51,479 bases of DNA from Patescibacteria group bacterium (GTDB taxonomy: Bacteria > Patescibacteriota > Minisyncoccia > Phycocordibacterales > UBA9973): the NCBI GenBank assembly GCA_028868715.1, contig JAGWUB010000001.1, forward strand, positions 1 to 51,479. The letters are read 5' to 3'. Position 1 is the first letter of the stretch. Each line of letters starts with the position of its first letter. The notes under the pieces were generated by a model. The model was not told where the DNA came from. It saw only the letters and a program-made list of their open reading frames with translations, and did not search any database. The position numbers and the translations under genes are program-made. Below are positions 1 to 51,479 of this stretch, one piece after another.

Positions 1-1236
<1,236 letters not shown>

Positions 1237-1435
1237 TTTGAAAATCACAATCCATACATTACATATGGATAAAACAAATCCTTTTAATTCAACTGTTTAT
1301 CTTGACCGCTCAAGCAATTAAATAAAAGAATTTTTCTTGTCTCCAAAAAGACCCAATCACGCTAAACGTGAAAAGAAATGGGACAAGAATTCAATTTTCA
1401 AAGTATCATTCGTGCTGCAGCCCCAAACTCTAGGG

Positions 1436-1462
1436 CAAACAAAAAACCGCCTTTTGGCGGCT
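1436..1462 (-). terminator. Intrinsic terminator-like hairpin (ccgcc/ggcgg) with U-run on the minus strand
   Basis: Minus strand reads 'agccgccaaaaggcggttttttgtttg'. It lies between the membrane-protein gene and the 23S 5' end. Confidence 0.55.
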
Positions 1463-1551
1463 CTGACAGACAAAAGAAAAAGTCTGTTAGGGCCTACCTT
1501 TTAAACTGTTTCTTGTAATATTCATACTGATAGAACTATATTATATTAAAG

Positions 1552-1595
1552 CAAAAAAGAAGTCAAGCTTTATTCAAGCTGGACTTCTTTTTTGA
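1552..1595 (-). terminator. Bidirectional intrinsic terminator-like hairpin downstream of CDS 1622..2317
   Basis: 'aagaagtcaagctt-tattc-aagctggacttctt' forms a ~12-bp stem with one G-U/mismatch. It is flanked by an A-run on the left and a T-run on the right. Confidence 0.6.
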
Positions 1596-1621
1596 GACAA
1601 AGCCAAAATTATATAGAAATA

Positions 1622-2317
1622 TTAGCCTCGGCGAGACATTTCTTCTCCAAGTTTTGCGATAAATCTCGTAGCTGCGTCTTTGCCACCCAAGCCAAAAGCT
1701 AGAGCGCCTCCAAGCGCAAGCATTGCAATTACTCCAGTGAAAAGAACACTCATGTAGTATTCTGCTACTCCGAGTTGACCGAGCGCAATGATGAAAGCGA
1801 AGATCCAGATAATATACTTTGCGACAGCGCCGAGCATATTAGCTGAAGTTAAATTCATAGATTTTGCGGAAGCGACAATAGTCTTGGAAAGGAATTCAGA
1901 TAGAACTGTAGCTATGATCAAGATGAAAGCAGCCACGATTACTCTAGGTAAAAATCCTAACACACTGTATTGCAAGAAAGATGAGATATCATTCAAGCCT
2001 ACCAAGTTGAGTGAAGGAAGAAGGAAAACAACAATCACAAACCACTTCACAACTTGCCCAACAAAGTATCCAGTGTTGAGAGTCATTCCAGCCTTTTTAA
2101 ATAATTCGTTTGCTCCAATAGATCTAAAGAGACTGTCTATTTTCAAAGCAGTAAAAACTTGCTCCAAGGCCTTAGCAATCAACGACCCCAAAACCCAACC
2201 GATTATAAAGAAAACTACTGCAATGATAAACCTTGGGGCAAACTGAACCAAGCCCCACCACAAACTCTGAAGTGATGAATTAAAAACGTCACCCCAGGTA
2301 AGCCAAATGTTGTTCAT
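1622..2317 (-). CDS. Multi-pass membrane protein with repeated TM-helix pattern (mechanosensitive-channel-related family suspected, function unassigned)
   Basis: ORF track 1622..2347 starts at TTG. I prefer the in-frame ATG at 2317 (MNNIWLTWGDVF...). The product has several long hydrophobic segments. The plus-strand ORF 1788..2246 is its antisense shadow. Confidence 0.6.
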   Translation of the reverse strand: MNNIWLTWGDVFNSSLQSLWWGLVQFAPRFIIAVVFFIIGWVLGSLIAKALEQVFTALKIDSLFRSIGANELFKKAGMTLNTGYFVGQVVKWFVIVVFLLPSLNLVGLNDISSFLQYSVLGFLPRVIVAAFILIIATVLSEFLSKTIVASAKSMNLTSANMLGAVAKYIIWIFAFIIALGQLGVAEYYMSVLFTGVIAMLALGGALAFGLGGKDAATRFIAKLGEEMSRRG

Positions 2318-2425
2318 AATAAATCCCGCACTAGGCGGATCCGCCAAGAAGCGGAAATTAATTAATAAAAACGTTAATAAATAAGAACCTTTTTAAGTTT
2401 CGACCTTATCAAAGTTATATTAGTA

Positions 2426-3028
2426 TTATACCAACTTTTGGACTTTTTTTAAGGCTTGTGTGGATAACTCTGAAAGCCCCTTGGTCTGCAAAATAACCTC
2501 ATGAGGGAAGTCTAAAATGTCCCGAACCAGCTTGTCGTACATATTTAGCCTATAAATAAACTCTTTAGTGTCAAAGGTGGCGTAGACAAGTTCGGTGCCA
2601 ATTTCGGCCTCAAGCTTACGAACCCCCTCTTCTATCTTGGTTCGTTTCATTTTATCGCCGACTATCAGTAGATCTACTCGGCTATCGTTGTTTTTAATAA
2701 AAATACCGGAAACCACGATAAGCTTGACTCGCCCAGCTTTCTTAAAGTTGTCTAAAACCGTTGTTTTACTTAGGCTATCAGAACCCACCAAAAGATCCTC
2801 AAATTCTCTCGCATATTTAAAAGCGGGGTTGAAAGACCATTCTAGTTTATGTTTTTTAATAAAATTAACAGAAGAAAGTAGTTTGAGCTCTTTGCGAACA
2901 ATATCAGGGCTGACTCGACTTCGTTTGATTACATCTTTATTTTTGAAGCTTTTACTTCTATTGAGTAAAAATAATCTCATTATTTTTATCCTGGCTCCAC
3001 TGCCCAATATTTTCCCTATGATTTCCAT
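2426..3028 (-). CDS. Hypothetical protein with N-terminal winged-helix-like DNA-binding region
   Basis: ORF track 2426..3052 starts at TTG. The ATG at 3028 gives MEIIGKILGSGARIKIMRLFLLN...VSPDIVRKELKLLSSVNFIKK, an ArsR/MarR-like wHTH pattern. The C-terminal ~110 aa are of unknown fold. No confident family call. Confidence 0.55.
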   Translation of the reverse strand: MEIIGKILGSGARIKIMRLFLLNRSKSFKNKDVIKRSRVSPDIVRKELKLLSSVNFIKKHKLEWSFNPAFKYAREFEDLLVGSDSLSKTTVLDNFKKAGRVKLIVVSGIFIKNNDSRVDLLIVGDKMKRTKIEEGVRKLEAEIGTELVYATFDTKEFIYRLNMYDKLVRDILDFPHEVILQTKGLSELSTQALKKVQKLV

Positions 3029-3063
3029 CCTTGTATTGTAATACTTTTTCAAAAAAAATCAAT

Positions 3064-3093
3064 AAAAAAACACCCAGTAGGGGGTGCTTTTTT
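3064..3093 (-). terminator. Intrinsic terminator after rplL
   Basis: Minus strand reads 'aaaaaagcaccccctactgggtgttttttt', with stem caccc/gggtg and a U-run, 15 nt after the rplL stop. Confidence 0.65.
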
Positions 3094-3107
3094 AAGGATA
3101 ATAAGGC

Positions 3108-3479
3108 TTATTTCAAATCTACCTTTCCTCCAACCTCTTCAATCTTTTTCTTGAGTTCCTCAGCTTCAGCTTTCTTCAAACCTTCTTTTAGGGTTGATGG
3201 AGCAGCGTCTACCAAGTCTTTAGCGTCTTTTAGACCCAAACTTAGAACTTCTTTTACTATTTTCATCACCGCGATCTTTTGCTCACCAGCTGATGTTAGT
3301 ACAACAGCGAAAGTGCTTTGTTCATCGGCTGCAGCTTCACCTCCTGCGGCTGCACCTCCTACGGCTGCTACAGCTGCAGCAGACACTCCAAACTTTTCCT
3401 CGATCGCCTTGACCAGATCATTCAGTTCTAAAACTGATGCTCCTTCAAGGTCTTTCATAAATTGATCAAATTTTGACAT
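3108..3479 (-). CDS. rplL: 50S ribosomal protein L7/L12
   Basis: The 123-aa product has the typical architecture: an N-terminal dimerisation helix ([16 protein letters not shown]), an Ala/Gly hinge ([18 protein letters not shown]), and a C-terminal domain ([24 protein letters not shown]...[17 protein letters not shown]). Confidence 0.97.
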
Positions 3480-3504
3480 AATTTTTATATTTAATTAATA
3501 ATTT

Positions 3505-3987
3505 CTACTTAGTCTTGGCTACCTCATTTACCGAGATTGCCAAGCGCTGAATAGGGCTCTTGAGCAAGAAAGCGATTTTGGATAGTAATACTTCCCTACT
3601 TGGGATAGTAGCTATCTCCATCATCCTCTCACCGCCAATAAATTTACCTTCAAAAATTCCACCCAAAATGCTAAGCGCACCTTTGTGAGTTTTTTGAAAA
3701 TTATAAATTTCACGTGGACTTGCTATCTCGTCTTTAGAATAGGCGATAGCAACTTCACCTGTGAGTTCTGGAATTTCACCCTCAGCTTTCCCTTTCAATG
3801 CGCGAGCAAGCAAAGTCTTTCGAGACACTCTGTAGTTCACTCCTTCTTTTCTCAAGTCTCGTCGTAGCGCAGTTTCATCGCTTACTTTCAAGCCATGAAA
3901 ATTTACGAAGACTAAAGATTCAGAACTTTTAATAGCTCCTTCTAGATCTTTGATGATTTCTTCTTTTTTTGATTTAATTAATGCCAT
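3505..3987 (-). CDS. rplJ: 50S ribosomal protein L10
   Basis: The product MALIKSKKEEIIKDLEGAIKSSESLVFVNFHGLKVSDETALRRDLRKEGVNYRVSRKTLL... is L10-like and sits immediately upstream of rplL. The ORF track starts at GTG 4062, but the first 25 codons lie in the structured leader. I use the ATG at 3987. Confidence 0.9.
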   Translation of the reverse strand: MALIKSKKEEIIKDLEGAIKSSESLVFVNFHGLKVSDETALRRDLRKEGVNYRVSRKTLLARALKGKAEGEIPELTGEVAIAYSKDEIASPREIYNFQKTHKGALSILGGIFEGKFIGGERMMEIATIPSREVLLSKIAFLLKSPIQRLAISVNEVAKTK

Positions 3988-4140
3988 ATTTTTTGTTGTA
4001 TAAATTAAAAAACGGCTTTCGCCGCAAGTTTTCCTCCACCCTATGGTAAAGTATCGACCCACTAAACAGGACTTAATCAGATAAACTATCTGCGCCTATT
4101 TTCTCTGCGGTATACCTCCACACTTATGATTAAGTTGTGA
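3988..4140 (-). promoter_or_regulatory. Candidate rplJ (L10) 5' leader with attenuator-like hairpin
   Basis: This ~150 nt is GC-richer than its surroundings. It ends in 'gcggc-gaaa-gccgt' plus 'ttttttaattt' (about 4005-4026, minus strand), about 20 nt before the rplJ ATG. L10 leaders with attenuators are known in other bacteria. Homology was not tested, and the hairpin could instead terminate the upstream small genes. Confidence 0.4.
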
Positions 4141-4186
4141 TGGTATTGTCACTATAGCACAACTACGCTATTTTGCAATATTAGAA

Positions 4187-4336
4187 TTAACAATCCTTCG
4201 AAGTACAATCTGGTTTTGATAAGTTTACCTGATCCCCTCCCTTATCAAAGTAAGCCACTAGAAAAACTCCGACTAGTCCGATAATTATCATCCCTACAAA
4301 GAGGCCGAGAACTTTAAAAAAATGTTTTGTGATCAT
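4187..4336 (-). CDS. Possible 49-aa single-TM small protein
   Basis: Hand-translated as MITKHFFKVLGLFVGMIIIGLVGVFLVAYFDKGGDQVNLSKPDCTSKDC*. It is below the ORF-track cutoff and starts 10 nt after the previous small ORF. No other support. Confidence 0.3.
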   Translation of the reverse strand: MITKHFFKVLGLFVGMIIIGLVGVFLVAYFDKGGDQVNLSKPDCTSKDC

Positions 4337-4345
4337 AAGTGATTT

Positions 4346-4531
4346 TTAATAATACCCAGTCATTAATAAGATAATTAAAAGCAGAATTAACAGCAATAGC
4401 GTCGAGTACCAATAATCCCAGTGGATATTTCTTTTTTTAAAAAATTCCACCAAAAGCTTGTTTGCTTCTTGGAATATGTAAAGTGGCAACAAGGCTATGA
4501 AGTACCAAATTTTAAAGATAATCTCAAACAT
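4346..4531 (-). CDS. Possible 61-aa two-TM small membrane protein
   Basis: ORF track only. The product has hydrophobic N- and C-terminal segments and no recognisable family. Confidence 0.4.
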   Translation of the reverse strand: MFEIIFKIWYFIALLPLYIFQEANKLLVEFFKKRNIHWDYWYSTLLLLILLLIILLMTGYY

Positions 4532-4598
4532 GTCTGTAGTATAACATAGAATAAATTGTGAGCTTGTGTATTTACCATCAAAGTCTTATAGTAATAAC

Positions 4599-5906
4599 AT
4601 GAAAAACAGGGCGCGAATAATACTTTTACTCCTTGGTGATATTATAGCCCTAACTTTGGCATTCTGGGCAATGCTCTATATTTCCTTCCTAGGAAGATTA
4701 GACCAGAAAATAATAAATTTACACCTTATGCCATTTTTGTTTCTAGGGATATTGTGGATTCTTATATTTTTTATGTTTAATCTATATAATACTCAATCTG
4801 CCAAACCCACGATTCCTAATCTAAAACAGATATTTCTAGCTTTTATTGTAGCTTCAGTGTTAGGAGTAATTTTTTTTTATACAATACCATTTTGGAGCAT
4901 AGCACCTAAAAAAAATCTATTTATTTTCGCAACTGTTGCAATACTATTTTTCATCTTATGGCGAAGGATTTTTTATAATATTTTTTCATATTATTTTAGA
5001 AAAAATGTTGTTTTTATAATAAGCAATATAGACAATAATCTTTATGTTAGAGATTTAATTGAATACATTTCCACTTATCCGCAATCGGGATTTTTCATCA
5101 CTGGAAAATATAGCTCCATAGAACAATTTTCGAAAGAACATAAAAACATTCCTCAAGTTTTCATTATTGCAAAAGAGGTGTGGAGAAATTCTGAAAATTT
5201 TAAAAAATTAAGTGATACGCATAGTCAGATTTTAGACCTGGCGCAAGCTTATGAGGATATCTTAGGCCGCATTCCTATTGAAACAATTGATGAAAGTTGG
5301 TTTATACATAACATAAATTCTTACCAAGAAGATACCATAAACATTAGTACGAGAATTTTTGGTATTTTAATTGCAAGCTTAATATTAATTATTACCTCTC
5401 CACTGCTGTTGATAGTAAGTTTACTTATAAAAATATATGACAGGGGGCCTATTTTCTACACACAAAATCGTGTAGGTAAAAACGGTAAAAATTTTAAATT
5501 ATATAAGTTTCGTTCAATGATTATAAATGCAGAAAAAAATGGACCAGAGTGGTCAAATAAAAAAGATTATAGAGTTACCCCTATTGGGAAAATACTTAGA
5601 AAACTTCATTTTGATGAAATCCCACAAATGTGGAATATTATCAAAGGAGATATAGCCCTTGTGGGCCCAAGGCCAGAGCGTCCAGAGTTTGTATCAGAAC
5701 TTGAAAAAGAAATACCTTTTTATTATTTACGTCACACAATAACTCCAGGTTTTACTGGTTGGGCTCAAATAAAATTCCGTTATGCTGGAAATATAATGGA
5801 CTCAAAAGAGAAATTTGAATACGATTTATATTATTTAAAAAATAAAAATATTTTTATGGATTTCGGTATTTTAGTTCGCACGATACAAATTATTTTTTTT
5901 CACTAA
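4599..5906 (+). CDS. Polyprenyl-phosphate sugar-1-phosphate transferase (WbaP/WcaJ-type 'bacterial sugar transferase')
   Basis: An N-terminal multi-TM region is followed by the conserved C-terminal catalytic domain (LIKIYDRGPIFYTQNRVGKNGKNFKLYKFRSM...DEIPQMWNIIKGDIALVGPRPERPEF...GFTGWAQI). The ORF track starts at GTG 4566; the ATG at 4599 (MKNRARIILLL) is preferred. Confidence 0.9.
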   Translation: MKNRARIILLLLGDIIALTLAFWAMLYISFLGRLDQKIINLHLMPFLFLGILWILIFFMFNLYNTQSAKPTIPNLKQIFLAFIVASVLGVIFFYTIPFWSIAPKKNLFIFATVAILFFILWRRIFYNIFSYYFRKNVVFIISNIDNNLYVRDLIEYISTYPQSGFFITGKYSSIEQFSKEHKNIPQVFIIAKEVWRNSENFKKLSDTHSQILDLAQAYEDILGRIPIETIDESWFIHNINSYQEDTINISTRIFGILIASLILIITSPLLLIVSLLIKIYDRGPIFYTQNRVGKNGKNFKLYKFRSMIINAEKNGPEWSNKKDYRVTPIGKILRKLHFDEIPQMWNIIKGDIALVGPRPERPEFVSELEKEIPFYYLRHTITPGFTGWAQIKFRYAGNIMDSKEKFEYDLYYLKNKNIFMDFGILVRTIQIIFFH

Positions 5907-6675
5907 TATGCTGTGCAACATATTTATGATATTGTTTTAAAACCTCTTCAGTAGGTCCAAATGAAGCAATAGATCCATTTACTAAAAGAATTGTCTTGTG
6001 GCAAAGTTTCTCAATTAAAGGTAAATCGTGCGAAACAACAATAATAGTACGTCCTTTTTGAGTCATTAATTCTTGCATTTTTTTAAAACTTTTTTCTTGG
6101 AACTCCAGATCGCCCACTGACAATACTTCATCAAGAATTAAAATATCAGCATCAAGATGGGCGGCAATTGAAAAACCAAGTCGCACAAACATACCACTAG
6201 AATACTGCTTAACAGGCATATCAATAAATTTACGTAATCCAGAAAATTCAACTATATCTTCAAATTTATTATCAATATCTTTTTTAGTCATTCCAAGAAT
6301 AACTCCATTAAAATATATATTTTCCCTACCAGAAAGTTCCATATGGAAACCAACTCCAACTTCAAGCAAACTGCTTGTTTTACCTCGTAAAATTATTTTT
6401 CCTTCAGATGGATAAGTAACGCGTGAAAGAATTTTTAAAAGAGTACTTTTGCCCGCACCGTTGGGACCAATAATACCTATTATTTCACCTGGAGCAATAG
6501 AAAAGGAAACTCCGTCCAATGCCGTAAAATTTTCTATTTGTATCTCTTTATTATTTTTAATAAAAAAATAATAAAAAAATTTAACTATGACATCTCTAAA
6601 AGAATTATAAACAGGTGCATTTTTTAAAAATACATATTTTTTACTTATATTTAATACTTCAATAGCTGGTTTCAT
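5890..6675 (-). CDS. Polysaccharide/teichoic-acid ABC exporter, ATP-binding subunit (Wzt/TagH-like, no C-terminal glycan-binding domain)
   Basis: Motifs present: Walker A GPNGAGKST, signature YSSGM, Walker B ILILDE, H-loop VSHD. It lies directly downstream of the ABC-2 permease gene. Confidence 0.9.
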   Translation of the reverse strand: MKPAIEVLNISKKYVFLKNAPVYNSFRDVIVKFFYYFFIKNNKEIQIENFTALDGVSFSIAPGEIIGIIGPNGAGKSTLLKILSRVTYPSEGKIILRGKTSSLLEVGVGFHMELSGRENIYFNGVILGMTKKDIDNKFEDIVEFSGLRKFIDMPVKQYSSGMFVRLGFSIAAHLDADILILDEVLSVGDLEFQEKSFKKMQELMTQKGRTIIVVSHDLPLIEKLCHKTILLVNGSIASFGPTEEVLKQYHKYVAQHISEKK

Positions 6676-6677
6676 AA

Positions 6678-7508
6678 TTAAATAATATCGGAAAATTCCC
6701 GCTCAAGTTGATTGAAGGTTAAAAAACCGATAACAAGAACTGCCATGCTTACAATTATTGCTAAATAAACTTCATTCCAAATAATTACCTTCATACCAAC
6801 CAGTGAAGATTGTACGCTATCGATAATACCAGTTAGTGGATTAAAAACGAGAAATCTACCAAAATGTCTCGGCACATGTCTAAATGTATAAATTACTGGT
6901 GATAGAAAGAAAAGTATTTGTATAAAAAATGGTAATATATAGCGAACATCACGATATTTCACATTTAATGCACCTAAAAATAGACCAAGGCCGAGACCTA
7001 TAACAACAGTAAGAATTAAACCAAAAATTAACATCAAAAAAAATATACCGGTAAATGGTATCCCGTATATCAAAAATACAATAACTAAAATAACCAACAT
7101 AAACAAAGCATCAAAAAGACTAACGGCCGTGGAGGCTAATGGAATTAAAATATTCGGAAAATAAATCTTTTGGATAATATGTTGATTACTAATAAGACTG
7201 TTTCCCACAGTTGTAATAATATTTGAAAATAAAAGCCAGAAAAAAATTCCGATAAAAGCCAGCACTGGATAAGGTATTCGGGACTGATTATTGTCTCCAA
7301 GAGAACTAAAAATAAAAGAAAAGATTAGTACTAAAAGTGTTGGTTGAATTATAACCCACAAAACTCCAAAAAAGGTTTGTTTATAACGAACCTTAACATC
7401 GCGCCATATAAAAAAATAAAGAAGTTCTTTAAAGCTAATAACCTCTTTAAATCTCTGGAATATACCTCTTTTTTGACTTGAAATAATTATTTCCATAAAC
7501 AAGTTCAT
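6678..7508 (-). CDS. ABC-2 type polysaccharide exporter permease (Wzm/TagG-like)
   Basis: The 276-aa product has ~6 TM segments and an ABC-2 family N-terminus (ELLYFFIWRDVKVRYKQTFFGVLWVIIQP). It is adjacent to the ATPase gene. Confidence 0.85.
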   Translation of the reverse strand: MNLFMEIIISSQKRGIFQRFKEVISFKELLYFFIWRDVKVRYKQTFFGVLWVIIQPTLLVLIFSFIFSSLGDNNQSRIPYPVLAFIGIFFWLLFSNIITTVGNSLISNQHIIQKIYFPNILIPLASTAVSLFDALFMLVILVIVFLIYGIPFTGIFFLMLIFGLILTVVIGLGLGLFLGALNVKYRDVRYILPFFIQILFFLSPVIYTFRHVPRHFGRFLVFNPLTGIIDSVQSSLVGMKVIIWNEVYLAIIVSMAVLVIGFLTFNQLEREFSDII

Positions 7509-8332
7509 TATACACCTTTATCACCAAAAAAAAATATTTTACTCTTATAAAGAAATTTATTCATAGATAAAGAATTTGGCATAATATACAAAATTAAAAA
7601 AGAAAAACTCTTAATAATAAGTGCAAAAAAATATCCAGAGTAATCCTTTTTAAATTTTTTAATTATTTTTATACTGTCTTGAATCCGAATAATTCTCCGT
7701 TCTTTTATTTTAGTATTAGAAAAATATATATAAGTCGAATGTTCAGATAAATTTGTAAATTTACCTAATTTCCCCAAACTAAGCCATAAATCATAGTCTC
7801 CTGAAAGTTTTATGTTTTCTGAAAAACCACCTAATTTTTTTGCTTCATCTTTACGAAAAACAACAGTAGAAGAAATGAAAGGATTATCAAAAAGTATTTT
7901 TTTTCTAATAACAGAATCTTTAAGAGTTATTCGTGATGAAAATAGTATTTTCCCAAATTCATCTACAAAATTGGCATTCGTTCCAATAAGTAAATAATTA
8001 TCATTAAAATCTAAAAATGAAACTTGTTTTTTTAATTTATCTTTATCAATCCAATAATCATCATCGTCAAGCCTCGCAATATATACTCCGTTTGCTTGAA
8101 ATAAACCATAATTTAATACTGCTTGTAAATTTCTTTTTCCATTAAAATTTATATATCGTATCCTACTATCCTTAGATTGCCAATTTTCTATTAATTCACG
8201 GGTTGTATCTGTTGAATGATCATCAATTATTAAACATTCAAAATCTTTAAAGGATTGTTCAATAACACTAACTACTGCCCTATTTAACAATAGGGCTCTA
8301 TTATGAGTTGGTATAATAATGCTTACTTTCAT
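7508..8332 (-). CDS. Family 2 glycosyltransferase
   Basis: VSIIIPTHNRALLLNRAVVSVIEQSF...LIIDDHSTD...ARLDDDDYW shows the GT-A fold with a DxD motif. Confidence 0.9.
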   Translation of the reverse strand: MKVSIIIPTHNRALLLNRAVVSVIEQSFKDFECLIIDDHSTDTTRELIENWQSKDSRIRYINFNGKRNLQAVLNYGLFQANGVYIARLDDDDYWIDKDKLKKQVSFLDFNDNYLLIGTNANFVDEFGKILFSSRITLKDSVIRKKILFDNPFISSTVVFRKDEAKKLGGFSENIKLSGDYDLWLSLGKLGKFTNLSEHSTYIYFSNTKIKERRIIRIQDSIKIIKKFKKDYSGYFFALIIKSFSFLILYIMPNSLSMNKFLYKSKIFFFGDKGV

Positions 8333-8820
8333 GATATTTTGAAAAATTTTTTTATCTTAATAAACATTGTTTTAACATTATCATGTTTAAACATTTGTAA
8401 AACTAATTGGAAATACCACCAAATATGTGACAAAAATACCAATGCGAACCTTACCGGAAATTTAAAAAACAGTGGTAGTGAATATACAGTACTATAAAAA
8501 CGAATCGACGCATAAACACTAAAAGGATCCCACTGCTTGGATTCTAAAATTTCTATTTCAGAAGAAACATCTGCCCGTACACCAATTAATATACATCCTT
8601 TTCTATATGCTTCTTCAGCTATTTTACTATTACCATAACCAGAGACGAAAAAATATGTAGCTTTCTGGTATTCTTCTTGAAGCTCATTGATGGAAAGACC
8701 TTGTAGAGGTACAAAAACCCAAAATGGGTTACGATAAAACAATCGTAATACTCCATAACTAAACCATTCTGGATTAGATTGAATATAACAAACCCTTCTT
8801 TCTTCTCGTTTTATTTTCAT
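8329..8820 (-). CDS. Hypothetical protein, paralog A of a duplicated small membrane-tailed protein
   Basis: The first ~100 aa align readily by eye with the product of 9739..10278 (RRVCYIQSNPEW/RRVAYIISYPEW; WVFVPLQ/WIFVPVQ; YFFVSGYGN in both; GCILIGVRADVS/GCVLIGVRADVS; QWDP in both). The C-terminal tail is hydrophobic. Confidence 0.6.
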   Translation of the reverse strand: MKIKREERRVCYIQSNPEWFSYGVLRLFYRNPFWVFVPLQGLSINELQEEYQKATYFFVSGYGNSKIAEEAYRKGCILIGVRADVSSEIEILESKQWDPFSVYASIRFYSTVYSLPLFFKFPVRFALVFLSHIWWYFQLVLQMFKHDNVKTMFIKIKKFFKIS

Positions 8821-8829
8821 ACATAGTTT

Positions 8830-9735
8830 TTAAAAAGGAGTTGGAGCACCAAGAATTTTCAATGCTTCTTTGAGTTCTTTTTTTTGATTTAAATTATTGA
8901 AACGTAATGCAGTATCTCTAGCATTCTTGCGCAATTTTTCAAAAAGTTCTTTATCTTTTGATAAACGCTCAATGGCATCTGCAAGTCCTTGCCAATCACC
9001 ATCACGTACAACAAGTGAGTTATTTTCATTATTCATGTATTCTAAACCAGCTCCACCAGTAGTTCCAACGGGAACACTTCCAATTGACATTGCTTCAATC
9101 GGTGGCATAGGAAAAGATTCAGGATATCCAGTAATCATAGTTATACCGCAATCCTTCCATATATTTATAAGATCTTTTTCCGGAACTTCATCTGCACAAA
9201 ACCAATTTATATCAATTCCCCGTTTTTTAAGTTCGTCTAAAGTTCGAACAGCTAACCCTAAATTTTTTCTTGGAAAATAAATACCTTTTTTGAGATCAAT
9301 ATTTTTAGATGGAAAAAATAAATTCGTATCTACTGTTGGATGAACTATAGGCCCGTCTTCTCCGACTTCAGCATAATATCTTTTACGATTCCATTCACTA
9401 TTGAATATTACCGCGTCAGCTCCTTGTTCTTTATAAGAAATAGGTTTTAAATTTTTATCCCTTTCGATATAGGTAGGTGATTGATAATAAACTACATTAA
9501 AACCTTTTACTTTCCCTATCCAACCAAAAGATACTTCACAAACTATAACTAAGTCTGCTTCTTGAACTGATTTTATTGGGACATTAATATCAAGCCATTC
9601 TGGTGCAGAGCCATTAGAAAATTCTATTGAGGTATCGTAACCTAAATCTTGCAGCACCTCTGCCATACGGATCATTACTTTCCCTCCTCCGTTAACCTTT
9701 CCCGCATTATTTGGTAATATTATATGTGCTTTCAT
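8830..9735 (-). CDS. GT-B fold glycosyltransferase (GT4/GT1-like, short)
   Basis: The C-terminal domain carries a retaining-GT motif region (GYPESFPMPPIEAMSIGSVPVGTTGGAGLEYM...NSLVV). At 301 aa it is short for the family. Confidence 0.8.
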   Translation of the reverse strand: MKAHIILPNNAGKVNGGGKVMIRMAEVLQDLGYDTSIEFSNGSAPEWLDINVPIKSVQEADLVIVCEVSFGWIGKVKGFNVVYYQSPTYIERDKNLKPISYKEQGADAVIFNSEWNRKRYYAEVGEDGPIVHPTVDTNLFFPSKNIDLKKGIYFPRKNLGLAVRTLDELKKRGIDINWFCADEVPEKDLINIWKDCGITMITGYPESFPMPPIEAMSIGSVPVGTTGGAGLEYMNNENNSLVVRDGDWQGLADAIERLSKDKELFEKLRKNARDTALRFNNLNQKKELKEALKILGAPTPF

Positions 9736-9738
9736 GTT

Positions 9739-10278
9739 TTAAATATGCATTACTTTATGAAAATAATTTCTTGTTTTAATAAAAACATATCGAAATCCTT
9801 GTGTTTTCCATGTTATCAAAGCCGCTCGAAGTAAATAAAAGATTTTTAAAAATGGTCTCAAAATTATTCGAAAGAAGTTAAATATTGCCCTACTAAAGCC
9901 AATGGCATTTTTATTAAAAATTAAATTAGGAAAAATATTTCCCAACCACTCTATGAACAAAAAAGTAATAAAAACATCCACTGGATCCCATTGCCCACAT
10001 TCTATAATTGGTATTTCCAAAGAAACATCTGCTCGCACGCCAATCAATACACATCCTTGTTTATAAGCATTCAAAGCTTCTTCTTTATTCCCGTAACCAG
10101 AAACAAAGAAATAAAAAGCTTTTTTGTATTCCTCTATTCTATCTTCAGCTGACAAATCCTGAACTGGTACAAATATCCATTTTTGCAATCTAAAAAACAT
10201 GTCATTTACATTATGTCCATACCATTCAGGGTAAGAAATAATATAAGCTACTCTACGTCTCTCAAATTTTTTGTTCAT
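9739..10278 (-). CDS. Hypothetical protein, paralog B of the duplicated small membrane-tailed protein
   Basis: See 8329..8820. The 179-aa product shares the conserved N-terminal ~100 aa and has a hydrophobic C-terminus. Confidence 0.6.
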   Translation of the reverse strand: MNKKFERRRVAYIISYPEWYGHNVNDMFFRLQKWIFVPVQDLSAEDRIEEYKKAFYFFVSGYGNKEEALNAYKQGCVLIGVRADVSLEIPIIECGQWDPVDVFITFLFIEWLGNIFPNLIFNKNAIGFSRAIFNFFRIILRPFLKIFYLLRAALITWKTQGFRYVFIKTRNYFHKVMHI

Positions 10279-10286
10279 AAAATACT

Positions 10287-11234
10287 TTAAACAAAAAGAG
10301 TGTTGATTTCGTATTTATCAATATTTTTTTTATAATAATCTATCGTATTTTTTAAACCTTCCTCGAAAGAGACCATATTGTCTTTTTTCCAGTCCAAAAG
10401 TTCTAGATTCCAAGTTGATTCATCGGTTTTTACTTTACTATCTGGAATCTCTCCTCTTCTCATTGGTTTATTGATAATTTTTGATTTTGATCCTGTCATT
10501 TCAATTATTTTTTTTGCTACACCTATTACAGTAAGGTCTTCACAAAGACCAGCTTCAAATATTTTAGTATAATTACCGTGATCATTGAGTAATGCTCGTA
10601 CTAAAATTTCAGCAATATCGTCTACATAAATCCAGTCCATGACCTGCTCTCCGTTACCATAGACAATTATGTCTTCGTTTTTTAACGCATTAATAATGAA
10701 ATTAGGCATCATCTTACGAACAGGTGCATTTTTTTGTCCAGGACCAAATACATTCATGCCACGCACTATGGCAATTTTAGCGTCAGATTCTTTATTCATC
10801 ATTAATGCAAAACGCTCAGCGGTAGTTTTTGTAATTGAATATGGATTGTTCATCCAATGATTTCCAACGGCAATATAAACTGCCTTTCTTTTAAATTGCC
10901 TGACAGCATTAAAAACATTAATGGAACCTAAAACATTCACTTCTGCTACTGGTCCGGGATTATCTATGGTTTCTTGGGTGCCAAGCATTGCAGCTAAATG
11001 AATAACTCCTTCGTTGTGTTGCACTGCTTCTAAAACTGCAGTAGCGTCACGAACATCACCATAAAAAACATTGACTGCTCCATTGCCTGCAGGAAATTGT
11101 TGAGTTCCTTCTTTGGGATTTCTATCTAATATAGTAACTTGAATGCCTTTAGAAACGAGATTACGCGCTACGGCCATGCCTATAAAACCAGCACCTCCAG
11201 TTACAAGAACTTTTGTTATATTGTTTTTTTGCAT
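10287..11234 (-). CDS. NAD-dependent nucleotide-sugar epimerase/dehydratase (extended SDR)
   Basis: It has the Rossmann motif VLVTGGAGFIGMAV and catalytic YSITK (YxxxK). Substrate is not assignable from sequence alone. Confidence 0.85.
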   Translation of the reverse strand: MQKNNITKVLVTGGAGFIGMAVARNLVSKGIQVTILDRNPKEGTQQFPAGNGAVNVFYGDVRDATAVLEAVQHNEGVIHLAAMLGTQETIDNPGPVAEVNVLGSINVFNAVRQFKRKAVYIAVGNHWMNNPYSITKTTAERFALMMNKESDAKIAIVRGMNVFGPGQKNAPVRKMMPNFIINALKNEDIIVYGNGEQVMDWIYVDDIAEILVRALLNDHGNYTKIFEAGLCEDLTVIGVAKKIIEMTGSKSKIINKPMRRGEIPDSKVKTDESTWNLELLDWKKDNMVSFEEGLKNTIDYYKKNIDKYEINTLFV

Positions 11235-11303
11235 ATAAAAATATTATTAAATAATCTAAAAATGAATATATTGATTATAGCAAAAAAAAATCATTTGTAC
11301 AGC

Positions 11304-12302
11304 TTAAAATTTATAACCCTTAGGGTAATGAGAGTACCAAACCACCAATGATTTTATACTATCTTTTAAAGTTTTATTGGGGGTCCATTTTAATAAATCC
11401 TTTGCCACGGAATTATTTGCATAAACCTCTACATATTCTCCCATCCGTGTATTGCTAAAATGTATTTGAAAATTAACATCGAGCTCTTTTTGTACTGATC
11501 GAATAATTTCTTTAACTGAAATACCATGACCATTACCTAAGTTACAAATCAATGAATTATTGTCCTTTAAATAATAAAGTGCTTTCATGTGTGCATCAAT
11601 AATATCTTCTACGTCAACATAATCACGAATAGGGGTTCCATCCAAAGTATCTACTTTAGGACAAGTAAGTTTAAAATCTTCAATTCCGAGAGCTCCTCGA
11701 ACTGCATTTTGCATCAAAAGCTCAGAAGGTTTTTTGCTATCCCCTATCTCACCATCACTATCTGCTCCACAAACATTGAAATATCTTAGAATTGCATAAT
11801 TAAATTTATATGTGATATTAAACCAATGTATAATTTTCTCAGCCATTAGCTTTGATTCACCGTATGGATTGGTTGGTTTCGTAATGTGTCTTTCGTCAAT
11901 TGGTAAATATTCTGCATCACCATACACAGCACAAGTTGAAGAAAGAATTATTTTTTTTACTCCGGCTTCATTCATAGCTTCAACTAAATTTAATGTTCCA
12001 ATTACATTATTTTTAAAATAAAGTTCAGGCTTTTTTGTAGATTCATCCACCAAGCAAAGTGCTGCAAAATGCATTACAGCATCAATTTTATATTTTTTAA
12101 AAACTTTTTTAATATCTTCTTCCTTAAGAAGATCACCTTCGACTATATTCAATTCTCCATATTTATTAAGAATTTCTAGAGGCTCTCTAAATCCACGTGA
12201 AAAATTATCAAAAACTACTACAGAATAATTTTCCTTCAAAAGTCTTTTAACTGCATGGCTTCCAATATATCCCCCTCCTCCAGTAACTAAAATAATTTGC
12301 AT
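11304..12302 (-). CDS. galE: UDP-glucose 4-epimerase-like protein
   Basis: ILVTGGGGYIGSH, STCAVYG and YGESKLMAE (YxxxK) are present, and length and motif spacing are GalE-like. Confidence 0.8.
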   Translation of the reverse strand: MQIILVTGGGGYIGSHAVKRLLKENYSVVVFDNFSRGFREPLEILNKYGELNIVEGDLLKEEDIKKVFKKYKIDAVMHFAALCLVDESTKKPELYFKNNVIGTLNLVEAMNEAGVKKIILSSTCAVYGDAEYLPIDERHITKPTNPYGESKLMAEKIIHWFNITYKFNYAILRYFNVCGADSDGEIGDSKKPSELLMQNAVRGALGIEDFKLTCPKVDTLDGTPIRDYVDVEDIIDAHMKALYYLKDNNSLICNLGNGHGISVKEIIRSVQKELDVNFQIHFSNTRMGEYVEVYANNSVAKDLLKWTPNKTLKDSIKSLVVWYSHYPKGYKF

Positions 12303-12344
12303 ATATCAATATTAATCTACAAAAAATTTAAAGGCAATATTCAT

Positions 12345-14399
12345 TTAATTAGTGACTGAAAATCCGGGTATGTCTTTCCTTGCTTGGGCCATAGAAGCTT
12401 CATAAAGCTTCTGATCTTTAATTACTTTTGCCAAATTAATCAGAAATTCATGTGATTCAGGAATAGTCGGATCAATATCTATTGCTTTTTGATATTCTTT
12501 AATAGAATTTTTTATATCTCCAGCCCAAGCATATGTTCTAGCTCTAGCCCAATAAATTTCTAAATTATTGGGTGAAAGTTGTTGGTTATAATCCAAAAGA
12601 TCAAATATATGTTTTGATAAAACTGGATCAAATGGTTTATCTTTGAGGGATATTTCGGTAAGATATGCATTTACTAAACTAAAATACAAACGAGAATCTG
12701 TTTTATTTGTCTTGGTGATTATTTCTAAATATTGTGAAAGGGCAATCAACTCATTTTCAACATATAAAGTCAAACCTTTATCAGCTTTTATGCTCATTAA
12801 ATTATTTGAATAATAGGTGATAATAGTATTAGCCATACTACTAGTATCATATTGATCTCCAATAGAAGATCCTTGTAATAAATATTTATAATATTCTGGC
12901 CTTTTGTCTATGTACATTTTTATAACAATGTCGTACATAATAGCTTTTTTTAGTGGACGATACACAAAAAATATAAGAGAAGTGCAACATAGTAAAATCA
13001 AAACTACGGCTAAAATAGTTTTTAACCATAAACTTGGTAGTATTTTAGAATATTCATTTTTATCCAAAATATCAGACAAAACAAAAACAATGCCAGCTAA
13101 AACATACAGGGCTAAGATTGAATGTAGAGAATCAAATACAAATAAGTTTTGGAACAAGTATCCAATCAAAAGTCCAACCAAAATAGCAGCAGGTAAGCTA
13201 TCTATTTTATCTGCATATTTGGCTTTATATAAAGCATATAAAATACTAAATATAAAAAATAAGTATAGTAAAATAGCTGGATATCCCCCAGAAACCCCCG
13301 TATCATAATAAATATTATGAGCTCGATCAGTCCATGTTTCATTACCATGTTTATCGTTTAAATTGTTTGTAATGGTAATTTTTGGGTCAAAATTTTGCTG
13401 AAAAGCAATTGCAAAATTTTCTGGACCATAACCCATCCATGGATGTTTATTGATTGCTTTTTGGGCAGCATTCCAAAATATAAAACGAGTACTGGAAGCT
13501 GATTGATCAAACTTTTGATGAAACCAAGTGTTTGGATTTATGAGCTGAATCCATCCGATAGAAAAAATTAAAAATCCAAATACTATACCAGTAATGCCAA
13601 AAATACGTAAAACCTTTCTTTCTGCAAAGAACAAGTAGCTAAAAAGGGTGACACCCAACATTACTAAAATACCTAACGTAGCACCTCGGGCACTACCTAT
13701 TATTCCCTTTCCAGTAAACAACCCATAAAGATTAAAAAATATTGGAGAAAAAAGAATTATCCCCGCCATTATGCCTATCCACCATTTTTTTATATTACTA
13801 AATGTTGGAAAAGTTAAAAGAATAAAGGCAAAAGCTAACACAAATAAAAGGTATGTTCCTGCTAAAGACGAATTTCCGATAAGTCCACCACCTTGACTAT
13901 CTTTTAAAAAAGAAAAAACATTCATTCCTTCATCTCCAAGCCAAATAGAAATACTTAAAATAAAGCCCCCGAAAACAAAATAGTACAAAAATTTATATAA
14001 ATAATTAATACCATTTCTTTTTACCAAAGAAGCTATAATGATGGTAAATGCCACACAATGATATATAGCTAGTAACCCTGTATTTCTGCCCAGAGAGGCC
14101 CAAAACGAGAGCATGGGGTTAGCTCCCAGTAGGCCAGTAAGTGTCAACCAACCTACATAAACAAACAAAGGAATAAAGTATAACCAGTTTTTTTTAGATA
14201 ATCTAAATGAGGAATCTAAAAACATAGTATAAATCCATACAGAAAAGAGTATTTCTACAAAAGCATAAAAAACAAAAGCCTTAGAAGTGATATATGAATA
14301 ACTTATATTGTCACCGAAATAAATGATCGGCAAAATAAAAATCAAAATATAACTTCCATATTTCAAAAAATTTCCCCAGAAAGATTTCATATATATCAT
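12345..14399 (-). CDS. O-antigen ligase/polymerase-like (Wzy_C-type) polytopic membrane protein with C-terminal TPR region
   Basis: About 12 TM segments include a large loop region (WNAAQKAINKHPWMGYGPENF...TDRAHNIYYD) typical of the WaaL/PglL/Wzy_C family. The C-terminal ~200 aa are soluble with TPR-like repeats (ARARTYAWAGDIKNSIKEYQKAIDIDP). Confidence 0.8.
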   Translation of the reverse strand: MIYMKSFWGNFLKYGSYILIFILPIIYFGDNISYSYITSKAFVFYAFVEILFSVWIYTMFLDSSFRLSKKNWLYFIPLFVYVGWLTLTGLLGANPMLSFWASLGRNTGLLAIYHCVAFTIIIASLVKRNGINYLYKFLYYFVFGGFILSISIWLGDEGMNVFSFLKDSQGGGLIGNSSLAGTYLLFVLAFAFILLTFPTFSNIKKWWIGIMAGIILFSPIFFNLYGLFTGKGIIGSARGATLGILVMLGVTLFSYLFFAERKVLRIFGITGIVFGFLIFSIGWIQLINPNTWFHQKFDQSASSTRFIFWNAAQKAINKHPWMGYGPENFAIAFQQNFDPKITITNNLNDKHGNETWTDRAHNIYYDTGVSGGYPAILLYLFFIFSILYALYKAKYADKIDSLPAAILVGLLIGYLFQNLFVFDSLHSILALYVLAGIVFVLSDILDKNEYSKILPSLWLKTILAVVLILLCCTSLIFFVYRPLKKAIMYDIVIKMYIDKRPEYYKYLLQGSSIGDQYDTSSMANTIITYYSNNLMSIKADKGLTLYVENELIALSQYLEIITKTNKTDSRLYFSLVNAYLTEISLKDKPFDPVLSKHIFDLLDYNQQLSPNNLEIYWARARTYAWAGDIKNSIKEYQKAIDIDPTIPESHEFLINLAKVIKDQKLYEASMAQARKDIPGFSVTN

Positions 14400-14419
14400 T
14401 ATATAGGAAAATTACCAAC

Positions 14420-14451
14420 AAAAAAACCACTCCCGTCGGAGTGGTTTTTTG
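14420..14451 (-). terminator. Intrinsic terminator after the surface-protein gene
   Basis: 'aaaaaaccactcc-cgtc-ggagtggtttttt' has a 7-bp GC-rich stem flanked by A- and T-runs. It would work on either strand. Confidence 0.75.
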
Positions 14452-14503
14452 AATACTTTTTAAGGCGTATTTACCAGAGTTAAGATATTCCTAAGAAACT
14501 GTT

Positions 14504-16447
14504 TTAGTTATTTGTATAACCAGTTACAGTAGCATTAGAAAGTCCTGCGATTACTCCAATTGAGTTTCCAGCTGAAGCAGCAAGATCTGTCATAGCAGTA
14601 CCAACTGTCCAACCAGTTTTTGCAAACCTTAGGCCAGTAATACTGAATACTACGTTACCAGCTGTACCAGTGTTAACCTTGTGAACAGTTACTGTTACTT
14701 GAGCACTGTTTCCATCAGTAATACCGTTTGTAAGAACTGGAGAAACGATGTAGTTAGTAACAGGAGAAGTACCAGCCTCGTAAGTAATAGTATCGTTAGC
14801 AAAACAACTATTACCAGTAGTACAAACTAAACCACCAGAGTTGGTAACATTAGTACCAACAGCAGTCATTGCACCTACTTTTGAAAGATCAACTAAGCTC
14901 ATACCAACTGGGCTAACTTGGAATGTGAACGTAGCTTGAGTGTAACCAGTAACACCTTGTGTTGAGCTAACAGCAGTAAATACTGGAGAGCCAACTAGGC
15001 TTATTGATACACCAGATGTTCCGATCAAGACCATGTTATTTCCTGTTGAACTACCAGTTACAGTAACAAGATTGTTGTTTAGTAAAGCTGAAACTTGTGA
15101 TCCAGCTACAGCAACGTTAACTGTACCGCTAGCATTTATACTTGCATCAAACTTTATAGTCATAACAGCTGTGGAATTAGCCGCAACTGTAAATGGTGAA
15201 AAGTTAGTGAATGTAAGAGTTGTGCCACCTGGATTTCCAACGCTCTGAACAAGAGTTCCGCCATTGTATAGGTAGTAAGCACTTACACTAGCTACGTTGT
15301 TAATTGTAGCAGCAACTGACTGAACAGAAGCTGAATTGTTACTAGTATTTTTGATATCAAAGACAAGAGCAACAACTCCGGTAGCTGTTTGATTTGTATT
15401 TTCAACAACGTTATTACCTAGAGGATTATTACTGTCAGTGACTACTTGTAAACCACCATTACCAGTTGTAGAAAATGTTACAGACTGGTTGTAAGTTGCG
15501 CTGCTGGTTACATACTGAGTAAGACCAAGACCATCAGTGCCTCTAATTACTTGAGAAGTACTTGTATCATTCAACCCAACAGTGTAAGTAACAGGTGATC
15601 CAGGAATTGTTCCTACGATATCAGCCTTAACTATATAACTATTAGGAGTACCAACTTGGATAACTGAACTCAAACCTCCAAAGGAAGCTGTGTAGTTAGA
15701 TCCAAAAGTATTTTGAGTCAAGGTACTAGAATTTACTGGCAATGTTGCTAGTAAATTACTGCCTTGATACAAATAAAGATTGGTAAAGTAATTCCAAGGA
15801 AGAGCTGAACTACCACTAGCTAGGCTAACATTAACTCTATTTACAGTTACGTTAGAACCTGTAGCTTTTAGGTTGAAAGCCATAATAGAATCCTTCATGT
15901 CTCCTTGAGCAACAGCTGTTGTTAGAGCGACTGGAGCAGATTGAAGAGTCAATGTTCCTTCACCTGTACCTGTACTTACTGGACCTGTTGTACTACCATC
16001 GCATTTTGCGCCAGTAGTTGGACTGTATCCTGCTGTTGATGTACAACCTGCTGGAAGAGTCGAGCCAGTGTTACATGGTTGACCAGTTGTAGTGCTATAG
16101 CCAGTTGCTGATGTACAGCCTGCTGGGAAAGTACCACTTGATACTGGTGCACCTGCTAATGCAGCGCGAGTCAAAGGACCAACAACGCCATCAGCTACTA
16201 AGCCGTGACCTGATTGCCAAGCCATAACTGCAGCCTTAGTCATAGGACCAAAAGCACCATCTGCGGTAGCACCTACAATTGTTTGAAGACATTTAACTTC
16301 ATCTTTGTAAGTTGAACCAACTCTCAAGGTGTGAGTGATTGGACAATCAGCTTTTGCTGGAGTTGCAAATGAAGCAACAGCACCAACGAGCATAACTGCG
16401 ACAACCAAAGTTCCAAGAAAGAATTTTGATTTAAATAAGTTACTCAT
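14504..16447 (-). CDS. Secreted cell-surface protein: signal peptide, peptidoglycan-binding domain, two Cys-bracketed repeats, ~490-aa Thr/Ser/Asn/Val/Gly-rich region (S-layer/adhesin candidate)
   Basis: Signal peptide with an AKA|D site. A PG_binding_1-like segment follows (DGAFGPMTKAAVMAWQSGHGLVADGVVGPLTRAAL). Tandem repeats PAGCTSATGYSTTTGQPCN and PAGCTSTAGYSPTTGAKCD map to 15995-16126. The remainder is nearly devoid of charged residues. Confidence 0.85.
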   Translation of the reverse strand: MSNLFKSKFFLGTLVVAVMLVGAVASFATPAKADCPITHTLRVGSTYKDEVKCLQTIVGATADGAFGPMTKAAVMAWQSGHGLVADGVVGPLTRAALAGAPVSSGTFPAGCTSATGYSTTTGQPCNTGSTLPAGCTSTAGYSPTTGAKCDGSTTGPVSTGTGEGTLTLQSAPVALTTAVAQGDMKDSIMAFNLKATGSNVTVNRVNVSLASGSSALPWNYFTNLYLYQGSNLLATLPVNSSTLTQNTFGSNYTASFGGLSSVIQVGTPNSYIVKADIVGTIPGSPVTYTVGLNDTSTSQVIRGTDGLGLTQYVTSSATYNQSVTFSTTGNGGLQVVTDSNNPLGNNVVENTNQTATGVVALVFDIKNTSNNSASVQSVAATINNVASVSAYYLYNGGTLVQSVGNPGGTTLTFTNFSPFTVAANSTAVMTIKFDASINASGTVNVAVAGSQVSALLNNNLVTVTGSSTGNNMVLIGTSGVSISLVGSPVFTAVSSTQGVTGYTQATFTFQVSPVGMSLVDLSKVGAMTAVGTNVTNSGGLVCTTGNSCFANDTITYEAGTSPVTNYIVSPVLTNGITDGNSAQVTVTVHKVNTGTAGNVVFSITGLRFAKTGWTVGTAMTDLAASAGNSIGVIAGLSNATVTGYTNN

Positions 16448-16755
16448 AAATTTTTCTAATTTTTATCTCGTGGTAAAACTTTTTACAAAATTTTACTTTG
16501 AGATTCTACGCCATTAATTAGTTTCGACAAAACCAAAAGCGTATTTTTTCCTATCATTGTTTTTCACTCGTCAATAAATAATTAATAATTGCTAATAATG
16601 TGACGAACAAAGAAACAATGAACAGAGATAAACATAATTGAAAACTAAACAGATTATTTAATTTTCAATGACCTTTCCATCTATTTCCGCAAAGTATCAC
16701 TTGAAATTTTTTCGACGAAATTGCAAGCGAGGATCAAGGCGAAAACAAATATATT

Positions 16756-16914
16756 TTGTGGATTATGGATTACATAAAAAATGTGCAGTCCACAACCACA
16801 ACAACATTATATATACAGTCCCAAAATAGGGCAATATATATCGTGTGGATAACTTACCCACTCTTCTATATTTACATATTTTAATCCTAAAAGCAAGAGT
16901 ATGTATGCGTCCAC
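16756..16914. promoter_or_regulatory. Cluster of DnaA-box-like 9-mers in a 522-bp AT-rich intergenic region
   Basis: One perfect TGTGGATAA (revcomp of TTATCCACA) lies at 16843-16851. An 8/9 match tgtggatta lies at 16756-16764 and a 7/9 match tatggatta at 16763-16771. TCCACA-core 9-mers that each match the TTATCCACA consensus at only 6/9 positions lie at 16785-16793 and 16906-16914. Functional meaning is unknown. Confidence 0.3.
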
Positions 16915-16969
16915 ACGCAATAATAGTGACGATTCTATTTGGGTTTTATTACTAAAATAGAAGTCCGGT

Positions 16970-17704
16970 TTAAGGGTTAGATTTCAAGAAATACCTGCTC
17001 CATCTCTTCTCTCCTGTCTTGCTCAAAATACCCTCTTGGACCATGGATACTAGCTCCCTCTGAAGGGTCTTTTCGCTAGTAGAAAGCTGGCCGGAAGTCT
17101 TGATTTTAACGTCAGCAATAGTGCCATTGCCACCATTATCTCTAATAGCTTGAATTATGCCATCACGCCTTTGTTTTCTTGATATAGAAGAGGAATTATC
17201 GTCTTTGTTTATAAAGGTTAAATTCTTCTTATTTTCATGGGTCTTTGGCAATCGTAAACCCACCTGCTCTACAGGCTCATTTGGCTTTAAAAATTCCTCT
17301 AGCCAGGTATGCCCACTTTGATTTGATTCTTTTTTTTCTTCAAGTGATTCACTCAGTTCAATAAATTCTTTTTTTAGAATATTAAAATTCATTTCGGAAA
17401 TCAGGCTAATAGTTGAGGCAATATCTAAAAAGGACAAAATATTTTTGACCTTTTGATTGAGCTCTGTCCTTGAGACAGAATTTATGTCCGATAGAATTTC
17501 TACCCCAAATGTCCTTAATTTTAAACGTATTGGCTCATCTTTGTCCATTATGTCCGTTACAATATAAAGTGCGGTAATAAGCTTCTTGAGCTTTGGGTAA
17601 GAGTTGGAAAGTAGGTCAGTTTTTTTATAGGGAATAGGCATGGAAGTTGTGTCCTTTAGAGAGTCTTTGGAGGTGTCTTTGAGATTTTTATCATCTGCAA
17701 ACAT
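16970..17704 (-). CDS. Hypothetical protein with C-terminal winged-helix domain
   Basis: The C-terminus RRDGIIQAIRDNGGNGTIADVKIK...SEKTLQRELVSMVQEGILSKTGEKRWSRYFLK looks like a wHTH. The N-terminal helical region (KLKKLITALYIVTDIM...LRTFGVEILSDI) resembles four-helix-bundle proteins. No confident family. Confidence 0.6.
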   Translation of the reverse strand: MFADDKNLKDTSKDSLKDTTSMPIPYKKTDLLSNSYPKLKKLITALYIVTDIMDKDEPIRLKLRTFGVEILSDINSVSRTELNQKVKNILSFLDIASTISLISEMNFNILKKEFIELSESLEEKKESNQSGHTWLEEFLKPNEPVEQVGLRLPKTHENKKNLTFINKDDNSSSISRKQRRDGIIQAIRDNGGNGTIADVKIKTSGQLSTSEKTLQRELVSMVQEGILSKTGEKRWSRYFLKSNP

Positions 17705-17771
17705 ATGTCCTTTATATCACGGACAGAAAAAAATGCAAGGCTTATAAACCGAGAATAATTTAAAAAATTCA

Positions 17772-17796
17772 TTGCGCAGGCCGGCGGACCGAGCAG
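17772..17796 (+). repeat. GC-rich 25-nt motif, copy A (ttgcgcaggccggcggaccgagcag)
   Basis: It matches copy B at 21/25 positions in the same orientation. It sits in the ftsK upstream intergenic region and is far more GC-rich than its surroundings. Confidence 0.85.
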
Positions 17797-17898
17797 TTCG
17801 CTCCTCAAGTTTGCGGAGATAGATTACTTTATAAAAAGCACGCCAAGAAAGAGTTTTTTAATTTCGTAATTCAAAAAAAATTATGGTAAAATGTACGC

Positions 17899-20097
17899 AT
17901 GGCAAAAAATGGAACTAAGAAGAAGGGTGTTAAGTTGGAAAATTCTCTCGGACTAAAGACTCACACCAAACATGGGATAGTGGGTATTATTTTTTTTGTT
18001 TTGGCATTGTTTTGTTTGATGTCTTGGTTCAACGCTGCTGGTATGGCTGGAGATTTTTTTTATAATACAATTTTTCTGCCTTTGCTTGGGTTGGGCTACG
18101 TACTCTTGCCGACTTTGTTTATTCTACTCGGATACTCATTTATAAAGTCAGAGGTGCCAAACATCGGCTGGACTCGGGTCATCAGTAGTACATTATTTTT
18201 ACTTTCAGGTCTCGGGATGATAGATATAGCTTCAGGTAAACATTCCGGAGGACTCTTGGGAGAATTTATGTCCATACCTTTTGTCAGCCTTTTTGATACT
18301 TATGCTAGTCTTGTTTTCCTCGGAGCGATTTTAATAATCTCAATCTTGATAATGTTTGATGCAAAAATGGATTTTGCCCCAGTTCTTAAAAAAATATGGT
18401 CATTCTTTTTTAAGAAAAAAGCAGAGGAGCCTGTCGAAGATACAAGTCCTAGTTATTATGAAGAAGAGGTTGCTGAAGAACCAAAAGAAACTGCAGGAGA
18501 AAAAATTAAAAACGCTTTGGGTGTCGGCAAGAAGAACCCAGTATTAAATTCGGGACAAGAGAACGAAGAAGAAGAAATGCCAATTAAAAAAAGAACTGGA
18601 TTGATCTCTACCTATGTCCCTCCCCCACTCTCCTTACTAGAAGAAGATAGTGGTAAACCAAATACTGGAGATATCAAAGCCAATGCAAATATTATAAAAC
18701 GAACCTTGGCAAACTTTGGCATTGAGGTAGAGATGGATGAGATAACTATCGGGCCAACCGTCACTCGTTATGCCCTCAAGCCAGCTGAAGGAGTAAAACT
18801 TTCACGCATTGTCGGCCTGCAAAATGACCTAGCCCTCTCACTCGCGGCTCACCCTATCAGAATAGAAGCACCGATCCCAGGCAAGTCTTTGGTTGGTATT
18901 GAAATTCCAAACAAATCAAAATCAATCGTAGGTCTGGCTACCCTTCTCTCGGATGATAAGTTTAAAAATACTCCAAAACCACTGACTATCGCTCTCGGCC
19001 GTTCAATTTCAGGTAAGGCAATTTTTGGAAACCTAGCTAAAATGCCACACGCTCTCGTCGCCGGTACGACTGGTTCCGGAAAATCGGTAACGATTCACTC
19101 TATGATTACTTCCCTCCTATATAGGAATGGACCAGACGATCTAAAGTTTATATTGATAGATCCAAAACGAGTAGAGCTGACTCTATACAACAATATTCCA
19201 CACTTACTCACCCCAGTAATTACTGAAGCCAAGAAAACAATTTTGGCCTTAAAATGGGCAGCCAAGGAGATGGATCGTAGGTATGACATACTGGAAACAG
19301 AATCCGTTCGAGACGTAGAATCCTATCATGCCAATATCTGGGGCAAGAATCAGAAGAAAACAAAGAAAAATGGTGATGGTATAGACGAAGAGGTAGCTGT
19401 AGACCGCTTACCATATATTGTCATTATTATAGATGAGTTAGCAGATATAATGAGCACCTACCCTAGAGAACTAGAGTCTGCCATCGTCCGCCTAGCTCAG
19501 ATGTCTCGAGCAGTAGGCATTCACTTGATATTATCCACCCAACGCCCTGAAGTAAACGTAATTACCGGCTTAATAAAAGCCAACATCCCAGCCAGAATTG
19601 CCTTAAAGGTTTCTTCGCAAATAGATTCTCGGACAATCTTGGATGCTGGTGGAGCTGAAAAACTTTTAGGAGCTGGTGATATGCTCTACTCTTCCGGAGA
19701 TGCTCAACCAGAGAGACTCCAGTCTGCATTTATCTCCGAGGGAGAAGTAAAAAAAGTAGTGAATTATTTAGCCAATGCCTACAAAGACGAAGTATCCGAA
19801 GAAATAACCCTGACTGCGAGCTCTGTTTTAAATGATAAAAGTATTTTTGAAAGTACCTTGGACGATTCTGGGGATGATGACGATGAAATGTATGAAGAAG
19901 CTAGAGCCTGCGTCATAGAAGCTGGCAAGGCATCTACTTCCTATCTACAGAGGAAATTAAAATTGGGTTATGCTCGCGCGGCACGACTCATGGATAAACT
20001 AGAGGAACGAGGAGTAATTGGCCCAGGAGACGGCGCCAAGCCGAGAGAAGTATTGGAGAAAATAATCCATAATGAAAATGGTGAGAACGTAATATAA
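17899..20097 (+). CDS. ftsK: DNA translocase FtsK
   Basis: N-terminal TM segments and an acidic linker are followed by a motor domain with Walker A GTTGSGKS and Walker B IIIDELAD. The gamma winged helix is present (STSYLQRKLKLGYARAARLMDKLEERGVIGP). Confidence 0.95.
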   Translation: MAKNGTKKKGVKLENSLGLKTHTKHGIVGIIFFVLALFCLMSWFNAAGMAGDFFYNTIFLPLLGLGYVLLPTLFILLGYSFIKSEVPNIGWTRVISSTLFLLSGLGMIDIASGKHSGGLLGEFMSIPFVSLFDTYASLVFLGAILIISILIMFDAKMDFAPVLKKIWSFFFKKKAEEPVEDTSPSYYEEEVAEEPKETAGEKIKNALGVGKKNPVLNSGQENEEEEMPIKKRTGLISTYVPPPLSLLEEDSGKPNTGDIKANANIIKRTLANFGIEVEMDEITIGPTVTRYALKPAEGVKLSRIVGLQNDLALSLAAHPIRIEAPIPGKSLVGIEIPNKSKSIVGLATLLSDDKFKNTPKPLTIALGRSISGKAIFGNLAKMPHALVAGTTGSGKSVTIHSMITSLLYRNGPDDLKFILIDPKRVELTLYNNIPHLLTPVITEAKKTILALKWAAKEMDRRYDILETESVRDVESYHANIWGKNQKKTKKNGDGIDEEVAVDRLPYIVIIIDELADIMSTYPRELESAIVRLAQMSRAVGIHLILSTQRPEVNVITGLIKANIPARIALKVSSQIDSRTILDAGGAEKLLGAGDMLYSSGDAQPERLQSAFISEGEVKKVVNYLANAYKDEVSEEITLTASSVLNDKSIFESTLDDSGDDDDEMYEEARACVIEAGKASTSYLQRKLKLGYARAARLMDKLEERGVIGPGDGAKPREVLEKIIHNENGENVI

Positions 20098-20099
20098 GC

Positions 20100-20468
20100 A
20101 TGAACTTAAGCGCGAAAAAAATATTAAAGATAGGTAGCATTTCTGTATTTTTTTTACTTATCTTTATTTTTGCCTTTTTACGTTCTAGTGATCTGATCTT
20201 TGGGGTAAAAATAAGAAATGTAGATATCAATGGCTTGCCAGCACAATCTGGAGCAAAATTTACCGACAATATACTGAAAATAACCGGAAATGCGAAAAAT
20301 GCTACGCACTTAATTTTAAACGGCCGAGAAATATCAATAAATCAAGTGGGAGACTTTAGTGAGACAGTTGCCTTGCTTTCAGGCTATAATATAATTAGTA
20401 TTCAAGCTAAAGATAAGTTTGGAGATATTGATGAAAAAAATTATAAGTTAATGTTCACCCCATCATAA
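20100..20468 (+). CDS. Hypothetical membrane-anchored protein with small beta-rich extracytoplasmic domain
   Basis: ORF track. It has one N-terminal TM helix, starts 3 nt after the ftsK stop, and has no family call. Confidence 0.55.
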
Positions 20469-20482
20469 ACAGGGTAAAAATT

Positions 20483-21523
20483 ATGTTAAAGAAAAAAGCA
20501 AAAAAAGAAGACAAAACAATGGGTGAAGCCGTATTAGAAGATACCTTAAAATCCATCCAGAATAAATTTGGAGAAGGTTCTATCATGAAATTTGGCGATT
20601 CACCAAAGGTAGATATCAATGTCATCCCTACTGGTTCTATCGGCCTCGATATGGCTCTCGGTGTGGGTGGAATACCACGCGGTAGAATTATTGAGATATT
20701 TGGACCAGAATCTTCTGGTAAGACTACCCTTTCCCTGCATATTGTAGCCGAAGCACAAAAACAAGGTGGGGTTTGCGCCTATATAGATGCCGAACATGCA
20801 ATGGATCCGGACTACACAAAGAAACTCGGAGTTAATATAAATGACTTACTTATTTCTCAGCCAGACAATGGCGAACAAGCGTTAGAGATTGTAGAGAGCT
20901 TGGTGCGCACCGGCAAGATTGATGTCATTGTCGTAGACTCCGTGGCCGCCCTAACTCCAAAAGATGAGATTGAGGGCGATATGGGGGCTTACCATGTGGG
21001 TAAGCAGGCACGATTGATGTCTCAGGCTTTGCGTAAACTCACCGCCATAGTCGCACGATCTAAAACTGTAGTAATTTTCATAAACCAGATCAGAATGCAG
21101 ATCGGAGTGATGTTTGGTAATCCAGAAACTACACCCGGAGGTAAGGCTTTGAAATTTTACACTTCGGTTCGTCTGGATATACGAAAAATCGCCCAAATTA
21201 AAAAAGGTGAAGAAGTCGTCGGTTCACGTACTCGGGTAAAAGTGGTAAAAAACAAGGTTGCGGCACCATTTAAGCAAACAGAGTTTGATATTATCTACAA
21301 TGAAGGAATTTCTAAGGAAGGCGAAGTGATGGCACTCGGTGAGAAATTTAAAATAATAGAAAAAAGTGGCAATACTTACTCCTACTTACCTGCTGGAGAG
21401 AAAGCCGAGAAAATAAAATTGGGTGTAGGTTATGATTCTACGCGAAAATTCTTGAAGGAGGATAAAAAAATCTCAGGACAGATTTTGAAGGAAATTAAGA
21501 AAAAATTTGCAGAAGAGGCATAG
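20483..21523 (+). CDS. recA: Recombinase RecA
   Basis: [12 protein letters not shown], Walker [19 protein letters not shown] and the [20 protein letters not shown] loop are present. An alternative start at ATG 20519 (MGEAVLE...) is possible. Confidence 0.97.
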
Positions 21524-21541
21524 TTTTGCTAGGATACTTGC

Positions 21542-22120
21542 ATGTCTCAATTGCAATACAACGAAATTCGCGAAAAGAAAATAATTATCTATAGTGGGGA
21601 GCCATGCGAAGTGGTGGAATCTCATGTTGCTCGCACTCAACAGCGAAAACCTCAAAACCAAGTAAAGTTAAAAAGTTTAATCTCCGGCAAGACCATCGCG
21701 GCTACTTTCCATGTCTCCGAGTCAGCGGACGAAGCAGATATTGAAAAGCGAGATATCACCTTTTTATATCAAAACAAAGGAGAATTTTGGTTTTGCGATC
21801 CAAAAGACAAAAGTAAGAGATTTAAATTAGATGCAAGCCTTATCGGTAATGTAGGAAAATTTTTGAAGCAAAATGGAAATGTTACGGCCCTAGTTTGGGA
21901 TGATGACGATGAAGAAAAAATTATCAAAGTCACTTTGCCAATAAAAATGGAATTTTTAGTAAAAGAAGCTCCCCCAGCTGTACGCGGAGACACGAGTAAA
22001 GGAGGAAATAAAATTATTACTCTAGAAAATGGCACGACTCTAAACGCTCCGATGTTTATCAACGAAGGAGACACCATACGCCTCAATACTGAGACTGGTG
22101 ATTATGTAGAACGAGTATAA
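21542..22120 (+). CDS. efp: Translation elongation factor P
   Basis: The 192-aa product has an EF-P-like N-terminus (...GEPCEVVESHVARTQQRKPQNQVKLKSLISGK) and the three-domain length. Confidence 0.93.
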   Translation: MSQLQYNEIREKKIIIYSGEPCEVVESHVARTQQRKPQNQVKLKSLISGKTIAATFHVSESADEADIEKRDITFLYQNKGEFWFCDPKDKSKRFKLDASLIGNVGKFLKQNGNVTALVWDDDDEEKIIKVTLPIKMEFLVKEAPPAVRGDTSKGGNKIITLENGTTLNAPMFINEGDTIRLNTETGDYVERV

Positions 22121-22238
22121 AAAAAATTAGCAAATTGTTTTTATCAAGACTTTGCGCAGGCTGACGAGCCGAGCAGGAACAAATTTTCAGCAGAAAATTA
22201 TGTGTGTCTTGAGAAAAATAGATTTGCTAATTTTTTTT
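22121..22238. terminator. Nested long inverted repeat between convergent efp and rpsR (bidirectional terminator candidate) enclosing GC-rich motif copy B
   Basis: Outer arms aattagcaaat (22125-22135) and atttgctaatt (22222-22232) are flanked by A/T runs. Inner arms are tcaagac (22144-22150) and gtcttga (22206-22212). Confidence 0.5.
22152..22176 (+). repeat. GC-rich 25-nt motif, copy B (ttgcgcaggctgacgagccgagcag)
   Basis: See copy A. It lies directly downstream of the efp stop. Confidence 0.85.
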
Positions 22239-22437
22239 ATTTTACGACAAAAGGCAATAGTCCTAGGAATCTAGCATGCTTGATAGCTGAGGTCAGCTGA
22301 CGTTGATTTTTAGAGGTAACACCAGTGCGCTTGTGACTCATGATCTTACCATTCCCATTCAAAAATCTCTTTAAGATATCTGTATCTTTATAGTCTATGT
22401 ATTTTATATTGTTGGCTGAAAAGTAATCTTGTTTCAT
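22237..22437 (-). CDS. rpsR: 30S ribosomal protein S18
   Basis: IDYKDTDILKRFLNGNGKIMSHKRTGVTSKNQRQLTSAIKHARFLGLLPF is S18-like, and the gene sits in the conserved rpsF-ssb-rpsR order. Confidence 0.92.
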   Translation of the reverse strand: MKQDYFSANNIKYIDYKDTDILKRFLNGNGKIMSHKRTGVTSKNQRQLTSAIKHARFLGLLPFVVK

Positions 22438-22463
22438 AAATTTTATTATCTGTTTTAATTTGG

Positions 22464-22916
22464 TTAAAATGGAATATCTTCTGGGCTAATGTCTTCTTCT
22501 GGGTATTCGATAGAATCTATCTCTTCGGGGCTGGAGCTAGCCTTTGCTGTAGATGCTCCCCCTGCGCTTGGTGCTCCCCCGCCTGAAGCTCTAGGGCCAA
22601 ACTGGGTGCGATCAGCAATTATTTCGGTACGATATTTTTTCTCACCACTTGTCTTATCATCCCAACTTCTAGTCTGCATTCTGCCTTCCACTAGAATAGA
22701 ACTTCCTTTTTTCATATATTGCGCTACCGTTTCGGCTTGTCGTCCGAAAACTACGACGTTGTGATAATCAGCTGATTCTTGTCGAGCACCGTTTTTATCT
22801 TTCCAAACACGATTAGTAGCTAGAGAAAATGAACAAACTTTAATACCTGAAGGTAGTGACTTTAATTCTGGGTCGCGGGTGAGGTTTCCTATTAAGATTG
22901 CTTTGTTTAAATACAT
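22464..22916 (-). CDS. ssb: Single-stranded DNA-binding protein
   Basis: It has the OB-fold N-terminus (MYLNKAILIGNLTRDPELKSLPSG...), a Gly/Ala/Ser linker, and an acidic tail ending DIPF. Confidence 0.95.
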   Translation of the reverse strand: MYLNKAILIGNLTRDPELKSLPSGIKVCSFSLATNRVWKDKNGARQESADYHNVVVFGRQAETVAQYMKKGSSILVEGRMQTRSWDDKTSGEKKYRTEIIADRTQFGPRASGGGAPSAGGASTAKASSSPEEIDSIEYPEEDISPEDIPF

Positions 22917-22925
22917 ATCTTTGGT

Positions 22926-23441
22926 TTAATTTGCAATTAATGCATCAATTTCTTTATCTACTTCTTCTTTATCTATAGGAGTAAGAGCTTCGTCTGATTT
23001 CTTGACTGTAAAAGTTCTCTTGACGCCTCTGCTTCTTTCAACAAATCTCTTTGTAGCTATCGTATTTTCTTTGACTGTTTTTATAATCAAAAATCGAATA
23101 ATATTTGGATCTAGATCTAGGTGTTTTTTTAATTCCACAATTTGCTCAGGATCCATATTGAATTTGACCCAACCAAAATAAGCAGAATCAAATTTACTAC
23201 GTACATTGGAAACAACTTTGAGCATAGAGTAAGCCAAGGTCATTTGTTTTGGCATTTCGTCTGATATAATTTCGCCCTTGAAGTTTGTGGTTATCACATC
23301 TTTTAGGTCGCCATACACCGCTGGGATGTTTTCCCCTGCTATGGTTGGCACCAAAAGGTAACCGAGTTCATAAACTCTAGAATTTGCGTCCTCTGATATT
23401 TCATTTTTATCCTTTATTTCCATATCTTGTATGAGTTTCAT
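22926..23441 (-). CDS. rpsF: 30S ribosomal protein S6 (with N- and C-terminal extensions)
   Basis: The core YELGYLLVP...GEIISDEMPKQMTLAYSM...AYFGWVKFNMDPEQIVELKKHLDLDPNIIRFLIIK is S6-like, and the gene is in the conserved operon position. Confidence 0.85.
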   Translation of the reverse strand: MKLIQDMEIKDKNEISEDANSRVYELGYLLVPTIAGENIPAVYGDLKDVITTNFKGEIISDEMPKQMTLAYSMLKVVSNVRSKFDSAYFGWVKFNMDPEQIVELKKHLDLDPNIIRFLIIKTVKENTIATKRFVERSRGVKRTFTVKKSDEALTPIDKEEVDKEIDALIAN

Positions 23442-23468
23442 ACTAGCAAAAATACCTTAAAAAGTAAA

Positions 23469-23538
23469 CCCCCACACCTATCTTTTGGAATTTTTTTAAA
23501 CACACTTTTTAATGTAATTAAAAGATAGGTGTAGGGGG
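23469..23538 (-). terminator. Long (18-19 bp) near-perfect hairpin between tatD stop and rpsF start
   Basis: The arms cccccacacctatctttt (23469-23486) and aaaagataggtgtaggggg (23520-23538) have one bulge and a 33-nt loop. On the minus strand the hairpin is followed by a T-rich tract. It is either a terminator of the upstream operon or an rpsF leader element. Confidence 0.55.
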
Positions 23539-23547
23539 TGAACTTTG

Positions 23548-24396
23548 CTAAATCCCGAAAACTCGTTTGGCATTTGCCACAATGGCCCTAGCTACTTCGT
23601 CCTCGGGCAGACCTTTGACTAAAGCTATTTTTTTAACTACTTCCCGCACATAAGCAGGTTCATTTCGCTTGCCTCTGTGGGGAATAGGAGCTACGTAGGG
23701 GCAGTCCGTCTCAGTCATAATCATATCAAGCGGTGTACTTTTTATTACTTCATCATAATCTGTGGTGAAGGTTATCACTCCAGTAAAAGAAAGGGTAAAA
23801 CCAAAGTCTAAAAATGCTTTCGCTTCGGGCATGCCACCAGCGAAAAAATGCACGTCACCTTTGACCTTTGCATGTTGTTTCAACAACTCTAGCGCATCAA
23901 AATACGCATTGCGACTGTTATCCTTTGGGTTGTTGCGAATATGCAACATGATTGGTTTATTAAATTCGTTGGCTATCTCTATCTGCGCTATTAAAGCTTC
24001 CCTTTGCTTTGCTATCGATGCTTCGTCCATCCGATAATAATCAAGCCCACATTCCCCTATCCCGAGAACTTTTGGATTTTTTAATAATTCACGGTAAGCA
24101 TCTTTGTTAAAAACTTCTCCGCGCGAAGTAAATTCCTTGCCACCTTCGCCGAGCTCTTTGATGTCGTGATATGAAGCTCCGGTATGTATGGGATGAAGCC
24201 CAATGATCGCATACACACCTTCCTTATACTGACTGGTCATCTCCACTGCTTTTCTAGAAGTATCTATCTGGGTGCCGACATTTATCACCCAAGTATCATT
24301 ATCCAAGGTACGTTTCATCACTTCATCCCTATCGGCATCAAAAGCGATAAAATTCACATGTGAATGTATGTCGATGTACTTTGGTTCTTTGGGCAT
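23548..24396 (-). CDS. tatD: TatD-family metal-dependent hydrolase/DNase
   Basis: YIDIHSHVNF (HxH), IGECGLDY, MLHIRN, GDVHFF and ETDCPY are present, which is the TatD motif set. Confidence 0.9.
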   Translation of the reverse strand: MPKEPKYIDIHSHVNFIAFDADRDEVMKRTLDNDTWVINVGTQIDTSRKAVEMTSQYKEGVYAIIGLHPIHTGASYHDIKELGEGGKEFTSRGEVFNKDAYRELLKNPKVLGIGECGLDYYRMDEASIAKQREALIAQIEIANEFNKPIMLHIRNNPKDNSRNAYFDALELLKQHAKVKGDVHFFAGGMPEAKAFLDFGFTLSFTGVITFTTDYDEVIKSTPLDMIMTETDCPYVAPIPHRGKRNEPAYVREVVKKIALVKGLPEDEVARAIVANAKRVFGI

Positions 24397-24397
24397 T

Positions 24398-25843
24398 TTA
24401 TTCTTTACGCAAAAACAATGGAGCTTCTGGTTTTTTGTTTTCTTTAATTAATTTTTTAAGAGTTGTGTTTGTCTCCGGCATTATTGGATTTAACATTCTC
24501 GCGATGTCATAAAGTTCTAAAATCATTTTTACAATTAATTCCTTTCCTTTTTTTTCATCCACTTTTATTACCTTAAATGGTTCTGTGGTTTGAATAAATT
24601 TATCAAGTTCACTTACTTTATTCCAAATATGGTCTGTGGCTTGTTTAATATCAAACTTTTCAAAAAAACCAAAATATTCTGTAAAATCAGACTTTTCTGA
24701 AATTTCTGGACACTTTTCCAAATATTTTTCAGACAAGGTTAATATGCGGGATGCTAAATTTCCCAAACCATTTGCCAGCCCAGAATTATATGAATCCTTA
24801 AAACGTTCCATGGTAAATGGGCTATCTTCAAAAGAAGAAATTTCGCGAAGCAAGAAGTAGCGTAATGCGTCAGCCCCGTATTCATTTACAATTTCAGTAG
24901 GGTTAACAACGTTGCCGATAGATTTAGACATTTTGATTCCTCCTTCGCCAGTAATAAAACCATTGATGATAATTTTATTTGAGTTTGGTAGCTCCGCTGC
25001 CATCAGCATAGCCTGCCACATGGCTGATTGTTGTCGTAGATTATCTTTACCAGCGTATTGGACTGGAGTACCTCGCACCCAAAATTTTTCAAATTGTTCT
25101 TTGTTTTCAGGCCAACCCAAAGTAGAAATATAATTCACTAAAGCATCAAACCAAACATACATCACGTGATTGTCATCGTCTGGCACTGGTACTCCCCATG
25201 GCATTTTTGATTTGAGGCGAGAAATAGAAAAATCCTCCAGTCCTCTCTCTACAAAAGATTTAATTTCATTGTAGCGGAAGTCGGGCACAACGAAACTCGA
25301 ATTTTTTTTATAAAATTCTAATAAGGGTTTCTGAAAAGCGCTAAATTTAAAAAAGTAATTTTCTTCATCAATGTTTTCTATTTTTAAATGCGGATGAATT
25401 AAACAATTCCCGTCTGCATTGAGTTCGGAATCAGTTTTATTTAACTCACACCCTACGCAATATTTTGCTTGATAAGTTTTTTTGTAAATAAAGCCGTTTT
25501 TTTTAACTAAATTCCAAAATTCTTGTGCTGCTTTTAGGTGATGCTCGTCGGTAGTTCGGATGAAGTGAACATCGTCAGAAATATTCAACAAATTTTTTAA
25601 TTCCTTAAATTTTAAAGCGTATTTGTATACATAAGCTTTTGTGTCTATGCCTTCGGCCTGTGCTCCTTGAAAAAGCTTTAGTCCGTGCTCATCTGTGCCG
25701 GTATTGAAAAATACTTCGTAGCCCTGAAGTTTTTTGACTCGAGCGATAGCATCCGCCCGAATTATTTCCATCGCAAAGCCAATATGGGGCTCAGCATTTA
25801 CGTATGGAAGTGTGGTTGTAATATAAAAACTTTTATTATCCAT
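24398..25843 (-). CDS. metG: Methionine--tRNA ligase (short form, no C-terminal tRNA-binding domain)
   Basis: It has the class I HIGH region (PYVNAEPHIGFA) and KMSKS (IKMSKSIGN). A MetRS-type CxxC knuckle region is present (YCVGCE...CLIHP). Confidence 0.95.
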   Translation of the reverse strand: MDNKSFYITTTLPYVNAEPHIGFAMEIIRADAIARVKKLQGYEVFFNTGTDEHGLKLFQGAQAEGIDTKAYVYKYALKFKELKNLLNISDDVHFIRTTDEHHLKAAQEFWNLVKKNGFIYKKTYQAKYCVGCELNKTDSELNADGNCLIHPHLKIENIDEENYFFKFSAFQKPLLEFYKKNSSFVVPDFRYNEIKSFVERGLEDFSISRLKSKMPWGVPVPDDDNHVMYVWFDALVNYISTLGWPENKEQFEKFWVRGTPVQYAGKDNLRQQSAMWQAMLMAAELPNSNKIIINGFITGEGGIKMSKSIGNVVNPTEIVNEYGADALRYFLLREISSFEDSPFTMERFKDSYNSGLANGLGNLASRILTLSEKYLEKCPEISEKSDFTEYFGFFEKFDIKQATDHIWNKVSELDKFIQTTEPFKVIKVDEKKGKELIVKMILELYDIARMLNPIMPETNTTLKKLIKENKKPEAPLFLRKE

Positions 25844-26939
25844 TTTTTCTAGCTAAAATCTTGTGTTGTTCAACGTCGCTCAAAAATTCCATAACGATTA
25901 CGGCCATTGGGATAGAAAGTACTCCGCCCCAGATTCCACCTAGCTCCAGACCAATCAAGATAGATAGGATGATGACAATTGGTGAAAGACCGACTACTTT
26001 TTTGATTATTAGCGGGGTGAATAGGAATACTTCAAATTGGTGAATTATCAAGTAAGCTCCAGTCACCAATAAGGCACTAGAGAGTCCACCAGAGAGGTAG
26101 GAGAAGGCAAAAGCTGGAACTAGCGACACTAGCATCCCATAGGGCACGAGCTCCATGATTCCGGCGATTAGTGCCAAGAGAAGCGCATACTGTATACCCA
26201 AAAGTGAGAGGGTGAGGTAAATAAGTACGGCAATGACTAGCCCAAGGAGCATCTGCCCTTTCATCCAAAGAGCTATCTTTCTGCTAGAACGTTTCCATAG
26301 ATCCACCACATAATCTTCGTGTTTAATTGGAAAAATAATTCGCAAAAAATTTTCTATGCCGTGCTCTTGGACCGAAAGATAAAATGAAATCAAAATTATC
26401 AATATGAAATTGAAAATACCGCCGAAGATTACGGAGAAGGTTTGGAAAAATCCGCCAGAGAGATTGGTAATAAAAGCTTTAGATATTGACATCAAAGCCG
26501 TAATCGAGAAACCCCCTGAAAGACTGCTGACAATGTCTTTAGCGCCAGAAAATGCTTCATTTTGGAAAAAATTCAAGAAGGATATTCCTGGAATATAAGA
26601 GGACATGAAGGTCGAGAAATTATAAAGTTCAGTAATCAAAAGCGGAGCAAACAGATAAAACATTGCCGCAAGTACAAGCAGTGAAACTGCATATAAAATT
26701 ACAATTCCGACTACCCTGCTGATTCCTATTTTTTTAAAGTAAGGGACAGAAGACTCTACAAAGGAGGCAATGACAATTGCCGTTAAAATCACCAAGATTA
26801 AATCTCGCAAAACCCATAACAAAAAAATACACAAGGCAACCAAAAAGACTCTGATGATTGTCTCTGTAGTTATAGAAATATGGGTAATATGGGCATTGTT
26901 TTCTCGCTCAAACATATAAATATAATAACATAAAAACAC
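25836..26939 (-). CDS. AI-2E/PerM (UPF0118) family membrane transporter
   Basis: About 8 TM segments are present, with family-typical C-terminal motifs (LVPYGM..., GGIWGGVLSIPMAVIV). An alternative start at ATG 26915 is possible. Confidence 0.8.
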   Translation of the reverse strand: MFLCYYIYMFERENNAHITHISITTETIIRVFLVALCIFLLWVLRDLILVILTAIVIASFVESSVPYFKKIGISRVVGIVILYAVSLLVLAAMFYLFAPLLITELYNFSTFMSSYIPGISFLNFFQNEAFSGAKDIVSSLSGGFSITALMSISKAFITNLSGGFFQTFSVIFGGIFNFILIILISFYLSVQEHGIENFLRIIFPIKHEDYVVDLWKRSSRKIALWMKGQMLLGLVIAVLIYLTLSLLGIQYALLLALIAGIMELVPYGMLVSLVPAFAFSYLSGGLSSALLVTGAYLIIHQFEVFLFTPLIIKKVVGLSPIVIILSILIGLELGGIWGGVLSIPMAVIVMEFLSDVEQHKILARKNG

Positions 26940-26966
26940 CCCAGCTGTACACAGACCGGCGAAATA

Positions 26967-28235
26967 TTAAAATTTGAGTTTTTTTATAAATTTAGCTTCC
27001 TTTTTGAAAGGCCCAATGAGAGCTAGGTTTAGCCCTTTGTCTTTAAAAATATTTTTTGCCAAAGCCTGGATTTGGTTGGCGGTCACTTTGCGTATCTCCA
27101 GAGCTTTTTCTTCCGCGCTTTTAATTTCTTTTTTTAGAAGCTCTTGCCCGCCGTAAAAATTTGCGATGTCATCACTGGACTCCAAGGTTAACTTCATATT
27201 ACCGATCAGACATTCTTTCACTTTGTTTAATTCTTCAGCGTCAACTTTTATATTTTTTAATTTTCGACATTCTTCAAGCACGGCCTCCATCACTTCATCT
27301 ATTCTTTTATTATCTACGCCTGCAGAAATCTGAAAAAATCCGTGGTCAGTGTAAGCATCGTTGTATGCTCGCACGTAATATCCCACGCCCATCTCCTCAC
27401 GTAGTTTTTGAAAAAGCCGAGAGCTCATTCCTCCGCCCAGCACTCCGCCCAGCACAGAAAGCACCGCATTATTTTTATTAAATAAATCATAAGTACGCAC
27501 CCCTAAAACAAAATGAGTTTGATCCGTTTTTTTAAATTTAACTAATACTTTTGGTTTGGTTTGTTTCTCTTTTACCTTTATTTTACCAGTCTTTTTGCCA
27601 CTTTCAGCCTTTCCAAAAACTTCGTGAACTTGTTTCAAGACTTGCTTCGGGGTGACTTTACCAGCCACTACCAAGAGCGTGGCTTTGGGAACATAATGCT
27701 CTTTTTTGTATTTCACAAAATCATCCCGTTTCATATTTAAAATATTTTTTTTCTCCCCAGCTATGTTCCAGCCAGCCGGCTGATCGCCATAAAGTAGCTT
27801 CATCATTAAGTCTTGCACGTGTCTCTGTGGCATATCTTCGTACATATTTATTTCTTCAATGATCACTCCTTTTTCTTTTTGCATTTCTGCCTCGGGGAAA
27901 GTGGAGTTTAGATATATGTCTGAGACAACATCAAAAATTTGATTGAAATGTCGCGCGTCAGACTTGGCATAATACCCTGTGTATTCTTGAGCCGTAAAAG
28001 CGTTGTACTGACTACCGAGGGCATCTAATTCTTTGGAAATATCAATGGCCTTTGGTCTTTTGACTGTGCCTTTGAAACACATATGCTCTAAAAAGTGTGA
28101 GATTCCATTCACTTTTTTTGTTTCATATTTAGATCCAGTCTCCACTAAAACGAGTACAGTCACCGTCGGGTTATCCTTCATAGGCACGACGACGATCTTG
28201 AGGCCGTTCCTTAAAACTTTTTTACTAAATTTCAT
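26967..28235 (-). CDS. M16-family (insulinase/pitrilysin-like) zinc peptidase
   Basis: It has the inverted zinc motif HFLEHMCFKGT (HxxEH) and the two-domain M16 length. Confidence 0.87.
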   Translation of the reverse strand: MKFSKKVLRNGLKIVVVPMKDNPTVTVLVLVETGSKYETKKVNGISHFLEHMCFKGTVKRPKAIDISKELDALGSQYNAFTAQEYTGYYAKSDARHFNQIFDVVSDIYLNSTFPEAEMQKEKGVIIEEINMYEDMPQRHVQDLMMKLLYGDQPAGWNIAGEKKNILNMKRDDFVKYKKEHYVPKATLLVVAGKVTPKQVLKQVHEVFGKAESGKKTGKIKVKEKQTKPKVLVKFKKTDQTHFVLGVRTYDLFNKNNAVLSVLGGVLGGGMSSRLFQKLREEMGVGYYVRAYNDAYTDHGFFQISAGVDNKRIDEVMEAVLEECRKLKNIKVDAEELNKVKECLIGNMKLTLESSDDIANFYGGQELLKKEIKSAEEKALEIRKVTANQIQALAKNIFKDKGLNLALIGPFKKEAKFIKKLKF

Positions 28236-28245
28236 TTTGACTTCA

Positions 28246-29469
28246 TTAGCTTATTCTTTCTTTTATATAATCCTGTAAATCTGAAACTTTAACTCTCTCC
28301 TGCTCGCCAGTATCGCGATCACGCACGGTCACCGTATTGTCTTCTAACGTATCAAAATCAACCACAATGCAAAATGGAGTGCCGATTTCATCTTGTCGGC
28401 GATAACGCTTGCCAATGTTGCCATTGTCGTCCCAAGCTACGCGACCAAACACAGCCTTGAGCGGCGCATAGACTTTTAGGTTGGCATATTCCACCAGCTC
28501 AGATTTATTTTTTAAAAGTGGCGACACTGCGCAAATGATCGGCGCTATGTTTGGTTTAAACTTTAGATATCCACGTACTTCATCACTTTTGGTATCTTCG
28601 GTATAAGAAGAGACGAGTAATGCGAGCACCGCACGATCTACTCCCATAGATGGTTCGATGACGTGTGGTACTATTTTTCCACCAGCATCCTCATCTATAT
28701 ATTCGAGTTTGTGAGTGCTTAAATCAAAATCTGTCCTGTAAGCAAGTCCAAAAAGTTCTTTTCGTCCAAATGGAAAATCAAACTCGAAATCAATTGTTCT
28801 TTTGGAATAGTGCGCGCGGTCCGCATCTGGCACTTCCAGCTCATGCACCTTGGCCATATCTAGCCCAAGCTCCTCCATCCAACTCAACATTTCTTCTTTC
28901 CAATATTCGAAATATTTCTCCCAGTCTTCACTTCTGATAAAATATTCTATCTCCATTTGCTCAAATTCTCGCTGGCGAAATAAAAAGTCTCGTGGAGCTA
29001 TTTCATTTCTAAAGGCCTTACCGATTTGCGCCATGCCAAACGGAAGCTTGGGGTGAAAGGCATCAACTGTATTTTTAAAATTCACAAACATACCTTGAGC
29101 AGTTTCTGGACGTAAGTATGAAGTAGCTGCCTCCTCCCCGGCGCCGACTTGAGTCTTTAGCATTGTATTAAACTGTTTACCATCTAGTGGATCAGCAAAG
29201 TTGGCCACATGACCAGTCGCCTGCCAGACTTCTTGACGCATCAAGATGGCCGCATCGACGCCATACATATCGCGCCTAGAATCCACAAATTTTTTCCACC
29301 AATTTTGTTTTATATTATTTTTCAAAGCCACGCCAAAATGACCCCAGTCAAAAGTTCCAGCTAGTCCGCCGTAAATTTCTGAACCTTGAAAAATAAAACC
29401 GCGCCTCTTGCAGAGAGACACAATTTTTTCCATTAGCTTATCACTCTCATTGTTTTTTTCTTCTTTCAT
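28246..29469 (-). CDS. glyQS: Glycine--tRNA ligase (alpha2-type, compact)
   Basis: RRGFIFQGSEIYGGLAGTFDWGHFG, class II motifs (FRNEIAPRDFLFRQREFEQME; GVDR), and a C-terminal anticodon-binding domain are present. A start at ATG 29433 (MEKIVSL) is possible. Confidence 0.9.
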   Translation of the reverse strand: MKEEKNNESDKLMEKIVSLCKRRGFIFQGSEIYGGLAGTFDWGHFGVALKNNIKQNWWKKFVDSRRDMYGVDAAILMRQEVWQATGHVANFADPLDGKQFNTMLKTQVGAGEEAATSYLRPETAQGMFVNFKNTVDAFHPKLPFGMAQIGKAFRNEIAPRDFLFRQREFEQMEIEYFIRSEDWEKYFEYWKEEMLSWMEELGLDMAKVHELEVPDADRAHYSKRTIDFEFDFPFGRKELFGLAYRTDFDLSTHKLEYIDEDAGGKIVPHVIEPSMGVDRAVLALLVSSYTEDTKSDEVRGYLKFKPNIAPIICAVSPLLKNKSELVEYANLKVYAPLKAVFGRVAWDDNGNIGKRYRRQDEIGTPFCIVVDFDTLEDNTVTVRDRDTGEQERVKVSDLQDYIKERIS

Positions 29470-29483
29470 TTTTATTTTGTAAC

Positions 29484-31424
29484 CTATTGAGCCACCACAC
29501 CACCAGAAGCTGGAAAGGCACTGTCGTCTTTTAGATCGGTACGCAAAGGTGGCTTACTGACTCTCACGTCTACATTAGCAAAATCATCATGTCCGGTCAA
29601 AACGGCATCGTTGATAATAATTGGAACGGTGTTGGCTTGAGAAATCAACGGAGTATAGCCAATCTGGAAAGATACTGTTCTTTCAGCTCCGGTAATGCCT
29701 GCTCCTTTTGGAATTCTACTAACATTCCAAACTACTTCTCTACTAGCAGAATTATAAACCACGTCTTCATTGATGGGAGAAATAGGTCCCATAAAACGTA
29801 CCCAAGTCGGTAGAACAGCGCGCATTTCCGCTTTGGAAATGCTATTGGATGTATTTGAGAGAGACCAGACTATTGTGTAAGTTGTCTCTTTTTCAACTTT
29901 TGGAGGTATTAAACCAGTGTTGGTAAATGGACCTGAATAATAAAGTGCCTTGGCGGTGAGCCCTACATCGGAAATAATTTTAACTACTTTAGAATCAGAG
30001 TTATTTAATTCCTGAGGCTGATAACCTGACACCAGCTGGTTGCCAGTAATAGCAACGTCTATATTAACGGATGGATTGGATATGATTCCATCTGTAGTAG
30101 AAAAAAGTGCAATTGGAGAGATAGAAAAATTAACAGAACCAAAGTCACCAGGGTTAATTTCTGAGAATTGACTCTGTGAAAATTTATCCCAAACGATTGT
30201 ATTTGTAAGTGAATCATAGTTACCTTGTTCAGCCGTTACTGTATTTTTGTTATAGGCATTTCCTGAAATAGTCGCTTGAATTTTTAAATCATCCACTTTG
30301 GTGTCCAAATTATTACTCCAATTAATCGTGCCTTGAATTGGCGTTTTGGAATCTACAGCATATTCACCTTGTGATACCCCATTGATTGAGAGATTAGCCT
30401 CAATGAATGGTTTCTTTACCATTACGGCATGCGTTAAAGTGTTTAAAACAACGCCTATGGCAGATTGATCGGTGCCGGATTGCGATCCGCTAGATACTCG
30501 AAAATCTTTTTCTTCTCCTTCAATGACGTTTAACATTTTGCCGGTTATGGAAATATTGCGATCCACTCCGGGAGCGAGATCACCCATACTCCAAACATTG
30601 TTACCAGTCGATGGCGGAGGCACAGCGGAGGTAAATTCAAATCCGGGCGGATAATCAACCTTCAGCAACACATTGGGTATAGATTTGGTAGCATTTAGGG
30701 TGGACTTAACGTTGAGGGTAATATTTTGATTTGGGCTTATGGTAACCGGCGCATCAACTGATAGATTTACTGGCGTAGAACTTATGGTAACTTGATAAGG
30801 TTTTTCTTTTACGAAAATTGCGTTAGAGCCAGCGACTCGATACTCAATGGAAACCTTTATGGGACGCACTGATCCCTGTTCACCAAAGAGAACCAGTTTT
30901 ACATTTTCATTCCGCACTGCTCCCGCGGGAATACTTCCTAACGATTCCCGAAAGTGCTCCGTGTTGGCAGCTAGGCTAGCATCTCCGCCCTTTGGATATT
31001 CCACTACTAAATCTACTAAGTCTAATGGAGAATTATTTCTGTTGGTAATACCTATAACCAGAGATAGATCATCTCCGCCGGCAACAAAAGTATTTCCAAG
31101 TATGGAGATATCAATATTGTTATTGGAAACAGTGTTACCAGCAAAAAAGAACACATAGGAAGCATAGCCTATGGTTAAAACAAAAAATGCTACTGAAAAA
31201 ATAAAAAATTTCTTGAATCTAGAAGTTTTCATAAAAAATTTTTCTTGATAATTTAAACCGTCAGACTCAGGCTTTTTGGCATCACCCCACGAATCCGGCA
31301 CATTGGCCTTACTGGGGTGCAAAAAACTATCTCGGTACTCAATTTTTGTCTGATAGTTCTTGCTAAAGAGCTTGGTTTTCAATTCCTCTATTCTATTTAA
31401 TTTATTCCTGTCATTTAAAGGCAT
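29484..31424 (-). CDS. Large membrane-anchored protein with repetitive beta-rich (Ig/CARDB-like) extracytoplasmic region, function unknown
   Basis: A ~70-aa cytoplasmic N-terminus and one TM helix (FFIFSVAFFVLTIGYASYVFFF) are followed by ~550 aa rich in N/S/T/V/G with repeated beta-strand patterning. Confidence 0.7.
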   Translation of the reverse strand: MPLNDRNKLNRIEELKTKLFSKNYQTKIEYRDSFLHPSKANVPDSWGDAKKPESDGLNYQEKFFMKTSRFKKFFIFSVAFFVLTIGYASYVFFFAGNTVSNNNIDISILGNTFVAGGDDLSLVIGITNRNNSPLDLVDLVVEYPKGGDASLAANTEHFRESLGSIPAGAVRNENVKLVLFGEQGSVRPIKVSIEYRVAGSNAIFVKEKPYQVTISSTPVNLSVDAPVTISPNQNITLNVKSTLNATKSIPNVLLKVDYPPGFEFTSAVPPPSTGNNVWSMGDLAPGVDRNISITGKMLNVIEGEEKDFRVSSGSQSGTDQSAIGVVLNTLTHAVMVKKPFIEANLSINGVSQGEYAVDSKTPIQGTINWSNNLDTKVDDLKIQATISGNAYNKNTVTAEQGNYDSLTNTIVWDKFSQSQFSEINPGDFGSVNFSISPIALFSTTDGIISNPSVNIDVAITGNQLVSGYQPQELNNSDSKVVKIISDVGLTAKALYYSGPFTNTGLIPPKVEKETTYTIVWSLSNTSNSISKAEMRAVLPTWVRFMGPISPINEDVVYNSASREVVWNVSRIPKGAGITGAERTVSFQIGYTPLISQANTVPIIINDAVLTGHDDFANVDVRVSKPPLRTDLKDDSAFPASGGVVAQ

Positions 31425-31462
31425 TGAGCCATTATATCATTTAAACAAGATTGAAAAAAGTT

Positions 31463-32044
31463 TTATAGATGCGTTTCTTTGAGCGCACTATTTATTTGTT
31501 TTAATATACTGTTTTTGGATTTAGAAACTTCAAGCAACATGCCTGCTTCAAATGGTGACTTGATGAGGGCCTTGAGGTTGTCATTGTCACCTATGTATCC
31601 TAAATTATTTAAAATTCGTAAGACTATGATCATTTCTGCATTTTGTAAATCCCCTTTGTCAAAAATTTTCTTTAAGGCAGATAAAGCGTGGAGTACATCT
31701 ACAAACAAAATTTCATTGGGTTCCACTCCGGCCAGCAAGCGCTTCAACAGTCGCGCCACATTATAAAAAATCTTAAGAGTTTCAGGGCGTTTAGTGACTT
31801 CTTCTAAAAGATTTGTCTTGGAGGCGCTGGTAACTCGAAAAATATTTTTACCTTGCACTAGATCAATCTTGAGGTATGCAAAATCTTGCAAAATAAAACG
31901 CAATTTCGAAGACATTTTGCGCACACCAGAAGCCGAAGCATAAATCATGCCCAGATCGCGAGTAAAAATATAATAATACTTATCTGATTCTCTAAAATTT
32001 TTACTCCCCAATATTATTCCCTCGGTGTGATAAATATGGTGCAT
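31463..32044 (-). CDS. recO: DNA repair protein RecO (short)
   Basis: The N-terminal OB-like region TEGIILGSKNFRESDKYYYIFTRDLGMIYASASGVRK...LQDFAYLKIDLV matches the RecO pattern. At 193 aa it is short, so confidence is moderate. Confidence 0.7.
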   Translation of the reverse strand: MHHIYHTEGIILGSKNFRESDKYYYIFTRDLGMIYASASGVRKMSSKLRFILQDFAYLKIDLVQGKNIFRVTSASKTNLLEEVTKRPETLKIFYNVARLLKRLLAGVEPNEILFVDVLHALSALKKIFDKGDLQNAEMIIVLRILNNLGYIGDNDNLKALIKSPFEAGMLLEVSKSKNSILKQINSALKETHL

Positions 32045-32053
32045 ATTGTATGC

Positions 32054-35000
32054 CTATATTTTATCAATTTTTACCTTAAACACCAATTCATCTATTTTTA
32101 TTTCTTGCCCAGCATTTTCTGCAAATTCTATTTTAGATACAAGTACGGTCTTTTTCATGTCCGGCTCAAATTTTTGAATCAATTTCTTGCCAACTTTACT
32201 GGTTTCAAAAGTCAGCACGACGACATCGCTCGGCGTCAGCCCTTCTTTTTTTCTCATGTCTTGTAAGCCACGCACGAGCTCACGATAATCCCCCTCTTGT
32301 TTTAAATCTTCAGTAATTTCTGTATCGAGAGTTACTTTAGTTATTCCTACTTTTATTTTCAATAGGAAAATAACATTTTTTATATTTAATTCATTCTTTA
32401 TAATTTCAATATATTGACCAGACAATCCTTCGGCCACTACCCACAGGTGATTGAGTGGCTGACGTACTTTTATGCCTGCCTTCTGACGAGCTTCGAGGCC
32501 AAGGGTAACAATATTTCTAACTGTCTCCATCTTTTCCAAAACTTTTGGCCTGCCAAAAGAAAAAAGTCTGAAGGGTTTTTTAGGCCACTTGGCAAGGTGG
32601 ACACTTTCTGGATCAGTGTCATTTTTTAATTTCAACCAAATGTCTTCTGCTGTAAAAGGCGCAAAGGGAGCCATAAGTTCTGCTAGAGTTTTTAATACAA
32701 AATGTAGAGTTTGTTTGGCTTCCTTATCTCCATCTTTAATTCGTTCGCGGGAACGACGTAAATACCAAGTGGATAAATCTCCGGTAAAATCCCTCATGGC
32801 CCTGACGGGCTCAAGGAGTTTATAGTGATCCATTTTTTTTGTAGATTCAGTAATTAAATCATCCAATCTCGCCATGATCCATTGATCGAGAATATTTTTT
32901 GATTTTGGTCGTTCTGATTTTTCTAAGCTTTTATCTCTATATAGTTCGTAAAAGGCTAGCACATTGTAAAGTAAACCGAAAACTTGTTGTTGAAGTAAAG
33001 CTACTGTCTTTTCATCAAAATTTTTAGACTCACCAGGTTGGTTCACTGCATACATCCACAGACGCAAAGTGTCCACGCCGTATTTATCCATCATTACCCA
33101 TGGATCAATGATATTACCTTGCGACTTGGACATTTTTTTACCTTTAGCATCTAGTAAGTGTCCCAAGCAAATTACATTTTTATAAGCCAGACCACGTCCC
33201 ATCAATGCTCCGACAGCGTGCAGAGTATAAAACCAGCCACGAGTCTGATCTATGGCTTCCGAGATAAAATCTGCCGGATATCCGTCCCCATCCACCCATT
33301 CTTTGTTTTCAAATGGATAGTGATCTTGCGCAAACGGCATTGCTCCAGAATCAAACCAGACATCCATGACCTCGCGAGTTCGCACTAAATCGCCACCACA
33401 GGCCTGCTCCGCCACCTTGTTGTCACAAACAAGTGTAGTCTCATCTATGTATGGACGGTGTAGATCTAATTCATAATCTGGATTATGTGGGGTAGGCACA
33501 AACGGAAGTTCGCGTACTTCGGAATTTTTAAAAGATTTAAAATCATAAACAAAAACTTCAGAGTTTTGAACTTGATATGGTTTGTTGTCTGGAACATGCA
33601 GGCCAGAATTCACAAACAAAAGCCAAGCAGGGCCACCGTGAGTTACAATTAAAATATTTTTGTCTTTGTATTTATTTTCCAACTCATACAAAACTGCCCC
33701 TGTGCGACGTGCCACATCTTGCAATGACTCTCCATTTGGAATTTTGTGATTAAACCATTCATCTCCAAACCCAAGAACATAATTATGATATTCATTCCAA
33801 GGCTTCCCGTCAAAATCGCCGACATTTAATTCCTGCAAACGTTCGTCAAAAATAACTTGTTCTTCACTTAAATTAAATTTTTCTTTTAAAATTTTAGTGG
33901 TTTCTCTGGTGCGAGTAAATGGCGAGGCGATGATAAGGTCAATTTTTTTATCTATAATTTCTGTTCCGACTTTAGCTACTTGTTCTTTGCCATGTTCAGT
34001 CAGCCTATCTTCGATTTGTTCTTTGAAGCTTACAACGCCATTGTGGTTGGCTTCGGTTCCACCATGTCGCATGACAAAATATTTGTTACCAGATTTTTTG
34101 GTTTTATTTTTTAATTCCGCAATGCTTCCGATTACGTCAATTTTTTTACAAGCTACACATTGCCATACAGGTAACGGTGTCCCCCAATATCGCTCACGAG
34201 ATATTGCCCAGTCCTTTATTTCTCGGAGCCACTCACCAAAACGTCCGTCGCGTATATGGCTTGGCTCCCAATTTATTTTTTCATTTTCGGAAATCAATTG
34301 CGATTTTATTTTTGGATCTGACATCCGGATATACCAAGAGTCTCGCGCATAGTATATGAGTGCCGTATGACAACGCCAACAATGTGGATATGAGTGCTTA
34401 TAGTTTTCTTGTTTAAAAAATAAATTTCTCTTTTTGAGATCATCGATAATATCTACGGCTAAAGTGGGTTTGCCATTTTGGTCAGCTTCTCTGACAAATC
34501 TTCCTTCTAAAAATCCGGTATTTTTTACAAATTTACCTTCGGGATCTACGAGGTGGTATTTCGGTAAACCAACTTTTGTTCCCAGCACGAAGTCATCTTG
34601 ACCATACATCACCGCCGTGTGGACGATACCAGTTCCATCGGTCGTATTTACAAAATCAGCCTCATATACCATGTAGGCTTTGTCCATTTTCTTTTTCTCG
34701 GGATCGGTTATATTGTCTGCTATAAATGGATACAGTGGTTCGTATTGCATACCAACCATTTCACTGCCCTTGTGCTCAGCGACAATTTTATAAGGCTCTT
34801 CAATAATAGCAAGGCCATCCTTGGCTAGTACCAAAATTTCATTACCGACTTTTATCTCTATATAATCAATATCTTTCCCCACCGCCAGAGCCACATTCCC
34901 CGGCAAGGTCCACGGAGTTGTCGTCCACGCCAAGAAATATCCATTTTCAACCCCTACTATTTTAAATTTTACATAAATCGATAAATCTTTTATCTCTTCA

Positions 35001-35599
35001 TATCCTTGAGCCAGCTCGTGCGAAGACAATGCCGTGCCACATCTCGGACACCAAGGCACAACTTTATAATCTTTATAAAGTAAATTTTGTTCTTCTACTT
35101 TTTTTACAATATTCCAAACAGATTCTATGTATTCGTTGTCATAGGTAATATAAGGATTTTTTTCATCCACCCAGTAGCCAGACCTTTCAGTAAATTTATC
35201 CCAGAGGTCAACATATTCCCATACGGATTCTTTACATTCTTGATTAAACTTGGCAATGCCATACTCCTCAATAGCTTTTTTGGAATTGAGTCCAAGTTTT
35301 TTTTCTACTTGAAGCTCCACTGGCAATCCATGAGTATCCCATCCACCCTTGCGACGGACGTGGAAACCTTGCATGGTTTTATATCGTGGAATTGCATCTT
35401 TGAAGGCTCGCGATTCTAGATGGTGAATCCCCGGCTTACCATTGGCGGTCGGTGGACCTTCGTAAAAAACAAATTCTCCTTTCGGTGCCGGTTTTTTCAA
35501 AGATTTTTCAAAAATCTTTTCTTTCTTCCAAAATTCTAAAACTTTCTCTTCGCGAAGAGCTGTCTCAGATTTATTATTATTTTTTTCTTCCTTTTCCAT
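32054..35599 (-). CDS. ileS: Isoleucine--tRNA ligase with an inserted histidine-phosphatase (PGAM-like) domain
   Basis: It has the HIGH region (PPTANGKPGIHHLESR), the editing-domain WTTTPWTLPGN, KMSKS (KKMSKSQGN) and WFDSGAMPF. The ORF track begins at GTG 35677 inside the T-box element, so the true start is taken as ATG 35599 (MEKEEKNNNK). The insert is described in the findings. Confidence 0.95.
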   Translation of the reverse strand: MEKEEKNNNKSETALREEKVLEFWKKEKIFEKSLKKPAPKGEFVFYEGPPTANGKPGIHHLESRAFKDAIPRYKTMQGFHVRRKGGWDTHGLPVELQVEKKLGLNSKKAIEEYGIAKFNQECKESVWEYVDLWDKFTERSGYWVDEKNPYITYDNEYIESVWNIVKKVEEQNLLYKDYKVVPWCPRCGTALSSHELAQGYEEIKDLSIYVKFKIVGVENGYFLAWTTTPWTLPGNVALAVGKDIDYIEIKVGNEILVLAKDGLAIIEEPYKIVAEHKGSEMVGMQYEPLYPFIADNITDPEKKKMDKAYMVYEADFVNTTDGTGIVHTAVMYGQDDFVLGTKVGLPKYHLVDPEGKFVKNTGFLEGRFVREADQNGKPTLAVDIIDDLKKRNLFFKQENYKHSYPHCWRCHTALIYYARDSWYIRMSDPKIKSQLISENEKINWEPSHIRDGRFGEWLREIKDWAISRERYWGTPLPVWQCVACKKIDVIGSIAELKNKTKKSGNKYFVMRHGGTEANHNGVVSFKEQIEDRLTEHGKEQVAKVGTEIIDKKIDLIIASPFTRTRETTKILKEKFNLSEEQVIFDERLQELNVGDFDGKPWNEYHNYVLGFGDEWFNHKIPNGESLQDVARRTGAVLYELENKYKDKNILIVTHGGPAWLLFVNSGLHVPDNKPYQVQNSEVFVYDFKSFKNSEVRELPFVPTPHNPDYELDLHRPYIDETTLVCDNKVAEQACGGDLVRTREVMDVWFDSGAMPFAQDHYPFENKEWVDGDGYPADFISEAIDQTRGWFYTLHAVGALMGRGLAYKNVICLGHLLDAKGKKMSKSQGNIIDPWVMMDKYGVDTLRLWMYAVNQPGESKNFDEKTVALLQQQVFGLLYNVLAFYELYRDKSLEKSERPKSKNILDQWIMARLDDLITESTKKMDHYKLLEPVRAMRDFTGDLSTWYLRRSRERIKDGDKEAKQTLHFVLKTLAELMAPFAPFTAEDIWLKLKNDTDPESVHLAKWPKKPFRLFSFGRPKVLEKMETVRNIVTLGLEARQKAGIKVRQPLNHLWVVAEGLSGQYIEIIKNELNIKNVIFLLKIKVGITKVTLDTEITEDLKQEGDYRELVRGLQDMRKKEGLTPSDVVVLTFETSKVGKKLIQKFEPDMKKTVLVSKIEFAENAGQEIKIDELVFKVKIDKI

Positions 35600-35603
35600 A
35601 TGT

Positions 35604-35800
35604 AAAATAAAAAAACTCGTCCACGTACAACAATCAAAAATTGTTATACAAGGACGAGCTTCTACTCGTGGTACCACCTTGTTTTACCGCCAATTTGACG
35701 GACTCATTACTGCTATAACGGGCTTACCCGTCGGGTTCTACTTAGTTTCCTCCCGAAGCTACGGAGTGATGACTCCTTCATCGCTTGTAACTAAACTATA
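35604..35800 (-). promoter_or_regulatory. T-box riboswitch leader of ileS (Ile specifier AUC candidate)
   Basis: Minus strand shows 'agcgatgaagg' (a Stem I start, 35778-35785) and 'ggtggtaccacgag' (the T-box sequence, 35665-35678). Immediately after comes the terminator ctcgtcc...ggacgag (35616-35658) plus a U-run, about 5 nt before the ileS ATG. The candidate specifier 'atc a' is at 35770-35767 in 'ggagtcatcactcc'. Confidence 0.72.
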
Positions 35801-35814
35801 CCACATACTAAAAT

Positions 35815-35988
35815 AAAAGGAAAACAAGGCATCTTTCGATTGCCTTGTCGCGCTTGGTGCGCTTGGTGTAGATATGTGCCGAATTTTCGGCTATAAACGG
35901 TGGATCGTGACAGGGTAGTACTTTAGGCGGATTGCTCGTCTATTTCGAGCCGTCATTTGTTCCCTTGTAACCCCTTGCAAAAAACTCT
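35815..35988 (-). ncRNA. Orphan structured RNA candidate 2 (~175 nt), family unknown
   Basis: It lies behind a 36-nt conserved element plus TATAAT (35995-36000). It ends in caaggca/tgccttg (35825-35847) plus a U-rich tract. Internal helices are gctcg/cgagc (35934-35950) and gccgaa/ttcggc (35878-35891), with a tandem 'ccaagcgc' x2. No ORF is present. Confidence 0.35.
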
Positions 35989-36006
35989 ATTTTTATTATA
36001 GACCCG

Positions 36007-36042
36007 TAAAACAAATAAACTATTGAATAGTGTGTATAACTT
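36007..36042 (-). repeat. 36-nt conserved upstream element, copy 2
   Basis: Minus strand reads aagttatacaca-ctattc-aatagtttatttgtttta, identical to copy 1 at 33/36 positions. TATAAT follows 6 nt downstream. Confidence 0.85.
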
Positions 36043-36054
36043 TTTATATGGAAA

Positions 36055-36320
36055 TAAAAAAACAGGCGCTTTTAAGGTACGCCTGTATTGTAGATTCACA
36101 GCATCTACGGACCCGCTGGGGTATGTTTGAGCCCAGCATAAGATAATTGGATCACCCCCTTCAGCGATAGGCCGCCGAGCAAAACATAGGTCTCCATTGT
36201 CTCAGTCGACGTAAGTAGTTTCTGCGTCTCCGTGGATCGAATCTAGGCCCATTTTTTGATCTCATTTAGGTGTATGCTCCTTTTGGTTTAGATTTGTGAC
36301 ACTTGGGTACATCTTTATCC
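36055..36320 (-). ncRNA. Orphan structured RNA candidate 1 (~265 nt), family unknown
   Basis: It lies behind a 36-nt conserved element plus TATAAT (36327-36332). It ends in acaggcg/cgcctgt (36062-36086) plus a run of 7 U. The GC-enriched core has helices gctggg/cccagc (36115-36137) and gtagat/atctac (36090-36108). Only a 34-codon ORF is present. Confidence 0.35.
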
Positions 36321-36339
36321 CAACCAATTATAAAATTAA

Positions 36340-36375
36340 TAAAACAAATAAACTATTACATAATGTGTATAACTT
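36340..36375 (-). repeat. 36-nt conserved upstream element, copy 1
   Basis: Minus strand reads aagttatacaca-ttatgt-aatagtttatttgtttta. TATAAT follows 7 nt downstream. Confidence 0.85.
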
Positions 36376-36434
36376 TCAAGACTAGCTATAACATTTCAGC
36401 CATGACTGAAATAGTAATTATTGCAACATAAAAC

Positions 36435-38150
36435 TTACATTTTTGATGGGACTTGGATGCCGAGGAGGTGGAGGCCAGTTTTCATCACAAAAGTAAATGC
36501 GTAAGTTAACGCTATTTTGTAAGATGAGTTTTTATCTTCTTTAGATACGATAACTGTGTTTCCATAAAAGCTGTTGTAGGCACGAGCGACTTCTATCAAA
36601 TAGTTTGCTATATAGTGTGGCTCGTATTCTGAAGCTGATCGCGATACTACCTCTCTAAATTGGTATAGCAATTTTTCAACTTCAAAAGTTTCAAAGGGAA
36701 ACGTGTGTGGATCAGGTAAAATATTTTCCTTTTGAGCTTTTTCTAAAACTGAATTGGCACGAGCATAAGCATATTGTAAATATGGACCAGAGTCTCCCTC
36801 AAAGGAAATGGATTTTTCAAAATCATACATAATGTCTCCACCAGTTGATTGCTTTAATATCGAATATTTAAGAGCTGCCACACCGACAATTTCCGAAACC
36901 ATATTTTTTTCTTCCTTGCTCCATTCTCTGTCTTTTATTTTTTCTTCCACCAGAGCTATCGTATCGCGAACCAAAGACTCGCCAGTCACTACATTCCCCT
37001 TGCGTGAAGACATCTTGCCTGTGGCTAGGCGCATCATGCCATGAGTAATGTGTTTCATTTTTGATTCGTAGTCTGGATGAATTATGGAAAGTGCTTTTGA
37101 TACTACTCTCATATAGTCCATCTGCTCGTTGGCGGTGATAACTATACAGAGACTCATATCTGACAGAACAGTAAATTTTTCTTCGGTAAGCCCGAGTTCT
37201 TTTGTCTCGTAAGTAGGTAAACCCTTTGAAGTCATAAATACTCTGGTGTGTAGTTTCGGATCGTATTTTTCAGCTTTAAATACAATTGCCCCGTCTGATT
37301 CTTCGAAAACTTTACCCATGTTATCTCGCACGGCTTCTTGCCCGAGAATCGCCACTTTGCTTTCTAGAAAATAAAATTCAAATTTTGTTCCAAGTATTTT
37401 GTAAAGATCTTCAAAAGCTTTCATCGTCACCTCGAAGCCCCAATCATATATTTCGTTTATTTTTTCATCGCTTTTGTCGTAAATTTTCTTATTTATCTCA
37501 TCAATTTCATTTTTTGCCGTAGGGTCATTTTCATAAGCTGAAGCGCCTTGGGTATAAGCTTTGCCGATATTTGCCGATTGCATATTGTGAGAGCCAGATT
37601 TTTCTTGAAGTTTTTCATCTTTAAGTAAACCATAAATAGCTTTAGCCACATGAAGACCGATATCGCCTTGATAATTAGCTCGAGAGACAATAGCTCCAGA
37701 GTGTTCTAAGATTCTAGCAATGGATTCACCAATGGCGTTGGTCATCAAGTGCCCAATGTGAAAAGGTTTAAAAGGATTTGGGTCAGTATACTCCACCATT
37801 ATTTTTTTACTTGCGAGAGAGTCGTTTTTACCGACATCATATCCTTGATTTAAAATTTCTTCGACACTGCTACTAAAAAATTCTCTAGATAAATAAAAAT
37901 TTATAAATCCAGAGCCAGCCACTTCCACTCTTTCAATGTTTTTATCCAAAACTAATCTCAATATTTCGGTAACTATTTTATCTGCTACTTCTCGTGGACC
38001 TATTCCTAAGCTCTTGGCTACAACCATGGCCACATTCGTGGAATAATCCCCCATCTTTAAGTCTGCTGGGTGCTCCAAGCTAATATCGCTAACCTCAATA
38101 TCTAGATTTTCTAGCGCATCTTTTATTAAATTTTTTATTTCTTTTTCCAT
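36435..38150 (-). CDS. argS: Arginine--tRNA ligase
   Basis: It has the HIGH region (PNPFKPFHIGHL), a KMSSRKG-type loop (TGKMSSRKGNVV) and a DALR-type C-terminal anticodon-binding domain. The ORF track starts at 38189, overlapping dut. The ATG at 38150 (MEKEIKNL) is preferred. Confidence 0.95.
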   Translation of the reverse strand: MEKEIKNLIKDALENLDIEVSDISLEHPADLKMGDYSTNVAMVVAKSLGIGPREVADKIVTEILRLVLDKNIERVEVAGSGFINFYLSREFFSSSVEEILNQGYDVGKNDSLASKKIMVEYTDPNPFKPFHIGHLMTNAIGESIARILEHSGAIVSRANYQGDIGLHVAKAIYGLLKDEKLQEKSGSHNMQSANIGKAYTQGASAYENDPTAKNEIDEINKKIYDKSDEKINEIYDWGFEVTMKAFEDLYKILGTKFEFYFLESKVAILGQEAVRDNMGKVFEESDGAIVFKAEKYDPKLHTRVFMTSKGLPTYETKELGLTEEKFTVLSDMSLCIVITANEQMDYMRVVSKALSIIHPDYESKMKHITHGMMRLATGKMSSRKGNVVTGESLVRDTIALVEEKIKDREWSKEEKNMVSEIVGVAALKYSILKQSTGGDIMYDFEKSISFEGDSGPYLQYAYARANSVLEKAQKENILPDPHTFPFETFEVEKLLYQFREVVSRSASEYEPHYIANYLIEVARAYNSFYGNTVIVSKEDKNSSYKIALTYAFTFVMKTGLHLLGIQVPSKM

Positions 38151-38163
38151 TAGTAATTTAAAA

Positions 38164-38589
38164 TTATTTATGACCTGTGCTACCTTCACGCCTATCTCCT
38201 CGGACAGTTTCTGAAAGTTCGTCTACTTCTAGAATATCACAATGCTCAAATTTTTGAATGAGCATTTGGGCTATTTTATGATCTTTGGTCATCAATACTT
38301 CCTTATTAGAAACATTTAAAAGATTCATAATTATTTCTCCCCTATAACTAGAGTCTATGACCCCGCCCATAACTTTTAACCCTAAATTGAAGGAAATACT
38401 TGATTTATCCCAAATCAGCCCTACGTAGCCTTCTGGAATTTCAACTGCCACCCCAGTATGCACTCTTTCTTGCTTGCCGGGTGGAAAGATAACATCTTCG
38501 ACACAATAAAAATCCATCCCTGCATCCCCTGGATGTCCATGAGTTGGCAATTTGGCGTCTGCTATAAGTTTTTTTACTTTAATTTTCAT
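38164..38589 (-). CDS. dut: dUTP diphosphatase
   Basis: dUTPase motifs are present: GDAGMDF, GLIWDKSS, GVIDSSYRGE, IAQ, RG...GSTG. Confidence 0.9.
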   Translation of the reverse strand: MKIKVKKLIADAKLPTHGHPGDAGMDFYCVEDVIFPPGKQERVHTGVAVEIPEGYVGLIWDKSSISFNLGLKVMGGVIDSSYRGEIIMNLLNVSNKEVLMTKDHKIAQMLIQKFEHCDILEVDELSETVRGDRREGSTGHK

Positions 38590-39200
38590 TTTATTTTGAA
38601 ATGTTTGATAATAATGTCGGCAACTTTTTTGGGAGAAAGCTTGGTGTTATCTATGATAAAATTGTTTTTAACTGGTGCGCTAGTAATCCAATCTTTATTT
38701 ACATTTTCTAATATACCTTTAAGTAGCTTTGGGTTTTGTAATTTAAGAAACTTTTTCCTAGAATTTCCAGCGACCCTTTTTAATAAAGAATTTTTATCTG
38801 CTTTGAGGTGAACGAAAATTGCCATACCTCCTGCCCTAGTTATGATTGACTCAATTTTTTTCATATATGCTGGATCACTGACACCAGTCTTGGAAACATA
38901 ACTAGATGCAAAAGCATGAGTAGTTACTACATTTATTTTTGCATCAGCAACTTCTTTAAAAACCATAAGATTTATATTTTCATACAACCTACATAGATTA
39001 ATAGTGTCTCTCTCAAACAAGTTTCGAGCTATATCATACGCGTTATGATTGTGAAAGAACTTATATCCTGTGCGTTTTTGAAATTCATTTGCTACTGTAT
39101 ATTTACCCACAGCAAATGTGCCATAAAATACAATAACTGTAAATTTTTTATTTGATGATTTTTTTAACTTTTGCATAAATTTCTTCGTGAATATTTTCAA
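38586..39200 (-). CDS. P-loop NTPase/kinase-like protein with non-canonical Walker A (function unknown)
   Basis: VIVFYGTFAVGKYTVANEF (GxxxxGK-Y-T) is followed by ~170 aa of the size of small nucleotide/nucleoside kinases. It sits between tmk and dut and overlaps both neighbours. Confidence 0.6.
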   Translation of the reverse strand: MKIFTKKFMQKLKKSSNKKFTVIVFYGTFAVGKYTVANEFQKRTGYKFFHNHNAYDIARNLFERDTINLCRLYENINLMVFKEVADAKINVVTTHAFASSYVSKTGVSDPAYMKKIESIITRAGGMAIFVHLKADKNSLLKRVAGNSRKKFLKLQNPKLLKGILENVNKDWITSAPVKNNFIIDNTKLSPKKVADIIIKHFKIK

Positions 39201-39852
39201 AACTCCTCAGCTCTTCCCATTTCATGCATTCTATCTTTACCCAGTTTTTTTGAGTCTTGGCGAGCCAGAGGGCACTCCTGATAGAATTATTTAAAAAGTT
39301 TTTATCCTTCTCGTGCACATCCTTTTTCTGTTTTTTCCCTTTGCCTAGATACGCCCGAGCTCCTTTATAATCACGTTCTTTGATTAATTTTAAAACTGTT
39401 TTTATGGGCAGAGATAAGTATATTACAGTATTCGGTTCTGGAATTTTAAAAATTTTATATTCCATTTCCCCTAGCCACTCAATGAATGCCTGACGTTTTT
39501 TTACATTTGAAATTTTTCCTCCTTGGTGAATTTGGTTAGAAGAAATATACCTATCCATAACCACTACATACCCATCACGTAGCCACTTTTCAATTTTTTC
39601 TTTTGATTCCCATCTATCGGCGGCGTACACTACTGAAGCAATTTTAGGATGGATATTTACCCAATTGTAATATTGCTCAGAGAGACAATGGGCAATAAAT
39701 TTTCCGAAAAAATTGTCTTCATATTGTGGAAAGTGAATAAACTTTACTTTACGCCCATCCTTTTTTAGATGTTTTATGAGCAAATTTGCCTGAGTGCTCT
39801 TGCCACTAGCATCGGTGCCGTCTATTACAATGAGTTTGCCTTTTTTAGCCAT
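39148..39852 (-). CDS. tmk: Thymidylate (dTMP) kinase
   Basis: GKLIVIDGTDASGKSTQ (P-loop), VVMDRYISS (DRY-type motif) and a lid region are present. Confidence 0.9.
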   Translation of the reverse strand: MAKKGKLIVIDGTDASGKSTQANLLIKHLKKDGRKVKFIHFPQYEDNFFGKFIAHCLSEQYYNWVNIHPKIASVVYAADRWESKEKIEKWLRDGYVVVMDRYISSNQIHQGGKISNVKKRQAFIEWLGEMEYKIFKIPEPNTVIYLSLPIKTVLKLIKERDYKGARAYLGKGKKQKKDVHEKDKNFLNNSIRSALWLAKTQKNWVKIECMKWEELRSFENIHEEIYAKVKKIIK

Positions 39853-39857
39853 AATTT

Positions 39858-41102
39858 CTATACAAACTTCTTTGGTATTGGGAATTTTTTAGCAAGTTTT
39901 TTGATTTCTTTATGGACTTCTTGTTTTACTTTTTTATTATCTTTATTTTTTAGAACTGTGATCATCAGCTCGGCAACTTTGGCACAATCTTTTTCCTTAA
40001 ATCCACGGGTAGTAATCGCTGGTGTGCCAAACCTTATCCCTGAAGGATCCAGTGGCTTTCTGGTATCCCCAGCAATTGAATTCATGTTAAGGGTAATGCC
40101 AACTTCGTCCAGCACTGTCTGCGCTTCTCTACCAGTTACTCCTAAAGATCCATAGACATCAGCTAAAATTAGGTGGTTGTCTGTACCTCCACCGATCATC
40201 CGAATTTTATTTTTCTTGAAAACTTCAGCCATAGCTTTTGCGTTTTTTAAAATTTGTTTTGCATAAGCTTTATATTTTGGCGTCATTGCTTCTCCGAAGG
40301 CTACTGCTTTGGCGGCAATGGTATGCATGTGGGGGCCACCTTGAGTACCTGGAAAAATCGCTTTATCAATCTTTTTAGCGATCTCTTCACTGTCGCGAGT
40401 AAGAATAATTCCTCCGCGTGGTCCACGCAGAGTCTTGTGGGTTGTCGAAGTGATAATATCAAAACCATCGGCAAATGGATTGCGTAGAGCTCCAGCGGCT
40501 ATTAGACCAGCAATGTGTGCCATGTCTGCCATAGTAATGGCCCCGACTTCATGGGCAATTTCGACAAATTTTTTATAATTGAGAGTGCGAGGATATGCAG
40601 AAAAACCAGCAATAATTAATTTTGGTTTATTGGCTATGGCTACCCTTCTCATATCTTCATAATCAATTTCTCCTGTCTCTGGATCCTTCATTTTATAGGT
40701 GACAAATTTATAAATCTTTGCTGGTAGGGTCATTGGGTGTCCGTGAGTAAGGTGTCCCCCGTGCGATAAATCCATACCCATTACTGTGTCTCCAGGTTCG
40801 AGTAGTGCGGCATAAACAGCCAAATTCGCTGGAGCGCCAGAGTGTGGTTGAACATTGGCATATTTACATTTAAATAATTTACAAATACGTTCTATTGCTA
40901 GGCGTTCAACTTGATCGGTAAAATCCTGACCACCATAATAGCGTTTGCCCGGATACCCTTCTGAGTATTTATTGGTAAATACAGAACCATTGGCCTTTAA
41001 AACGTCTTCAGAAACATAGTTTTCAGAAGGAATCAGTTCCAGTCCTTCTCTTTGTCTTTTTTCTTCTGCTTTTATTAGTTTTTCTATCTTTTTATCTTTC
41101 AT
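39858..41102 (-). CDS. glyA: Serine hydroxymethyltransferase
   Basis: LELIPSENYVS, YSEGYPGKRYYGG and the PLP-lysine region TSTTHKTLRGPRGG are present. Confidence 0.97.
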   Translation of the reverse strand: MKDKKIEKLIKAEEKRQREGLELIPSENYVSEDVLKANGSVFTNKYSEGYPGKRYYGGQDFTDQVERLAIERICKLFKCKYANVQPHSGAPANLAVYAALLEPGDTVMGMDLSHGGHLTHGHPMTLPAKIYKFVTYKMKDPETGEIDYEDMRRVAIANKPKLIIAGFSAYPRTLNYKKFVEIAHEVGAITMADMAHIAGLIAAGALRNPFADGFDIITSTTHKTLRGPRGGIILTRDSEEIAKKIDKAIFPGTQGGPHMHTIAAKAVAFGEAMTPKYKAYAKQILKNAKAMAEVFKKNKIRMIGGGTDNHLILADVYGSLGVTGREAQTVLDEVGITLNMNSIAGDTRKPLDPSGIRFGTPAITTRGFKEKDCAKVAELMITVLKNKDNKKVKQEVHKEIKKLAKKFPIPKKFV

Positions 41103-41161
41103 AGGCAGATTGTATCACGCACTTATTAAAAAGTACAAAGCTTTTTTGTGTTGTTTAAATA

Positions 41162-41170
41162 TGCTATAAT
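41162..41170 (+). promoter_or_regulatory. Extended -10 promoter candidate (TGcTATAAT) for the SOD-like gene
   Basis: 'tgctataat' lies 33 nt upstream of ATG 41203 in the divergent glyA/SOD intergenic region. AT-rich DNA makes chance matches common. Confidence 0.3.
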
Positions 41171-41202
41171 GTAAGTATATTAGTAGTTAAAAATAAAAAA
41201 TT

Positions 41203-41796
41203 ATGAAAACATTTATCGCCAAAACTTTTAATATCGCTAAACTCAAGGGAATTTCTGAAGAAAATGTAACCGAACATTTGAAGCTCTATGCTGGATACAT
41301 AAATAATGCGAACACCATATTAAAAAAAATTGAAGAATTATCCCAAGATCCAGTAAAAAATGCTTATGAATTAGCTGAAGTTCAGAGAAGATTCGGTTTT
41401 GAATATGATGGTATTAGGAATCATGAAAATTATTTCGAATTGCTATCTAACGGAGCAAAAGATATTTCTAAAGATGGCGATCTGCGTAAAATGATAGAAG
41501 ATACGTGGGGTTCGTATGATAAATGGCTGGCTAGATTTAAAACTGTCGCTATGAGTCGTGGAGTCGGCTGGGCAATATTATACTTTGATAAAAAAGAAAA
41601 CTTTTTAATGAATGCTTACGTGGGAGACCATGAGCTAGGTCAGCTTTCTGGTTGTGCTCCTATTGTATGTCTTGATCTATGGGAACATGCATATATAGCT
41701 GATTATTCACCCGGTGGAAAAAAAGATTACGTTGAAGATTTTTTCATAAATCTAAATTGGGGCGCCGCTGAAAAATTTCTCAAAGAGGCGCAGTAA
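41203..41796 (+). CDS. Fe/Mn superoxide dismutase family protein (divergent N-terminal motif)
   Basis: The C-terminal signature LDLWEHAYIADY (DxWEHAYY) and central NHENYF (NHxxFW) are present. The N-terminal HHxKHHxxYV is reduced to EHLKLYAGYINNAN. Confidence 0.8.
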   Translation: MKTFIAKTFNIAKLKGISEENVTEHLKLYAGYINNANTILKKIEELSQDPVKNAYELAEVQRRFGFEYDGIRNHENYFELLSNGAKDISKDGDLRKMIEDTWGSYDKWLARFKTVAMSRGVGWAILYFDKKENFLMNAYVGDHELGQLSGCAPIVCLDLWEHAYIADYSPGGKKDYVEDFFINLNWGAAEKFLKEAQ

Positions 41797-43243
41797 AAAA
41801 ACTTTTTATACTTCTACCGAAAAGTCTATAAATAAAATAGGCGTAGGTTGAAATTGTAAGAATAAGTGGAAAATCTGGAATAGAAAACGCCGCAAATGGA
41901 ACGTTGGAGAAAAAACTTATAACTCCAAGCTCGTAATGTAAAAATAAATATGAAATGTATCCGAGTGGTACCGCAAATACATACCAAAAGAGTCCAGCGA
42001 AACCAGTCAGAAAACCTAAGAGCATAGTAAAAGGAATAAAGGGAAGAATCAAAACATTGGCTGGTAAAGCTACTAGTGAAAGATTGCCCATTTTATAAAG
42101 TATAAACGGAAAAACAAATACATACGCCGCCGCCGTGACTGATACAATATCTCGTAACTGTAAAGTAGTCGTCACCCATAAAAAATATTTCTCAATTCTC
42201 GGTGCAAAAAATATGACGGCCACTGTAGCAATAAATGAGAGCTGAAAGGAAACATCATAAACCAACACAAATGGGTTTAATAGAATCATAAAAACACCTG
42301 CTAAAATTAGTGCTCGGGCGACATCATAGTTTCTACCTGTCGCCCGAGCCACTAGGGCCAAGGTAGCCATTACTCCTGCCCGAATAGCCGTAGAGCTCCC
42401 ACCCGTCATTAAAATAAAAAGTAAAATTGCTAAAATACCCATCCAAATTCCAAGATTTCTAGGCAAAAATGCAAACAACTTCATAAACCATTCTGCGACG
42501 ATAGTCACGTTGTATCCGGAAAGGGCGACTATATGGATGGTACCAGTATTTACAAAACTTTGTCGAAGGGCTTGATCAAATGAAGACTTCTCTCCTAAAA
42601 TAAGTCCGCCCATCAACAAGCTTTCAGGTGAGGCTATGGCAAAATTTATTTTCTCTAAAAATTTTTCTTTAGCCAAAAACAATATACTTTTTAGATAACT
42701 ACCATTTCCATGAGAAACTACTTCTATTTTTGGATAATTTATCACGTAAAAAATATTGTCTTTGCGTAAATAATTTACATAATCAAATTCCTTACCTTGA
42801 TCAGTAATAAAATTTTCTGGTCTCTCTAATTTACCTTCAAGGTTTATTTTGTCACCATACTTATACTCCCCATCTAGATTTACATTTGCTAAAATTTTTA
42901 TTTTTTCTACTTCTATGGTCAATTTTTGATTATTCTCTCTAGCGTCTGGTTCATCTACAATTATTCCAGAAAAGGAAACTTGTTGCCCCACTTTTGATTC
43001 AAAACTATACGGTGCGGGTTTATCAGCAATGTGAAATCTAAAAATGCCAAAGGATAGTGCTAGGATAAAAATCGAAGCAACGATCCCCCACTTATTTTTT
43101 GAGATTAAGAAAAAAAATGAAAAAAGAGCCATCCCTAAGACTCCTAAAAATACAACTGTAAATATATTTATAAACAAAAAAGAACGTATGAGCACTCCAA
43201 GGATAAAACCAAAACATGTTGCGTAAAAAATCCTATCTTGCAT
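41780..43243 (-). CDS. comEC: ComEC/Rec2-family DNA uptake channel protein lacking the C-terminal metallo-beta-lactamase domain
   Basis: An N-terminal OB-like DUF4131 region (VSFSGIIVDEPDARENNQKLTIEV) is followed by a polytopic 'Competence' domain (TGTIHIVALSGYNVTIV...). At 487 aa there is no HxHxDH region. Confidence 0.85.
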   Translation of the reverse strand: MQDRIFYATCFGFILGVLIRSFLFINIFTVVFLGVLGMALFSFFFLISKNKWGIVASIFILALSFGIFRFHIADKPAPYSFESKVGQQVSFSGIIVDEPDARENNQKLTIEVEKIKILANVNLDGEYKYGDKINLEGKLERPENFITDQGKEFDYVNYLRKDNIFYVINYPKIEVVSHGNGSYLKSILFLAKEKFLEKINFAIASPESLLMGGLILGEKSSFDQALRQSFVNTGTIHIVALSGYNVTIVAEWFMKLFAFLPRNLGIWMGILAILLFILMTGGSSTAIRAGVMATLALVARATGRNYDVARALILAGVFMILLNPFVLVYDVSFQLSFIATVAVIFFAPRIEKYFLWVTTTLQLRDIVSVTAAAYVFVFPFILYKMGNLSLVALPANVLILPFIPFTMLLGFLTGFAGLFWYVFAVPLGYISYLFLHYELGVISFFSNVPFAAFSIPDFPLILTISTYAYFIYRLFGRSIKSFFTAPL

Positions 43244-43814
43244 TTAAAACTTCCTTAATTTTTTTAATTACTCTTTCATCAGTTAGATCTGTCTCGAGAA
43301 CATACTCTCCCCAAAGAAGTTGAGGTCTCTGTACTTTGAAGAAAAACTTACCAATGAGGTTGAATTGTTTTTCATTTTTTTCATTTACTCGCATGGTAGC
43401 CTTTGTTCCACCTCGCAACTCTATATCATCTAAACAAATTGCTAATATGTTTTCACCAAGACCCATACGACGAAACTCCGGTTTTATATAACTCCCATAA
43501 ATATACCAAATTTTGTCTTCTGCTTCGACTTGCTTGGCACTAATTGCTCCTATGGCTTCAGGGCCATTAAATGCTAATAATATAAACTTTAAGTTATTTG
43601 GAGCTAGTTCTGTCTTCCAACCTTCGTCTGTTTTATTTTTCTGTGTTTCAATATCTTTTTGTGTCATACCAAGCATTTCTATATCGTCTGACGCATCAAT
43701 GCTTGCAAGTTTTAATGCTTTATATGTTTCCCAGTCTTCTTTTGTCGCCATCTCTATCTTTACTGCCAGTTTTTCTTGTTTAGATTTTTTATTTTCTAAA
43801 GGGTTTTCCTTCAT
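43233..43814 (-). CDS. GNAT-family N-acetyltransferase
   Basis: A GNAT motif A-like YIKPEFRRMGLGENIL (R-x-x-G-x-G) is present at the appropriate position and length. Confidence 0.7.
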   Translation of the reverse strand: MKENPLENKKSKQEKLAVKIEMATKEDWETYKALKLASIDASDDIEMLGMTQKDIETQKNKTDEGWKTELAPNNLKFILLAFNGPEAIGAISAKQVEAEDKIWYIYGSYIKPEFRRMGLGENILAICLDDIELRGGTKATMRVNEKNEKQFNLIGKFFFKVQRPQLLWGEYVLETDLTDERVIKKIKEVLNAR

Positions 43815-43824
43815 GATTTTGTTT

Positions 43825-44289
43825 TTATTTTCTAAGTTTCACTGGTTCGTCGTCTGCAAAACTTGTAGCTATTTCGTCAGCCCTGTCGTTCCACTTATCG
43901 CCATTGTGGCCTTTAACATAATGCCACTTCGGCTCAAACTCTTTTGTTAGTTGATGTAAATCTTCCCAGAGTTCACGATTTAAAACTGGTTTTTTGGCAG
44001 AATTTCTCCAATTATTTTTTATCCAATTATGAATCCACTCTGTGGCTCCATGGATAACATATTTAGAATCCGCAAAAATTTCTACCGGCAGATCTAATTT
44101 ATGTTTTTTTAAATATTTCAATCCTTCTATGGCCGAGGTTAATTCCATTTGATTGTTGGTGGCGTGTTCGCTCCTTCCACCAATTTCAATAATCTTTTCT
44201 CCTAAAATAAAGACTGTACCCCAGCCAGCCCTACCTGGATTACCCCTCGCTGCGCCATCTGTATAGATAATTATTTTGTCTTGTTTCAT
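43825..44289 (-). CDS. rnhA: Ribonuclease HI
   Basis: IIIYTDGAARGNPGRAGWG, TNNQMELTSAIEGL, IFADSKYV and KGHNGDKWNDRADEIA carry the DEDD catalytic set. Confidence 0.92.
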   Translation of the reverse strand: MKQDKIIIYTDGAARGNPGRAGWGTVFILGEKIIEIGGRSEHATNNQMELTSAIEGLKYLKKHKLDLPVEIFADSKYVIHGATEWIHNWIKNNWRNSAKKPVLNRELWEDLHQLTKEFEPKWHYVKGHNGDKWNDRADEIATSFADDEPVKLRK

Positions 44290-45966
44290 TTAGTATATAT
44301 CTTCTATCCTTAATCTTAACTCTTCTCTGCCTCTAAATCTAGACAGGTCAAAAGTGGCTAATAAATTAACATTGAGGCCCTCGGCTATCGTGTTTTTAAA
44401 AGAATCTAAGTTTGAAAAAAATGAAATGGCAGTAACCTTACTTTGCCTACCTCCACTGGTATTGGAAAAAGTAATTTCTAAATGTTCGCCGGATCCATTT
44501 TTGCCGAATTTTTTTATTTTCTCTATTTTCACACCTTCGAATAAAAAAATTGGTTTCGGATTTGCCAATCCAAAAGGCGACATTTTCTCTATCTCGCGCC
44601 AACTTTTCATATTGACCATACTCAAATCGGATTTGATGTCGTAATTTTCTTGCCCGACATTTACCATAGAGTCGCGTTTTACTTTATGAAAAGAGCTAGA
44701 CAAAGCCTCTTCCAAAAAATGTATTTTATCACTGTGCACCGTAAATCCCCCCGCTAGCTCGTGTCCGCCATATTCCAAAAAGGACTCAGAGGTCACACTC
44801 ATAAGTTCCACCACTGATACTGAGCCATCGCTGCGGCAAGATCCTTTAATAAAGTCATTTTCATCTTTACCCCAAACGAAAACGGGTTTATTGTATTCAT
44901 CCATTATCTTACCAGCAACAAGGCCCAATATGCCGACTCTCCATTCTGAATTTCCTATGACTATCACTGGAGTATTTTCTCCCCGCCCACCTTTTTCAAG
45001 TTTTTTATTTACTTCCCGCATTATGCCAGTTACAATACTTTTTCTCTCGTCATTTATTTTTGTTAAATGCTTTGCAAGTACATCTGCTTCTACCTCATCT
45101 TTTGTGGAGAGAAGCTCAAAAGCTCGCAGTGGATTGTCCATTCGTGAAGCTGCATTGAGTCTAGGAGTAACCATAAAGCCGATATCATCTTCTGAAATAT
45201 ATTTTTGATTAATTTTCATTTGAGCCAGAAGTTTTTGGAGTCCTGGTCGGGGAGATTTTCTAAAAACTTTCATTCCGAAATATACCATGGCCCTATTTTC
45301 TCCCGTGAGAGGAACCATATCAGAAAGCGTGGCTAGTCCAGCCATATCCAACATCCATTTTTCACTACCCTTACTAATCTTAAAATAATCACTGTATTTA
45401 TGGACAAACCCCTGAACCAACTTAAAAGCAACTCCAGCACCACATAACATTTTTTCTGGATAGTCATCCACCTTTGGGTTTAAAATAGCGTAGGCGCGAG
45501 GTAAAACTTCCTGTGGCAAGTGGTGGTCAGTAATAATCACATCAATACCATCTACCTCGGCTTGAGCCACTTCAGCGACTGCCGTAATGCCCAAATCCAC
45601 TGTGATCAATAGTTTCACTCCGATGTTCGCAAATTGCTCTATAGCCTCCAAATTGAGCCCGTAACCTTCACTGTTTCTCTGAGGAATGTAGACTTCGTAA
45701 TTTGTATAGTTAATAAGTTTAAACAAGTCACACAATATCACTGCTCCGGGTATGCCGTCACAATCATAGTCCGCATAAATTAATATTTTTTCGTTAGCTT
45801 CAACTGCCTCAAAAATCCTCACGCAAGCACGCTCCATATCACGCATTAAAAATGGGTCGTGAAAATCTCGTTCGTAGCTAGGATTAAGAAAAATCTCAGC
45901 TTGCTCAACGTCGGTAATGCCTCTTTTTTCTAGAAGGGTTGTCAGTAATTCGCCATATCTTTGCAT
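44290..45966 (-). CDS. recJ: Single-stranded-DNA-specific exonuclease RecJ
   Basis: DHH family motifs are present (IYADYDCDGIPG, ITVDLG, IITDHHLP), followed by a DHHA1 region (GGHELAGGFT). Confidence 0.92.
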   Translation of the reverse strand: MQRYGELLTTLLEKRGITDVEQAEIFLNPSYERDFHDPFLMRDMERACVRIFEAVEANEKILIYADYDCDGIPGAVILCDLFKLINYTNYEVYIPQRNSEGYGLNLEAIEQFANIGVKLLITVDLGITAVAEVAQAEVDGIDVIITDHHLPQEVLPRAYAILNPKVDDYPEKMLCGAGVAFKLVQGFVHKYSDYFKISKGSEKWMLDMAGLATLSDMVPLTGENRAMVYFGMKVFRKSPRPGLQKLLAQMKINQKYISEDDIGFMVTPRLNAASRMDNPLRAFELLSTKDEVEADVLAKHLTKINDERKSIVTGIMREVNKKLEKGGRGENTPVIVIGNSEWRVGILGLVAGKIMDEYNKPVFVWGKDENDFIKGSCRSDGSVSVVELMSVTSESFLEYGGHELAGGFTVHSDKIHFLEEALSSSFHKVKRDSMVNVGQENYDIKSDLSMVNMKSWREIEKMSPFGLANPKPIFLFEGVKIEKIKKFGKNGSGEHLEITFSNTSGGRQSKVTAISFFSNLDSFKNTIAEGLNVNLLATFDLSRFRGREELRLRIEDIY

Positions 45967-46002
45967 AGCTGAAATTTTAACATAATCTGCTACAATATAC
46001 CT

Positions 46003-46413
46003 ATGGAAGACTGTATTTTTTGTAAAATTGTAAAAGGTGAAATCCCTTGTTCAAAAATATATGAAAATGCTGATGTGTTGGCCTTTTTAGATATTGCGCC
46101 GGTTAATATCGGACATGCTCTTATCATCCCCAAACAACATTTTGTAAATATTTATGAAACTCCGGAAAATATTTTGGTAGAAATGATGAAAGCAGCAAAA
46201 ATTATTTCCAAAGCCATAAAATCAGAAACCAACGCCGATGGAATTAATGTAACTATGAACAATGACCCAGCAGCTGGGCAAGTTATTTTTCATTCTCATA
46301 TTCATGTTATTCCAAGATTAAAAGAAGATGGGTTTGGCGTGTGGCACGGCCGAAGACCCTACAACGAAGGAGAAAAAGAAGAAGTAGCTAAAAAAATTAT
46401 TGCAGCGCTTTAA
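46003..46413 (+). CDS. HIT-family (histidine triad) nucleotide hydrolase/transferase
   Basis: CIFCKIVKGEIP and the triad HSHIHVIP are present. Confidence 0.92.
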   Translation: MEDCIFCKIVKGEIPCSKIYENADVLAFLDIAPVNIGHALIIPKQHFVNIYETPENILVEMMKAAKIISKAIKSETNADGINVTMNNDPAAGQVIFHSHIHVIPRLKEDGFGVWHGRRPYNEGEKEEVAKKIIAAL

Positions 46414-47512
46414 TTCCAGGCAAGCTACCGTCGGCAAGAAAATCTAGTGTAGCTCCCCCTCCCGTAGACACAAAAGAGAATTCTTTTTCTATTTTCATTT
46501 CTGATATCATGGTTACCGTATCTCCCCCGCCGATAATGCTTTTAGTTTTTGACTTTCCAATTGCTTTTAATATTTTTTTAGTAGCTCCAGCGCCTCCATT
46601 TTCATATTTTCCAAGTGGTCCATTAAAAAGTACCAGCTTAGACTTATTAACTAGCAGAGCTAGTTCTTTTACTGTTGCAGTCCCCATATCTAAGATAATT
46701 TCATCTTGCTTTATCTCATCTATTTTTTTATTAATAAATTTATTGCCTGATTTTACTACCACATCAACCGGTAAAACTAATTTTTTATTTTTTAGAATTT
46801 TTTTAATATCGTAATTAGTGTCATCAACTAGTGATTTACCGATGACATAACCTTCCGCTTTCAAGAAGTCATTGGCTAAGGCTCCGCCGATAAAAACTTT
46901 GTCAGCTAATTTTAAGTATTTTTTTATTAAGGGCATTTTAGTAGAAAATTTAGCCCCACCTAAAATAAACAAGAATGGATGTTGCGGATTTTTAAATGCT
47001 TTGGATAAGTTTTTTACTTCATTTTCCAATTGCAGTCCCGCATAGGCGGGTAAAAGTTTTGGCAGTAACACGATAGAAGCGTCTGACCGGTGATCTACAG
47101 GGAATGCTTCGTTCACATATATATCGGCTAATTTTGCCAATTCTATAGCAAAAACTTTACTACATTTTTGTTCGCCCTTATTTTTTCTAAGATTTTCCAA
47201 CATTACTACTTCACCGTTGGTCATTCCATTTATGGCCTTAGTAGCTATAGGTCCAATGGTTTCTGAAATAAAAGTTGTTTTAACAAATTTATTTAGAATT
47301 CTAGAAACCGGCAACAAGCTCTCTCTACCATCCCCCAGGTGAGTAATTAAAATTAATTTAGCGCCTTTTTTCTGTAAAAATTTTATAGTCGGTAATGCTT
47401 TTTGTATTCTAAAATCATCTTCCACTTTCCCATTTTTAATAGGTACATTAAAATCTACCCGCAATAAAATATTCTTGCCTTTTATGTTTTTTATTTGTTT
47501 AATGCCTCGCAT
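46397..47512 (-). CDS. pgk: Phosphoglycerate kinase
   Basis: LLRVDFNVP, ITHLG, FILGGAKFSTK and STGGGATLDFL are present. Confidence 0.95.
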   Translation of the reverse strand: MRGIKQIKNIKGKNILLRVDFNVPIKNGKVEDDFRIQKALPTIKFLQKKGAKLILITHLGDGRESLLPVSRILNKFVKTTFISETIGPIATKAINGMTNGEVVMLENLRKNKGEQKCSKVFAIELAKLADIYVNEAFPVDHRSDASIVLLPKLLPAYAGLQLENEVKNLSKAFKNPQHPFLFILGGAKFSTKMPLIKKYLKLADKVFIGGALANDFLKAEGYVIGKSLVDDTNYDIKKILKNKKLVLPVDVVVKSGNKFINKKIDEIKQDEIILDMGTATVKELALLVNKSKLVLFNGPLGKYENGGAGATKKILKAIGKSKTKSIIGGGDTVTMISEMKIEKEFSFVSTGGGATLDFLADGSLPGIKALQ

Positions 47513-48258
47513 ATTTTTACAATTTCCATAAATTTATTAGCATTCAGGCTGGCTCGTCCAGGAAGAAGTCCGTCGACTCCACCACCGTTCAAAAAGTCTC
47601 CAGCGTCTTTGGTGTTAACTGAGCCGCCATAAATTATTTTTGGGCATTCTGTCTTGGCGCCAAATTTATCAGCTAAAACTTTTTTTATAAAAATAACCAT
47701 TTCTTCACAGTCCATGGGAGTAGCGTCTTTTTGGTTTAAAGTTGTGGAAATGGCCCAGACTGGTTCATAGGCAATAATGATTTTCGAATTGGAATTTTTT
47801 GAAATTCCATCTAGGCATTCGTTGATTTGTGTTTTCACTATATTAAAATATTCGTGATTTTCATCTCTTTGATTTTCTCCGACGCAAAGTACGGGCACAA
47901 GTCCAGAGGCAAGTGCACCTTTAATTTTTTTATTAATTAGTTCATTTGTCTCACCCATTGCCCTTCTTTCGGAGTGACCCAAGATCACATATCGAGCACC
48001 AATATTGTAAAGCATTTCTGGAGAAATTTCTCCGGTGAAGGGTCCGGTATCTAAGCCAAAGGAATCCTGCGCACCCAACTTTATTTTGCTGGTGCGAATC
48101 TTGGTCAATCTGTCTAAATATATAAATGGCGCACAGATTACAATATCTGTCTTTTTAACTCTTGAGACAAGCTCAGCGATATTTTTAAATAATTTTTCTG
48201 CATCTTTTGGGGTTAGTGGATTCATCTTCCAATTCCCAATAATAATCTTCTTACTCAT
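47491..48258 (-). CDS. tpiA: Triosephosphate isomerase
   Basis: IIIGNWKMN, ILGHSERR, CVGE, IAYEPVWAI and YGGSV are present. The ORF track starts at TTG 48282; the ATG at 48258 is preferred. Confidence 0.95.
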   Translation of the reverse strand: MSKKIIIGNWKMNPLTPKDAEKLFKNIAELVSRVKKTDIVICAPFIYLDRLTKIRTSKIKLGAQDSFGLDTGPFTGEISPEMLYNIGARYVILGHSERRAMGETNELINKKIKGALASGLVPVLCVGENQRDENHEYFNIVKTQINECLDGISKNSNSKIIIAYEPVWAISTTLNQKDATPMDCEEMVIFIKKVLADKFGAKTECPKIIYGGSVNTKDAGDFLNGGGVDGLLPGRASLNANKFMEIVKICEALNK

Positions 48259-48291
48259 AAGGAGATTGTAGCATATTTCCAAAACTAAATT

Positions 48292-49596
48292 TTACTGACT
48301 TTCTCCCCAGCTATTTATAAACCAAGAGCCGGAAGGACCGCTGGTAAAGCCGACGTTGATGAGCCCAGTACCGTAGCTAATGCCGACATTGTTTTTTAAA
48401 CTGATTGTGTTGCCTACTGATTCTTTCACCGACGCATTATTACTAAAATATACTGTACCTTTTTGAGCATTTACGATTGAAATATTTGAATTGTTGCTAA
48501 CACTAATGGCGTTATTGCCATTACATGGACTAGTCAGAATGCTTGCATCACAAGTACTATTTGATAAAAGCAGTATATAGCTACCAGCAGTTCCAGAATC
48601 TTGGAATGCCACACCGTTATTGATAATTATATAACCATCTGAAATTATCATCCCCGACGTGGTACCAAAAGAGGGATCTAGTTTTACTGTCGCATTTATA
48701 CCTATAGTGACGTTACCAGTCACGTAGATAGTGTTTGCGATAGTAAGAGTACTATTTACTATTAAGTTCCCTACAATTTTCCTAGGACCAATGGTGGTGG
48801 GTGATGATATGGTTACATTTCCATTAGTTACTCCTCCGTTGGTCGCATCTGTCTCCCACTGAGTTATACTAGCATCTTGTATCGGTAATGCTTGAGTAAT
48901 TGGGTCAGCTTGTGAAGTATCGCAAGTTTTATTGTTTCCAGATCCAGTCTGACAATAAATATTACCTGTAGCATTTGTATTTGTTACCGTATGGGCATGC
49001 GCACTGCCTACAGTAGTACCAGTGCAATTTCCACTTTGTACCGTACCACCGATACACATATTACTAATAGAGCCAGTATTACCGGCAGCAAAGGCATCAC
49101 CGGTAATATACGCGCCATTTGAACCGACAACATCACCATTAGAATATATGCTCCCGCTTATGTGAGAATTGTTTTGAAAAACGAACCCACCTTGACCAGC
49201 TTGCGTTCCATATTTAAACACCGCCCCATCCCCAGTTTTAAGTACTACAGTAATTTTTCTCTGCAAACTATTTACATCTCCAAGTGAGACAACTTGTTTA
49301 CCACCACCAACAATATTTGTGATCGTAGTTGTAGCTGAACTTGAGTTGAGAGTAATAGTTTCACTGCTGGATATGGCTAGATTGTTTTTTATTCTATAGA
49401 CAGCGTCTTCCTCACCTGATTCTGCTAAAAAGTATGCGTTTTTGGATTGTAAATTCACGCTCGAGTTTCTAAATTCACGAACGGTTGGTGATACCAAGCC
49501 AAAAATTATCGCCAAGGTAATAAAAAGGAAAAATATAACAGATATTAACATCGCTGCTCCACCGTTTCTTTTTATTTTCTTAGCTTTCAATTTCAT
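48292..49596 (-). CDS. PilX_N-like pilus-associated protein with large Asn/Gly/Thr-rich beta-helix-like domain (tip/adhesin candidate)
   Basis: The N-terminus KRNGGAAMLISVIFFLFITLAIIFGL resembles the minor-pilin PilX N-terminal segment. About 380 aa follow with recurring GN-x-T/I-x patterns (GNVTISS, GNLIVNS, GNVTIGI). It is the last gene of the pilin cluster. Confidence 0.65.
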   Translation of the reverse strand: MKLKAKKIKRNGGAAMLISVIFFLFITLAIIFGLVSPTVREFRNSSVNLQSKNAYFLAESGEEDAVYRIKNNLAISSSETITLNSSSATTTITNIVGGGKQVVSLGDVNSLQRKITVVLKTGDGAVFKYGTQAGQGGFVFQNNSHISGSIYSNGDVVGSNGAYITGDAFAAGNTGSISNMCIGGTVQSGNCTGTTVGSAHAHTVTNTNATGNIYCQTGSGNNKTCDTSQADPITQALPIQDASITQWETDATNGGVTNGNVTISSPTTIGPRKIVGNLIVNSTLTIANTIYVTGNVTIGINATVKLDPSFGTTSGMIISDGYIIINNGVAFQDSGTAGSYILLLSNSTCDASILTSPCNGNNAISVSNNSNISIVNAQKGTVYFSNNASVKESVGNTISLKNNVGISYGTGLINVGFTSGPSGSWFINSWGESQ

Positions 49597-49622
49597 ATTG
49601 TTGATAAATAATAAGTTAAAAA

Positions 49623-50123
49623 TTATTTATAAGTACCACGAAGAACGATGGTGTCATAAAAATTTTGGTTGCGGGAGAATACATCATTTTTTGACTTAAT
49701 TGTTAAAAGTACTTTTACAGCTTTCCCAGTTGTTGTGGTTATTTGGGTAAAATTTAAAGCACCTACGGCAATATTGGGGGTATTTAAATTTCCAGTGAGA
49801 ACTCCATTTTCTAAAAGTTGCAAATCCGTTCCTGAAAGTACGAACTCCACAGTTTTATTATTTCCATTTGAGTCTTTTGTGTTTAAAACAATATCACTGG
49901 TACTGATTGAGCCTATGTCATAAGCTTGTCTGATTTCTCTTGAGATTCTTTCCATGATAGTCCCACTTTGTACCCATTCCGTTTGGAGAGAGGTTTCTTT
50001 AAACGATTTTGCCATACTTAGCATCACATTAATTAATACCAAAGTGAGAACTACAAAAATGGCGATATAAAAAAGTAGTTCTAAGATAGCATAACCGGAA
50101 TTTTTTTTATAAACTTTTTTCAT
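49623..50123 (-). CDS. Type IV pilin-like/pseudopilin protein
   Basis: It has the prepilin leader and cleavage motif KKNSG|YAILELLFYIAIFVVLTL (G-1, E+5). Confidence 0.8.
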   Translation of the reverse strand: MKKVYKKNSGYAILELLFYIAIFVVLTLVLINVMLSMAKSFKETSLQTEWVQSGTIMERISREIRQAYDIGSISTSDIVLNTKDSNGNNKTVEFVLSGTDLQLLENGVLTGNLNTPNIAVGALNFTQITTTTGKAVKVLLTIKSKNDVFSRNQNFYDTIVLRGTYK

Positions 50124-50141
50124 ATCTTTATGTAATTTTAT

Positions 50142-50618
50142 TTAAGAAAAAATATTGATTATATAAAATTGTAATGTTTTAGTAATTGTTGTTCCGCCTT
50201 CTACCCAAGATACGGTGACCGTGACTAGCTTGGTCCCTGGGTCGTCTGTGCCGGTATTGCTAATATCCTTGGTAGTGTTGTCGCGACTGACACTGGCGAT
50301 ACTGACCGTCCGAGTAAAAATATCTACTGTATTTGGCGTTGACGATAAAGTCCAAGTTCCACCGGAAAAAGTCGGATAATAATTCGTGCCGGCGGTCAGG
50401 CTAGAAATATTGGCCCAAGAATTATCTCGCATTACACCCACTGCTTCCGCTCCTTCTTCCAACACAAACCCGGCTTGGGTGGTGTGAAAGGCTTGCCTGG
50501 CAACATAAATAGATTTTTGCGAAACTGCCGTTGCCGCCAAAACCGAAACAGTGATGATGGATATAGCCACCAACATTTCAACTGTCATGAATCCCCTGTT
50601 TAGATTTCTTTTCATCAT
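50142..50618 (-). CDS. Type IV pilin-like/pseudopilin protein
   Basis: It has the prepilin motif NLNRG|FMTVEMLVAISIITVSVL. Confidence 0.8.
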   Translation of the reverse strand: MMKRNLNRGFMTVEMLVAISIITVSVLAATAVSQKSIYVARQAFHTTQAGFVLEEGAEAVGVMRDNSWANISSLTAGTNYYPTFSGGTWTLSSTPNTVDIFTRTVSIASVSRDNTTKDISNTGTDDPGTKLVTVTVSWVEGGTTITKTLQFYIINIFS

Positions 50619-50619
50619 T

Positions 50620-51087
50620 TTAATTTACGCTAGCGACGCCAGTTGCAGAAATTGTAATAATTTTAGAAAAAGAATTATTAGAAATAGTTATGGTGCCGGT
50701 GGTGCTTGGTGCTCCAGAAAGTCGATTAAAATAAATATCGCCAGATACTCCGCTGGTGCCCCCAAAAGTGACATTAGTAATACTTGCCGGAGCAGTTATA
50801 CCAAATATTTCATTATTAGCATCACCAGCCGAAAAAACTTTACCTTTAAAAATTATAACTTGATCAGATTGAAAATGCACACCGTATTCAGAGGAATTCA
50901 AAGAAGATAGTGTCTCCGTACGAGCTTTATCTATAGCAGATAACGTATCTTGTACGGCGCTCTTGATAACTTGATTGTCTCTTATTTTTGAAAATTGTGG
51001 AATTACAACTAAAAAGATAATTCCAAGGATAGCTACCGCAACTATTATTTCTATTATACTCAGTCCTTGTTTGTAGTGATTTTTCAT
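50620..51087 (-). CDS. Type IV pilin-like/pseudopilin protein
   Basis: It has the prepilin motif HYKQG|LSIIEIIVAVAILGIIFLV. Confidence 0.8.
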   Translation of the reverse strand: MKNHYKQGLSIIEIIVAVAILGIIFLVVIPQFSKIRDNQVIKSAVQDTLSAIDKARTETLSSLNSSEYGVHFQSDQVIIFKGKVFSAGDANNEIFGITAPASITNVTFGGTSGVSGDIYFNRLSGAPSTTGTITISNNSFSKIITISATGVASVN

Positions 51088-51094
51088 TAGCTTA

Positions 51095-51479
51095 TTAATT
51101 AATACTACCTAAAATTGAATAGAGTGGCGAGATCATTGAGATCGCAAAAAATCCAACTCCGGCACCAATGACCACCATAAGTAAGGGCTCAATAATTGTA
51201 GAAAGGTTTTTAGTTTTGTTTTCAATCTCTTCTTCGTAAAACAAAGCTATTTGCAATAACATATCTGACAATTTTCCAGTCTCCTCGCCGACTTGAATCA
51301 TCTCAGACATCATTATTGGATATAAGTTTGAATTTTTTTCAAATACCTCGGAAAACGGAGCCCCTTTTTCTACGGCCACTTTTGCTTGATTTAAAACTTT
51401 TTTATAATAAACATTTTGGACGACATCTTCGGTGATTTCAACAGATCTGGTAAGTGAAACCCCAGATAATAAAAGCGAT
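51095..51479 (-). CDS. pilC: Type IV pilus/T2SS platform protein PilC/GspF, C-terminal fragment (continues past window end)
   Basis: The frame is open to the window edge; the 'M' at 51379 in the ORF track is an internal GTG. The GspF-family C-terminus is present (...EEIENKTKNLSTIIEPLLMVVIGAGVGFFAISMISPLYSILGSI). Confidence 0.85.
   Translation of the reverse strand, partial: SLLLSGVSLTRSVEITEDVVQNVYYKKVLNQAKVAVEKGAPFSEVFEKNSNLYPIMMSEMIQVGEETGKLSDMLLQIALFYEEEIENKTKNLSTIIEPLLMVVIGAGVGFFAISMISPLYSILGSIN

Follow-up and report, generated by a model that had tools for sequence, protein, structure and literature searches.

Few known enzymes are as conserved as the aminoacyl-tRNA synthetases, and the addition of a new catalytic module is a rare event among those of bacteria. 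The classic example of a hydrolase embedded in the catalytic fold of a synthetase is the CP1 editing domain. Type-2 isoleucyl-tRNA synthetases (IleRS2), solved for Priestia megaterium (8C8U/8C8W) and Thermus thermophilus (1ILE), carry the KMSKS motif; a G/AxHH variant of the class I signature is documented as functional in IleRS2 and is described as conferring mupirocin hyper-resistance there (PMC10485003).

Here we describe an ileS gene whose product has the domain set of IleRS2 and also a nested histidine phosphatase, in a stretch of 51,479 nucleotides from a Patescibacteria group bacterium (hereafter the window). The initial annotation of the window knew of no described IleRS with such an architecture, and our literature searches agree: a description of an IleRS with a nested histidine phosphatase was not found in the searchable literature, nor was a mention of such an insert found in the published IleRS surveys consulted. 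The architecture is abundant yet unremarked in public sequence databases; it is real and it is new.

Results

The segment 33467-34093, which the initial annotation described, without naming a strand, as a complete histidine-phosphatase domain lying in-frame inside IleRS, has many stops on the plus strand. On the minus strand, which encodes ileS, it is open and stop-free, reads SGNKYFVMRHGGTEAN...PHNPDYEL and is contained in the ORF 32054..35677(-). The ATG at 35599 is likely the true start of ileS, because a T-box leader fills positions 35647-35790; the product then has the features listed in Table 1. Pfam identifies on it tRNA-synt_1 (aa 20-503 and a later stretch), His_Phos_1, Anticodon_1 (aa 905-1049) and a partial DUF5915 (aa 1087-1180, profile positions 100-194). 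The His_Phos_1 profile PF00300, for which the gathering cutoff is 21.7 bits, scores 117.6 bits in the context of the whole protein (E=7.1e-34) and 122.8 bits on the 209-aa segment alone (E=1.9e-35), covering profile positions 2-182 of 194. The full domain is confirmed, and the order of profile matches is the one that had been predicted, with PF00300 at about aa 508-688 and tRNA-synt_1 on both sides.

Table 1. Features of the ileS locus in the window (aa, residues of the ileS product).
Feature	Coordinates	Strand	Evidence or conservation
argS (ArgRS), conserved upstream neighbour	36435..38189	-	ORF + translation
T-box leader upstream of ileS, Stem I almost absent	35647..35790	-	Rfam RF00230
ileS CDS, type-2 isoleucyl-tRNA synthetase (by sequence) with nested phosphatase, 1,181 aa	32054..35599	-	ORF, TIGR00392, PDB matches, AF2
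IleRS N-terminal part, aa 1-497: first half of HUP fold, CP1 and editing domain, start of CP2, C481/C484	34109..35599	-	Pfam, alignment to 8c8w 7-475
Class I signature, swapped non-canonical G-I-H-H, aa 57-60	35420..35431	-	direct reading
First zinc-knuckle pair, C481-x-x-C484	34148..34159	-	direct reading
Insert, aa 498-703: complete branch-1 histidine-phosphatase domain and return linker	33491..34108	-	alignments to 8c8w and to insert-less L176 IleRS
Pfam His_Phos_1 envelope, aa 508-688	33536..34078	-	PF00300
R511-H512 of RHG motif; H512, predicted phospho-accepting nucleophile	34064..34069	-	161/161
R563, second phosphate-binding Arg (predicted)	33911..33913	-	161/161
E590, predicted general acid	33830..33832	-	E 154, D 7, of 161
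H654, second catalytic His (THGG)	33638..33640	-	161/161
Low-confidence loop, aa 671-687, return path from phosphatase to IleRS	33539..33589	-	pLDDT <50 in full-length AF2
IleRS C-terminal part, aa 704-1181: DLHRP, second half of HUP fold (DVWFDSG), KMSKS, anticodon-binding and type-2 C-terminal domains	32057..33490	-	alignment to 8c8w 479-847, Pfam
Second zinc-knuckle pair, C725...C734	33398..33427	-	direct reading
KMSKS, aa 822-826	33122-33136	-	kept in 155/161 relatives
ileS stop TAG	32054-32056	-	
recO, conserved downstream neighbour, synteny marker	31463..32044	-	Pfam RecO_N/RecO_C

Among solved IleRS2 structures, 8c8w aligns with its residues 7-475 to residues 10-497 of the product and with its residues 479-847 to residues 704-1076, so that the insert comprises aa 498-703 and takes the place of about three residues. 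At the same site an insert-less IleRS of the CPR (L176) has eight residues, EKLSSVKV. The displaced linker, of 3-8 residues, joins one Cys pair of the zinc knuckle to the other, and the proposal that the insert replaces a short linker in the zinc-knuckle loop is borne out. C481 and C484 correspond by alignment offset to C461 and C464 of T. thermophilus IleRS, which we take to be zinc ligands. The 8-residue spacer between C725 and C734 is an expansion specific to the window, the arrangement being C-x-C in most relatives; of the 81 closest relatives just 44 have the full set of four Cys, hence the knuckle is dispensable in this family. The insert, the length of which varies from 165 to 223 aa in 161 sequences, is situated about 35 residues ahead of the second half of the catalytic fold, in the region called the CP2 connective peptide in published nomenclature (PMC10485003).

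The host protein scores 851 bits with the ileS model TIGR00392 (cutoff 621.4), in two stretches with the insert between them. Its best PDB matches are the IleRS2 structures 8c8w and 1ile (772-783 bits), IleRS1 reaching about 315 bits. MupA/MupB models score 776-779 bits, under their exception cutoff of 1900. With IleRS2 and MupA/MupB-like sequences as the nearest ones, and with a DUF5915 match at the C-terminus, where type-2 enzymes have a domain lacking the zinc-binding treble clef, the host is classed on sequence grounds as a type-2 IleRS. The class I signature motifs of an IleRS are present, KMSKS and HIGH in its GIHH form; the HIGH motif had been described as normal, which is wrong, since direct reading gives the swapped GIHH. 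The G/AxHH form is present in 133 of the 148 relatives that could be scored. The CP1 editing motifs TTTPWTLPGN (aa 226-235) and GTGIVHTA (aa 322-329) are conserved throughout the family, and for WTLPGN and KMSKS the description as normal holds. We propose that this IleRS is a functional housekeeping enzyme, and a regulated housekeeping ileS is consistent with the T-box leader upstream, which matches RF00230 over the full model span with 75.2 bits (gathering 93; E=1e-16 to 3e-16).

The insert is predicted to fold independently, in answer to a check proposed in the initial annotation. AlphaFold2 (AF2) modelled aa 498-711 alone with a pLDDT of 90.0 and a pTM of 0.88, and the full-length protein with a pLDDT of 90.8 and a pTM of 0.84; in the latter model the block-mean pLDDT is 94 over the N-terminal junction (aa 481-510). 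As in the return path of the full-length model, pLDDT falls below 50 in the insert-only model, at model residues 172-175. In Foldseek comparisons the modelled IleRS body matches IleRS2 and the yeast and Thermus IleRS (E=1e-90, TMt 0.77-0.85), as expected of an IleRS fold. For the modelled insert there are 308 matches in the PDB with E<=1e-3, of which the best 50 listed all belong to the histidine-phosphatase superfamily. Its nearest neighbours, by sequence and by structure, are PspA, GpgP, TIGAR, CobC and PhoE, each with a Foldseek probability of 1.00 and a TMq of 0.60-0.70; PspA comes top (TMq 0.65), and the structural neighbours all score alike. Every NCBIfam equivalog model (CobC, PspA, GpmB, PhoE-like) stays below its own cutoff for the insert: the best-scoring named subfamily, CobC (TIGR03162), reaches 98.3-103 bits for a cutoff of 162.9, and PspA (NF045917) 60.7-65.7 bits for a cutoff of 350. 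Sequence and model together indicate that the insert most likely belongs to the group of small-molecule phosphatases (PspA/PhoE/CobC/GpgP-like) and is not a phosphoglycerate mutase, and its substrate would be a small molecule.

The motif residues are all found (R511-H512-G513...N518, S559...R563, E590, H654), and with them the catalytic core of branch 1, namely the nucleophile His, two Arg, the second His and the acidic donor. The claim that all catalytic positions are intact can be extended to 161 sequences, in which R511, H512, R563 and H654 are invariant and position 590 is E or D. Five further positions (S559, G537, T534, E624 and R632) show little or no variation in the same sequences. 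Copies taken from representatives of 50%-identity clusters, free-standing ones and those in other fusions included, also keep R511-H512 (134/134), R563 (135/135) and H654 (135/135), with E or D at position 590. In the closer set of 80 relatives mean identity is 50% for the insert and 64-69% for the IleRS parts, and in the second set of 80 the insert regions are more divergent. Near-invariant catalytic residues in a domain of about 50% identity are the signature of a retained active site. Substitution rates place the insert under purifying selection, with a pN of 0.21-0.31 for a saturated pS of about 0.7-0.8; its pN is 1.1-1.9 times that of the N-terminal part of IleRS. The insert is probably catalytically active, and the product would then be bifunctional, phosphatase and synthetase.

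The same architecture recurs in at least 160 species-representative Patescibacteria genomes (two sets of 80) and is clade-specific to the CPR/Patescibacteria, a point that the initial annotation had put up for checking. In these 160 genomes the match is contiguous over both junctions, and nearly all the genes are one unbroken ORF of about 1,100-1,390 aa from stop to stop, the exceptions being shorter ORFs at contig ends. Exactly one phosphatase domain is present per protein in 161 of 161 sequences. Automated annotation gives such proteins inconsistent names, for instance 'class I tRNA ligase family protein' in some cases and 'histidine phosphatase family protein, partial' in others.

ArgRS is encoded upstream in at least 109 of the 160 insert-bearing loci, and RecO downstream in at least 78; RecO is also found in loci L162 and L176. 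Relatives with an insert-less IleRS (L172, L173/174, L176) show the order argS-phosphatase-ileS, and their free-standing phosphatase genes (P0172, P0235, P0178) start 1-55 nt past argS and overlap or abut ileS. The complete order in L176 is ArgRS, phosphatase, insert-less IleRS, a hypothetical protein and RecO, and its phosphatase, of 189 aa, shares 34% identity with the insert along the full length (E=3e-26). No second phosphatase ORF was found in 1.38 Mb of insert-bearing loci, and in the sequences compared the nested and free-standing forms are complementary between loci. The domain tree is star-like, and both the monophyly of the nested copies and the order of free-standing and nested forms are compatible with it either way.

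Discussion

We consider it probable that the window encodes two enzymes in one polypeptide, a phosphatase captured by ileS from an argS-ileS cistron and a synthetase, whose active sites work independently. H512 would attack a phosphomonoester and become phosphorylated, R511, R563 and H654 would hold the phosphate, and E590 would protonate the leaving group and then activate a water molecule. The domain would originate from a free-standing phosphatase gene which related Patescibacteria have between argS and ileS. The lineage of the window would have lost this cistron, its domain being taken up by a permissive surface loop of the adjoining ileS; locked in an essential gene, it would then have been passed down through a very large Paceibacteria/Parcubacteria clade, ileS being presumably controlled by its own T-box leader.

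Phosphatases of the same subfamily occur in other fusions. They are inserted in ValRS of Gracilibacteria at the loop homologous to the site in the window, as 2-4 tandem copies that are all catalytically intact, and in IleRS in four different loops; they are also found at the C-terminus of ArgRS (three sequences, diverging to 49% identity) and fused with Sua5/TsaC (four clusters, diverging to 52% identity). These recruitments go beyond mere adjacency to ileS and hint at a link to adenylate-forming enzymes of tRNA metabolism. It is possible, if somewhat doubtful, that the phosphatase is functionally coupled to the synthetase as a second nested hydrolytic accessory domain, similar in logic to CP1 editing: it could clear phosphorylated products or by-products that adenylate chemistry leaves behind (such as AMP, PPi, dinucleotides of the Ap4A type or mis-activated aminoacyl-adenylate), remove a 2'- or 3'-phosphate from damaged tRNA ends, or dephosphorylate the synthetase, for instance when a HipA-like toxin kinase has attacked it. 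Such a coupling would fit with the repeated recruitment into enzymes that make acyl-adenylates and release PPi (IleRS, ValRS, ArgRS, Sua5/TsaC), with the translational juxtaposition of free-standing copies with argS and ileS, and with the conserved junction sequences KKSGNxY and F.P.PH..LDLH.P, the first of which is found in free-standing copies too. The N-terminal junction, modelled with high confidence in a chain of high overall pTM, is likewise consistent with a fixed orientation of the two enzymes, whereas the 17-residue disordered loop predicted in the return linker suggests some flexibility. However, neighbouring genes fuse promiscuously in Patescibacteria, where Sua5/TsaC also has MGMT, TruB, 2H phosphoesterase, DNA glycosylase, GNAT and NUDIX partners, so that fusion with it is weak evidence for a shared function, and the position of the phosphatase gene between argS and ileS explains both the ArgRS fusion and the IleRS insertion. 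Branch-1 histidine phosphatases are moreover phosphomonoesterases, and we know of none established as a PPi or acyl-adenylate hydrolase; Sua5/TsaC is not known to bind tRNA ends, which argues against an action there. The broader proposal, that in Patescibacteria the adenylate-forming enzymes of tRNA metabolism (IleRS, ValRS, ArgRS, TsaC) have repeatedly taken up the phosphatase as a new accessory domain, which acts in concert with them, appears to us unlikely. Its task might then be the hydrolysis of a mis-activated intermediate or of a product or by-product carrying phosphate, the repair of tRNA ends that are phosphorylated, or the reversal of a phosphorylation that inhibits the synthetase.

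This loop of class Ia synthetases can accommodate large insertions of an idiosyncratic kind, and the insert has evolved somewhat faster than the IleRS core. Both observations would be expected if it were a catalytically dead structural or regulatory module, either a pseudoenzyme or a bulky lineage-specific expansion of CP2, but the invariance or near-invariance of the five catalytic residues and of their five companions in 161 sequences, despite about 50% identity, makes this quite improbable.

Patescibacteria depend on lower glycolysis. This dependence, the position of the insert in the PGAM-like superfamily and its weak matches to models of cofactor-dependent phosphoglycerate mutase (dPGM) could suggest that it is the dPGM of the organism, a glycolytic enzyme riding on IleRS. 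We find this very improbable, because the dPGM models score far below their cutoffs (NF038349, 63.8-68.1 for 225; TIGR01258, 21.9 for 81.7; NF002339, 28.8-33.7 for 316; NF010718, 20.3 for 366) and dPGM structures are placed beneath the phosphatases in the Foldseek ranking. In dPGM, E-R-H-Y-G follows at the catalytic Glu and H-G-N-S at the second His; these motifs are absent from the insert, which has E-L-N-V-G and (T)H-G-G at the respective positions. Of the 'phosphatase or mutase' module of the initial annotation, the first term stands and the second is unlikely.

A chimeric junction in the assembly, or an intein-like self-splicing or mobile element removed from the mature protein, might be suspected in a metagenome-type assembly when several database entries show the gene in pieces, but the chance of either is negligible, as the same in-frame architecture is present in 160 genomes assembled independently in many projects (which disposes of the concern about a chimera raised earlier), the 'split' entries represent a single gene, called with frameshifts or in fragments, and the insert has a histidine-phosphatase fold instead of a HINT fold, no conserved Cys, Ser or Thr as first residue and, among relatives, a variable residue after PHN near the C-junction.

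Besides CP1, the connective region of this housekeeping IleRS thus harbours another hydrolase, unrelated to it and apparently active, throughout a whole class of bacteria that are ultra-small and uncultivated, and the likely route is captured as well, from a separate cistron of the argS-ileS operon to a domain inside ileS. Together with the parallel acquisitions in ValRS, ArgRS and TsaC, this offers a natural experiment on the way in which essential genes acquire inserted domains, and on how these reach fixation, where genomes are streamlined. On the practical side, a PGAM-family match inside ileS could be mistaken for a glycolytic mutase when the metabolism of CPR organisms is reconstructed from their genomes. 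Were the phosphatase coupled to aminoacylation, it would represent a new kind of synthetase accessory activity, and the accessory-domain reading, if true, would make it the first catalytic domain after CP1 to have been added in nested form to a class Ia synthetase.

Compared with P. megaterium IleRS2, the window protein has an enzyme domain of about 206 residues in place of a 3-residue linker (475-479), and many relatives have a longer DUF5915 region at the C-terminus. The small-molecule phosphatases PspA (phosphoserine phosphatase, 4IJ5), mycobacterial GpgP (4PZ9/6S2Q), PhoE/YhfR (1H2E/1EBB), CobC (alpha-ribazole phosphatase, 3HJG, 6NRU) and TIGAR (3DCY) resemble the insert in fold, in the R-H...R...E...H residues, in size and in the cap region; they are 19-29% identical to it and free-standing, whereas the insert is nested in another enzyme. 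Its closest non-nested relatives are the free-standing His_Phos_1 proteins of the argS-ileS-recO syntenic block (P0178/L176, P0172/L172, P0235/L173, P0183/L178), with 34-42% identity over the domain and E-values versus the insert down to 1e-33. They have the same catalytic residues and, in some cases, the 'SGN.Y..RHG' lead-in, but are encoded by separate cistrons of 185-205 aa, next to an IleRS with a short linker at the site. Two known types of fusion offer partial parallels: an isoleucine--tRNA ligase with an N-acetyltransferase domain (NF040702), in which IleRS carries a second enzyme domain, and the bifunctional RNase H/acid phosphatase of the Rv2228c type (NF005567), in which a CobC-like phosphatase is fused to a nucleic-acid enzyme. 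Membership of the window protein in either family was rejected, as both models match it partially and its scores are far under the cutoffs (302 versus 1999 and 77-79.5 versus 326, respectively). A conceptual precedent is the CP1 editing domain of IleRS, ValRS and LeuRS, a self-contained hydrolytic domain that is set into a connective peptide of the catalytic fold and has its two chain ends close together; CP1 is universal, ancient and demonstrably coupled to aminoacylation via post-transfer editing, whereas the phosphatase is clade-specific, has an unrelated fold and is only a candidate for such coupling.

The insert and its boundaries

The minus strand of 33467–34093, where the initial annotation had placed a complete histidine-phosphatase domain nested in an isoleucyl-tRNA synthetase (IleRS), reads SGNKYFVMRHGGTEAN...PHNPDYEL without a stop. 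These coordinates are right and the gene is encoded on that strand; translation of the plus strand gives many stops. The start of ileS is almost certainly the ATG at 35599 (MEKEEKNN...), because the T-box leader occupies 35647–35790. In the resulting 1,181-aa product, Pfam finds tRNA-synt_1 at amino acids (aa) 20–503 and in a second stretch, together with His_Phos_1, Anticodon_1 and DUF5915. The His_Phos_1 match covers aa 508–688 (E=7.1e-34, 117.6 bits against a gathering score of 21.7), as had been predicted for PF00300 at about residues 505–690 amid tRNA-synt_1, and the 209-aa segment by itself gives E=1.9e-35. The host is ileS by NCBIfam (TIGR00392, 851 bits against a cutoff of 621.4). Residues 10–497 align with residues 7–475 of IleRS2 from Priestia megaterium (8c8w) and residues 704–1076 with 479–847; because of these breakpoints we place the insert at aa 498–703 (window 33491–34108), where the reference enzyme has about 3 residues and the insert-less IleRS of a related metagenomic contig (L176) has 8 (EKLSSVKV).

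The insert is located between C481-x-x-C484 and C725...C734. By alignment offset, C481/C484 correspond to C461/C464 of Thermus thermophilus IleRS, which we take to be zinc ligands (1ILE work). The family can do without the zinc knuckle: all four cysteines are present in only 44 of the 81 closest sequences, whereas all 81 carry the insert. In the remaining 37 the Cys4 knuckle around the insert has gone as a whole, with insert presence unaffected, and in the window the second Cys pair has an unusual 8-residue spacer. The catalytic (HUP) core of the P. megaterium enzyme comprises residues 40–168 and 513–632 (PMC10485003); since the breakpoints fall at residues 475–479, the insertion site belongs to the connective-peptide region (CP2) and precedes the core's second half by about 35 residues.

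Features of the ileS region and of a related ArgRS fusion
Feature	Coordinates	Strand	Basis or remark
Class II synthetase gene beyond the 646-aa ORF	28246-29469
646-aa ORF downstream of recO	29484-31424	-	without Pfam match
RecO, downstream neighbour	31463..32044		window order ArgRS-IleRS(insert)-RecO
Enclosing ORF	32054..35677	-	ORF calling
Zinc-knuckle Cys, aa 481/484 and 725/734	34148-34159 and 33398-33427	-	sequence reading
Swapped class I signature GIHH, aa 57-60	35420-35431	-	sequence reading
T-box leader, directly upstream of ileS	35647-35790	-	Rfam RF00230, full model span
ArgRS, upstream neighbour	36435..38189		window order ArgRS-IleRS(insert)-RecO
P0205, ArgRS + phosphatase	contig L162, 6001-8070		join between ...GIFAPEHM and FNNSYFFLRHG...; normal ArgRS C-terminus

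The synthetase and its leader

Judged by its motifs, the synthetase looks functional. KMSKS is intact in 155 of 161 sequences (the window and 160 species-representative insert-bearing loci) and the editing-domain motifs are conserved, so that the earlier description of the IleRS motifs as normal stands for these; it does not stand for HIGH, which reads GIHH and not HxGH. The signature is G/AxHH in 133 of the 148 scorable relatives, and PMC10485003 describes the swapped motif as occurring naturally in catalytically competent IleRS2, where it confers mupirocin hyper-resistance. Six relatives (for example that on contig L040) read VLHT at this position, with one His only, which is odd for a class I synthetase. 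At the other end of the protein, the DUF5915 region (aa 1087–1181, 32057–32341) matches profile positions 100–194 only, and several relatives (L014, L040, L047, L056 and L061) have about 170 extra residues there; the window IleRS thus has a trimmed type-2 C-terminal domain. The T-box scores 75.2 bits, under the gathering score of 93 (E about 1e-16, Rfam RF00230), and its Stem I is almost absent, with 6 nt in place of 76 model positions. Similar T-boxes upstream of ileS, translational and with an 'ultrashort Stem I', are described for Actinobacteria (PMC7583486).

Conservation and fold of the phosphatase domain

R511, H512, G537, S559, R563 and H654 are conserved in 161/161 sequences, R632 in 160, T534 in 159 and E624 in 158, and position 590 is E in 154 and D in 7; from these residues the phosphatase looks active. 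Mean identity to the window in the closer set of 80 relatives is 50% for the insert versus 64–69% for the IleRS parts. Synonymous sites are saturated (pS about 0.7–0.8 against the closest relatives), and because this holds even for the closest one, selection was judged from pN against pS instead of dN/dS. The non-synonymous divergence of the insert, 0.21–0.31 or 1.1–1.9 times that of the IleRS N-terminal part, set against saturated pS, is a clear indication of purifying selection on the insert.

The possibility that the insert folds independently, raised in the initial annotation, agrees with a confident stand-alone AlphaFold2 model (aa 498–711, pLDDT 90.0, pTM 0.88). In the model of the whole protein (pLDDT 90.8, pTM 0.84) confidence is high at the N-terminal junction, where helix 493–499 runs into strand 506–511, and one disordered loop, aa 671–687, is found on the return path of the insert; the IleRS body superposes with IleRS2, yeast and Thermus IleRS (TMt 0.77–0.85).

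Spread of the nested architecture

When one genome per GTDB species was scanned with a query spanning both junctions, at least 568 relatives were found, the best 80 of which all match contiguously over flank, insert and flank. A second scan, with the distant member P0034 as query, yielded 80 more species with no overlap with the first 80. The names in the record titles are Nomura-, Zambryski-, Colwell-, Harrison-, Brenner-, Lipton-, Azam-, Sungii-, Wildermuth- and Portnoybacteria, as well as Minisyncoccia, Paceibacteria and Parcubacteria, RAAC4_OD1_1 included; the label 'Saccharibacteria' on many third-party (TPA) assemblies may be generic. Nearly all loci hold a single unbroken ORF, about 1,100–1,390 aa long between stops; ORFs below this length lie at contig ends. 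All 161 proteins contain one phosphatase domain and no more. This in-frame recurrence over 160 species loci excludes for practical purposes the assembly chimera about which the initial annotation had been cautious.

Many database matches of 580 aa or less, some on long contigs, suggested IleRS genes split at the insert. This was ruled out: P0042 with P0073, P0003, P0011 and P0082 (contig L081) each stem from a single gene whose call is frameshifted or broken up, and the retrieved matches listed without PF00300 are C-terminal fragments that begin inside the domain. The lengths of protein matches have a ceiling at about 1.75 times the query length, apparently set by the search itself. Public annotation pipelines give insert-bearing proteins generic names.

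Free-standing relatives and probable origin of the insert

An exhaustive insert-only phmmer search of 1.84 billion cluster representatives gave 12,408 matches at E<=1e-3, 1,198 of them at E<=1e-10. Most of the best 150 of the 12,408 are IleRS, whole or fragmentary, that carry the domain where the window has it; about 40 others are free-standing proteins of 185–208 aa (33–42% identity). The genes of four of the latter (P0235, P0172, P0178 and P0183) start 1–55 nt past the argS stop, and in three of the four ileS comes next, abutting or overlapping; where the contig holds only the start of ileS, this neighbour is 48–51% identical to the window N-terminus. On L176 the order is SmpB-IF3-L20-ArgRS-phosphatase (189 aa)-IleRS (931 aa, without insert)-hypothetical-RecO, the sister contig L177 having a further call, ribosomal protein L35, between IF3 and L20, and the L176 phosphatase aligns end to end with the window insert (34% identity, E=3e-26). 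Insert-bearing loci have ArgRS upstream in at least 109 of 160 cases and RecO downstream in at least 78, and over 1.38 Mb of these loci and the window no ORF besides ileS matches the phosphatase profile. Because the free-standing gene occupies the argS-ileS slot and insert-bearing loci have no second phosphatase ORF, the two states are complementary in one syntenic slot: argS and ileS flank the phosphatase as a separate cistron, or ileS carries it as a domain. The simplest reading is that a neighbouring phosphatase gene would have been captured into a permissive ileS loop; we infer this direction, because an NJ tree of 135 domain copies is star-like and supports neither a transfer direction nor a single origin.

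The interval from the T-box to argS in the window (35791–36434, about 640 nt) is long for so compact a genome and falls at the position of the free-standing gene in related genomes. It contains no ORF of more than 48 aa, no tRNA and no Rfam match at E<=1; a relic of the free-standing phosphatase was rejected, since an unfiltered hmmsearch in all six frames gave only E>1. ARAGORN found no tRNA or tmRNA gene in the whole 51.5-kb window. A more distant free-standing clade of the family (P0250, contig L179, 4001–4627) lies directly after an iPGM gene, with glycerate kinase and HAD hydrolase genes nearby, a glycerate/phosphoglycerate context unlike argS-ileS.

The same subfamily in other enzymes

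Three metagenomic IleRS proteins carry the domain elsewhere, in two or three copies each: past the second Cys pair (P0220), past HYPFEN, at about window aa 762–772 (P0200 and P0220), and ahead of the anticodon-binding domain, at about aa 887–898 (P0200, P0203 and P0220). The nearest GTDB relatives of P0200 (L167–L171; Patescibacteria, one of them Uhrbacteria) have no phosphatase domain, so the multi-site variants remain metagenome-only. A ValRS of Gracilibacteria MAG RS_2_30 (L163, JAGLIF010000003.1, ORF from 2851) carries two copies in tandem, flanked by WGHQIPVWY and DTLDTWFSS, in the loop homologous to the insertion site of the window IleRS, and a metagenomic ValRS (P0131) has four, with the main array at the same homologous loop; catalytic residues are intact in both. 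Three other CPR ValRS (L164–L166) have no phosphatase domain. The phosphatase is also fused to the C-terminus of ArgRS (P0205, P0257 and P0258, diverging down to 49% identity) and to Sua5/TsaC (four clusters, down to 52%), and all scorable copies of the subfamily keep the catalytic residues. On L162, RecO follows right after the ArgRS fusion with no ileS in between, and a 548-aa ORF with a faint DUF7619 match has recO on one side and a class II synthetase gene on the other; as this is the slot of the 646-aa ORF in the window, we consider the latter a conserved unknown.

IleRS, ValRS, ArgRS and TsaC are all ATP-dependent, PPi-releasing enzymes of tRNA metabolism, aminoacyl-tRNA synthetases (aaRSs) forming aminoacyl-adenylates and TsaC threonylcarbamoyl-AMP. 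This shared chemistry makes a functional coupling of the phosphatase to its partners conceivable, and the ValRS and extra-site IleRS events, which adjacency does not explain, keep the idea alive. We nevertheless consider it unlikely: the position between argS and ileS accounts for the ArgRS and IleRS events alike, and Sua5/TsaC is fused to so many unrelated domains in Patescibacteria that fusion is not very informative in these genomes. Patescibacterial Sua5/TsaC, the t6A enzyme, is a fusion hub (P0152, P0376–P0492) with this phosphatase among its partners; the others are MGMT (PF01035, the commonest), TruB, 2H/LigT phosphoesterase, 3-methyladenine glycosylase, GNAT and NUDIX.

Comparison with known enzymes

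An intein or mobile element is ruled out by the fold and the junction residues. The protein falls within IleRS2 and PF00300, and outside dPGM, CobC, PspA and inteins. The mutase option of the initial annotation did not survive, as dPGM models score far under threshold and the insert reads ELNVG and THGG in place of the dPGM-specific motifs ERHYG and HGNS. Nearest to the insert in sequence and structure are small-molecule phosphatases, namely CobC, PspA, PhoE/YhfR, mycobacterial GpgP, TIGAR, Shb17 and a riboflavin-pathway phosphatase (19–29% identity, TMq 0.60–0.70). Because these neighbours are phosphatases, dPGM scores are low and dPGM motifs are replaced, we read the insert as a predicted phosphomonoesterase acting via phospho-H512, not a mutase. 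The named NCBIfam subfamilies are all under cutoff (CobC is highest, 103 bits versus 162.9), and a substrate assignment from them or from the structural neighbours was rejected, all being sub-threshold or equally distant. Searches of the open-access literature, including two recent papers on IleRS evolution and structure, turned up no IleRS or other aaRS with a histidine-phosphatase domain, and the word 'phosphatase' is absent from the one of these two papers that annotates 96,219 GTDB IleRS sequences. The novelty lies in the architecture and its history and not in the two component families, which are well known.

Follow-up and report, generated by a model that had tools for sequence, protein, structure and literature searches.

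A conserved element upstream of ileS heads two units that may be moron-like accessory mini-gene cassettes in a Patescibacteria bacterium

Introduction

CPR bacteria (Patescibacteria) have tiny genomes, and to our knowledge their promoter rules are uncharacterised, almost no promoter or regulator having been defined by experiment. The locus described here raises the question of what occupies an 835-nt gap between two tRNA synthetase genes, argS and ileS, in such a genome. The gap lies in a window of 51,479 nt from a Patescibacteria group bacterium (GCA_028868715.1 JAGWUB010000001.1:1-51479), by which we mean the whole stretch of DNA that was analysed; coordinates are counted along the window, and the features of the argS-ileS region named below, as well as the 23S rRNA fragment, lie on its minus strand. 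A preliminary description had read the gap as two small RNAs, each starting behind a copy of the same upstream element. We ask what the two units are, and what the element that they share does.

Results

The gap extends from the stop codon of argS at 36435 (arginyl-tRNA synthetase, 571 aa; 36435-38150), the upstream neighbour, to the ATG of ileS at 35599 (1,181 aa; 32054-35599), which lies downstream and anchors the locus considered here. The argS translation is identical to P0001, and its relatives are annotated as arginine-tRNA ligase of Nomurabacteria or Paceibacterota; hundreds of ArgS relatives so named, at 60-82% identity, indicate an affinity of the source with Candidatus Nomurabacteria / Paceibacterota (CPR). 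The stretch was found only in four DNA runs of one soil sample, with identical bases throughout, zero indels and no strain variation, and since four independent assemblies yield the same sequence an assembly slip is excluded. Housekeeping genes lie on both sides (RecO, a class II tRNA synthetase, dUTPase, nucleotide kinases, SHMT, SOD and ComEC), and a Pfam search of nine neighbouring genes and ileS returned no integrase, recombinase or phage gene within ~7 kb on either side. At the edge of the window (1-1230) lies the 5' 1.2 kb of a 23S rRNA gene, with no 16S rRNA or tRNA gene in the 50 kb upstream, so that the rRNA genes appear to be unlinked.

Among relatives, the distance between the argS stop and the core of the ileS T-box ranges from 116 nt to 7.1 kb, being 116-170 nt in some of them, and this variability marks the two units as additions to the spacer. 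The contigs of the closest ArgS relatives end before ileS. The spacers of the closest relatives (L001, 7663-13000; L004, 11807-15941; L201 and L202) hold a PIF1-type helicase, a Cas2/PaaX-like protein of 130 aa, a membrane protein and a secreted protein of 900-1,100 aa, the middle part of which we judged by eye to be esterase/lipase-like; the window has none of these proteins. The longest ORF in the gap, which had been described as free of ORFs of at least 60 codons, has 48 codons and spans a terminator and a promoter.

The part of the gap next to ileS is the ileS leader (35647-35800), which begins with a putative -10 box TATAGT (35800-35795, with TG upstream) and contains a T-box riboswitch (RF00230, 75.2 bits, E = 2.8e-16), as had been proposed. 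The covariance match, at 35647-35790, stays below the Rfam gathering score of 93, as 6 nt stand in place of 76 model positions of stem I. The T-box has a very short, ultrashort-type stem I and a hairpin loop UCAUCA that presents the Ile codon AUC, and it is combined with a terminator, an inverted repeat at 35613-35661 followed by a T-run. By BLASTN against related loci, this T-box is the sole part of the gap that is conserved in relatives. In the synthetase itself, residues 508-688 (33536-34078) include an inserted histidine-phosphatase domain (PF00300 His_Phos_1, 117.6 bits) with an RHG motif, which interrupts the protein in its middle and is also visible in the IleS of L004.

The remaining gap contains two units, each headed by one copy of a direct repeat. 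The copies, at 36340-36376 and 36007-36043, are 37 nt long, lie 333 nt apart and are identical at 34 of 37 positions (92%); the duplicated element had been given as 36 nt with 33 identities, and in this slightly longer form it is borne out, with a TATAAT 6-7 nt behind each copy. No other repeat family occurs in the gap, and the 51-kb window has two copies against none expected from shuffles. Copy 1 carries the core AAGTTATACAC at 36375-36365, followed by a T-rich spacer (HMM E = 4e-5), and copy 2 carries the same core at 36042-36032 (HMM E = 7e-8) together with an AT-rich palindrome, ACTATT-C-AATAGT, whose hairpin amounts to merely -0.9 kcal/mol. The -10 boxes TATAAT lie at 36327-36332 for unit 1 and at 35995-36000 for unit 2, at offsets of 43 and 42 nt from the core, respectively. 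No -35 hexamer of the sigma-70 type is recognisable: the hexamers at that position, TAGTTT and ATAGTT, are unlike TTGACA, as anticipated from a reading of these regions as poor, while the -10 boxes are perfect. The poor -35 makes it plausible that something needs to be bound upstream, and transcription would start just after each -10 box. A degenerate extra copy of the core, AAATGTTATAGC, is present at 36380-36391, just upstream of element copy 1; it directly follows a hairpin, ATTTCAG/CTGAAAT, which lies behind the argS stop and has no T-run.

Unit 1 (36056-36320) would give a transcript of ~265 nt with 47% GC, as judged from its -10 box and terminator, and unit 2 (35815-35988) one of ~173 nt with 48% GC. 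The interiors had been noted as GC-richer than their surroundings, and at 47-48% they clearly exceed the window (36.6%) and argS and ileS (37-39%). The intrinsic terminator of unit 1 (36056-36086) consists of ACAGGCG / CGCCTGT, with arms at 36086-36080 and 36068-36062 and a loop of 11 nt, followed by seven T; that of unit 2 (35811-35847) reads CAAGGCA(A)TC-GAAA-GATGCCTTG, with a stem at 35847-35825 closed by a GAAA loop, followed by a T-rich tract. Both were missed by a simple scan, that of unit 1 because its loop exceeds the 8-nt limit of the scan, and both are drawn by RNAfold, in line with the GC stem plus U-run previously ascribed to the end of each unit.

The element, but not the unit bodies, recurs among relatives. 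GTDB genomes supplied 80 argS-anchored loci and metagenomes 73 ileS-anchored ones; with three contigs and the window this gave 157 sequences and 2.4 Mb, which we searched with a regular expression and then with an HMM made from its matches. The HMM returned 14 copies, 12 of them distinct, in nine of the 157 sequences: one copy each in L002, L003, L029 and L245, two each in L004, L014, L059 and the window, and a sequence (L250) that duplicates L014. Thus seven other related genomes (eight sequences) carry the element, at the same locus in each. All copies share the strand of ileS and precede its start by 358-1,612 nt; a locus often has two, separated by 320-520 nt. Each copy has the invariant 11-nt core AAGTTATRCMC. 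On the two strands together (4.8 Mb of sequence) this core occurs 16 times, 14 of them within copies of the element. A -10-like hexamer follows the core at 41-43 nt in all 12 distinct copies, as TATAAT (seven), TATACT (two), TATAGT (one) or TATGAT (one). Both window copies have this core and offset, lie on the ileS strand and are less than 1.7 kb upstream of ileS. Within the family, these two copies diverge most (HMM E = 6e-6 and 8e-3). Since an invariant core stands at a fixed phase to a -10 that lacks a -35, the core looks like an activator site or an UP-like element, to which a factor would bind.

Between the core and the -10 lies a T-rich tract, to which a GC hairpin of -5.5 to -9.5 kcal/mol is added in five of the 12 copies; the hairpin is absent or weak in the other seven, including the window copies (-0.3 and -0.9 kcal/mol). 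A reading of the element hairpin as a terminator would fit just those five and neither window copy, and was rejected; as the hairpin is essentially gone in the window, the element is not simply a terminator. Readings of the core as a dif/Xer site, a sigma-54 promoter or an NrdR box were also dropped, all fitting poorly by eye.

Further scans outside the comparison set yielded no convincing copies: the window-type element had no exact match in the GTDB genomes scanned, pattern scans of IMG/VR gave random or coding matches that were not scored by the element HMM, and BLAST against phage and plasmid collections gave only chance AT-rich matches. An AT-rich phage contig from IMG/VR (L128, 7160-7265) has AAAGTTATACACC ... 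AATAGTTTATTT ... TATAAT upstream of a gene for an HNH homing endonuclease; this string resembles the window-type element, was not scored by the HMM and may be due to chance. Across the 157 sequences the motif scan has placed 14 copies, two of them in the window, all upstream of ileS, and the earlier suggestion of a shared element tied to transcription holds in the conserved locus and the fixed spacing to the -10. These results support the view that the element is functional, and neither a chance repeat nor a dispersed one.

What follows the element in relatives is informative for the nature of the units. In every other species, a purine- or G-rich ribosome-binding site lies 20-70 nt behind the element, with a canonical SD core in ~12 of 15 cases, and one to three small ORFs and a terminator come next. 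The predicted products are Cys-rich proteins of 55-82 aa, an HNH-like protein and an Arg-rich peptide, most of the cargo proteins being Cys-rich with CxxC pairs. Against Pfam and PHROGs they gave nothing besides a weak HNH match. Several cargo families extend across species and are detectable at the protein level only: L004 orf2 and L245 orf1 (38% identity, E = 2e-12), L014a and L059a (44%, E = 4e-11), L003 and L059c (49%, E = 2e-14), and L004 orf3 and L014b (27%), while an HNH-like protein of 131 aa is shared by L002 and L001 (58%). The L029 cargo is a 60-aa Arg-rich orphan, and neither it nor the L014b cargo protein had relatives in word-index searches. As judged from their sequences, the cassette cargo of the relatives is shown to be protein-coding.

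The relatives' cassettes have 42-56% GC against 34-44% for the loci in which they lie, and their ORFs carry SDs of the AGGAGG type, whereas only four of 45 native long ORFs in the window, and zero to two per locus elsewhere, have an SD. In several native window genes (e.g. those starting at 31424, 41102, 45966 and 46003) just 6-8 nt separate a TATAAT-like box from the ATG downstream of it, a spacing that suggests widespread leaderless mRNAs. In L003 the cassette ORF that is homologous to L059c (11023-11230) has no stop ahead of its intrinsic terminator and continues into the ileS leader, so that this gene may be either decaying or the source of a non-stop transcript.

In the window, the cargo of unit 1 includes a 34-codon Arg-rich ORF, MRSKNGPRFDPRRRRNYLRRLRQWRPMFCSAAYR, which starts at an ATG (36265), ends with a stop at 36161 and is preceded at 11 nt, a long spacing, by a putative SD, AAGGAG (36282-36277; the whole feature spans 36161-36282). 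Shuffled sequence yields an SD-preceded ATG ORF of 34 codons or more in 4.3% of cases, and in 25% if no SD is required. A second ORF of 30 codons, METYVLLGGLSLKGVIQLSYAGLKHTPAGP (36105-36197), overlaps it in another frame and ends ~20 nt ahead of the terminator; the two ORFs could be one frameshifted gene of ~55 codons. Unit 2 has a 21-codon ORF, MTARNRRAIRLKYYPVTIHRL (35891-35956), preceded by AAGGGG and AAGGGA and without a canonical SD core, of a length reached in 11.5% of shuffles; after its TAG the frame stays open through the terminator. As far as its reading frames tell, unit 1 most likely either encodes the 34-aa Arg-rich micro-protein or is the frameshifted gene, and unit 2, which keeps just the 21-codon ORF, may be a decaying cassette. 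We put translation of the unit 1 cargo as a micro-protein a little below an even chance, and that of unit 2 lower. The shortness of the window ORFs, whose lengths chance often yields in GC-rich DNA, and the occurrence of ORFs in several frames in GC-rich cassettes speak against a reading of the units as protein cassettes.

Comparisons of these cargos with others returned no relatives. A phmmer search of 1.84 billion representatives with the 34-aa peptide gave only low-complexity Arg-rich matches and no true homologue, and tblastn with the 34-aa and 21-aa peptides against 80, then 157, related loci gave none. Smith-Waterman comparison of the unit cargos with all cassette cargos, assessed with shuffles, found nothing significant at the protein or the DNA level. 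An 8-residue match, LS[L/V]KGVIQ, between the 30-codon ORF of unit 1 and the L029 cassette ORF is non-significant once corrected for multiple tests (p ~0.012 over 18 tests; E = 0.11; DNA p = 0.05), and a YY...KIR resemblance of unit 2 to L003/L059c is likewise unproven and non-significant by the same procedure.

The units could instead encode no protein and be two different small RNAs, under common control of the shared element and acting in trans by base pairing or protein binding, with incidental ORFs. Their clean promoter-terminator architecture and sRNA-like sizes (~265 and 173 nt) agree with this, as do ORF lengths within the reach of chance, the lack of a canonical SD in unit 2 and its drawing as a row of small hairpins; moreover, the L003 ORF that runs past its terminator without a stop implies that not every cargo is a tidy gene. 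In Rfam 15, however, no family was found in either unit at the gathering threshold or at E <= 10, the T-box and the 23S rRNA being the only matches in the window; the best match inside the units, ncr982 (19.7 bits, E = 5.6), covers a terminator alone. This covariance search bears out the preliminary description, in which no known RNA class could be recognised. ARAGORN found neither a tRNA nor a tmRNA. Without their terminators, the folding energies of the units equal those of dinucleotide shuffles (z = +0.46 for unit 1 and -1.09 for unit 2; unit 2 with its terminator has z = -3.2), so that the several local helices once seen in the interiors, small hairpins of which are indeed drawn for unit 2, are a chance product of composition.

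The unit bodies have no homologue in the 157 related loci (2.4 Mb) by BLASTN, nhmmer, tblastx or Smith-Waterman with shuffles, and the comparison with related CPR genomes that had been proposed at the outset thus found conservation in the upstream element and not in the bodies. A search for antisense targets in the 51-kb window found no complementarity longer than 12 nt, and in all other species the same promoter module heads SD-led protein genes. Of the proposal of two small RNAs, therefore, the two separate promoter-terminator units stand, as read from the sequence, and a structured RNA cargo finds no support, given Rfam, the folding results and the protein cargos of relatives. Nor do the results favour a new RNA class. 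We regard it as unlikely that the cargos are genuine noncoding sRNAs, if less so for unit 2, and co-regulated trans-acting RNAs with incidental ORFs are doubtful to the same degree.

A different possibility is that the units are non-functional relics of small-protein cassettes, broken by a frameshift in unit 1 and by an in-frame stop in unit 2, and that the promoter modules persist because decay is recent or through homogenisation by gene conversion. The two frames of unit 1 together cover the transcript to ~20 nt before the terminator, the frame of unit 2 is open past the TAG right through the terminator, and the module hairpin is degraded in the window copies. The window elements are also closer to each other (92%) than to any other copy, a likeness which suggests local copying. 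The ancestral ORFs, however, are not revealed by any intact homologue, the similarities to L029, L003 and L059 being non-significant, and the terminators and -10 boxes of both units are perfect, which is not what one would expect of abandoned DNA when the genome is small and streamlined. Decay of the cargos is accordingly an outcome to which we give limited weight, and wholly non-functional units with persisting promoter modules seem rather unlikely.

It is very improbable that the element is primarily a recombination site (attC- or att-like) for capture or exchange of cassettes at the ileS leader, with a secondary promoter role: unrelated cargos do stand behind one element at one fixed locus, homology between species begins or ends at the element, and the hairpin of five of the 12 copies has arms that differ in sequence, but there is no integrase or recombinase within ~7 kb on either side and no R''/R' inverted core pair, seven copies have no hairpin, homologous recombination through a shared promoter would give an equal mosaic pattern, and the fixed distance of 41-43 nt from the core to the -10 points to transcription and against a capture role.

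Discussion

The results of this study allow us to propose what the two units are and how they might be expressed. We propose that some Nomurabacteria have a family of cassettes directly before the T-box leader of ileS and that each cassette would have three parts: a promoter module, made of an A-tract and the core AAGTTATRCMC at about -53 to -43, a T-rich spacer that would carry a hairpin in some species, and a -10 without a -35; a short, GC-rich, SD-led cargo; and an intrinsic terminator of its own. The 37-nt repeat of the window would be this promoter module. The core would most likely serve as a docking site for an activator or for the alpha subunit of RNA polymerase, docking would make up for the absent -35, and both units would switch on together. 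The cargos would be fast-evolving orphans.

Membership of both units in this lineage-specific, ileS-proximal family is highly probable. That they are two moron-like accessory mini-gene cassettes, or the decaying remains of such cassettes, under a lineage-specific promoter module is, in our judgement, an evenly balanced proposition. The locus would be an instance of an autonomous accessory cassette rather than of a new RNA class. We give little credence to a more far-reaching version, in which the locus would represent an undescribed CPR cassette system with a dedicated factor that activates and exchanges hypervariable mini-genes or sRNAs, or in which the two orphan transcripts would define a new class of co-regulated CPR sRNAs; if true, the cassette system would be a chromosomal, integrase-less analogue of an integron or a moron array.

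For the study of transcription control in CPR bacteria, a promoter module that is conserved and tied to one locus is a concrete starting point, and it heads SD-led, GC-rich micro-genes of fast turnover in genomes whose native genes seldom have an SD. The cassettes would show how reduced genomes gain and lose accessory micro-proteins. The locus also calls for caution, as GC-rich, terminator-bounded gaps in AT-rich genomes can be something other than structured RNAs. The cassette family and its promoter core are unmatched in Rfam, Pfam, PHROGs and the phage and plasmid collections searched, and a literature search found no description of a comparable locus.

Several known systems share part of this arrangement. 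Stand-alone bacterial sRNA genes, with a promoter, 100-300 nt of transcript and an intrinsic terminator, are like the units in size, architecture and intergenic location. They differ in that the units have no conservation, excess structure, Rfam family or identified target, and in that the unit promoter heads protein genes in relatives. Integron cassettes are likewise tandem, small and unrelated in cargo at one locus, with a conserved element of ~50 nt that is able to carry a hairpin. Here, in contrast, the element is 5' of the cargo and contains the putative promoter, the cassettes have terminators of their own, the hairpin occurs in only some of the copies, and no tyrosine recombinase (IntI) is adjacent. 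Of the attC cores RYYYAAC ... GTTRRRY, the element has one GTTAT(A/G)C half, on the 5' side, with no complementary partner. An integron-like capture role of the element is therefore unlikely.

For the promoter module itself, the closest likeness is to promoters that do without a -35 by relying on an UP element or, around -50, on a class I activator site, with which it shares a good -10, A/T-rich upstream sequence and an 11-nt core at a fixed distance. The core is unlike the E. coli UP-element consensus. For the cassettes as a whole it is to phage morons, which are defined by their own promoter, their own terminator and a deviant GC content (PMC3594210). Like morons, the units have, by sequence, a predicted -10 promoter and a factor-independent terminator of their own, a GC content ~10 points above that of the flanks, a small and variable cargo, and the character of extra DNA relative to related genomes. 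They differ from morons in their location, between the chromosomal core genes argS and ileS and outside a prophage, with no phage genes nearby, so that we use 'moron' as an analogy only. A further difference is that the cassettes described here all have one conserved promoter module in common, at one fixed locus.
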